Source: Desulfobacterales bacterium (lineage in GTDB: Bacteria; Desulfobacterota; Desulfobacteria; Desulfobacterales; JAFDDL01). Taken from it: 32,000 bases of DNA. Under the pieces are notes generated by a model. That model made no database searches and had not been told where the DNA came from. It worked only from the letters and a program-made list of their open reading frames with translations. Shown here piece after piece: positions 1-32,000 of the stretch (within the stretch, counting starts at the first letter, position 1; every line of letters starts with the position of its first letter). A program made the translations under genes and the position numbers. The DNA lies in contig CAXXXZ010000003.1 of assembly GCA_963675725.2 (NCBI GenBank), positions 487,626 to 519,625 of the forward strand, written 5' to 3'.

Positions 1-1
1 C

Positions 2-904
2 CTCCCCCATGCCATTGAGATTGCCAATCAAACCGGCTATGGCCTGACCGCTGGGCTGGAAAGCCTCGACCCCCGTGACCATAAACTTTGGCAGCACAAC
101 ATGCGGGCTGGCAATCTCTACATTAACCGTGAAACCACTGGCGCCATCGTCCTTCGGCAACCCTTTGGCGGTATGGGAAAATCCGCTATCGGGGCCGGCA
201 TCAAGGTGGGTGGCCCCAATTATGTCTCCCAGTTTATGGACCTTGAGGAAACATCCCCGCCCCCTGTTGGTGCTATTGGAAAAGGCCATCGCCTCCTGAG
301 GTTGGCCCACCTATGGGAGCAGAAACTCTCCTATGGTGAAGAAAGCGACCACGCCGAGGAACTAAGAAAAACCGTTTTTGCCATCAAGAGCTACCTCTTT
401 CAATTCGAGACAGAATTTTCATGCAGAAAAGACTACTTCCATCTTCGAGGTCAGGACAACCATCTGCGGTACCTTCCCATTGGTAACGTCGCTGTCCGCG
501 TCCATAAAGAAGATACCTTATTTGATGTCCTGGCCCGCATCGCAGCCGCTGAAATAGCAGGATGTAGCCCAACTCTGAGCCTACCGAAAGATTTAAAAAA
601 CAACATCTCTGACTTTTTGGCCAGCACTGATGGGAAACGGTTTTTAGGCAATACCCCAGTTATGGAACAGGCCGATGAAGCCCTCGTCGCTACAATTCCT
701 AAACTTCAGCGAATTCGATACGCCGCCCCTGATCGGGCCCCTGCATTGGTGTTGTTTGAAGCCGCCAAAACCGGTTTCCACATCTCCCGCACGCCGGTTT
801 ATATGGAAGGCCGCATCGAACTCATCCAGTATTTCCGGGAGCAGAGCATCAGCCATAATTATCATCGATATGGGAATTTAGGAGAACGGGCGTTATTACC
901 ATAA
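2..904 (+). CDS. putA: C-terminal part of a proline dehydrogenase / 1-pyrroline-5-carboxylate dehydrogenase-type aldehyde dehydrogenase (5' end outside the window)
   Basis: The frame is open from base 2 (LPHAIEIANQTGYGLTAGLESLDPRDHKLWQHNMRAGNLYINRETTGAIVLRQPFGGMGKSAIGAGIKVGGPNYVSQF), which is the conserved C-terminal ALDH/P5CDH signature. About 220 further residues follow, as in long PutA proteins. Stop TAA at 902-904. Confidence 0.7.
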   Translation, partial: LPHAIEIANQTGYGLTAGLESLDPRDHKLWQHNMRAGNLYINRETTGAIVLRQPFGGMGKSAIGAGIKVGGPNYVSQFMDLEETSPPPVGAIGKGHRLLRLAHLWEQKLSYGEESDHAEELRKTVFAIKSYLFQFETEFSCRKDYFHLRGQDNHLRYLPIGNVAVRVHKEDTLFDVLARIAAAEIAGCSPTLSLPKDLKNNISDFLASTDGKRFLGNTPVMEQADEALVATIPKLQRIRYAAPDRAPALVLFEAAKTGFHISRTPVYMEGRIELIQYFREQSISHNYHRYGNLGERALLP

Positions 905-934
905 ATAGTGCCCGTTTCAAGCCAAAAACTTTGA

Positions 935-963
935 TTTCCCCTCCCCGACAAGGGGAGGGGAAA
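935..963. terminator. Perfect GC-rich hairpin between convergent genes, probably a bidirectional terminator
   Basis: TTTCCCCTCCCC-GACAA-GGGGAGGGGAAA forms a 12-bp perfect stem with a 5-nt loop and T/A runs on both sides. It lies between the putA-like stop (904) and the stop of the minus-strand gene (1014). Confidence 0.7.
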
Positions 964-1013
964 TTTCCGATGTAGGACAGAGTTGAAGATAATCCTTGCA
1001 CCCTCAACTAAAA

Positions 1014-1523
1014 TTAAAAATCTGAAATCAGCGCATATCCATTAAGCTGGTACCCGATCGCAGATATCCACCCATTATCCACCTTGTTAATCTCCGGCAG
1101 GATAGAGTCAGGATCAATCCCCATCAACTCCACCGCGGCCACGCAAATCTCAAGTTTGATCCCGTCTTTTGCCATCTTTGAAACTATACCGGCAATGGTA
1201 TCCAAATGGGCTGCTGCCTCTGGCGCCAGGCCTTCCCTGGTTTTCGACACCAATTTAACGGCCGGCCCCATAAAAACAACAATAACCTCTGGTTTCTTTG
1301 AATTGATGTGTAGATTGGGATCTTTGAACGTCTTGTGTATCAAATCCAGATGGACCGCAGCTACCTTTGGATTTCCCACCCTCACATCAAACACTGCCCT
1401 GACCGAATCGAGCCCTTTCAGGGCATTGTACTGACTGGCAAAAGAGCTTACCGGCAATAGCAACCCGATCGCCACTGCAATAATAAGGTATTGTAATCTT
1501 TTGTTGTTATATTTTAAATTCAT
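1014..1523 (-). CDS. DsrE/DsrF-like family protein with an N-terminal Sec signal peptide (periplasmic)
   Basis: 169 aa. The N-terminus has a hydrophobic core and SFA-SQ cleavage-like site (MNLKYNNKRLQYLIIAVAIGLLLPVSSFASQ). The body (VRAVFDVRVGNP...VIVVFMGPAV...LEICVAAVELMGI) resembles COG1416 DsrE-like proteins. Confidence 0.7.
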   Translation of the reverse strand: MNLKYNNKRLQYLIIAVAIGLLLPVSSFASQYNALKGLDSVRAVFDVRVGNPKVAAVHLDLIHKTFKDPNLHINSKKPEVIVVFMGPAVKLVSKTREGLAPEAAAHLDTIAGIVSKMAKDGIKLEICVAAVELMGIDPDSILPEINKVDNGWISAIGYQLNGYALISDF

Positions 1524-1728
1524 ATGGGTTCCTTCTTATATTCGAACTGTAAGGTATTCATTTTTTCGAAAGGCTGTTTCTGACACGTATACAAAGAACA
1601 TAGGGATTCAAATCAAAATCACAACCCCATAGAGTTGTTATGGACATATGATTATGGCATAATTCCAATACCAAACAGGTAAATACCTATCGATTTTTGT
1701 CATTTTATTTTTCTAACAGGAGATTGAT

Positions 1729-2544
1729 ATGTTGGATCTTTTTTCTGGACTGCATCCGATCTACCAGGCCCTGATCGCCACCTTGTTTACCTGGTTTATG
1801 ACCGCAGCAGGCGCTGCGTTGGTTTTTTTCTTCAAAACTATCCAGAAAACCTTTCTGGATGCCATGCTCGGGTTTGCTGCCGGCGTCATGATTGCTGCCT
1901 CCTACTGGTCCCTGCTGGCACCGGCAATCGAAATGGCAGAAAACGCCGCCGCCCTGCCGGCCTGGGTACCGGCGACCTCGGGATTTCTGCTTGGCGGCGC
2001 ATTTCTCTGGATTGTCGATAAACTGCTGCCCCACCTTCATCCTGGCTTTCCAAAGGAAGAGGCAGAGGGCATCACCACCAGTTGGCGGCGAAGTGTTTTA
2101 CTCATCCTGGCGATTACAATTCATAACGTCCCCGAAGGCTTGGCCGTTGGTGTGGCTTTTGGGGCGCTGGCAGCCGACCTGCCCTCCGCTTCCCTGGGTG
2201 CAGCCATGGCGCTGGCGCTCGGTATTGGTATTCAAAACTTCCCCGAGGGAACAGCGGTGTCGGTCCCCCTTCGCCGGGAAGGTTTTTCCAGATTTAGAAG
2301 CTTTTGGTACGGTCAGTTGTCCGGAGTTGTAGAGCCGGTTGCCGGTGTTGTAGGGGCCGTTCTAGTGGTCTTCATGGAACCCATGCTACCCTATGCCCTC
2401 TCCTTTGCAGCCGGTGCCATGATTTATGTGGTGGTAGAAGAACTGATTCCCGAATCTCAACATGAAAAGCACACCGATGTGGCCACTGTCGGCGCCATGA
2501 TGGGATTTGCCGTGATGATGACCCTTGATGTTGCGTTGGGATAG
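1729..2544 (+). CDS. zupT: ZIP family divalent metal (zinc) transporter
   Basis: 271 aa polytopic membrane protein with the ZIP signatures [14 protein letters not shown] and [15 protein letters not shown] sits 7 nt upstream of the ATG. Confidence 0.85.
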
Positions 2545-2626
2545 AGCGTTGCGACTTTTTGCCTTACTGGCTCAATATGGTCGGTAAATATAGGTCTCCA
2601 CGCTGCTTCTGTTTCTAAAGACAATA

Positions 2627-2824
2627 TTAGCCGTGAATGGCCTTAACCCGGCCCACAAGGCCGCTTTCCAAACGAACCTTGATCCCGTGAGGGTGTGTGG
2701 CAGATTTGGTCAGAATCGTCTGAACAACGCCGTCGGTAAGTTTTCCGGTTCTCTGATCCTTCTTTAAAACAATAGAAACTTTCAGGCCGGCTCTTATATC
2801 GGATCTTTTGGTTCCGCCTGGCAT
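2627..2824 (-). CDS. ywbE: YwbE family small protein (DUF2196)
   Basis: 65 aa. KRSDIRAGLKVSIVLKKDQRTGKLTDGVVQTILTKSATHPHGIKVRLESGLVGRV closely matches the YwbE family pattern as I remember it. Confidence 0.8.
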   Translation of the reverse strand: MPGGTKRSDIRAGLKVSIVLKKDQRTGKLTDGVVQTILTKSATHPHGIKVRLESGLVGRVKAIHG

Positions 2825-2845
2825 TTTAAAATTCCTTCATTGCTT

Positions 2846-3520
2846 TTAGGGTTTTTCTGCAATCCAGATGGTGTGTCGGCTTCCCTTTCCAGGCTTGTGG
2901 GCTCTCACCGAGGTGATTTCTGTTTTAAATCCACACTGTTTAAGGCGATGGGTAAATGCCTCGTCTGAAACGCAGGACCATACGGATAAAACGCCTCCGG
3001 GACAAAGTGCCGAAAAGGCTGCGTTAAGACCGGCGTTGCTGTAAAGGTAATTATTGGCTTTTCGTGCGAGCCCATCGGGGCCATTGTCTACATCAAGTAG
3101 TATTGCATTCCAGATGGATTTCCCTTGCCTGATGGTTTTCGCGACATCTTCTTCTTTTACAGTTACCCGGGGATCCTCTAACGGCATGCCCGCTAAATGT
3201 CCCAAGTGCTCTCGGTTCCATTTGACCACTGCTGGGATCAGCTCGACGACAGTGATTTGCGTCCTTGGCTCTGCTCGTGCAAGCGCAGCCGCCAGCGTGT
3301 AGCCCATGCCGAGGCCTCCGATAAGAATTTTCTGGCCGGAGGTTCGTTTCATTCGATTGCAGCTGAACTTGGCCAGCGCGTCTTCAGAGCCGTGGCGGCG
3401 GCTATTCATCAACTCAGTGCCTGCGATTCGAATCGAGAATTCCGCATCTCGTTTCAAAAGGGTGACGTCACCATTCCCCCCAGGTATTTCCGCCCGATCA
3501 ATTTCCGCCCAGGGAATCAC
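2846..3520 (-). CDS. Spermidine-synthase-like class I SAM-dependent methyltransferase-fold protein
   Basis: 224 aa. Glycine-rich SAM/dcSAM loop ILIGGLGMGYT, then VVELIPAVV and ILLDVDNGP, typical of polyamine aminopropyltransferase-like proteins. Confidence 0.65.
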   Translation of the reverse strand: MIPWAEIDRAEIPGGNGDVTLLKRDAEFSIRIAGTELMNSRRHGSEDALAKFSCNRMKRTSGQKILIGGLGMGYTLAAALARAEPRTQITVVELIPAVVKWNREHLGHLAGMPLEDPRVTVKEEDVAKTIRQGKSIWNAILLDVDNGPDGLARKANNYLYSNAGLNAAFSALCPGGVLSVWSCVSDEAFTHRLKQCGFKTEITSVRAHKPGKGSRHTIWIAEKP

Positions 3521-3557
3521 GCGTCTTTCCTTAGCTGATAGATTGTTTGCAGCATTT

Positions 3558-4037
3558 TCATGTCGTCTCTTTTCTCAGTGCCGCCCTCGAAGCTCTATCC
3601 ACAAGCGTAAAAAACCGATCTATCTGATTCTTCTGGTTCGAAACCTGATGGCCATGCACTTTAATAAAATCACAGCCCAAACGATCGGTTACAGCATAAA
3701 AATCCCGATAGAGTTCAAAATTATTAAGGCGTCGTTTTTTTTTTGAGCAGTAATCATTTTTTTCAAACCGATCGCGCCGTCCTTGTAATCCCATGATGCT
3801 TTGTGAGTCCGTATATGCAACGATTCGGCACTCATATGAACGGATATCGGTTAGGGCCCAAATGATTGTCTGTAATTCCAGTTTGGTAGAGGATGTGTGC
3901 GCAAAACGCTTCAATTTCACGCGCGTTTTTAAAAAATCTATCGGTAAATTCATATCAGATACTGCAAGGTAGGCCCCAAATCCGGTGTTCGTTTGAGGGT
4001 TCACACTACCATCGACAAATAGCATCAGGTCATCCAT
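3558..4037 (-). CDS. Ribonuclease H (type 1) domain protein
   Basis: 159 aa. RNase H catalytic pattern FVDGS ... ELQTIIWAL ... YTDSQ ... VHGHQ...N..D. The gene sits in an AT-richer pocket. Confidence 0.7.
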   Translation of the reverse strand: MDDLMLFVDGSVNPQTNTGFGAYLAVSDMNLPIDFLKTRVKLKRFAHTSSTKLELQTIIWALTDIRSYECRIVAYTDSQSIMGLQGRRDRFEKNDYCSKKKRRLNNFELYRDFYAVTDRLGCDFIKVHGHQVSNQKNQIDRFFTLVDRASRAALRKETT

Positions 4038-4058
4038 AATGTTCTCGATTAAAAGTAG

Positions 4059-5042
4059 CTATTGTCCATGCTGAAAAGAAGAAAGGGTTATTGCCGGGTG
4101 CATAACGTGCTGCTGCTGAAAGGGGGTACATACCCCTACCTGGTAGACTGCCGGCAGCACCTTATAGATACGGTTAAACGTTTCCGGGATGCAGGCAAAC
4201 AAGAGCTCATAGTCCTCACCACCTGCCAAAGCCATCTCCAATGGATTCAAACCATGTTTCCCGCAAAAAACAGATAGGTCCTTATCGACTCCGATGCCTT
4301 CCAAATTGAGCGAAATCGTCACGTGGGAAGCCTTTGCCATATGTTTTGCGTCGCCGGAGAGGCCGTCGCTGATGTCCATGAGGCACGAAACACCGTGCCG
4401 GGCCAACACGGCTGCCGCATCAAACCGGGCCCGGGGAAATTTAAAACAGTCCACAAGGGATGAAAAATTTTTATCCCCCGACTTTAGGGCTTCAAGTCCG
4501 CCCCGGGAACGCCCAAGGGGGCCTGTAACATAAACACCAAACCCCGGCTGTGCCGCCGATCGCTTGGGAAAAACGTCCTCGCGCCCCTCACCAATGGCAA
4601 AAAGATCCAGGGACAACTCGCTGCCGCGGGACACATTCCCCCCTCCCAAACTGCATCGATAGTGTGCCAGCTCATCTGCAATACCTCTGTACAGGGCCTC
4701 AACATAGCGTACCGATAGGGTGGGGGGTAAGGACAAATTGACAAACAGCGCCACCGGTCGGGCATAGGAGGCTGCCAAATCACTGAGGGTTATGGCAACT
4801 GCCTTTTTCCCGATCTCCTCGGGCCGCTGCCACGCGGTTTTGAAATGGACATTCTCCTTTTGCGTGTCCGTGGTGATTATTGGCCGGGCGAGGGACGCCA
4901 ACAGGCAAGCATCATCACCGGCCGGCTCACGAACTGTGCCGGAAAGGTTTAACACCTTTTTTGAGGTATCCAGCAGCGTTCGAATCAGGTCAAATTCGTC
5001 CTGCCAGGGGCGGTCATCGCCATGGTGGCACAGGTCGCTCAA
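4059..5042 (-). CDS. thiL: Thiamine-monophosphate kinase
   Basis: 327 aa with AIR-synthase/ThiL family motifs (GDDACLL, ITTDTQKENVHF, LSDLAASYARP, GGEDYELLF). The start is a TTG at 5042, so the exact start is uncertain. Confidence 0.8.
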   Translation of the reverse strand: MSDLCHHGDDRPWQDEFDLIRTLLDTSKKVLNLSGTVREPAGDDACLLASLARPIITTDTQKENVHFKTAWQRPEEIGKKAVAITLSDLAASYARPVALFVNLSLPPTLSVRYVEALYRGIADELAHYRCSLGGGNVSRGSELSLDLFAIGEGREDVFPKRSAAQPGFGVYVTGPLGRSRGGLEALKSGDKNFSSLVDCFKFPRARFDAAAVLARHGVSCLMDISDGLSGDAKHMAKASHVTISLNLEGIGVDKDLSVFCGKHGLNPLEMALAGGEDYELLFACIPETFNRIYKVLPAVYQVGVCTPFQQQHVMHPAITLSSFQHGQ

Positions 5043-5093
5043 AACGTCGCTCCCGAAAAATTATGCCTAAAAATTATGATGGAGATGCGGCTT

Positions 5094-5678
5094 TTAATAC
5101 GGCCGGTCCTCAGCAACCGCGCTCTCATTCGCCAAGCCGAACGCCTTGTCCCAGGCCAGAAAGAGTTCGCCCTTTTCCTGCCCGTAAGGCACCAACCCCT
5201 TTACAATGTCCGGCACCTTCTTTTCAGCGCCATTGCCATTGGCCGATTTTGAAAAAAATTTGTCCGCATAGCAAATCAGCTTTTCCTCAATGGTCTGAGG
5301 CACCATGTCCCGCTGGGGCAGAGGAAGCCTAAACTGGCGCACTTCCGAAGCAAATATCCCAACCCCGACATGGCGTTCGCACACCAATCCATGGCGTACC
5401 AACCCCTTTTCCACCAGCAAATCTCGTCCCAGATATCCATGGCAGAGATAGGGATGGGTACCGGTGCATCCTAAATCTGGCGTGTTGGTCAAAAAAATAC
5501 CAATATCATGAAGCATGGCCGCCTCTTCGATAAATTCGAGGTCAGGATATAAATGTTGTACCGCCTCAGCAGCCGCCAGTGCTTTTTGGGCAACCTGTTG
5601 CCCATGCTTTACAAGAAGTTGAAACGCCTTGGACGCAGGATCGTAAAATTCTTTTATGACTTCAACCGGGTCCATCAT
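5094..5678 (-). CDS. HD-domain metal-dependent phosphohydrolase
   Basis: 194 aa with the HD signature [10 protein letters not shown] and further His residues (CHGYLG, CERHVG). Its start overlaps the prfB stop by 4 nt (ATGA). Confidence 0.7.
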
Positions 5679-6774
5679 TTTTTCTTTGCCAGCAGCGCGC
5701 CTTCAATAAACGTATCCAAATCACCGTCCAACACGGCATTGACATTACCGACATCCACATTGAGCCGGTGGTCTTTCACCATCTGATAGGGGTGAAGCAC
5801 ATAGGAGCGGATCTGGCTGCCCCAGGCGATATCATCCTTGCCGTCGTGGAGTTCCTGAAGCTTTTCCCGTTCTTTTTCCTGTTCCTGCTGATAAAGTCTA
5901 GCCTTTAAAACCTTCATGGCAAGATCTTTATTTCGATGCTGTGATTTTTCCTGCTGGCATTGCACCACAATTCCGGAGGGAAGATGCGTAATTCGAACGG
6001 CACTGCTGGTTTTGTTGACATGTTGCCCCCCGGCACCACTGGCCCGAAACACATCGATCCGCAAATCCTTTTCCGCAATGTCGATATTGATTTCCTTGTC
6101 CAGTTCGGGATAGACAAACACCGAAGCAAATGATGTATGGCGTTTACCGCTGGCATTAAAAGGAGAAATGCGGACCAACCGATGCACACCGATTTCAGTT
6201 TTAAGACGACCATAGGCATAGATACCACTGGCGGTAAACGTAACACTCTTGATGCCCGCTTCATCACCGGGGTTGCAAATCAATCAACTCATACTTGTAT
6301 CCCTTTTGCTCAACCCAGCGAAGGTACATACGAAAGAGCATTTCCGCCCAATCCTGGGCCTCGGTGCCGCCGGCCCCGGCATTGATCGAAACAATAGCAT
6401 TGTTCTGGTCATCCTCACCACTGAGCATGAGATCAATTGACAGTTTCTTTATGCCTTTTCCAAGCGCTTTTACCTGGTCGGCCACCTCCTTGAGAGCATC
6501 TTCGTCATCCTCTTCTTCAGCCAGTTCCAGAAAGGCTTCACAATCTTCAATTTCATGACAAAAGGCTTCAAAACGATCGATCTGGTTTGAAATCGCCGTT
6601 CGTTCTTTCAGGATGGGCTTACTCTTTTCAGGATCGTCCCAGAATCCCTCCTGGGTAAGCATCGCCTCAATCTCATCGAGTCGGTTTTTCTTGTTAGCAG
6701 GGTCAAAGATAACCTCGTATCTGTTCTATTTGTGAATGAAGTTCCTTTAGTTCGGATTTCTGTTCGAATGACAT
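5675..6774 (-). CDS. prfB: Peptide chain release factor 2, with the canonical programmed +1 frameshift and a second apparent +1 frameshift in the body
   Basis: [23 protein letters not shown] then in-frame TGA (CTT TGA C). The +1 frame continues [24 protein letters not shown] ... [15 protein letters not shown] ... and later [11 protein letters not shown] ... [21 protein letters not shown] (the GGQ motif). The ATG at 6774 is 1 nt after the lnt stop. The body is split between ORFs 6264..6662 and 5675..6283. Confidence 0.9.
6703..6708 (-). other. Canonical RF2 autoregulatory +1 frameshift site CTT TGA C
   Basis: On the minus strand, ATA CGA GGT TAT CTT TGA CCC. Codon 23 is CTT (6708-6706) and the in-frame TGA is at 6705-6703. 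An SD-like GAGG lies a few nt upstream. The +1 frame gives GAC CCT GCT, continuing RF2. Confidence 0.9.
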
Positions 6775-6775
6775 G

Positions 6776-8356
6776 TTACCTTCTCCTCTGTGTTATGAGA
6801 TCAAACCGAGTTTTTATTAACAACCCGCACATCCAAATACAGCAAATGGCAGGCAGCCAATCGCCCCATTTACCATAGGTTGTTCGGATCTTCAATATGG
6901 GGATCGAACGGGTCAGCACACTGTCTTCAAAAAGCGGGGTACTGGCCTGAGTCACGCCGGTGGGGTCGATAATGCCGCTAATGCCCGTATTGGCCGAACG
7001 AACCACCGACCGCCGGTTCTCCACAGCCCGAAACACCGCCATTGAAAAAAGCTGAAAGGGTGCACTGGAGCGACCATACCATGCATCATTGGTAAGATTG
7101 AGAAGAACATCGGCCCCGTTGTTTACAATCTGCCGCGAAAACTTGGGGAATACCATTTCATAACATATCTGCACCCCCAACTGACGGTCTTTCCAGGGAA
7201 GCGTTTGTCCTTTTTTCCCCGGCTCAAAATCGCCCACCGCCGTCACCATTTTACCAATAAAGGGCAGCCACTTTTTCAGCGGAACATACTCACCAAAGGG
7301 AACCAAATGGGCCTTGTCATAGCGGCCGGCCACGGATCCCTCCGCATTTATCAGATACGCGCTGTTACGATATACAACCCCTTTTTTATGTTTTTCAAAA
7401 GACGGACTACCAACAAGAAAATCAATCCCGAGGGATTTCACCAATTCAATGACCCGGTCGGTATAAGGCTGCTCATTTCCGAAATAGAACACGGCCGCTG
7501 TTTCCGGCCAAACCACCAAATGGGGTGCCATTTCGCCCGCCCGCTTGGATAATGAAAGGTATTTATCAACTGTGCTCTCGATAAAGGCAGGGTTCCATTT
7601 TAAATCCTGCCGGATATTGCCTTGAACAACGGATACCCGCGTTGATGACGCATTCTCCATCTGTTGTTTAACAGCACTGATCCGATAATTTCCGTAGATA
7701 AAAGATCCACCAAAGACAAGGGCATAGCTCAGTACAACCGTGAGGATCTGCCGGCCGGAAATGCGATTTCGCTGCTGGTCGGTTTTCGAAAAATACCGCC
7801 ATACAATGAAAAGGCACCCATTTCCCATTGCGATCAGAAAGGAAACCCCATATGTTCCGAATATATCGGATATCTGAATAATTCGCAACGCCTTGTATTG
7901 GGAATAACCGAGGAGCGCCCAGGGAAAGCCTGTCAGAACCGTCGCGCGAATAAACTCCAGGGAAACCCATAGGGCCGGTACAATCATCATGGTACCAACC
8001 GGGGAATGGCATAGTTTTCGGGCCAGGGCTGAAAAGATCCCCACATAGGCCGCCAGATAGGTGGCAAAAAGCAGCAGCACCAGGGCACTGAGATACCAGG
8101 GCAATCCGCCATAGGTTCGCATGGTGTCCCCGATCCAGTACATCAGGGTCAAATAATGAACCACCCCCGCCACCAACCCCACCCTGAAACTGTCCCAAAC
8201 CGTAAGCCGCCGAATCGATACGAGCAACGGTACCAGAGAAACCCACGCCAGCAGGAAAAGATCGAATTTAGGAAATGCCGCCGTGAGCAAAAAACCACTC
8301 AGCCCGGCTCCAAAAAGATGCTGCCGCTGAATTTTCTCGATGGCCAATGGTTCCAA
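6776..8356 (-). CDS. lnt: Apolipoprotein N-acyltransferase
   Basis: 526 aa with a multi-span N-terminal membrane region followed by a CN-hydrolase domain (VVWPETA ... ICYE ... LLNLTNDAWYG). Confidence 0.9.
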   Translation of the reverse strand: MEPLAIEKIQRQHLFGAGLSGFLLTAAFPKFDLFLLAWVSLVPLLVSIRRLTVWDSFRVGLVAGVVHYLTLMYWIGDTMRTYGGLPWYLSALVLLLFATYLAAYVGIFSALARKLCHSPVGTMMIVPALWVSLEFIRATVLTGFPWALLGYSQYKALRIIQISDIFGTYGVSFLIAMGNGCLFIVWRYFSKTDQQRNRISGRQILTVVLSYALVFGGSFIYGNYRISAVKQQMENASSTRVSVVQGNIRQDLKWNPAFIESTVDKYLSLSKRAGEMAPHLVVWPETAAVFYFGNEQPYTDRVIELVKSLGIDFLVGSPSFEKHKKGVVYRNSAYLINAEGSVAGRYDKAHLVPFGEYVPLKKWLPFIGKMVTAVGDFEPGKKGQTLPWKDRQLGVQICYEMVFPKFSRQIVNNGADVLLNLTNDAWYGRSSAPFQLFSMAVFRAVENRRSVVRSANTGISGIIDPTGVTQASTPLFEDSVLTRSIPILKIRTTYGKWGDWLPAICCIWMCGLLIKTRFDLITQRRR

Positions 8357-8469
8357 CGTGAATCCTATTTTGCTTATATTGAGCGATAGCGGTTATGAAA
8401 GATATATTCCGCAAAACTTCACAAAAGCCAGGGCACGAACTCAACTTGAAATGCAGCCCGCAGTCACGT

Positions 8470-8510
8470 AAAAAAGCCGGTGGCGCATAATGCCCCCCCG
8501 GCTTTTTTTA
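8470..8510. terminator. Rho-independent, bidirectional-type terminator downstream of the nfnB-like gene
   Basis: AAAAAAGCCGGTGGC-GCATAAT-GCCCCCCCGGCTTTTTTTAA is a GC-rich stem flanked by an A-run and a T-run. It starts 27 nt after the minus-strand stop at 8537. Confidence 0.75.
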
Positions 8511-8536
8511 ATTCAATATCAGGGAAAAACCGCTCG

Positions 8537-9946
8537 CTACCAGCCCCAAGTCAAATAATCATGAATGGAATTAGCAGCACTTCGGCCAGCACCCATGGCC
8601 AGAATAACGGTGGCAGCACCGGTTACAATGTCGCCGCCAGCCCATACGCCTCTTTTACTGGTTTTTCCGGTTAGGGGATCAGCTTCAATGTATCCCCATT
8701 TGTTCAACGCCATATCCTCTGTTGAACTGGTCAACAATGGGTTGGCACCCGATCCAACGGCTACAACCACCAGGTCGCAGTCCATCTTGAACTCAGAGCC
8801 TTTCACCGCCACCGGGCGACGCCGACCGGAATCATCCGGTTCACCAAGTTCCATTTTCAGACATTCCATACCGGTGAGCCGACCCTGCTCATTCCCGAGA
8901 TATTTGGTTGGAGTCGTTAACAGAAAAAATTCGATCCCCTCTTCTTCAGCATGATGAATTTCAGCTCCTCTGGCCGGCATCTCATCTCTGGACCGGCGAT
9001 ACACAATACGAACCCGGTCCGCACCCAACCGCATGGCGGTCCGCGCTGAATCCATCGCCACGTTACCCGCACCAAGCACTACCACATCTTTTGCTCTCGG
9101 AATCGGCGTGTCGTATTCCGGGAACCGGTATGCCTTCATCAGATTGGCCCGTGTGAGGTATTCATTGGCAGAAAGAATCCCCACCAGGTTCTCACCAGGG
9201 ATATTCATAAACCGCGGAAGACCGGCCCCGACACCTACATAAATGGCCTCATAGCCTTCCTCGAAAAGCTCATCCAAAGAAACGGTGCTCCCGACAACGG
9301 CATTACACTGAACATCAACGCCGAGCCTCTCGAGGAAATTCACCTCCTGGGCAACGATGTCTTTGGGCAGCCGAAACTCCGGGATGCCGTAGACCAGCAC
9401 ACCACCAGCCTTATGAAAGGCCTCAAAAACGGTCACGGAATGCCCTTTGGCAATCAGGTCACCGGCCACAGTAAGCCCTGAAGGCCCGGACCCCACCACC
9501 GCAACCTTCTTTCCAGTGGGCGCTGCCTTGGGCGGCAGTTCACCGGTTCCGTTGGTCCGCTCCCAATCGGCCGCAAAACGTTCCAGGTTGCCGATCGCCA
9601 CAGGGGCGTCCTTCTTGCCGACAATACACCGTCCCTCGCACTGGCTCTCCTGGGGGCAGACTCGTCCGCATACTGCGGGCAAGCTGTTCTGGGTCCACAA
9701 TTTTCGAATTGCAGCGGTAAAATCACCCTCCGCAATCAATTTAATAAACCCGGGAATATCAATACCAACGGGGCATCCTTCAACGCAGGCCGGTTTTTTA
9801 CACTGTAAACAGCGCGTTGCTTCCAGCTTTGCTTGCTCAGGTGAGTATCCCAGAGGCACTTCCTCGAAATTTCGCCGTCTGACCTCTGCCGGTTGCTCCG
9901 GCATGGCCTGTCGTGATATTTTTTCTTTTTTTGGTTTCTCTGCCAT
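8537..9946 (-). CDS. nfnB: GltD-like NADPH-dependent oxidoreductase, large subunit of an NfnAB/SudAB-type complex
   Basis: 469 aa. N-terminal Cys clusters (CLQCKKPACVEGCP ... CGRVCPQESQCEGRC), then two dinucleotide folds (VAVVGSGPSGL, VVVLGAGNVAMD). This matches homotetrameric glutamate synthase small-chain-like proteins. Confidence 0.85.
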   Translation of the reverse strand: MAEKPKKEKISRQAMPEQPAEVRRRNFEEVPLGYSPEQAKLEATRCLQCKKPACVEGCPVGIDIPGFIKLIAEGDFTAAIRKLWTQNSLPAVCGRVCPQESQCEGRCIVGKKDAPVAIGNLERFAADWERTNGTGELPPKAAPTGKKVAVVGSGPSGLTVAGDLIAKGHSVTVFEAFHKAGGVLVYGIPEFRLPKDIVAQEVNFLERLGVDVQCNAVVGSTVSLDELFEEGYEAIYVGVGAGLPRFMNIPGENLVGILSANEYLTRANLMKAYRFPEYDTPIPRAKDVVVLGAGNVAMDSARTAMRLGADRVRIVYRRSRDEMPARGAEIHHAEEEGIEFFLLTTPTKYLGNEQGRLTGMECLKMELGEPDDSGRRRPVAVKGSEFKMDCDLVVVAVGSGANPLLTSSTEDMALNKWGYIEADPLTGKTSKRGVWAGGDIVTGAATVILAMGAGRSAANSIHDYLTWGW

Positions 9947-10053
9947 ATGAACCCTCCATAGAACAAATCCAATATGTGGTTGGTTTCAGTTCTTCAATAA
10001 TCGTTGTTTAGTAAATCGGTTGCACCGCATCGGGCGTCATTGCCCGATATCGC

Positions 10054-10887
10054 CTACGCCTCTTTTAATCGGCAGTAGTCTTCATGACACTTCTTTTCCT
10101 CTTCACAATAGGCTTGAAGACGAAGCATCAGCTCATCGAAATCAACCGCATGACCGTCAAATTCCGGGCCGTCAACACATGCAAACTTTGTTTCACCGCC
10201 AACCGAAACACGACAGCCACCACACATACCGGTGCCATCCACCATGATCGGGTTCAAACTGACCAGAGTTTTAACGCCGTACTCTTTTGTCATTTTGCAT
10301 ACAAACTTCATCATCGGTACCGGCCCGATCGCCACGACCATCTGCACGTCTTTGGCGTCCAGCTTCTGTTTCAGCACATCGGTCACAAATCCGTGATGGC
10401 CATACGAACCATCATCCGTACAGACATTCAATTCATTGGAAGCGGCTTTCATCTGATCTTCCATGATCAGCAGGCTTTTGGTGCGGGCACCGATAATAGC
10501 CGTTACATCGTTACCAATCTCTTTAAGGCCCCGGGTAATCGGATGCAAAACAGCGATTCCGGTCCCCCCCCCCACGCAAACCACTTTGCCCAATTTTTCC
10601 AAATGGGTAGGCTTTCCAAGGGGGCCAATCACATCCTGATATGCATCTCCCTCTTTCAAATCTCTGAAGACACTGGTCCCCTTACCGACGACTGCATAAA
10701 TAATCGTAACGGTCCCCTTTTCAGGATTTGAATCAGCCATGGTCAGCGGAATTCGCTCACCGGCTTCATTGGCCTTCAAAATGAGAAACTGGCCAGGCTT
10801 GGCTTTTTTCGCAATGAGGGGCGCCTCAATTTCGTTCAGAATGACACCCCCATCGGACATTTCTTCTCGTTTAACAATTTTAAACAT
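10054..10887 (-). CDS. nfnA: Ferredoxin-NADP reductase-like FAD/NAD-binding [2Fe-2S] protein, small subunit of an NfnAB/SudAB-type complex
   Basis: MFKIVKREEM ... RIPLTMADS ... VCVGGGTGIAV ... C-terminal CGGCRV...C cluster. I place the start at the ATG at 10887 because a GGAGG lies 8 nt upstream; the longer ORF start at 10908 contains that SD. Confidence 0.85.
   Translation of the reverse strand: MFKIVKREEMSDGGVILNEIEAPLIAKKAKPGQFLILKANEAGERIPLTMADSNPEKGTVTIIYAVVGKGTSVFRDLKEGDAYQDVIGPLGKPTHLEKLGKVVCVGGGTGIAVLHPITRGLKEIGNDVTAIIGARTKSLLIMEDQMKAASNELNVCTDDGSYGHHGFVTDVLKQKLDAKDVQMVVAIGPVPMMKFVCKMTKEYGVKTLVSLNPIMVDGTGMCGGCRVSVGGETKFACVDGPEFDGHAVDFDELMLRLQAYCEEEKKCHEDYCRLKEA
10564..10573 (-). repeat. 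G10 (C10 on the plus strand) homopolymer inside nfnA, in frame
   Basis: The minus strand reads GTG GGG GGG GGG ACC, encoding V-G-G-G-T of the dinucleotide-binding loop VCVGGGTGIAV. Confidence 0.9.
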
Positions 10888-11051
10888 TATTATACCTCCA
10901 GGCGACAAGCTATTAAAAAAATGGGGTCAAACAATTCTTGATTTCAAAAGTTGAGTTATATACCCTGTTTTTCTGGTGATTTCAATATTAAAATATTACC
11001 CGCTGGCCTGGCGGTGGTCCTCCCGGCCGCGGTCGACTCCGGACATTGGAC

Positions 11052-11837
11052 ATGAAAATAGTTGATAGCCATTGCCACTTGGATGGCAGCGCATTCGCAA
11101 AAGACAGAAGCACCGTTATTGATAGATTTAAGAACGTTGGCGGCCAGGCGATGGTGATCGCCGGAATCGACGAAAAAAGTTCCCGTGCAGCGGTAACACT
11201 GGCGGGAAAAAACGAACGGGTATATGCCTCGGTAGGAATTCATCCCCATGATGCCACCACATGCAATCCCGACGTATTGTCAAAACTCCAACAACTGGCC
11301 CAGCACCAAAAGGTCGTCGCATGGGGGGAAATCGGTCTTGATTTCAACCGCATGTATTCCCCCCGCAATGTCCAGGAGCAGGCGTTTGTGGCGCAACTTG
11401 CCCTGGCCGATTCGCTCGGTTTGCCGATTATCTTTCATGAACGAGAGACGGGCGGCCGGTTTCTGGCCATGCTCAACGCCCATCCAAATCCTGGTAGAAG
11501 CGGGGTGGTTCACTGTTTCAGCGGAAACAGGAACGAACTTGAACACTATCTGGCCCTTGGGTTCTATATCGGCATCACCGGAATTATCACCCTTAAACAG
11601 CGGGGAAAAAATCTTCGGGAGCTGGTGACCGCAATTCCCTCAGACCGTCTGTTGGTGGAAACGGACGCCCCCTATTTGACCCCCGCACCGGAAAAAAACC
11701 GAACCCGCCGGAATGAACCCGCCTTTGTCCGCTCGGTATTGATGAAGGTTGCCGAGGTCCGGCAGGAAGATCCGGAAACATTTTCCGAAATCGTTTGGCA
11801 AAATACATGCCACCTGTTTCAATTACCAGTGTCATAA
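11052..11837 (+). CDS. tatD: TatD family metal-dependent hydrolase
   Basis: MKIVDSHCHLD ... GIHPH ... GEIGLDF ... IFHERE ... VVHCFSG ... ETDAPYL are the classic TatD motifs. The ATG at 11052 is preferred over the TTG at 11046. Confidence 0.85.
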   Translation: MKIVDSHCHLDGSAFAKDRSTVIDRFKNVGGQAMVIAGIDEKSSRAAVTLAGKNERVYASVGIHPHDATTCNPDVLSKLQQLAQHQKVVAWGEIGLDFNRMYSPRNVQEQAFVAQLALADSLGLPIIFHERETGGRFLAMLNAHPNPGRSGVVHCFSGNRNELEHYLALGFYIGITGIITLKQRGKNLRELVTAIPSDRLLVETDAPYLTPAPEKNRTRRNEPAFVRSVLMKVAEVRQEDPETFSEIVWQNTCHLFQLPVS

Positions 11838-11857
11838 TGGCCAATGACAAACTATGT

Positions 11858-11885
11858 TTGACATTTCCCTGTTTGTCTTTATAAT
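11858..11885 (+). promoter_or_regulatory. Near-consensus sigma70-type promoter for the methyltransferase/rSAM/ubiAXD operon
   Basis: TTGACA (11858-11863), a 16-nt spacer, then TATAAT (11880-11885). It lies about 75 nt upstream of the ATG at 11960 in the tatD-methyltransferase intergenic region. Confidence 0.55.
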
Positions 11886-11959
11886 TTTTGACACTGCTTT
11901 GTTATTAAGGCAGCAACTCCAGGGCATTATCTTTTGGCCCGCGATAAAGATGTCGTGCT

Positions 11960-12706
11960 ATGGGATATGTTTATGATTTTAATGCCGCGCGCGCATATGA
12001 TGCGTGGTGCCGCCAGCCGGAGAACCACACGGCCATAGACCGTGAAATGGCGCTCATGGTTGATCTGCTGGCGCCCATGCGCGGCAGAACAGTGCTGGAT
12101 ATCGGTTGCGGAACCGGCATTGGCTTACAAACACTTCTCAACACCGGCCTTTCGGTCACGGGTCTTGACCCCTCTGCCTATATGCTGGATATCACCCAGC
12201 ACACAATCGGCAACAGGGCCGATCTTCATCGGGGGGTTGCCGAATCCCTTCCCTTCGAAGACAACTCATTCCACTACGCATGTTTTATCAAAACACTCGA
12301 ATTTGTAGATGATTTTGAAATTGCCCTCAGGGAGGCGTGCCGGGTGACCAAAGATCGCCTCTTTATCGGCATTATGAACCGTTACGCGATATCAAGCCCT
12401 GCAACCTGGCCAAAAACCAAAATCATGCCACCCTATTTTGAAAACGCCCATTTTTTCAGCCTGTGGGAAATAAAAAAAGTGTTACGAGAACTTTTGGGGG
12501 ACGTACCGATTGCATGGCAGGCCCTGTGGTCCTTCCCCCCGTCATCGTTTAAATTCAAGGAAAAACTGGCTGGTTCCGCCTGGTTGAAGCAGGTGCCGTT
12601 TGGTATGTATATCGGCATTGTGGCAACACTCTGTCCCCGTTTCAAAACCCGACCCCTGGCCATGACCTGCACTGCCAAACATGGTACCGGTGCCTTGCTG
12701 GGATAG
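11960..12706 (+). CDS. Class I SAM-dependent methyltransferase (type 11 fold)
   Basis: 248 aa with SAM motif I VLDIGCGTGIG, then LDPSAYML and a post-I acidic region. Substrate is unknown. Confidence 0.7.
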   Translation: MGYVYDFNAARAYDAWCRQPENHTAIDREMALMVDLLAPMRGRTVLDIGCGTGIGLQTLLNTGLSVTGLDPSAYMLDITQHTIGNRADLHRGVAESLPFEDNSFHYACFIKTLEFVDDFEIALREACRVTKDRLFIGIMNRYAISSPATWPKTKIMPPYFENAHFFSLWEIKKVLRELLGDVPIAWQALWSFPPSSFKFKEKLAGSAWLKQVPFGMYIGIVATLCPRFKTRPLAMTCTAKHGTGALLG

Positions 12707-12748
12707 ACGATATCTTTCCCCGCGCATTCATTAAACAAAGGAACTGCC

Positions 12749-13771
12749 ATGGAAGCTTATCTTTATGAAACGTTGGACGACCAGAAGGTGCGATGCGCTC
12801 TCTGCCATCATCGTTGCACGATTAAAAATGGCAGTCGAGGTATCTGCCAGGTCAGAGAAAACGTAGATGGCCAGCTTCGCACCTTGGTTTTCGGAAAACT
12901 CATCGCCCGCCATGTGGATCCAATTGAAAAAAAGCCGCTGTTTCATCTCTACCCCGGCAGCCTGTCCTATTCCGTTGCCACGGTGGGATGCAACTTCAAA
13001 TGCCTTTTTTGCCAGAACGCCGATATTGCCCAGATGCCTGAAGATCGCGACGGATTGGTAATGGGGTCAGCTACAACCCCCGAGGCGGTGATCCGAAATG
13101 CCCTCGCCCACGATTGTAAAAGTATCGCCTATACTTACACCGAACCCACTGTATATTTTGAATTTGCCTTTGAAACTGCACGCCTGGCACGGCAACACGG
13201 GCTTTGCAATGTATTGGTCACCAACGGATACATGACCCCGGAAGCGCTTGAAAAAATCGGCCCATACCTGGACGGGGCCAATGTAGATCTAAAGGCTTAT
13301 TCAAATGATTTTTACAAAAAATATTGCGGCGCCAGGTTGGAACCTGTCAAGGAAACGCTCATCGGGATGCGAAAGAAAGGAATTCTCGTCGAAGTCACCA
13401 CATTGCTAATCCCTGACCTTAATACCAGCGAAAACGAACTGACGGCCCTGGCACACTTTCTATTCGAATCGTTGGGGCCGGACACCCCCTGGCACATCAG
13501 CCGTTTCCACCCCACTTACAAACTCACGGACCGCCCCCCCACCCCCGTATCCAGCCTGGTGGCTGCCCGGCAGATCGGACAGGATGCCGGCTTGAAATAT
13601 GTTTATACCGGCAACATCCCCGGCCATCCCGGCGAGCATACCCTATGCCACCAATGTGGCGAAGTATTGATTGACAGATGGGGGTTTACAGTGCAAAAGA
13701 ATCAGATTCAACAGGGCCGCTGCCCCTTTTGCCACACGCCGGTGGCAGGTGTCGGCATGGACGGGGCATAG
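12749..13771 (+). CDS. AmmeMemoRadiSam-system-type radical SAM enzyme (PflA-like activase fold)
   Basis: 340 aa. N-terminal Cys-rich region VRCALCHHRCTIKNGSRGICQVREN, the radical SAM CX3CX2C motif GCNFKCLFCQN, and a C-terminal CHQCG...CPFCH zinc-ribbon-like pair. AAGGAA lies upstream of the ATG. Confidence 0.75.
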   Translation: MEAYLYETLDDQKVRCALCHHRCTIKNGSRGICQVRENVDGQLRTLVFGKLIARHVDPIEKKPLFHLYPGSLSYSVATVGCNFKCLFCQNADIAQMPEDRDGLVMGSATTPEAVIRNALAHDCKSIAYTYTEPTVYFEFAFETARLARQHGLCNVLVTNGYMTPEALEKIGPYLDGANVDLKAYSNDFYKKYCGARLEPVKETLIGMRKKGILVEVTTLLIPDLNTSENELTALAHFLFESLGPDTPWHISRFHPTYKLTDRPPTPVSSLVAARQIGQDAGLKYVYTGNIPGHPGEHTLCHQCGEVLIDRWGFTVQKNQIQQGRCPFCHTPVAGVGMDGA

Positions 13772-13794
13772 GGGCCGGCATATTGAGACAACAT

Positions 13795-14706
13795 ATGAAA
13801 TATCACACTCATATTTTTAGATCCAAACAGGGGGACGGCCCCTGGGGTCGGGTAGCCACCTTTGCCAGAATGATAAAATTCTCACATACGGTGTTTGCCC
13901 TTCCCTTTGCCCTGGCGGCCGTCGTGCTCGCTCAGCGACACACCCCCCTTACCCTGTGGCATTTATGGTGGCTTTTGATGGCGATGGTCGGCGCACGGTC
14001 TGCCGCCATGGGGGTTAACCGAATTGTCGATGCAGAAATTGATAAAAGGAACCCACGCACTGCCCAGCGGGAGATTCCCGCCGGCAAACTGAGTCAAAAC
14101 GCCGCTGTATTATTCGTCTGTCTGTTCTCAGGGCTGTTTATTCTGTCCGCTGCCATGTTTGGCAGGCTATGCCTCTATCTGTCTGTACCGGTCTTGATAC
14201 TGCTGTTTTCATACTCTTACACCAAACGGTTCACCGCGTTCTGTCACATTTACCTGGGGTTTACAATTTCGCTGGCTCCCGTCGGCGCATGGATCGCCAT
14301 TACCGGCGGGCTTGATCCGTCTATTCTACTTCTTTCTGGCGCGTTGATGACCTATATTGCCGGGTTTGATGTTCTTTATGCCTGTCAAGACGAAGCCTTT
14401 GACAAAACGGCGGGACTCTCCTCCATGCCGGTCCGGTTCGGCATCCCGAGGGCACTCAAGGTCGCATCATTTCTTCATCTGCTGTCTCTTTCTTTTTTCA
14501 TCTGTATCCACGTTGCGTTCGATATGGGCCCCATCTATCTCGTGACGGTGGGCATCATTGGCGTATTGATGTTCGTCGAACACTGGCTGGTGAAACCGGA
14601 TGATCTAAGTCGCCTTCATATCGCCTTTTTTCACATGAATACCCTGATCTCCATTTCTCTCTTTCTTGGGGTATTACTGGACGAATTGTTAAGGAACCAA
14701 TTATGA
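13795..14706 (+). CDS. UbiA-family aromatic polyprenyltransferase (SCO4491/MqnP-like)
   Basis: The membrane protein starts MKYHTHIF...[17 protein letters not shown] and carries the Asp-rich motifs [15 protein letters not shown] and YACQDEAFD. The longer ORF from 13678 overlaps the rSAM gene and is rejected. The exact start is uncertain. Confidence 0.8.
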
Positions 14707-15353
14707 CGCCTGATGTGACACCGGGAAACACCTTTTCCCAACGCAACATGGACCTGCCGTTGATCGTTGCGATTACCGGTGCTTCCGGAACTGCCTACGG
14801 CCTTCGGCTCATCAGTGCGGTGCTGTCCCAACCGGTGACAGTGCACCTGATCGTCTCTAAGGCCGGCAACCAAGTTCTCCAGCATGAAAACGGGATTCAC
14901 GGTGAAGACATCCCCCGTTACCTGAAAAAAGAAGGCGTGTTGATCCATCCGGGTGCGGCCCTCAAGGTCTGGTCACCGGAGAATCTGTTTGCACCCCCGG
15001 CCAGTGGCTCATTTCTTCACCAGGGCATGGCCATTGCCCCTTGCTCCATGAAAACACTCGGTGCCATTGCCTCCGGATATGGCGACGATCTTATCCACAG
15101 GGCGGCGGACGTTTGCCTGAAAGAAAAACGGCCACTCGTCCTGCTGGCCCGCGAAATGCCATTGAGTATCATTCAGATTGAAAACATGGCCACCGTCGCG
15201 CGGGCTGGGGCCACCGTCATGCCGGCCTCTCCCGGCTTTTATTTTAAGCCGAAAACGGTTTCCGATCTAGTGGATTCCGTTGTAGCACGCGTGTTAGACC
15301 AATTTCATATGACCCATGCCATGACCAAACGGTGGGGAGAAGACAGTGTTTAA
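14703..15353 (+). CDS. ubiX: Flavin prenyltransferase UbiX family
   Basis: LIVAITGASGTAYGLRLI ... IAPCSMKTLGAIASG ... matches UbiX/Pad1. There is an ATGA overlap with the ubiA-like stop and AAGGAA 7 nt upstream. An alternative start exists at 14748. Confidence 0.85.
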   Translation: MTPDVTPGNTFSQRNMDLPLIVAITGASGTAYGLRLISAVLSQPVTVHLIVSKAGNQVLQHENGIHGEDIPRYLKKEGVLIHPGAALKVWSPENLFAPPASGSFLHQGMAIAPCSMKTLGAIASGYGDDLIHRAADVCLKEKRPLVLLAREMPLSIIQIENMATVARAGATVMPASPGFYFKPKTVSDLVDSVVARVLDQFHMTHAMTKRWGEDSV

Positions 15354-17139
15354 AAATCTAAAGGCATTCCTGGACCAGCTCGACGATGCCGGCGAGCTGT
15401 TACACGTTCATGACGAGGTTTCCACCTATCTGGAAATCAGCAAAATCACCGACAGAGAATCAAAACGCGCGAATGGCGGGAAAGCCCTTTTTTTTGAACG
15501 GGTAAAAAACTCCGCGTTTCCGGTGACCACCAATATTTTTGGCAGTCCGAAGCGAATCTGTATGGCGCTGGGGGTAGACCATCTGGATGAGTTAGGTGAG
15601 CGAATCCGCACCTATCTGGATCTTTCCCCTCCCCAGGGATTCAAGGATGTGCTGGCCATGTTCCCCATGGCCCTGTCGCTCACCCAGTTTTTCCCACGGA
15701 AGTTCAGAGGGAAGATCCCGCCCTGCCAAGAGGTGGTGCATACGGGAAAGGATATTGACCTTGGCAGCATTCCCGTACTGCATTGCTGGCCCCAGGATGC
15801 CGGGCCGTTTGTCACCCTGCCGCTCGTATTCACCCAAAGCCTTGCGACCGGAAAACGGAATGTCGGCATGTACCGGTTGCAGGTGTTTGATAAAAACACC
15901 ACCGGCATGCACTGGCACATTCACAAAGATGGCTCTCATTATTTTAACGAGTACCGCGATGCGGGGAAACGGATGCCGGTATCAGTGGCCATCGGTGCGG
16001 ATCCGGCAACGATTTATGCCGCCACGGCCCCCATGCCACGGGGGGTGGATGAAATGCTCCTGGCGGGATTTATCCGGAAAAAGCCGGTGGTGATGACCGA
16101 GTGCGTCACCAACAACCTGAAAATCCCAGCCGAGGCCGAGTTCATTCTGGAAGGGTATGTGGATCCAGGTGAACTGCGCCGGGAAGGCCCGTTTGGGGAC
16201 CACACCGGCTATTATTCCCTTGCGGATGATTATCCTGTTTTCCACGTCACGGCCATCACCCATCGAAAAAAACCGATCTATAATGCAACCCTGGTTGGCC
16301 GCCCCCCCATGGAAGACTGTTATCTTGCCAAAGCCACGGAAAGACTTTTTCTTCCGATGCTTCAAACCGTAATGCCGGAAATCCGTGACTACTGGTTTCC
16401 CTGGGAAGGCGTATTTCACAACATTGTGGTTGTTTCTCTTGAAAAGGAATTTTCCGGCCACACCCAAAAGCTCATAAGCGGCCTCTGGGGTCAGGGCCAA
16501 ATGAGCTTCTGCAAGGCCATTACCGTGGTTGATAAAGAGATCGCGCCCCATGATGAAAAGGCGCTCGTTGATCTGCTTTGCCACCGGCTCGACATCACCA
16601 CCGACCTGACCATCACCAAGGGTGTTTTGGATGTCCTGGACCACAGTTCTCCCTTTCAAAACTTTGGCACAAAGCTTGGCATAGACCTGACCAGACGCTT
16701 TTCAGGAGAACCCCCACGATCAGCGCCGGAACCACTGCCGCAAGCGCTCCCTGCTGGAGATCTTCTGAAAGAAATTCAGGCCGAACTTCCCTATGTGGCG
16801 ACATGTCGGTACCTTTTTGAAGACCAGGAAAAGAAAGAAAAGGCAAAAAATCGGTTTTTAGCTATTTCCATTGCGAAACCGGAAGCGTTGAGCGGCAAGG
16901 AGATCGGGGATAAGTTGGCGGCCATCCCGGCCCTGGCCCCCTGGAACATCGTCATCGTTTTTGACAAAGAGATTGCACTAACCGATGGGTCCCTCATGCT
17001 CTGGAAGATCTTTAATAATGTGGACCCAGCACGGGACATGGTATTTTACGATCACCGGGCGGTCATCAACGCCTGCAAAAAAGGAGCTGCCGACGGTCAT
17101 GACCGCCCCTGGCCCGATGAGCTGACCTTTAATGAATAA
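15346..17139 (+). CDS. UbiD-family (prFMN-dependent) decarboxylase, long SCO4490/MqnL-like form
   Basis: 597 aa with UbiD family blocks (NIFGS, GMYRLQV, WHIHKDG, GPFGDHTGYY). The GTG start overlaps ubiX by 8 nt and has GGAG upstream. Confidence 0.85.
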   Translation: MFKNLKAFLDQLDDAGELLHVHDEVSTYLEISKITDRESKRANGGKALFFERVKNSAFPVTTNIFGSPKRICMALGVDHLDELGERIRTYLDLSPPQGFKDVLAMFPMALSLTQFFPRKFRGKIPPCQEVVHTGKDIDLGSIPVLHCWPQDAGPFVTLPLVFTQSLATGKRNVGMYRLQVFDKNTTGMHWHIHKDGSHYFNEYRDAGKRMPVSVAIGADPATIYAATAPMPRGVDEMLLAGFIRKKPVVMTECVTNNLKIPAEAEFILEGYVDPGELRREGPFGDHTGYYSLADDYPVFHVTAITHRKKPIYNATLVGRPPMEDCYLAKATERLFLPMLQTVMPEIRDYWFPWEGVFHNIVVVSLEKEFSGHTQKLISGLWGQGQMSFCKAITVVDKEIAPHDEKALVDLLCHRLDITTDLTITKGVLDVLDHSSPFQNFGTKLGIDLTRRFSGEPPRSAPEPLPQALPAGDLLKEIQAELPYVATCRYLFEDQEKKEKAKNRFLAISIAKPEALSGKEIGDKLAAIPALAPWNIVIVFDKEIALTDGSLMLWKIFNNVDPARDMVFYDHRAVINACKKGAADGHDRPWPDELTFNE

Positions 17140-17154
17140 CGTAGACGAATAGGA

Positions 17155-17616
17155 TCAAGATAACGACGCCTTAACCTTCAGTTTCGCCGTGATAAGCTCA
17201 TCGTGGGACAGGCGAAGCAGGTTCTTCAATTTGTTCATCAGGTAATGCTCATGATCGTCCATTTTCCCGTCCACATAGACAATCCGCCACAGGGTCTCGA
17301 CAACGCTGATTTTTTCATCTTTTGAGTAGTTGTTATTAATCAGCTTTGCAAACTGCCAAAGATCCAGGCTATCTTCCAGCTCCTGTTTGGCAGAGAGCAC
17401 CAGTGCATCGGCGTGTTCCCGGGACAGGCCATAGGTCTCTTTCAGCACCGCGATAATTTGCGCCATCTCAGCGTCTGAAAATTCATTATCAATTTGGGCA
17501 ATCTCTACAAACAACGCGCAGGCCGCCATACGAACGTCATGTTCTCCAACCTCGCCCTCACAGACCACGTCTTGATTTGTATGGTTACTAAAAAACCGTT
17601 TCACAATTTCAAGCAT
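17155..17616 (-). CDS. TerB-family (tellurite-resistance-like) protein
   Basis: ACALFVEIAQIDNEFSDAEMAQI ... LWRIVYVDGKMDDHEHYLMNKL are the two TerB-type repeats. I place the start at the second ATG (17616) because of a GGAG about 10 nt upstream; the ORF extends to 17634. Confidence 0.7.
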   Translation of the reverse strand: MLEIVKRFFSNHTNQDVVCEGEVGEHDVRMAACALFVEIAQIDNEFSDAEMAQIIAVLKETYGLSREHADALVLSAKQELEDSLDLWQFAKLINNNYSKDEKISVVETLWRIVYVDGKMDDHEHYLMNKLKNLLRLSHDELITAKLKVKASLS

Positions 17617-17650
17617 TCCTATTTCTCCTATCATGGGATATAGTTACATC

Positions 17651-19180
17651 ATGACTTCAGGGACCTTTATAGAGAAAATTGCGGCAACTGCCAAGCACCA
17701 GGGCAATAAAAAAGCGATTACCTTTTTGCGAAACGGCGAAACGGAAACCACCCTGACCTATGCCCAGCTCATTGCGGACATTGATCAAATGGCCAGTTTT
17801 CTCCACGACCTTGGGATCCAAAAAGGAGATCGGGTTATTCTGCTTGTGCCAAAAGCGATCATCTGCGTCATCGCCCACTTTGCCATTCTACGACTGGGGG
17901 CGATATCGGTCCCGCTGAACCCGGGATTTAAAGAAACCGAATTGGCCTATCTGCTGAAGGATACCGAAGCGGCGCTTATCTTCACGACTCCCGGCAAATC
18001 CTCCGTGGTTCGAAACATCGACCCCACGATCAAGATACTTGAAATCACGGACCAGAAGCCCTATCAAAATCTCGATTTTTTTCGTTCAGCGCCCACCGCG
18101 GTCCATCCGGAGGTCGACATCGCCGCCAACGATCCGGCCCTCATCATATACACCTCCGGCACCACCGGGAACCCCAAGGGTGCGGTTCTCACCCAGGGAA
18201 ATTTGCGCCATGACGCCCGCAATGTGAGTGGCGTCTGGGAAATAACCACGGCGGATGTCCTTTGCCATGCCCTGCCCCTTTTCCATGTCCATGGCCTTTG
18301 TTTCGCTCTCCACACCCTGCTCCTGAGTGGTGCCAACCTCCGCATGACCGACCGGTTTTCCCCTGACATCATTTTAAAAGAATTATCTTCAACCGGTCGC
18401 AGCGCTTGCAACCTGTTTATGGCCGTTCCCGCCATGTACACCAAGTTGATCAACGCCCTTGGAAACGCCTCTCCGCCTTTCGATGGCGTTCGGCTGCTAA
18501 CGTCCGGTTCTGCCCCGCTTCTTGAAAAGGATTTTGAAGGAATTCGTGAAAAATTTGGCCTCGAACCGGTTGAACGTGAGGGAATGTCAGAGACCGGAAT
18601 GAACTTTTCCAATCCCTTGCACGGCATTCGAAAACCCGGCTCCATCGGTCTGCCGCTTCCGGGTGTAGTGGTTCGAATCGTGGCCCCCGACACGCGAAGG
18701 GATGTAAAAGAAGGCGAAATCGGGGAATTATGGCTGAAAAGTGCTTCCATTACCCCGGGCTACTGGCGGAAACCCGCCGAAACCGAGGCCACTTTCCTAG
18801 ACGGATGGTTCAGAACGGGGGACCTTGGAAAAGTCGACAAAGACGGCTACTACTACCTGACCGATCGCATCAAGCACATTATCATCACCGGTGGGGAAAA
18901 TGTTTCGGCCAAAGAGGTGGAAACCACTATCAACGAAATCGATGGGGTACGCGAATCCTCGGTGGTGGGGATCCCGGACGATCAGTGGGGAGAAAAGGTG
19001 GCCGCAGCCATCGCCCCTGAAACCGGTGCCCCCCTGACTGCCATGCAAGTCAAGACCTTCTGCAGGCAACGGCTTCACGATTGGAAATGCCCGAAGGAAG
19101 TCATCTTCGTCGATGAAATTCCGAAAAACGCCATGGGCAAAACACTCAAAGAGGCCGTGAAAGCATTTTTCCAGGTATAA
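17651..19180 (+). CDS. AMP-forming acyl-CoA synthetase / ligase
   Basis: AMP-binding signature IIYTSGTTGNPKGAV, then GMSETG, TGDLG and ITGGENVSAKEVE, with terminal lysine GK. The ORF opens at 17633; the ATG at 17651 avoids overlap with the divergent gene. The start is uncertain. Confidence 0.85.
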   Translation: MTSGTFIEKIAATAKHQGNKKAITFLRNGETETTLTYAQLIADIDQMASFLHDLGIQKGDRVILLVPKAIICVIAHFAILRLGAISVPLNPGFKETELAYLLKDTEAALIFTTPGKSSVVRNIDPTIKILEITDQKPYQNLDFFRSAPTAVHPEVDIAANDPALIIYTSGTTGNPKGAVLTQGNLRHDARNVSGVWEITTADVLCHALPLFHVHGLCFALHTLLLSGANLRMTDRFSPDIILKELSSTGRSACNLFMAVPAMYTKLINALGNASPPFDGVRLLTSGSAPLLEKDFEGIREKFGLEPVEREGMSETGMNFSNPLHGIRKPGSIGLPLPGVVVRIVAPDTRRDVKEGEIGELWLKSASITPGYWRKPAETEATFLDGWFRTGDLGKVDKDGYYYLTDRIKHIIITGGENVSAKEVETTINEIDGVRESSVVGIPDDQWGEKVAAAIAPETGAPLTAMQVKTFCRQRLHDWKCPKEVIFVDEIPKNAMGKTLKEAVKAFFQV

Positions 19181-19205
19181 GAGAAAAAAGGAGACCGACA
19201 TCTTT

Positions 19206-20216
19206 ATGGAGATCCCAGAAAAATTCAACGCCCTGGTCGTTCGGGAGACCGGTGATAACCATTTCGTTCGATCGATTGAGACCAAACGTATTCGAGATCT
19301 GCCCCCGGGAGATATTCTGGTAAAAGTGATGTATTCTTCTCTGAATTACAAAGACGCCCTTTCCGCATCCGGAAACCGTGGGGTTACCCGACGTTATCCC
19401 CACACGCCCGGCATCGATGCCGCCGGCATCGTTGCCCATAGCGAAGTCCCCGAATTTAAGCCGGGAGACAAGGTGATTGTCACCTCCTATGATTTAGGGA
19501 TGAACACGCCGGGAGGATTCGGGCAGTACATCCGTGTACCGGCCGAATGGGTTGTCTCCCAGCCGGAGGGGCTCACAGGTAGGGAAGCCATGTGCTACGG
19601 GACCGCCGGTTTTACAGCCGCCCTGTCGGTATGGCATTTGCTGCAAAACGGCATCACACCGGATAGGGGCGACATTCTCGTCTCAGGGGCAACCGGTGGT
19701 GTCGGGGGCATGGCCGTCGGCATCCTATCCTGCCTCGGATTCAGCGTCACCGCCATAAACGGTCGGGTGGACCGAACCGATTACCTAAAGGCCATTGGCG
19801 CCACAAAAATCATCAGTATCGCTGAGGCGATTGATACCAGCGACCGCCCCTTGTTGAAAAACAAATGGGCCGGCAGTGTCGATTCGGTGGGCGGCGATAT
19901 TCTGGCAACCACCCTCAAATCCGCAGGCGCCTATGCAACCGTAACTTGCTGTGGCAACATCGCCTCGCCAAACTTCGCCACGAATGTCTACCCGTTCATT
20001 CTCCGCGGGATAAAGCTGGTTGGCATTGACTCTCAAAACTGTCCCATGTCGCTACGGAAGAAAATTTGGCAAAAAATCGCTGATGGATGGCAGGTGGCCG
20101 GTCTTGACACCCTGATCCGTGAGGTGCCACTGCCAGAATTAGACAAGCACATTGAAATGATGCTTGAAAGAAAACACAAGGGCCGTATTGTGGTGAATAT
20201 GGCCGCAGAGAAGTAA
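19206..20216 (+). CDS. acuI: YhdH/YhfP (AcuI-like) NADPH-dependent quinone/acryloyl-CoA reductase, MDR superfamily
   Basis: 336 aa. VKVMYSSLNYKDALSASGNRGVTRRYPHTPGIDAAGIV and VSGATGGVGGMAV are hallmarks of the YhdH/AcuI subgroup. Confidence 0.75.
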   Translation: MEIPEKFNALVVRETGDNHFVRSIETKRIRDLPPGDILVKVMYSSLNYKDALSASGNRGVTRRYPHTPGIDAAGIVAHSEVPEFKPGDKVIVTSYDLGMNTPGGFGQYIRVPAEWVVSQPEGLTGREAMCYGTAGFTAALSVWHLLQNGITPDRGDILVSGATGGVGGMAVGILSCLGFSVTAINGRVDRTDYLKAIGATKIISIAEAIDTSDRPLLKNKWAGSVDSVGGDILATTLKSAGAYATVTCCGNIASPNFATNVYPFILRGIKLVGIDSQNCPMSLRKKIWQKIADGWQVAGLDTLIREVPLPELDKHIEMMLERKHKGRIVVNMAAEK

Positions 20217-20275
20217 AGCAGAACACGCTAAGATACTGGAAGCCCCCGGTGTTAGCCCCTGTAGTAATGACCCGT

Positions 20276-21709
20276 TTACAGATCAAAACCAAGCGCTTTA
20301 AAAATTGAGCAGGCGAGCTGTTTGGGGCCACATGATCGATCAAGGTAATACACGCCCATATTTTCAAAAAAAGTGCTTTGGGGCATCTCCTTGGTGGGAA
20401 GCATGTGAACTTTTGGAACATTTTTGAGGGCTCTATTCAATCTGATCAATCGACAAATGGTTGTGACATCCACCGTGCCCGTACTATCGTCCAACACAAT
20501 AACATCCGGATGTGACTTTCCGAGTTGATCAATGACCCCTTTTTCATCCCGGATCCAAGATAAATTAAACTCCAGCCATTCGAGCTGCTTGAAAAGGATT
20601 TTGTTTAGCCTTTTGCTCGGGTCCACAATGGCAACAGTCTTTCCGCTCCCCAAGCAGTGCTGCCAAAAAGAATTTTTAACTTCCTTTGCCAATCTTACCT
20701 TTTCAATCAATTCATTCAGCTTGCTGATGAGGTATTTTGGTTTGTAAGGCAAGTCAATAAAAACCATTACGCCTGTGCGTACTGTGGGCCTGCTGTTTTT
20801 TTGTCCCAACAAAATCAGCGGCAAGTTCTTTAAACGTGGATCCCTGGATAAGGATTTTAAGATTAACTTGGCACCCGAATAATTCATGTTAAGAATAATT
20901 GCTTCAGGAGGATGTTGTTTTAACTGTCTCAATGCGTCAAGGTGGCTGACGATTGAAAAATTATAGCAGGGAGATAGAAAAGCAAAAGAGCTTTCAGCGT
21001 TTGTTTCCACAACACAAACTTTGGACGCTATCAATTCATCATTTTTTCGTCCTTCATGAATGCGTTCCTTCTGGCTGCTCATGGTATAGGACAATACTTT
21101 TTTTTCTTCGTTCGGCGTCATCACATGAAAGGAAAAGCCGATACGCGAAACTCCCAAAAAAGAAAATATTCCACGGACAACAACGGACGCATCTATTTTA
21201 TCCAATTGGGGTATTTCGATGACCGAATCAAATTTATCTCCAATATTAAAATCAACATGTTTGTGTGGTATGAGAATCGAGACGCCCCCACAACTAATAT
21301 CAAAAACAGGCAATCGAATCATCATCTTATTTGGAAGTGGGAGCCGAAGAAACACCGGTGCCGCTTTTGGCGGCTGAATACGAAAAGCGCTTCGCCTTTC
21401 AAATTGGTGAATAATATAAGGTATTTCCAAAGATAGGCACTTATTATCATGTTCAAAGCGCCGGGTTTGAAAAACGCATGGTTTTCTTTTAAACGTATAT
21501 TGGCATTGCAGGATTGCTGATGAAATCAAGGTTTCGGGAAGGGGTGTGAAGGAGAGCATCGCGCTGCCATTCGGCTCAATAGATAAAAACCCTTTCTGTA
21601 GGTAAGCACCTTCTTTGGTATACAGCCGAACATTCTTTCTGGTTTCAGACAATCCTTGAAGATGTTGTTTTATCTCCTCCTGTTCCGTTATCTTAGCAAC
21701 AAGCTTCAT
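20276..21709 (-). CDS. PilZ-domain (c-di-GMP receptor type) protein with a YcgR-like N-domain and two C-terminal receiver-like domains
   Basis: 477 aa. PilZ motifs RRSAFR (RxxxR, aa 106-110) and DISCGG (DxSxxG, aa 137-142). From about aa 229-340 and 357-470 there are two CheY-like segments (VCVVETN...AIILNMN...KP and VAIVDPS...DVIVLDD...), aligned by eye. The gene is AT-richer than its neighbours. Confidence 0.7.
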   Translation of the reverse strand: MKLVAKITEQEEIKQHLQGLSETRKNVRLYTKEGAYLQKGFLSIEPNGSAMLSFTPLPETLISSAILQCQYTFKRKPCVFQTRRFEHDNKCLSLEIPYIIHQFERRSAFRIQPPKAAPVFLRLPLPNKMMIRLPVFDISCGGVSILIPHKHVDFNIGDKFDSVIEIPQLDKIDASVVVRGIFSFLGVSRIGFSFHVMTPNEEKKVLSYTMSSQKERIHEGRKNDELIASKVCVVETNAESSFAFLSPCYNFSIVSHLDALRQLKQHPPEAIILNMNYSGAKLILKSLSRDPRLKNLPLILLGQKNSRPTVRTGVMVFIDLPYKPKYLISKLNELIEKVRLAKEVKNSFWQHCLGSGKTVAIVDPSKRLNKILFKQLEWLEFNLSWIRDEKGVIDQLGKSHPDVIVLDDSTGTVDVTTICRLIRLNRALKNVPKVHMLPTKEMPQSTFFENMGVYYLDRSCGPKQLACSIFKALGFDL

Positions 21710-21779
21710 GAGAATGTTCCATGCATCCGGTTGACAAGCAATATAAATTTCAACAATCGATAGTGTGCAGAAGGAATAG

Positions 21780-22250
21780 TCAGCTGCTCTTAAAACTCAC
21801 CTGCATCGCAAATTCTCCTACCTCGGTTGTAAAGAAGATGTTGATGCAGGGAATGTTGGGTGGATGAAAAATGCGATGTCCGCGACCAAGAACAACACTT
21901 GGAATAGCACGGTCAATAATTGATTTGCCCCCCTTTGTCAACTCTGCGCTGGCGCTACCAGCTATAATGTTAACCATTTCTCCAACTGCATCGCATACAC
22001 TTTTATCAAACTGTGTAACTCTTTCTCCGATTAACCGGGATAAGATTTCGATCGCTATTTCTTTAGTAAAACTGAGTACGATGGTTCCTTGAGCTGATCC
22101 TGTGAGCCCTATGGAAGCGGAAACATCAAATGATGCTCTCAACTGATGTTCAGCAACCAATTCGGATTTTTTAAATTTTTTGATCCCAGCCATGACTCCC
22201 ATCATTTGCTGGGTTGCATTTATGAACGGATTAATGAAATCAACACGCAT
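21780..22250 (-). CDS. cheX: CheX/CheC-like chemotaxis phosphatase family protein
   Basis: 156 aa. N-terminal FINPFINATQQMMGVMAGI and later SASIGLTGSAQGTIVLSF ... VGEMVNIIAGSA match the CheX pattern. AGGA lies 9 nt upstream of the ATG. Confidence 0.75.
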   Translation of the reverse strand: MRVDFINPFINATQQMMGVMAGIKKFKKSELVAEHQLRASFDVSASIGLTGSAQGTIVLSFTKEIAIEILSRLIGERVTQFDKSVCDAVGEMVNIIAGSASAELTKGGKSIIDRAIPSVVLGRGHRIFHPPNIPCINIFFTTEVGEFAMQVSFKSS

Positions 22251-22317
22251 GTAAAAATCCTATGAGTGAATTGCTGGGGGGGGTGGGAATAAACGGCAAG
22301 TAGAGTATTATATACAT

Positions 22318-22707
22318 CTAATGCCTGTCAATATTATTTATAAAACTGTACCCTATTGTCCCCACATTAGAGTCGACACCAGGGTGCTGTTGGTGAAACG
22401 AACCAACATCCCCCTTGATATCAAGGTATTGGTGTGGACTCCTCCGGGTCGAAAGGTCAGCTGACAAAACCGTGACGGCCATAGTGGAAGTGACCCTCAA
22501 GCACCGCGAAAAATCGGGCAGAAACGTCACCTTCGCCGGGGTCAAGCAAAAGGAAACTACAGCGGTCCCGGTTCGGGAGCCCTGAATGCAGGGAAAAAAG
22601 CCAAGAGCCTTTACGATAAACTCAAAGACCCCCGGATCAATCTGGGCAGCTGACCTGTTCCAACAAATAAGCATCCTTCTGACATACGTCCGTATATGCT
22701 TTTTCAT
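22318..22707 (-). CDS. Hypothetical 129-aa ORF; coding status doubtful (see findings)
   Basis: An uninterrupted ORF starts 1 nt after the thioesterase stop. I recognise no family, there is no SD, it is rich in AGG/ATA/GGG codons, and it overlaps dense palindromes. The opposite strand also reads protein-like in shifted frames. Confidence 0.35.
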   Translation of the reverse strand: MKKHIRTYVRRMLICWNRSAAQIDPGVFEFIVKALGFFPCIQGSRTGTAVVSFCLTPAKVTFLPDFSRCLRVTSTMAVTVLSADLSTRRSPHQYLDIKGDVGSFHQQHPGVDSNVGTIGYSFINNIDRH

Positions 22708-22708
22708 C

Positions 22709-23143
22709 CTATTCTTTATTCAAAACAAAAAGCCTTGTAGATCCCTTTGCCACAATTTGTTCTTTTTCGTTTAATATCTTTCCTGACATATATACCAAGC
22801 TGCTACCTTTATTAACTATTTCTGCGATAACGCTTACCTTTTCATCAACGTATGCTCTACCGATAAAGTCTATATTCATACCGGTTGTAATCGCTGGGAC
22901 TTTTCCCCACGGGAGGTTAGCCAATATCCCAAGAACATCACATAACATTGCTGCTCTAACACCGCCATGAAGAATACCAAGCGGGTCTGTCATTTCCGGT
23001 CTTACCACAAATTCACATTCCATTCTGTTTTCATCAATGAAAATCAATTTGGGATTAAGCCAGTCTGTCACCGGGTTCATGATCTTGTTTTTAATTGACG
23101 ATAGATATTTTCCTTCAAACGCTTTTAGTTCAGATATTTCCAT
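22709..23143 (-). CDS. PaaI-family hotdog-fold thioesterase
   Basis: 144 aa. NPLGILHGGVRAAMLCDVLG and the overall length and pattern are typical of PaaI/YdiI-type thioesterases. Confidence 0.75.
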   Translation of the reverse strand: MEISELKAFEGKYLSSIKNKIMNPVTDWLNPKLIFIDENRMECEFVVRPEMTDPLGILHGGVRAAMLCDVLGILANLPWGKVPAITTGMNIDFIGRAYVDEKVSVIAEIVNKGSSLVYMSGKILNEKEQIVAKGSTRLFVLNKE

Positions 23144-23251
23144 AGTGATTACTACTGCCTTTACATAACAATTATGATTAAACGATAACCCCTCAGGGCT
23201 CTTGAGATAGCTTCTATTTAACCGCCATTTAATTCTCGTTTCAACACCGAA

Positions 23252-24679
23252 TCACGGATCGATCCCAAGGCCCGATTCCCTGCAGAATGCCAGCCGGGAA
23301 TCAGGCGCCGGAGCATCGATCCGTTTTAAAATTTGCCCAAACGCCGACCGAAGGGCCTCTTCCGGAACCGGGTGGTAAAACGGCATGGACAGGGCCTGAT
23401 CCGCGGTCAGGCCGGCCCCGATAGCCCATGACAGAAGATGGGCCATGTGCTCTCCGGCCGGTGCCATCAGTTCCGCCCCCAAGAGTCTGCCGTCCTTTTT
23501 ATCACCGTAGATCCGTGCAATTCCTGCCGCCTTCCCCAGGATCATCCTGGACCGGCCCAGATTTTCCCATGAAGCCTTTCCCGTCACAAAGGCAATCCCC
23601 CGGTCTGTCAGCTCTTTATGGGAATACCCGGCAATGGCAATATCTGGAGATGAAAAGGTGATGGCCAGCGGTGTTCGCTTTCGAAAGCAGGAAACGGTTT
23701 CAGCCGTGGCATTGTACCCTGCGATGATTCCGTCATCTGCTGCTTCGTGAAGAAGGGGTTTTACGCCGTTTACATCTCCCGCCAGAAATACCGGCAGATC
23801 CTTGATCTGAAGGGTACCGGGATCAAAAGGCGGCATGCCCCTGTCATCCAGTTCAACCCCAAGATTTTCCAGGCAAAGGCCGCTTATCAAGGGACGGCGT
23901 CCTGTCGCAAGCAGTATTCGGTCAACAAGCCATTCTCGGTTTTCGCACCCGACCATCACCCCGTTTTCCGACCGGCCGCGGATGTCGGCCGCGCCCAATT
24001 GGATGTTCATCTCCTTTGCAAAATATTCAAACGCATAATCCTGAAGATCAGGATCGGTCAGGCCGCCGGCAGTTTTACGGCGACTGAACGCAATGATGTC
24101 AACCCCTAAACGATGCAGCGCCTGACCCAGCTCAATGCCGATGGGCCCCAGGCCAAACACGGCCAGTTTCCCGGGAAGTTCATCCAGTTCAAAAAACTGA
24201 TCCGAATCAATAATGAAATCCTTGTAGGGCTGCCATTTTTCGGGGATAACCGGCCTTGAGCCTGTGGCAATGATAATGCTTTTGGCCCGAATTTTTTCGT
24301 CTCCCAGGTCCAGGGTTTGGGGATCGATGAATCTGGCCCGCTTTCGAATCAGTTTGTCCATGAAGGGTGACATTTCCTGGATAACACCATCGGCATACGA
24401 ATCCCTGAGCTTCCGTACCCGGGCCATAATGCGGGAGTAGTCCGGCTGCAGCCCCTCCGCCCCGGAAATACCGTATTCGTCAAAAAAGATGCGTTTGTGA
24501 AAATCATTTGCCACGGCAATCAGGTCCTTGGACGGCATGCATCCCACCCGGGCGCAGGTGGTCCCTAAAGGGCCGTCGTCAATTATCACATAGTTGTCGG
24601 TTTTGTGAACAATCTGTTCCTGGGCGGTTAAACCGGCAGTGCCGGCGCCGATAATGGCCACATCAACTTCTCGGGTCAT
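23252..24679 (-). CDS. Dihydrolipoyl-dehydrogenase-like FAD-dependent pyridine nucleotide-disulfide oxidoreductase
   Basis: VDVAIIGAGTAGLTA (FAD fold), redox-active GTTCARVGCMPSK (CxxxxC), a second Rossmann motif LAVFGLGPIGIELG, and a C-terminal dimerisation-type region with HP. I place the start at the ATG at 24679 (GAGGAG 6 nt upstream) rather than at 24766. Confidence 0.8.
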   Translation of the reverse strand: MTREVDVAIIGAGTAGLTAQEQIVHKTDNYVIIDDGPLGTTCARVGCMPSKDLIAVANDFHKRIFFDEYGISGAEGLQPDYSRIMARVRKLRDSYADGVIQEMSPFMDKLIRKRARFIDPQTLDLGDEKIRAKSIIIATGSRPVIPEKWQPYKDFIIDSDQFFELDELPGKLAVFGLGPIGIELGQALHRLGVDIIAFSRRKTAGGLTDPDLQDYAFEYFAKEMNIQLGAADIRGRSENGVMVGCENREWLVDRILLATGRRPLISGLCLENLGVELDDRGMPPFDPGTLQIKDLPVFLAGDVNGVKPLLHEAADDGIIAGYNATAETVSCFRKRTPLAITFSSPDIAIAGYSHKELTDRGIAFVTGKASWENLGRSRMILGKAAGIARIYGDKKDGRLLGAELMAPAGEHMAHLLSWAIGAGLTADQALSMPFYHPVPEEALRSAFGQILKRIDAPAPDSRLAFCRESGLGIDP

Positions 24680-25103
24680 GGAACTCTCCTCTGCAGGTTT
24701 TTCGATGGCTTCTATATTGAATGGATAAGAAAAAAAATTCAACGGATTGATCCAATTATTTTTCAATAGATATTAGCTATAGAGCTGTTTTGCATAATAG
24801 ATATAAAGTATTAGACATGCCATCAATTATCTGAAATGTATCGCTTTATTAGGCAAATAGCTGTTTTCGAGAATCAATCAAATCATCCAGAGGACATTGT
24901 AATGAGGGAAAAGATCTGTTTCGCAATTTTGATAGCACTATCTGTTTTTGTCGTAATCGGTTGTAGTGATTCCAGTCATTCCGGAACAAGCATGAAAACG
25001 CTGTTGACCTATATTGAAAATGGCGAAACAGCGGAAGTGCGGTGGTCCCCAAAAACTGGACAATGTGTTAAGCTCTGAGTCACTCACTTGAAAGGAGTAG
25101 ACC

Positions 25104-25385
25104 ATGAGCAAGAAACGGAAACAGTACAGCCCGGAATTTAAAGCCAAAGTGGCCCTTGCGGCCATCAAGAACGAGGAGACCACCGCGGAACTTGCGGCCA
25201 GATTTGAAGTTCACCCCACCATGATCAATAACTGGAAAAAGGCGCTTCTCGAAGGCGCTGCCGATTTGTTCGATAAAGGACAAAAAATCAAGAAGAACCA
25301 TGAATCCACTGTCGATGAGCTGTACAAAAAAATCGGACAACTGAAGGTGGAAAACGATTTTTTGTCCAAAGGGCTCGGTCTTTAG
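25104..25385 (+). CDS. IS3-family transposase OrfA (HTH plus leucine-zipper region)
   Basis: [52 protein letters not shown]...[11 protein letters not shown] is the typical IS3 OrfA pattern. GGAG lies upstream. Confidence 0.9.
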
Positions 25386-25405
25386 ATCCGAAACTGCGAA
25401 AAAAG

Positions 25406-26230
25406 ATGATTGATTCCAAGCAGCCAGGACTGAGCCTTAACCGTCAATGCAGCCTTCTGAATGTCAACAGATCATCGGTCTATTACAAGCCGCGGCCGAT
25501 ATCGTCGGACGACCTTGAGTTGATGAAATTGATCGATGACGAATATATGAAACGTCCGACAAGTGGTAGTCGGACTATTCGCGATTTCCTTGAAAGAAAA
25601 GGCCAAAGAGTGAATCGGAAACGGATTCAGCGTCTCATGCGACTGATGGGTCTTGAGGCAATTTATCCGAGACCAAAAACCAGCAGGCCGCATCCGGAAC
25701 ACCGTATTTACCCCTATCTGTTGAGGGGGCTTGATATCAATCGACCGAATATGGTCTGGTGCAGCGATATCACCTTCGTCCCCATGAGACGGGGGTTTAT
25801 GTATCTGGTGGCGGTGATGGATTGGCACAGCAGGAAAGCGCTGTCCTGGCGCCTCTCAAACACACTTGATTCTGATTTCTGCGTTGAAGCCATAGAGGAG
25901 GCGATCGAACGATACGGCCGCCCTGAGATATTCAATACTGATCAGGGCTGCCAGTTCACAAGCAAAGCTTTCACCAATGTATTGAAAACCAACGGCATCA
26001 AAATCAGCATGGATGGCCGGGGACGTTGTCTGGACAACATCTTTATCGAACGTCTCTGGTGGACCGTAAAATATCACTATCTCCACCTGCACTCATTTGA
26101 AAATGGCCTTGAAATGAGAAAAGGCTTGAGAAAGTGGTTCGAGTTTTATAATCGGGAACGCGGGCATCAATCGCTGAACAGACAGACTCCCGATGAATGC
26201 TATTTCAAAGAGCAAAGAATGGCAGCCTGA
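25406..26230 (+). CDS. IS3-family transposase OrfB (DDE integrase core); the -1 frame is open from 25319, and it is expected to be expressed as an OrfAB fusion
   Basis: LSLNRQCSLLNVNRSSVYY, and the DDE triad context WCSDITFV / IFNTDQGCQFTS / NIFIERLWWTVKY. The frame is -1 relative to orfA. Confidence 0.9.
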   Translation: MIDSKQPGLSLNRQCSLLNVNRSSVYYKPRPISSDDLELMKLIDDEYMKRPTSGSRTIRDFLERKGQRVNRKRIQRLMRLMGLEAIYPRPKTSRPHPEHRIYPYLLRGLDINRPNMVWCSDITFVPMRRGFMYLVAVMDWHSRKALSWRLSNTLDSDFCVEAIEEAIERYGRPEIFNTDQGCQFTSKAFTNVLKTNGIKISMDGRGRCLDNIFIERLWWTVKYHYLHLHSFENGLEMRKGLRKWFEFYNRERGHQSLNRQTPDECYFKEQRMAA

Positions 26231-28012
26231 TGGTCAGGCGCCACCCGGGCCAACTCCAGTCGCCCTACGGGCTCCTTCCGTTGTCCCGGGTGAAAAACAT
26301 AACAGCAGTAAAAACACAACCGACTTAGAGCTTAACTACACTGAAAAGTTGTCTGAACCAGGGGGGCCACCGCAAAGGCACTACCAATCGCGTTTTGATA
26401 ATAGATACCCGGGACAGCGCCGAATACATCGAAGGGCACATTATAGATGCCATAAACATTCCTTTTGCGCTCATTGCTGAAAGCGGGGAGCCGTTATACA
26501 CAAATGGATATGATGAGGTCAGTACGACAGCTTCAACCCAGCTCGCCGACAGCTGGTTTGCCCATATATTGATCAATCAATTGACGAACGATTTTACCTC
26601 GACCTACGAAGATTCCAAAATCATTTTTTACGGTGCCAGCGCAAGTGAAGCGAGGAATGTTGCAAAAGAAATTGGCTATTCGGATGTATCCAAATTAAAC
26701 GCTGATTATGACGACTGGAACGCCAATTATTCAAATTTTACTGAAACATGTGCGCCAGGTGTGATAGCAATAGACCAGGAAAGCAATACATTTACGTTTT
26801 CAGCCGTCATCAACGCTGACAATTATGAAAATGTCTCTCAAAAAGGCACCCATCATGCCATCGTTTACAAAGGTGGCGGTTTGGCATTCTATAGTCTATT
26901 ACAGGCAAATATACCGCCTTTCTGTTTTCAGGAGCTTATGACTTATCTGGGTGCTATCCCCGATGGAAACATGGCAGATGGCATCTACTACGGTGATGCT
27001 GATGAATACGGCAGTAAGCACACCGATGGACAACGAATTGATTTTGCCGTCACATGGGAAGGTGCTGGCCGTTATTACAGCATTGAAGATTTGTTTGATG
27101 AAATGCCATCGGCCTATGATTCAGATCCAGAGGCATTTATACCCCTTGGCATGGAGGCGAGAATTGGTGGAACACGGGATTCCAATATGAACTGGAATCC
27201 CGGCTGTATTTTATGTTTATATTCTTGCGTCTGCGGAATAACGAGCAACTCCAAAGCAAATGACGACACTTGGTTTGAAGATGGCGGGATCTATGACCCT
27301 TATGGTCTGCCAGATGACCCGCGGAATTACTATGCCGGGCGCTTTTATCCCAAATCCGGTCTTTTGCCTGGCCCGGGCGAAGAGGTCACTATTAAGGTTA
27401 CAATTGTGGACGATGATGTGGCGGCCACATCAGAAGCAACCCTTCTTACCTACCTCCAAAATGGAGATACTTCGGAAAATTCACAGGATCGTATCTTGGT
27501 TGTGGATACCCGTAGCAGTGAAAAATATATCAAAGGGCATATTAAAGATGCACTGAATGTGCCCTATCATATGGCGCAAAGCGGTGGCCTTCCGCTATAC
27601 ACCAACGGTTGGGATGAAGTCTCCACAACAGCATCCGACCAAATATCCGATTCCTGGCTGGCCCATCTGCTCGTCAACCAACTCGTCAACGATTTTTCAT
27701 CCACTTATCAGGAATCACACATCATATTTTACGGCGATAATAGTTACACGATGGCCAAAGTTGCTGAACAAATAGGCTACACTGATGTTTCTGTCCTCAA
27801 CGATGTATATGAACAATGGGTGACCAGCAATCCAGACGAGATCGAAATGTATGCACCAGGCGTTATTGAAGTAAATGAAACGGAAGGAAGTTTTACATTC
27901 ACGGGTTTCATCAACAGCAGCAATTATGAAAACGTCTCCACCCGACCCACCCACCATGGGATCACGTATAAAGGTGGGGCGCTCAGCTTTTACAGTTATT
28001 TTGTCGCCAACA

Positions 28013-28022
28013 CCCCCCCCCC
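28013..28022 (+). repeat. C10 homopolymer at the frameshift point of the lipoprotein gene
   Basis: GCC AAC A-CCCCCCCCCC-TTTGTTTTC. With 10 C the frame runs into TGA at 28033-28035. With 9 C it reads ANTPPLCFHELLVYLG, colinear with module 1 (ANIPPFCFQELMTYLG). Confidence 0.9.
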
Positions 28023-29094
28023 TTTGTTTTCATGAACTTTTGGTCTACTTAGGTGTTAGCCCGGAAGGAAATATGGCAGATGGTATATATTATTGCACCA
28101 CTGAAGAATATGCCGGCAAGTACCCGAACGGCGCCAGAATCGATTACGCTGTAACCTGGTCGGGTGCGGGCCAGTATTATTCCATAACTGAGCTATTTGA
28201 AGAAAAACCATCGGAGTATCATCCCGCCCCTGATTCTTTTACACTACTTGGTATCGAACCGCGAATGGGCGGGACTCGGGACTCCAACCTGCTATGGAAT
28301 CCGGGATGCATATTCTGCATGTATGCCTGTGTATGTGGAATTTCAAGCAATGCAAAAGCAAATGAAGATACATGGTTTGCCGACAGTGGAATTTACGATA
28401 CCTTCGGCCAGCCGGACAATCCGCGAAACTATTATGCCGGGCGGTATTTTCCAAGATACGACCTGATGCCAGGGCCAGGAGAACCGGTTCAGTTCAAGGT
28501 AACAATTACCGAATAAAACCATATTTGCCCCCAATATTTCCACGCGTTATTTTTTTTGTTGAAATCAGTTTTGATTCTTAGCGTGCTGTTTTTAGGGTCA
28601 AAAACATTCGCCTAAAATGTATTTCGTTGTGTTTCTCGATGTATTAGTCTGTATTTTAAATCACTTATCTTGGCCCGACGGATCAAGTAAATTAATCTAA
28701 TTCCCTGTCGCTCCCCGCATATGAGAAGCGGCTTGGACCCGGTTCGGATTAATACATCCATGCCCCCTAATACCCCATGGAAACTTTTTTTTAAACGCCC
28801 CCTCCACCGGGTAGCAAACATTCTATTTCCCAAATCTGTCCATTTCGGCAATATCATCCAAATCCGTATACTTGACATAATGGCGATTATCAGTCATGAA
28901 AATCCTATGAGATTCACACTGGCAAGATGCACAGCCTTAAATTTGCCTGCTTTTCACGAACGAAAGCAATTTCTTATCCATTATCCATTTGCAACGCGTA
29001 GTGTCGAATGAAGTAGATCAACAGAGTGATGAGGCGGCTGACATGATTAGCGTCAGCAAACATTAATTTGTCATTTTGAAGGAGGATGCAGAGT

Positions 29095-29856
29095 ATGGGC
29101 TTAAAAAACAAGACTGTATTGGTTACCGGAGCAGCCGGCGATATCGGTCGCGCAATCACCAGGCGTTTCGTCAAAGAGGGAGCCAGGGTCATGCAGGCAG
29201 ACCTGAGCGAAGGTCCGATGCAACAAACCGTGCAGGAGCTTGGCGAGGAGTTCTGTGATTATTGTATCCTAGATGTTACCAACGAAGAGCAGACCATTGC
29301 CGCGGTGTCTAAAACGGTCGAGCGCTTTGGAAGCCTGGATGTTTTTATTGCCAACGCGGGCATTGAAGGTCAAATTGGCGATATTGTAGACGGCGACGTC
29401 GCTAATCTGATGCAGGTGCTGGAAGTCAATGTCAAAGGGCCCTGGCTGGGCATGAAACACGCGATCGCCGCGATGCGGGATCAGGGTGGTGGCAGCATTA
29501 TCATTACCTCATCCGGTGCCGGTGTGAAAGGGTCTCCGGGGACGGCGCCCTATAACGCCAGCAAGCACGCTGTGATCGGCTTAATGCGCTGCGCCGCCCT
29601 GGAGTGTGCGCCACATAATATTCGCGTCAACACGGTAAACCCGGGTCCGCTGGAAGGGAGAATGATGGCATCCATCGCTGATGGTTATGGTCCCGAAGTC
29701 TCCGCGCAGTTTTCCGAATTGGTCAGACAGCAAACACCGTTGGGTCGCTTCGGCAAAGCCGATGAAGTGGCATCCTTGATGGTCTTCCTGGCTTCGGATG
29801 ATGCCAGCTACTGCACCGGTGGTGTCTACATGGTCGATGGTGGCAATTCCACCTGA
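29095..29856 (+). CDS. Short-chain dehydrogenase/reductase (classical SDR)
   Basis: TGAAGDIGRAI (TGxxxGxG), NAGI, the catalytic S...YNASKHAV, and PGPL. The ATG at 29095 has GGAGG 9 nt upstream; the ORF opens at 29086. Confidence 0.85.
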   Translation: MGLKNKTVLVTGAAGDIGRAITRRFVKEGARVMQADLSEGPMQQTVQELGEEFCDYCILDVTNEEQTIAAVSKTVERFGSLDVFIANAGIEGQIGDIVDGDVANLMQVLEVNVKGPWLGMKHAIAAMRDQGGGSIIITSSGAGVKGSPGTAPYNASKHAVIGLMRCAALECAPHNIRVNTVNPGPLEGRMMASIADGYGPEVSAQFSELVRQQTPLGRFGKADEVASLMVFLASDDASYCTGGVYMVDGGNST

Positions 29857-29900
29857 TTTCGAAAAAAAATGCACTGAAATTTTATCATATATTTCGGCAT

Positions 29901-29962
29901 TGCGAGGCGCGCAGCAACGAAGCGATCCCCAAGGGCGATCTCATCGGGCTGCGGCCTCGCGA
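29901..29962. repeat. Long imperfect inverted repeat / hairpin downstream of the SDR gene
   Basis: TGCGAGGCGCGCAGC (29901-29915) pairs with GCTGCGGCCTCGCGA (29948-29962), with one offset. It encloses an inner GATCCCC-AA-GGGCGATC hairpin. No T-tract follows. Confidence 0.5.
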
Positions 29963-30196
29963 TGAAAGCCGTAATATAATAAAAATGAAAATATTTTTGT
30001 TACTTAAAAAGAAAACAAATCTTTCTTAACCGCCGCTCAATCTGTCAAGATTCAAGACTTGACACTCTGGTCTTTAATCTTTTTTTATAAGATGGTTTGG
30101 AATAGTAATTTTTGTAAAAGGTTTAAACTTCCATCGCCATTCGATAGAATTTCAATGCTGGTATGTACAAACGCTTAGGCCATTGCGATTTGATCG

Positions 30197-30565
30197 TCAC
30201 ATCCCCCAATTCTCATAGATCTTGCGGGCAAGTTCATTGTTCGCAGAGCCATCAAGGGAAATTCGATCAGATCCACTTGCCCGGGCACGCTCTCTAATTG
30301 AATCCATCAAGGCCGTACCGAGTCCCTCACCTCGAAAATCTTTGTCGGTAGCCATGGACAATAAATAGAAATCACTATCTGAAATGGATTCGATAATTCG
30401 CAGCATTGGTGCAATGAGAATTTTCACGGTTTTCATTCGCAAATAGTGTAACCCTGCGGCCTCATTTATCGGTTGATCAGAAAACCGTCGATAATGTTCG
30501 GAAGTAAAGCCTAACGCCATTCCAACGATACGACTATCATATTCGGCAAAAGACACATTGGTCAT
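30197..30565 (-). CDS. GNAT family N-acetyltransferase, apparently lacking the N-terminal ~40 aa of the fold
   Basis: The acetyl-CoA motif A FRGEGLGTALM and C-terminal NELARKIYENWGM are present. The ORF begins at the beta-2-like EYDSRIVGMALGF, an in-frame stop lies 8 codons upstream, and the next gene is only 32 bp away. Confidence 0.65.
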   Translation of the reverse strand: MTNVSFAEYDSRIVGMALGFTSEHYRRFSDQPINEAAGLHYLRMKTVKILIAPMLRIIESISDSDFYLLSMATDKDFRGEGLGTALMDSIRERARASGSDRISLDGSANNELARKIYENWGM

Positions 30566-30597
30566 ATAGAAGTTATGACGATGATTTTACAGATTTT

Positions 30598-31086
30598 CTA
30601 GATAAAAAATTGATGAAATAAAACAATCCATATCAAAAGCCCAAGTCCAAAGTCAGTGTGATTGATAAAATTGGTTCTCAAAATCTGAGATCGATTTTTT
30701 GATTTTGAAGCCATAATACCAATACCAATGCTGGGAAGTAGCCAAAACCAAGGAAAGCAAATTGTAATGATTCCAAAAACCAGAGACATCCATGCATATT
30801 CGCGGATTAATGATATGTTTGATTCGAGAACCAAATATACTCCTGCTAATGCAATACCAATCAGGTAATGAGATATTAAACACCAGAGTTTTTCATTTTG
30901 TAATTTAGGGCTTTCGTTAATATCTTTATGAACCAATTTTCCTTTAAATATGTAAAGGAACCATCTGCCAACGGCTTCGGGCGAAATAAACGGATAAATG
31001 AGATTTCGTTTGGACAAAAAACCAGCCAACAGATCCATAAAGTATGTTGCAAATATCCCCATTAAAACTGCTTCAAGAATGATCAA
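30598..31086 (-). CDS. DUF2938-family small membrane protein
   Basis: 162 aa with 4-5 hydrophobic spans. The pattern FMDLLAGFL ... GRWFLYIFKG ... HYLIGIALAG matches DUF2938 as I remember it. Confidence 0.6.
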   Translation of the reverse strand: MIILEAVLMGIFATYFMDLLAGFLSKRNLIYPFISPEAVGRWFLYIFKGKLVHKDINESPKLQNEKLWCLISHYLIGIALAGVYLVLESNISLIREYAWMSLVFGIITICFPWFWLLPSIGIGIMASKSKNRSQILRTNFINHTDFGLGLLIWIVLFHQFFI

Positions 31087-31198
31087 TTAAAGTCCCCCTA
31101 CTTTTTTAATTCGATCAAAGGTTAATCTTTATAACGCCGCGTGTCAGGGCGGCATGCTGTTCGCCGTCCCTTGCAAACGCATATTCTCCGAATTGTAA

Positions 31199-31762
31199 TT
31201 ATTTCTTGGGGATGGTCTCTGATTTATCGTAACAGATAAATCCAATAGTTCGCTTTTTTCCTTTGGCTTTAGGCAAATCAATCAATTTTCGAATTTCAGT
31301 AATCAATTCCATTAGAATCTCATCATGATCGCTAACGCGTTTTTCCAACTGGGTAAATTTGCTGGATAGCTTCTCATTTGTCAAAACCATTTCACGTAAG
31401 CGAACAAATGTCCTTACAATGAAAACGCTCATTTTATTCGCCAGGTCCGAATTCAGAACATTTGCTGCTTGCAGAGCACCATGTTCCGTGTAAACCAGAG
31501 GCAATTTTCTCCTACCTCCCCAGCCTGATCTTGATGTCGCAATTTGCGATTTCAAGTCGCTAAACTCCTGATGTGTTAATTGAAACATGAAATCTTCAGG
31601 AAATTTGTTTTTATTACGGCGCACTTGCTCATTAAGCCGCCGTGTCTCGACACCATATAATTCAGCCAGGTCAGAATCTAAAATTACTTTTTCGCCTCTG
31701 ACTACCATTATGATACTTAAAATCCTTCTTTCCGGATCAAGTTTCTTTAGGCTTTTCGTCAA
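31199..31762 (-). CDS. ORF6N (KilA-N-like) DNA-binding domain protein, a type associated with mobile elements and phages
   Basis: VVRGEKVILDSDLAELYGVETRRLNEQVRRNKNKFPEDFMFQLTHQEF...SQIATS...WGGRRKLPLVYTEHGALQAANVLNS is the ORF6N signature. TTG start with GGAAA 7 nt upstream. Confidence 0.8.
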   Translation of the reverse strand: MTKSLKKLDPERRILSIIMVVRGEKVILDSDLAELYGVETRRLNEQVRRNKNKFPEDFMFQLTHQEFSDLKSQIATSRSGWGGRRKLPLVYTEHGALQAANVLNSDLANKMSVFIVRTFVRLREMVLTNEKLSSKFTQLEKRVSDHDEILMELITEIRKLIDLPKAKGKKRTIGFICYDKSETIPKK

Positions 31763-31787
31763 TGACTATTTCCTTTTTTATACGGAG

Positions 31788-31821
31788 CCCTATGGGGCCC
31801 TATGTCCCTATGGCCCTATGG
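31788..31821. repeat. Four tandem copies of the octamer CCCTATGG (one is CCCTATGT) upstream of the ORF6N gene
   Basis: Copies lie at 31788-31795, 31798-31805, 31806-31813 and 31814-31821, with spacings of 10, 8 and 8 bp. They sit 26-60 bp upstream of the TTG start at 31762. Confidence 0.85.
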
Positions 31822-31829
31822 GTCACCCA

Positions 31830-31900
31830 TTAAAGGTCGGGTCAAGAAAAAAAACACCTCCCCTAACAAAAAAACGTACTGTTTTTTCTTTGACCTTTAA
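31830..31900. repeat. Imperfect inverted repeat with perfect 9-bp outer arms
   Basis: TTAAAGGTC (31830-31838) pairs with GACCTTTAA (31892-31900). The arms extend imperfectly inward (GTCAAGAAAAAAAAC versus GTTTTTTCTTTGAC). Confidence 0.7.
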
Positions 31901-32000
31901 GTTGTGTAATAGACTCGATCTTACCTGTCTATTATTTTGTTCCGCGCCCGTTATTTCCGTTTATGGTTCGCGTGGTCTTTGACCCGCATCAGTTGTTGAT

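Follow-up and report, generated by a model that had tools for sequence, protein, structure and literature searches.

A disrupted tandem rhodanese-YdjY lipoprotein gene in a Desulfobacterales genome and a possible carrier role for its intact relatives

The gene at positions 24902-28516 (+) of the window, the whole 32,000-nucleotide stretch of a Desulfobacterales genome analyzed here, is in all probability a pseudogene of a lipoprotein built from two tandem modules. In each module, a Cys-less rhodanese-homology domain, with Gly at the position of the active-site Cys, is fused to a YdjY domain, and the intact form of the gene encodes a Sec-exported 757-aa lipoprotein processed by signal peptidase II. 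We put at roughly 40% the probability that the gene, inactivated not long ago, once specified a periplasmic carrier or acceptor that used thiols to serve a DedA/rhodanese system for chalcogens or metalloids; beyond the identity of the domains, we infer this mechanism from the gene neighbourhoods of relatives and from conserved residues.

A lipoprotein gene interrupted twice

Positions 24902-28516 form a single gene whose reading frame is broken twice, once by an IS3-family element and once by a C10 tract; its features are:

24902..24964, + strand: start codon and lipoprotein signal peptide MREKICFAILIALSVFVVIGC, lipobox VIGC, Cys21 (read directly from the sequence; homologues with equivalent lipoboxes in alignment A2)
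24965..25037, + strand: mature N-terminus and beginning of rhodanese-like domain 1 (TLLTYIENGETAE) as far as the insertion point (colinear with the L008 orthologue)
25035..25037, no strand: left copy of the 3-bp target-site duplication, AAG (sequence)
25038..26374, + strand: IS3-family element of 1337 bp with imperfect terminal inverted repeats TGCGGTGG(T/C)CCCC... (ends read from the sequence)
25104-25385, + strand: orfA of the element (Pfam HTH_Tnp_1)
25406-26230, + strand: orfB of the element (Pfam rve, rve_3, HTH_21)
26375..26377, no strand: right copy of the target-site duplication, AAG (sequence)
26378..26739, + strand: rest of rhodanese-like domain 1, with IIDTRDSAEYIEGHIIDAINIPF at 26398-26466 and the Cys-less loop IIFYGASASEAR at 26620-26655 (PF00581, Foldseek)
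26740..27417, + strand: YdjY domain 1, with THH at 26848, PPFCFQEL at 26914, GNMADG at 26965, GGTRDSN at 27166 and NYYAGRFYP at 27325 (NF040466, hhalign)
27205-27234, + strand: Cys cluster CILCLYSCVC of YdjY domain 1 (sequence)
27418..27840, + strand: linker and rhodanese-like domain 2, with TLLTYLQNG at 27439, VVDTRSSEKYIKGHIKDALNVPY at 27499-27567 and the Cys-less loop IIFYGDNSYTMA at 27721-27756 (second PF00581 stretch)
27841..28516, + strand: YdjY domain 2 including the stop codon, with the frameshift inside (sequence; PF27149 on the C-terminal 147 aa, P0028)
28013..28022, + strand: C10 homopolymer that shifts the frame by +1; with C9 the reading would be ANTPPLCFHEL (sequence)
28307-28336, + strand: Cys cluster CIFCMYACVC of YdjY domain 2 (sequence)

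Assignment to the IS3 family was based on orfA and orfB in successive frames, TG...CA inverted repeats and a target duplication of 3-4 bp; the element carries orfA (HTH) and orfB (DDE/rve) in successive frames between the ends TGCGGTGG...CCACCGCA, and is flanked by the AAG duplication. It cuts the reading frame at codon 46. Deletion of 25038-26377, that is, of the element and one copy of the duplication, restores ...ENGETAEGTTNRVLIID, which aligns gap-free with an intact two-module orthologue of 760 aa in a Desulfosalsimonadaceae MAG (L008, 9482-11764). Likewise, one C fewer in the homopolymer fuses an ORF of 546 aa (26395-28035) with one of 213 aa (27875-28516). With both repairs made, the product is exactly 757 aa long, colinear with the orthologue and 68% identical to it end to end, and its two modules are 58% identical to each other. 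The original prediction of one gene, two colinear modules and about 757 aa is thus borne out, and the sequence motifs it quoted are all in place. The same is true of its lipoprotein signal: VFVVIGC fits the lipobox pattern [LVI][ASTVI][GAS]C, and the signal peptide holds no twin-arginine (RR) motif.

The frame is open throughout except for the element and the C-tract slip, and alignment with the intact orthologue runs from end to end, which points to a recent inactivation. It could be argued instead that the gene is still functional, with the C10 tract reflecting either a sequencing mistake or phase-variable switching, and the element either an assembly artefact or able to excise precisely. 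Homopolymer length errors are frequent in long-read assemblies, the remainder of both modules is stop-free and well conserved, and split genes of this family recur in MAGs (L002, L012, L020). Nonetheless, we regard this as very improbable. The element has an inverted repeat at either end, its orfA and orfB are intact, and the duplication in codon 46 is a clean 3 bp, which together are the signature of real transposition; the part of the gene downstream of the element lacks a signal peptide. Another 10-mer G/C run of the window (10564-10573) sits within an intact ORF. Moreover, the C tract is missing from the orthologue, where the sequence is ATCCCGCCCTTC, and hence it is not a conserved switch.

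Two domains, one degenerate and one uncharacterised

The rhodanese-like domain is recognized by Pfam PF00581 (75.7 bits against a cutoff of 22.2) in two stretches, one per module. Its AlphaFold2 model (pLDDT 83, pTM 0.86) retrieves in Foldseek, as a predicted structure, the single-domain rhodaneses 3ilm, 3nhv, 3d1p and 1gmx (probability 1.0, target TM 0.6-0.7), together with 1rhd, 3ipo (YnjE) and 3tg3 (MKP7). The active-site Cys of the CX4-5(R/T) loop is absent in both modules (IIFYGASASEAR, IIFYGDNSYTMA): a Gly stands opposite the active-site Cys of yeast RDL1/YOR285W (3d1p, FYCASGKRG), the loop is three residues shorter, and FYG is invariant across 24 homologues. Judged by their sequence, both rhodanese domains are therefore catalytically dead, as had been anticipated. 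Inactive rhodanese-homology domains serve structural or docking roles, and by analogy we infer that the dead domain may have a docking role here.

The second domain had been taken for one of an unrecognized family, a view that has to be abandoned. It is a YdjY domain, identified by NCBIfam NF040466 ('YdjY domain') with 63.0 bits against a cutoff of 50, in two stretches, and by Pfam PF27149 ('YdjY'), for which precomputed matches exist on the window ORF products P0001 and P0028, the latter being the C-terminal 147 aa of YdjY domain 2 as called in public data. Profile alignment with E. coli YdjY in hhalign gives a probability of 98.5% (E 3.8e-15, 143 aligned columns, 30% identity). The earlier link to a YdjY-like lipoprotein near an E. 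coli rhodanese gene was also sound: E. coli YdjY belongs to this family and is a lipoprotein, and ydjY lies six genes upstream of the rhodanese gene ynjE. The family is catalogued but uncharacterised, and hence not a well-characterised one of known function; the literature searched contained no functional study of YdjY, and no solved structure was found for the family. The model of the YdjY domain had no Foldseek match in the PDB.

In a set of 30 diverse sequences including E. coli YdjY, with about 25-30% identity among them (alignment A4), H39, C156, C159 and C163 (YdjY-domain numbering) are invariant; the His and the GCxxCxxxC motif derived from these 30 are present in both modules of the window. 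The fourth Cys (CxxCxxxCxC) is confined to the rhodanese-fused subfamily, in which two of the four Cys are invariant and the other two conserved at 90% or more. The earlier claim that four Cys are strictly conserved hence stands for the first three across the family and for two within the fused subfamily; it fails for the other two in that subfamily and for the fourth in the family at large. Lipoboxes and signal peptides are found throughout the YdjY family, and none of the members inspected has an obvious twin-arginine motif.

Gene neighbourhoods and the proposed function

Besides the 760-aa orthologue, the search for homologues recovered about 35 clusters (at 90% identity) of close homologues and fragments from public data, mostly single-module proteins of about 390 aa. 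In P0003, active rhodanese domains are naturally fused to a dead rhodanese domain and a YdjY domain. Of 16 fused-subfamily loci, 10 have neighbouring genes for exported multi-domain rhodaneses whose YCxxGxRS loops are intact, and the gene clusters with up to seven such active rhodanese genes. Among 17 diverse stand-alone YdjY loci, 15 have a DedA/VTT gene immediately next to the YdjY gene; one is also present in 4/16 fused-subfamily loci, CCG-DedA fusions occurring in four. The DedA adjacency is seen in E. coli as ydjX-ydjY-ydjZ, and YdjX-YdjY read-through fusions of 463 aa exist in this species; the ydjY region also retains nearby the AhpD-like YnjA and the rhodanese YnjE, and both the ydjY operon and ynjE are FNR-activated (PMC3688515). 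ArsS (TIGR04167), the AhpD-like TIGR04169 and TIGR04282 score above cutoffs in L002, L005, L009, L013, L024, L025 and L095; in the relatives L002, L005, L009, L024, L025 and L095, ArsS and its partner genes lie close to the gene. The commonest non-rhodanese neighbours are a cellulose-synthase/GT21-like glycosyltransferase (8 loci), a polyprenyl-phosphate-hexose-synthase-like GT2 (7) and an MptA/B-like GT-C (7), with an outer-membrane-like 288-aa protein in 6 loci.

The sulfur/polysulfide or metal binding or carrier role that had been suggested for the protein fits these neighbourhoods. The intact protein would be tethered to the periplasmic face of the membrane, and its candidate YdjY site, made up of the invariant His and the CxxCxxxC cysteines, plus the extra Cys in the fused subfamily, would bind a thiophilic species, for which sulfane sulfur, selenium and an As(III)-type metalloid are candidates. 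The Cys-less rhodanese domain may act as a docking adaptor for the neighbouring exported and catalytically competent multi-domain rhodaneses, in parallel with the N-domain of tandem rhodaneses, which is likewise inactive. What is bound would then be handed to or from a DedA/VTT-family membrane protein and, in many genomes, might feed or drain a pathway comprising an ArsS-type radical SAM enzyme, an AhpD-like protein and glycosyltransferases.

Several observations count against this mechanism. The window holds no partner genes (active multi-rhodaneses, DedA, ArsS, AhpD-like protein or glycosyltransferases), and so provides no local support for the pathway link; no VTT-domain/DedA gene was seen among its scanned ORFs, and the ArsS-type cluster is absent, the sole radical SAM gene being of the AmmeMemoRadiSam type. 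ArsS is found in only 3 of the 16 fused-subfamily loci, and pLDDT is only 51-77 around the Cys cluster in the AlphaFold2 model. No selenocysteine variant turned up among 108 instances of the Cys-cluster motif; in these organisms, families that are genuinely redox-active or metal-binding often have such variants. Finally, the glycosyltransferase, GT-C and polyprenyl-phosphate-type neighbours would suit a role in envelope glycolipids equally well.

This last point bears on the possibility that the Cys/His site has no more than a structural purpose, holding zinc or disulfides, and that the protein is an accessory of a glycoconjugate or lipid pathway, partnering a DedA lipid/polyprenyl-phosphate flippase and GT-C/GT2 enzymes, with no carriage of sulfur, selenium or arsenic. 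It would account for the GT21-like, GT2, GT-C and 288-aa outer-membrane-like proteins being the most frequent non-rhodanese neighbours, as well as for DedA adjacency, which is the strongest association of the YdjY family and involves proteins described as lipid or UndP flippases/scramblases (PMC10127716). It leaves unexplained, however, the rhodanese fusion, the clustering of up to seven active rhodanese genes, the P0003 fusion and the AhpD-like and ArsS partners, and the invariance of a His and three Cys at about 25% identity exceeds the usual need of a structural disulfide; we consider it unlikely. We find it improbable, on the other hand, that the protein is a 4Fe-4S ferredoxin-type lipoprotein shuttling periplasmic electrons to rhodaneses or to NapH-like/CCG partners, as the RefSeq product name would have it. 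The family motif GCxxCxxxCPxG does resemble the tail of the CxxCxxCxxxCP ferredoxin motif, the invariant His could supply a fourth ligand, there is a weak profile match to the ArrB ferredoxin (E 0.0095) and sub-threshold Fer4 matches in 7/30 members, and NapH-like ferredoxins and Fer4+CCG-DedA proteins are among the neighbours of relatives. Yet only three Cys are conserved family-wide, the motif reading CxxCxxxCxC in the window and CxxCxxxCP elsewhere; all Fer4 Pfam models fall below threshold (best E 0.046), with none on the window domain; and the predicted fold matches no ferredoxin in the PDB. Periplasmic Fe-S proteins are exported folded via Tat, and the Sec/lipoprotein-type signal peptides, with no obvious twin-arginine motif, thus argue against a bound Fe-S cluster.

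Returning to the thiol-based carrier, a bolder version of it, which we hold to be rather doubtful, can be put forward. YdjY would be a new fold whose extracytoplasmic His-Cys3 thiolate site takes up a soft chalcogen or metalloid (sulfane sulfur, selenium, As(III)), and it would form the periplasmic half of a two-part DedA/VTT system; active exported rhodaneses would load the cargo by docking on the dead rhodanese domain. Were this correct, E. coli ydjXYZ and the COG0398 branch of the DedA family would gain their first function, and the arm by which ArsS-type organo-metalloid pathways in anaerobes import or export would be identified.

Comparison with known systems

E. coli YdjY (b1751) shares with the window protein the homologous domain, an N-terminal lipobox and the invariant His and GCxxCxxxC...SN, and its genomic setting, like that of the fused relatives, combines DedA, an AhpD-like protein and a rhodanese. 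It is, however, a stand-alone protein of about 225 aa with three Cys (CxxCxxxCP), whereas the window protein has the dead-rhodanese fusion, a duplicated module, a fourth Cys (CxxCxxxCxC) and an extra C-terminal extension of about 45 aa (DTWF...NYYAGR); moreover, the gene in the window is disrupted and lies apart from any partner genes. A further parallel is offered by the single-module rhodanese-YdjY lipoproteins of Desulfobacterota and Nitrospirota MAGs (such as P0005-P0025; 50% representative P0040), of which no description was found in the literature searched. They have the same module at 50-66% identity, including the invariant FYG, the four Cys and the lipobox, but they are about 390 aa long, contain one module instead of two and usually reside inside rhodanese, DedA-CCG, GT and ArsS clusters.

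With the inactive rhodanese-homology domains of other proteins, such as the N-domains of bovine rhodanese and YnjE and the non-catalytic domains of MAP-kinase phosphatases, the dead domain shares both the fold and the lack of the catalytic Cys. It differs from them in its partner within the chain, which is a YdjY domain instead of an active rhodanese domain; P0003, which has both, is the exception. Lastly, the ArsS-type 'arsenosugar biosynthesis' neighbourhood (TIGR04167, the peroxidase-like TIGR04169 and the transferases TIGR04282/TIGR04283) encloses genes related to that of the window, and in Campylobacter and Pelotomaculum stand-alone YdjY genes also lie inside ArsS-type clusters with above-cutoff matches. 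In anaerobes the names of these clusters reflect analogy with cyanobacterial ArsS, and arsenic is not established as their substrate. YdjY is not among the families that carry the name of the ArsS system, and the window lacks the entire cluster that surrounds those relatives.

State of the gene in the window

The candidate gene is found in the pieces described in the original prediction, and two lesions, an insertion sequence and a homopolymer of ten C, interrupt an otherwise open frame.

Features of the candidate gene and of its surroundings in the window
24902-28516 (+): broken gene, read from the sequence
from 24902 (+): start ATG and signal peptide MREKICFAILIALSVFVVIGC, with a lipobox and no twin-arginine motif, as originally claimed
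25035-25037 and 26375-26377: 3-bp AAG target duplication, as a direct repeat
25038-26374: complete IS3-family element of 1337 bp, with orfA and orfB in successive frames; ends read from the sequence
25104-25385: orfA of the element (HTH_Tnp_1 match)
25406-26230: orfB of the element (rve, rve_3 and HTH_21 matches)
27205-27234 and 28307-28336: Cys clusters
28013-28022: C10 homopolymer; C9 would read ANTPPLCFHEL
23252-24766: ordinary dihydrolipoyl-dehydrogenase-type flavoprotein, divergent to the broken gene
12749-17139: AmmeMemoRadiSam-system radical SAM gene (TIGR04337, 357 bits), then a run of UbiA prenyltransferase, UbiX-like flavoprotein and UbiD-like decarboxylase
10564-10573: second 10-base G/C homopolymer, inside an apparently intact ORF (10054-10908, -)

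The reading frame is interrupted after ...ENGETAE by the IS3-family element, which is present in a single copy within the window and whose imperfect inverted repeats, TGCGGTGG(T/C)CCCC... with an indel, start at 25038 and end at 26374. Excision of 25038-26377 yields ...ENGETAEGTTNRVLIIDTRD and an alignment to the intact orthologue without a gap, and a C9 tract at 28013-28022 joins a 546-aa ORF to a 213-aa ORF. The repair proposed beforehand, which removes the element and reads nine C to reach some 757 aa, gives exactly 757 aa, and each of the quoted motifs, as well as the Cys clusters, lies where it had been placed. A different junction for the element (25043-26370) was rejected, as its 761-aa product carries a 4-residue insertion with respect to the orthologue. 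A scan for promoters and terminators returned no signal exceeding shuffled expectation.

Since the frame is open throughout apart from the two lesions, and the repaired protein aligns end to end with the orthologue, inactivation must be recent; as judged from its sequence, the window copy is thus a recently inactivated pseudogene, and it is very hard to credit that the gene is functional in its present form. The orthologue does not keep the C tract, which is hence not read as a conserved switch. The second homopolymer lies in an apparently intact ORF (NAD_binding_1 and DHODB_Fe-S_bind) that adjoins a GltD-like Fer4_20/Pyr_redox_2 gene (8537-9946), indicating that such 10-mers are not always miscalled in the assembly.

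The window copy is also isolated. None of the rhodanese, DedA, ArsS and other partner genes of its relatives occurs in the window, and no neighbour gene is common to the window and any related locus; the remaining neighbours include a hotdog thioesterase, CheX, PilZ, SDR and GNAT proteins. DedA proteins of the COG0398 type are often fused to flavoproteins of the dihydrolipoyl-dehydrogenase class (PMC10127716), and the divergent gene at 23252-24766 was considered as a clue to a DedA link, but it encodes an ordinary enzyme and was given no weight. Two further genes, neither adjacent to the broken one, bear chalcogen-related names: a TerB (tellurite-resistance) domain protein (17155-17634, -) and a DsrE-like protein (1014-1523, -).

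A rhodanese without its cysteine and a YdjY domain

Both modules are matched by the rhodanese model PF00581 (75.7 bits versus a cutoff of 22.2), and the N-terminal half of a predicted module model (pLDDT 83, pTM 0.86) matches single-domain rhodaneses of the PDB with probability 1.0. When aligned to yeast YOR285W (3d1p), the domain has the Gly of its IIFYGAS opposite the Cys of IFYCASGKRG, its catalytic loop is three residues shorter, and FYG is invariant in the 24 homologues aligned, all of which bears out the claim that these domains are catalytically dead. On sequence grounds, the protein falls within the rhodanese homology superfamily but misses the hallmark of an active sulfurtransferase.

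The second domain had been presented as belonging to no recognised family, and this does not hold: it matches the NCBIfam model NF040466 ('YdjY domain') in two stretches (63 bits versus a cutoff of 50), and public copies of this gene's own ORFs carry PF27149, also named YdjY, though the family has neither an assigned function nor a solved structure. E. coli YdjY, to which a profile built from five domains aligned with a probability of 98.5%, is a lipoprotein too (LAVAGLSGC, with GCLVCLDSCPVG), and the tentative link to YdjY-like lipoproteins in the original prediction was therefore correct. No functional study of YdjY came up in our literature searches; apart from expression tables, ydjY was met only in one brief mention as a gene of the oxidative-stress response.

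Across 30 YdjY sequences, at about 25-30% identity, the residues kept are one His (the second of THH), GCxxCxxxC, G-I/V-x-S-N and a few glycines. Conservation of the four cysteines, as expected for the window protein, is thus upheld in part: in the subfamily that fuses rhodanese and YdjY domains two Cys are invariant, but the other two stand at 90% or more, and the fourth (CVCG) is confined to this subfamily, with CPxG in other YdjY members. The Cys of PPFCF is variable (PFPF, PFLF or PFGF in homologues). Many homologues are called as fragments from the M of GNMADG, and selenocysteine was considered in this regard. A UGA-encoded residue at the PPFCF Cys was rejected because fragment ends vary and that Cys is unconserved, and one at the cluster because no TGA occurs at any cluster Cys in the 108 motif instances scanned.

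RefSeq uses the label '4Fe-4S ferredoxin-type'. The Cys motif does match the ArrB ferredoxin in a profile comparison, if weakly (E 0.0095), but all Fer4 Pfam models are sub-threshold in the family and none falls on the window domain, export signals across the family are of the Sec/lipoprotein type, and a predicted model of the YdjY domain by itself (pLDDT 79, pTM 0.82) found no PDB match with Foldseek (best E 0.63, TM at most 0.27). Hence, the label is unconvincing, and we regard a true Fe-S ferredoxin as improbable. Two YdjY hits flanking a faint Fer4_21 hit were also observed in an architecture of 388 aa (P0168-P0170, P0075; locus L026, 6001-7167); at L026 its gene adjoins an ArsR-type HTH_5 regulator and a C_GCAxxG_C_C protein, a family that lies beside YdjY in Campylobacter (L024) and Pelotomaculum (L025) as well.

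Relatives and their gene neighbourhoods

The search for intact orthologues in related genomes uncovered a 760-aa protein in a Desulfosalsimonadaceae MAG (L008, 9482-11764), with 68% identity over the full length of the repaired protein. Orthologous modules (67-71% identity) are closer than paralogous ones (58-60%), implying that the tandem duplication is older than the split of the two lineages. Close homologues and fragments form some 35 clusters at 90% identity in metagenomes and MAGs, chiefly single-module proteins of about 390 aa, with hosts among Desulfobacterales, other Thermodesulfobacteriota, Thermodesulfovibrionales and Geobacter. Among 1.84 billion library representatives at 50% identity, about one full-length sequence (P0040) stands for the fused subfamily, and stand-alone proteins of 200-260 aa make up some 120 further clusters. 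In three other MAGs, too, homologues are broken into two ORFs (L002, 7273-8444; L012, 9860-10660; L020, 2942-4135), at differing positions (in L002 the shift comes just before RPTHH), and could reflect either recurrent decay or assembly errors. One homologue that UniRef assigns to the diatom Amphora coffeiformis (P0017) probably derives from bacteria contaminating a eukaryotic transcriptome.

Gene families near the fused subfamily, by clustering of the ORFs of 16 non-redundant loci (loci with the family)
Multi-domain rhodaneses: 10
GT21/cellulose-synthase-like transferase: 8
Small polyprenyl-phosphate-hexose-synthase-like GT2: 7
MptA/B-like GT-C: 7
Putative outer-membrane protein, 288 aa: 6
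Fer4+CCG+VTT(DedA) fusions: 4
DUF2064/TIGR04282: 4
NapH-like ferredoxin: 4
ArsS: 3
B12-radical SAM: 3

Curated cutoffs are exceeded by ArsS (TIGR04167), the AhpD-like TIGR04169 and TIGR04282. The rhodaneses encoded beside fused genes, such as a 991-aa protein at L008, carry signal peptides or lipoboxes, and their YCxxGxRS loops are intact. In one metagenomic lipoprotein (P0003) the dead domain and YdjY are joined to rhodanese domains whose catalytic loops are intact. A metagenome profile scan returned mostly E. coli, with about 15 diverse loci usable; a DedA/VTT gene lies directly beside stand-alone YdjY in 15 of 17 diverse loci, and ArsS, AhpD-like, DUF2064 and GT2 genes recur at those of Campylobacter, Pelotomaculum and L095. 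At three unrelated loci an unannotated protein of about 120-130 aa directly follows stand-alone YdjY (L024, 6636-7001; L025, 6751-7137; L023, 6597-7133; E 8e-33 between the L023 and L025 proteins) and may be a further conserved partner.

A possible relay at the membrane surface

The dead-rhodanese fusions and the one active-rhodanese fusion point to a relay of sulfur, selenium or a metalloid at the membrane surface. The His/Cys site of YdjY would bind a thiophilic species, and the dead rhodanese domain would serve as a dock for exported active rhodaneses, which would load or unload that site. A DedA-type membrane partner might then translocate the cargo itself or a lipid-linked derivative, with a connection in many genomes to an ArsS/AhpD-like/glycosyltransferase pathway. 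We give this mechanism as a whole a tentative probability of about 0.4. Its main rival is a role in envelope glycolipids, with the glycosyltransferases among the neighbours as partners and the Cys site, kept across the family, as a merely structural element; this we hold to be unlikely.

For the window alone the result is modest, a dead copy whose second domain NCBI and Pfam had already catalogued, so that it does not constitute a new kind. The dead-rhodanese fusion, the tandem duplication, the extra Cys and the C-terminal extension are new features, and the family is uncharacterised. For a y-gene of long standing in E. coli, and likewise for the enigmatic DedA proteins, the family-level results supply content that can be tested; their value lies in the leads on YdjY and on the COG0398-type DedA proteins, the function of which is open (PMC10127716). 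The profile that emerges is that of an exported lipoprotein with an invariant His and three Cys, almost always adjacent to a DedA gene and, in several phyla, sitting with ArsS radical SAM, AhpD-like and rhodanese genes.

E. coli offers a direct test of these leads, with no need for the uncultured source organisms. The gene order there is ydjX(DedA)-ydjY-ydjZ(DedA)-ynjA(AhpD-like)-ynjBCD, followed by the rhodanese gene ynjE, and both the ydjXYZ-ynjABCD unit and ynjE are FNR-activated (PMC3688515). Some E. coli genomes encode 463-aa YdjX-YdjY fusions. Seven proteins of this length combine PF09335 (DedA/VTT) with YdjY (P0180, P0186, P0187, P0189, P0193, P0198 and P0201), at least one of them from E. 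coli and named 'TVP38/TMEM64 family protein'; their appearance is that of ydjX-ydjY read-through products, the two genes being separated by 4 nt in K-12.
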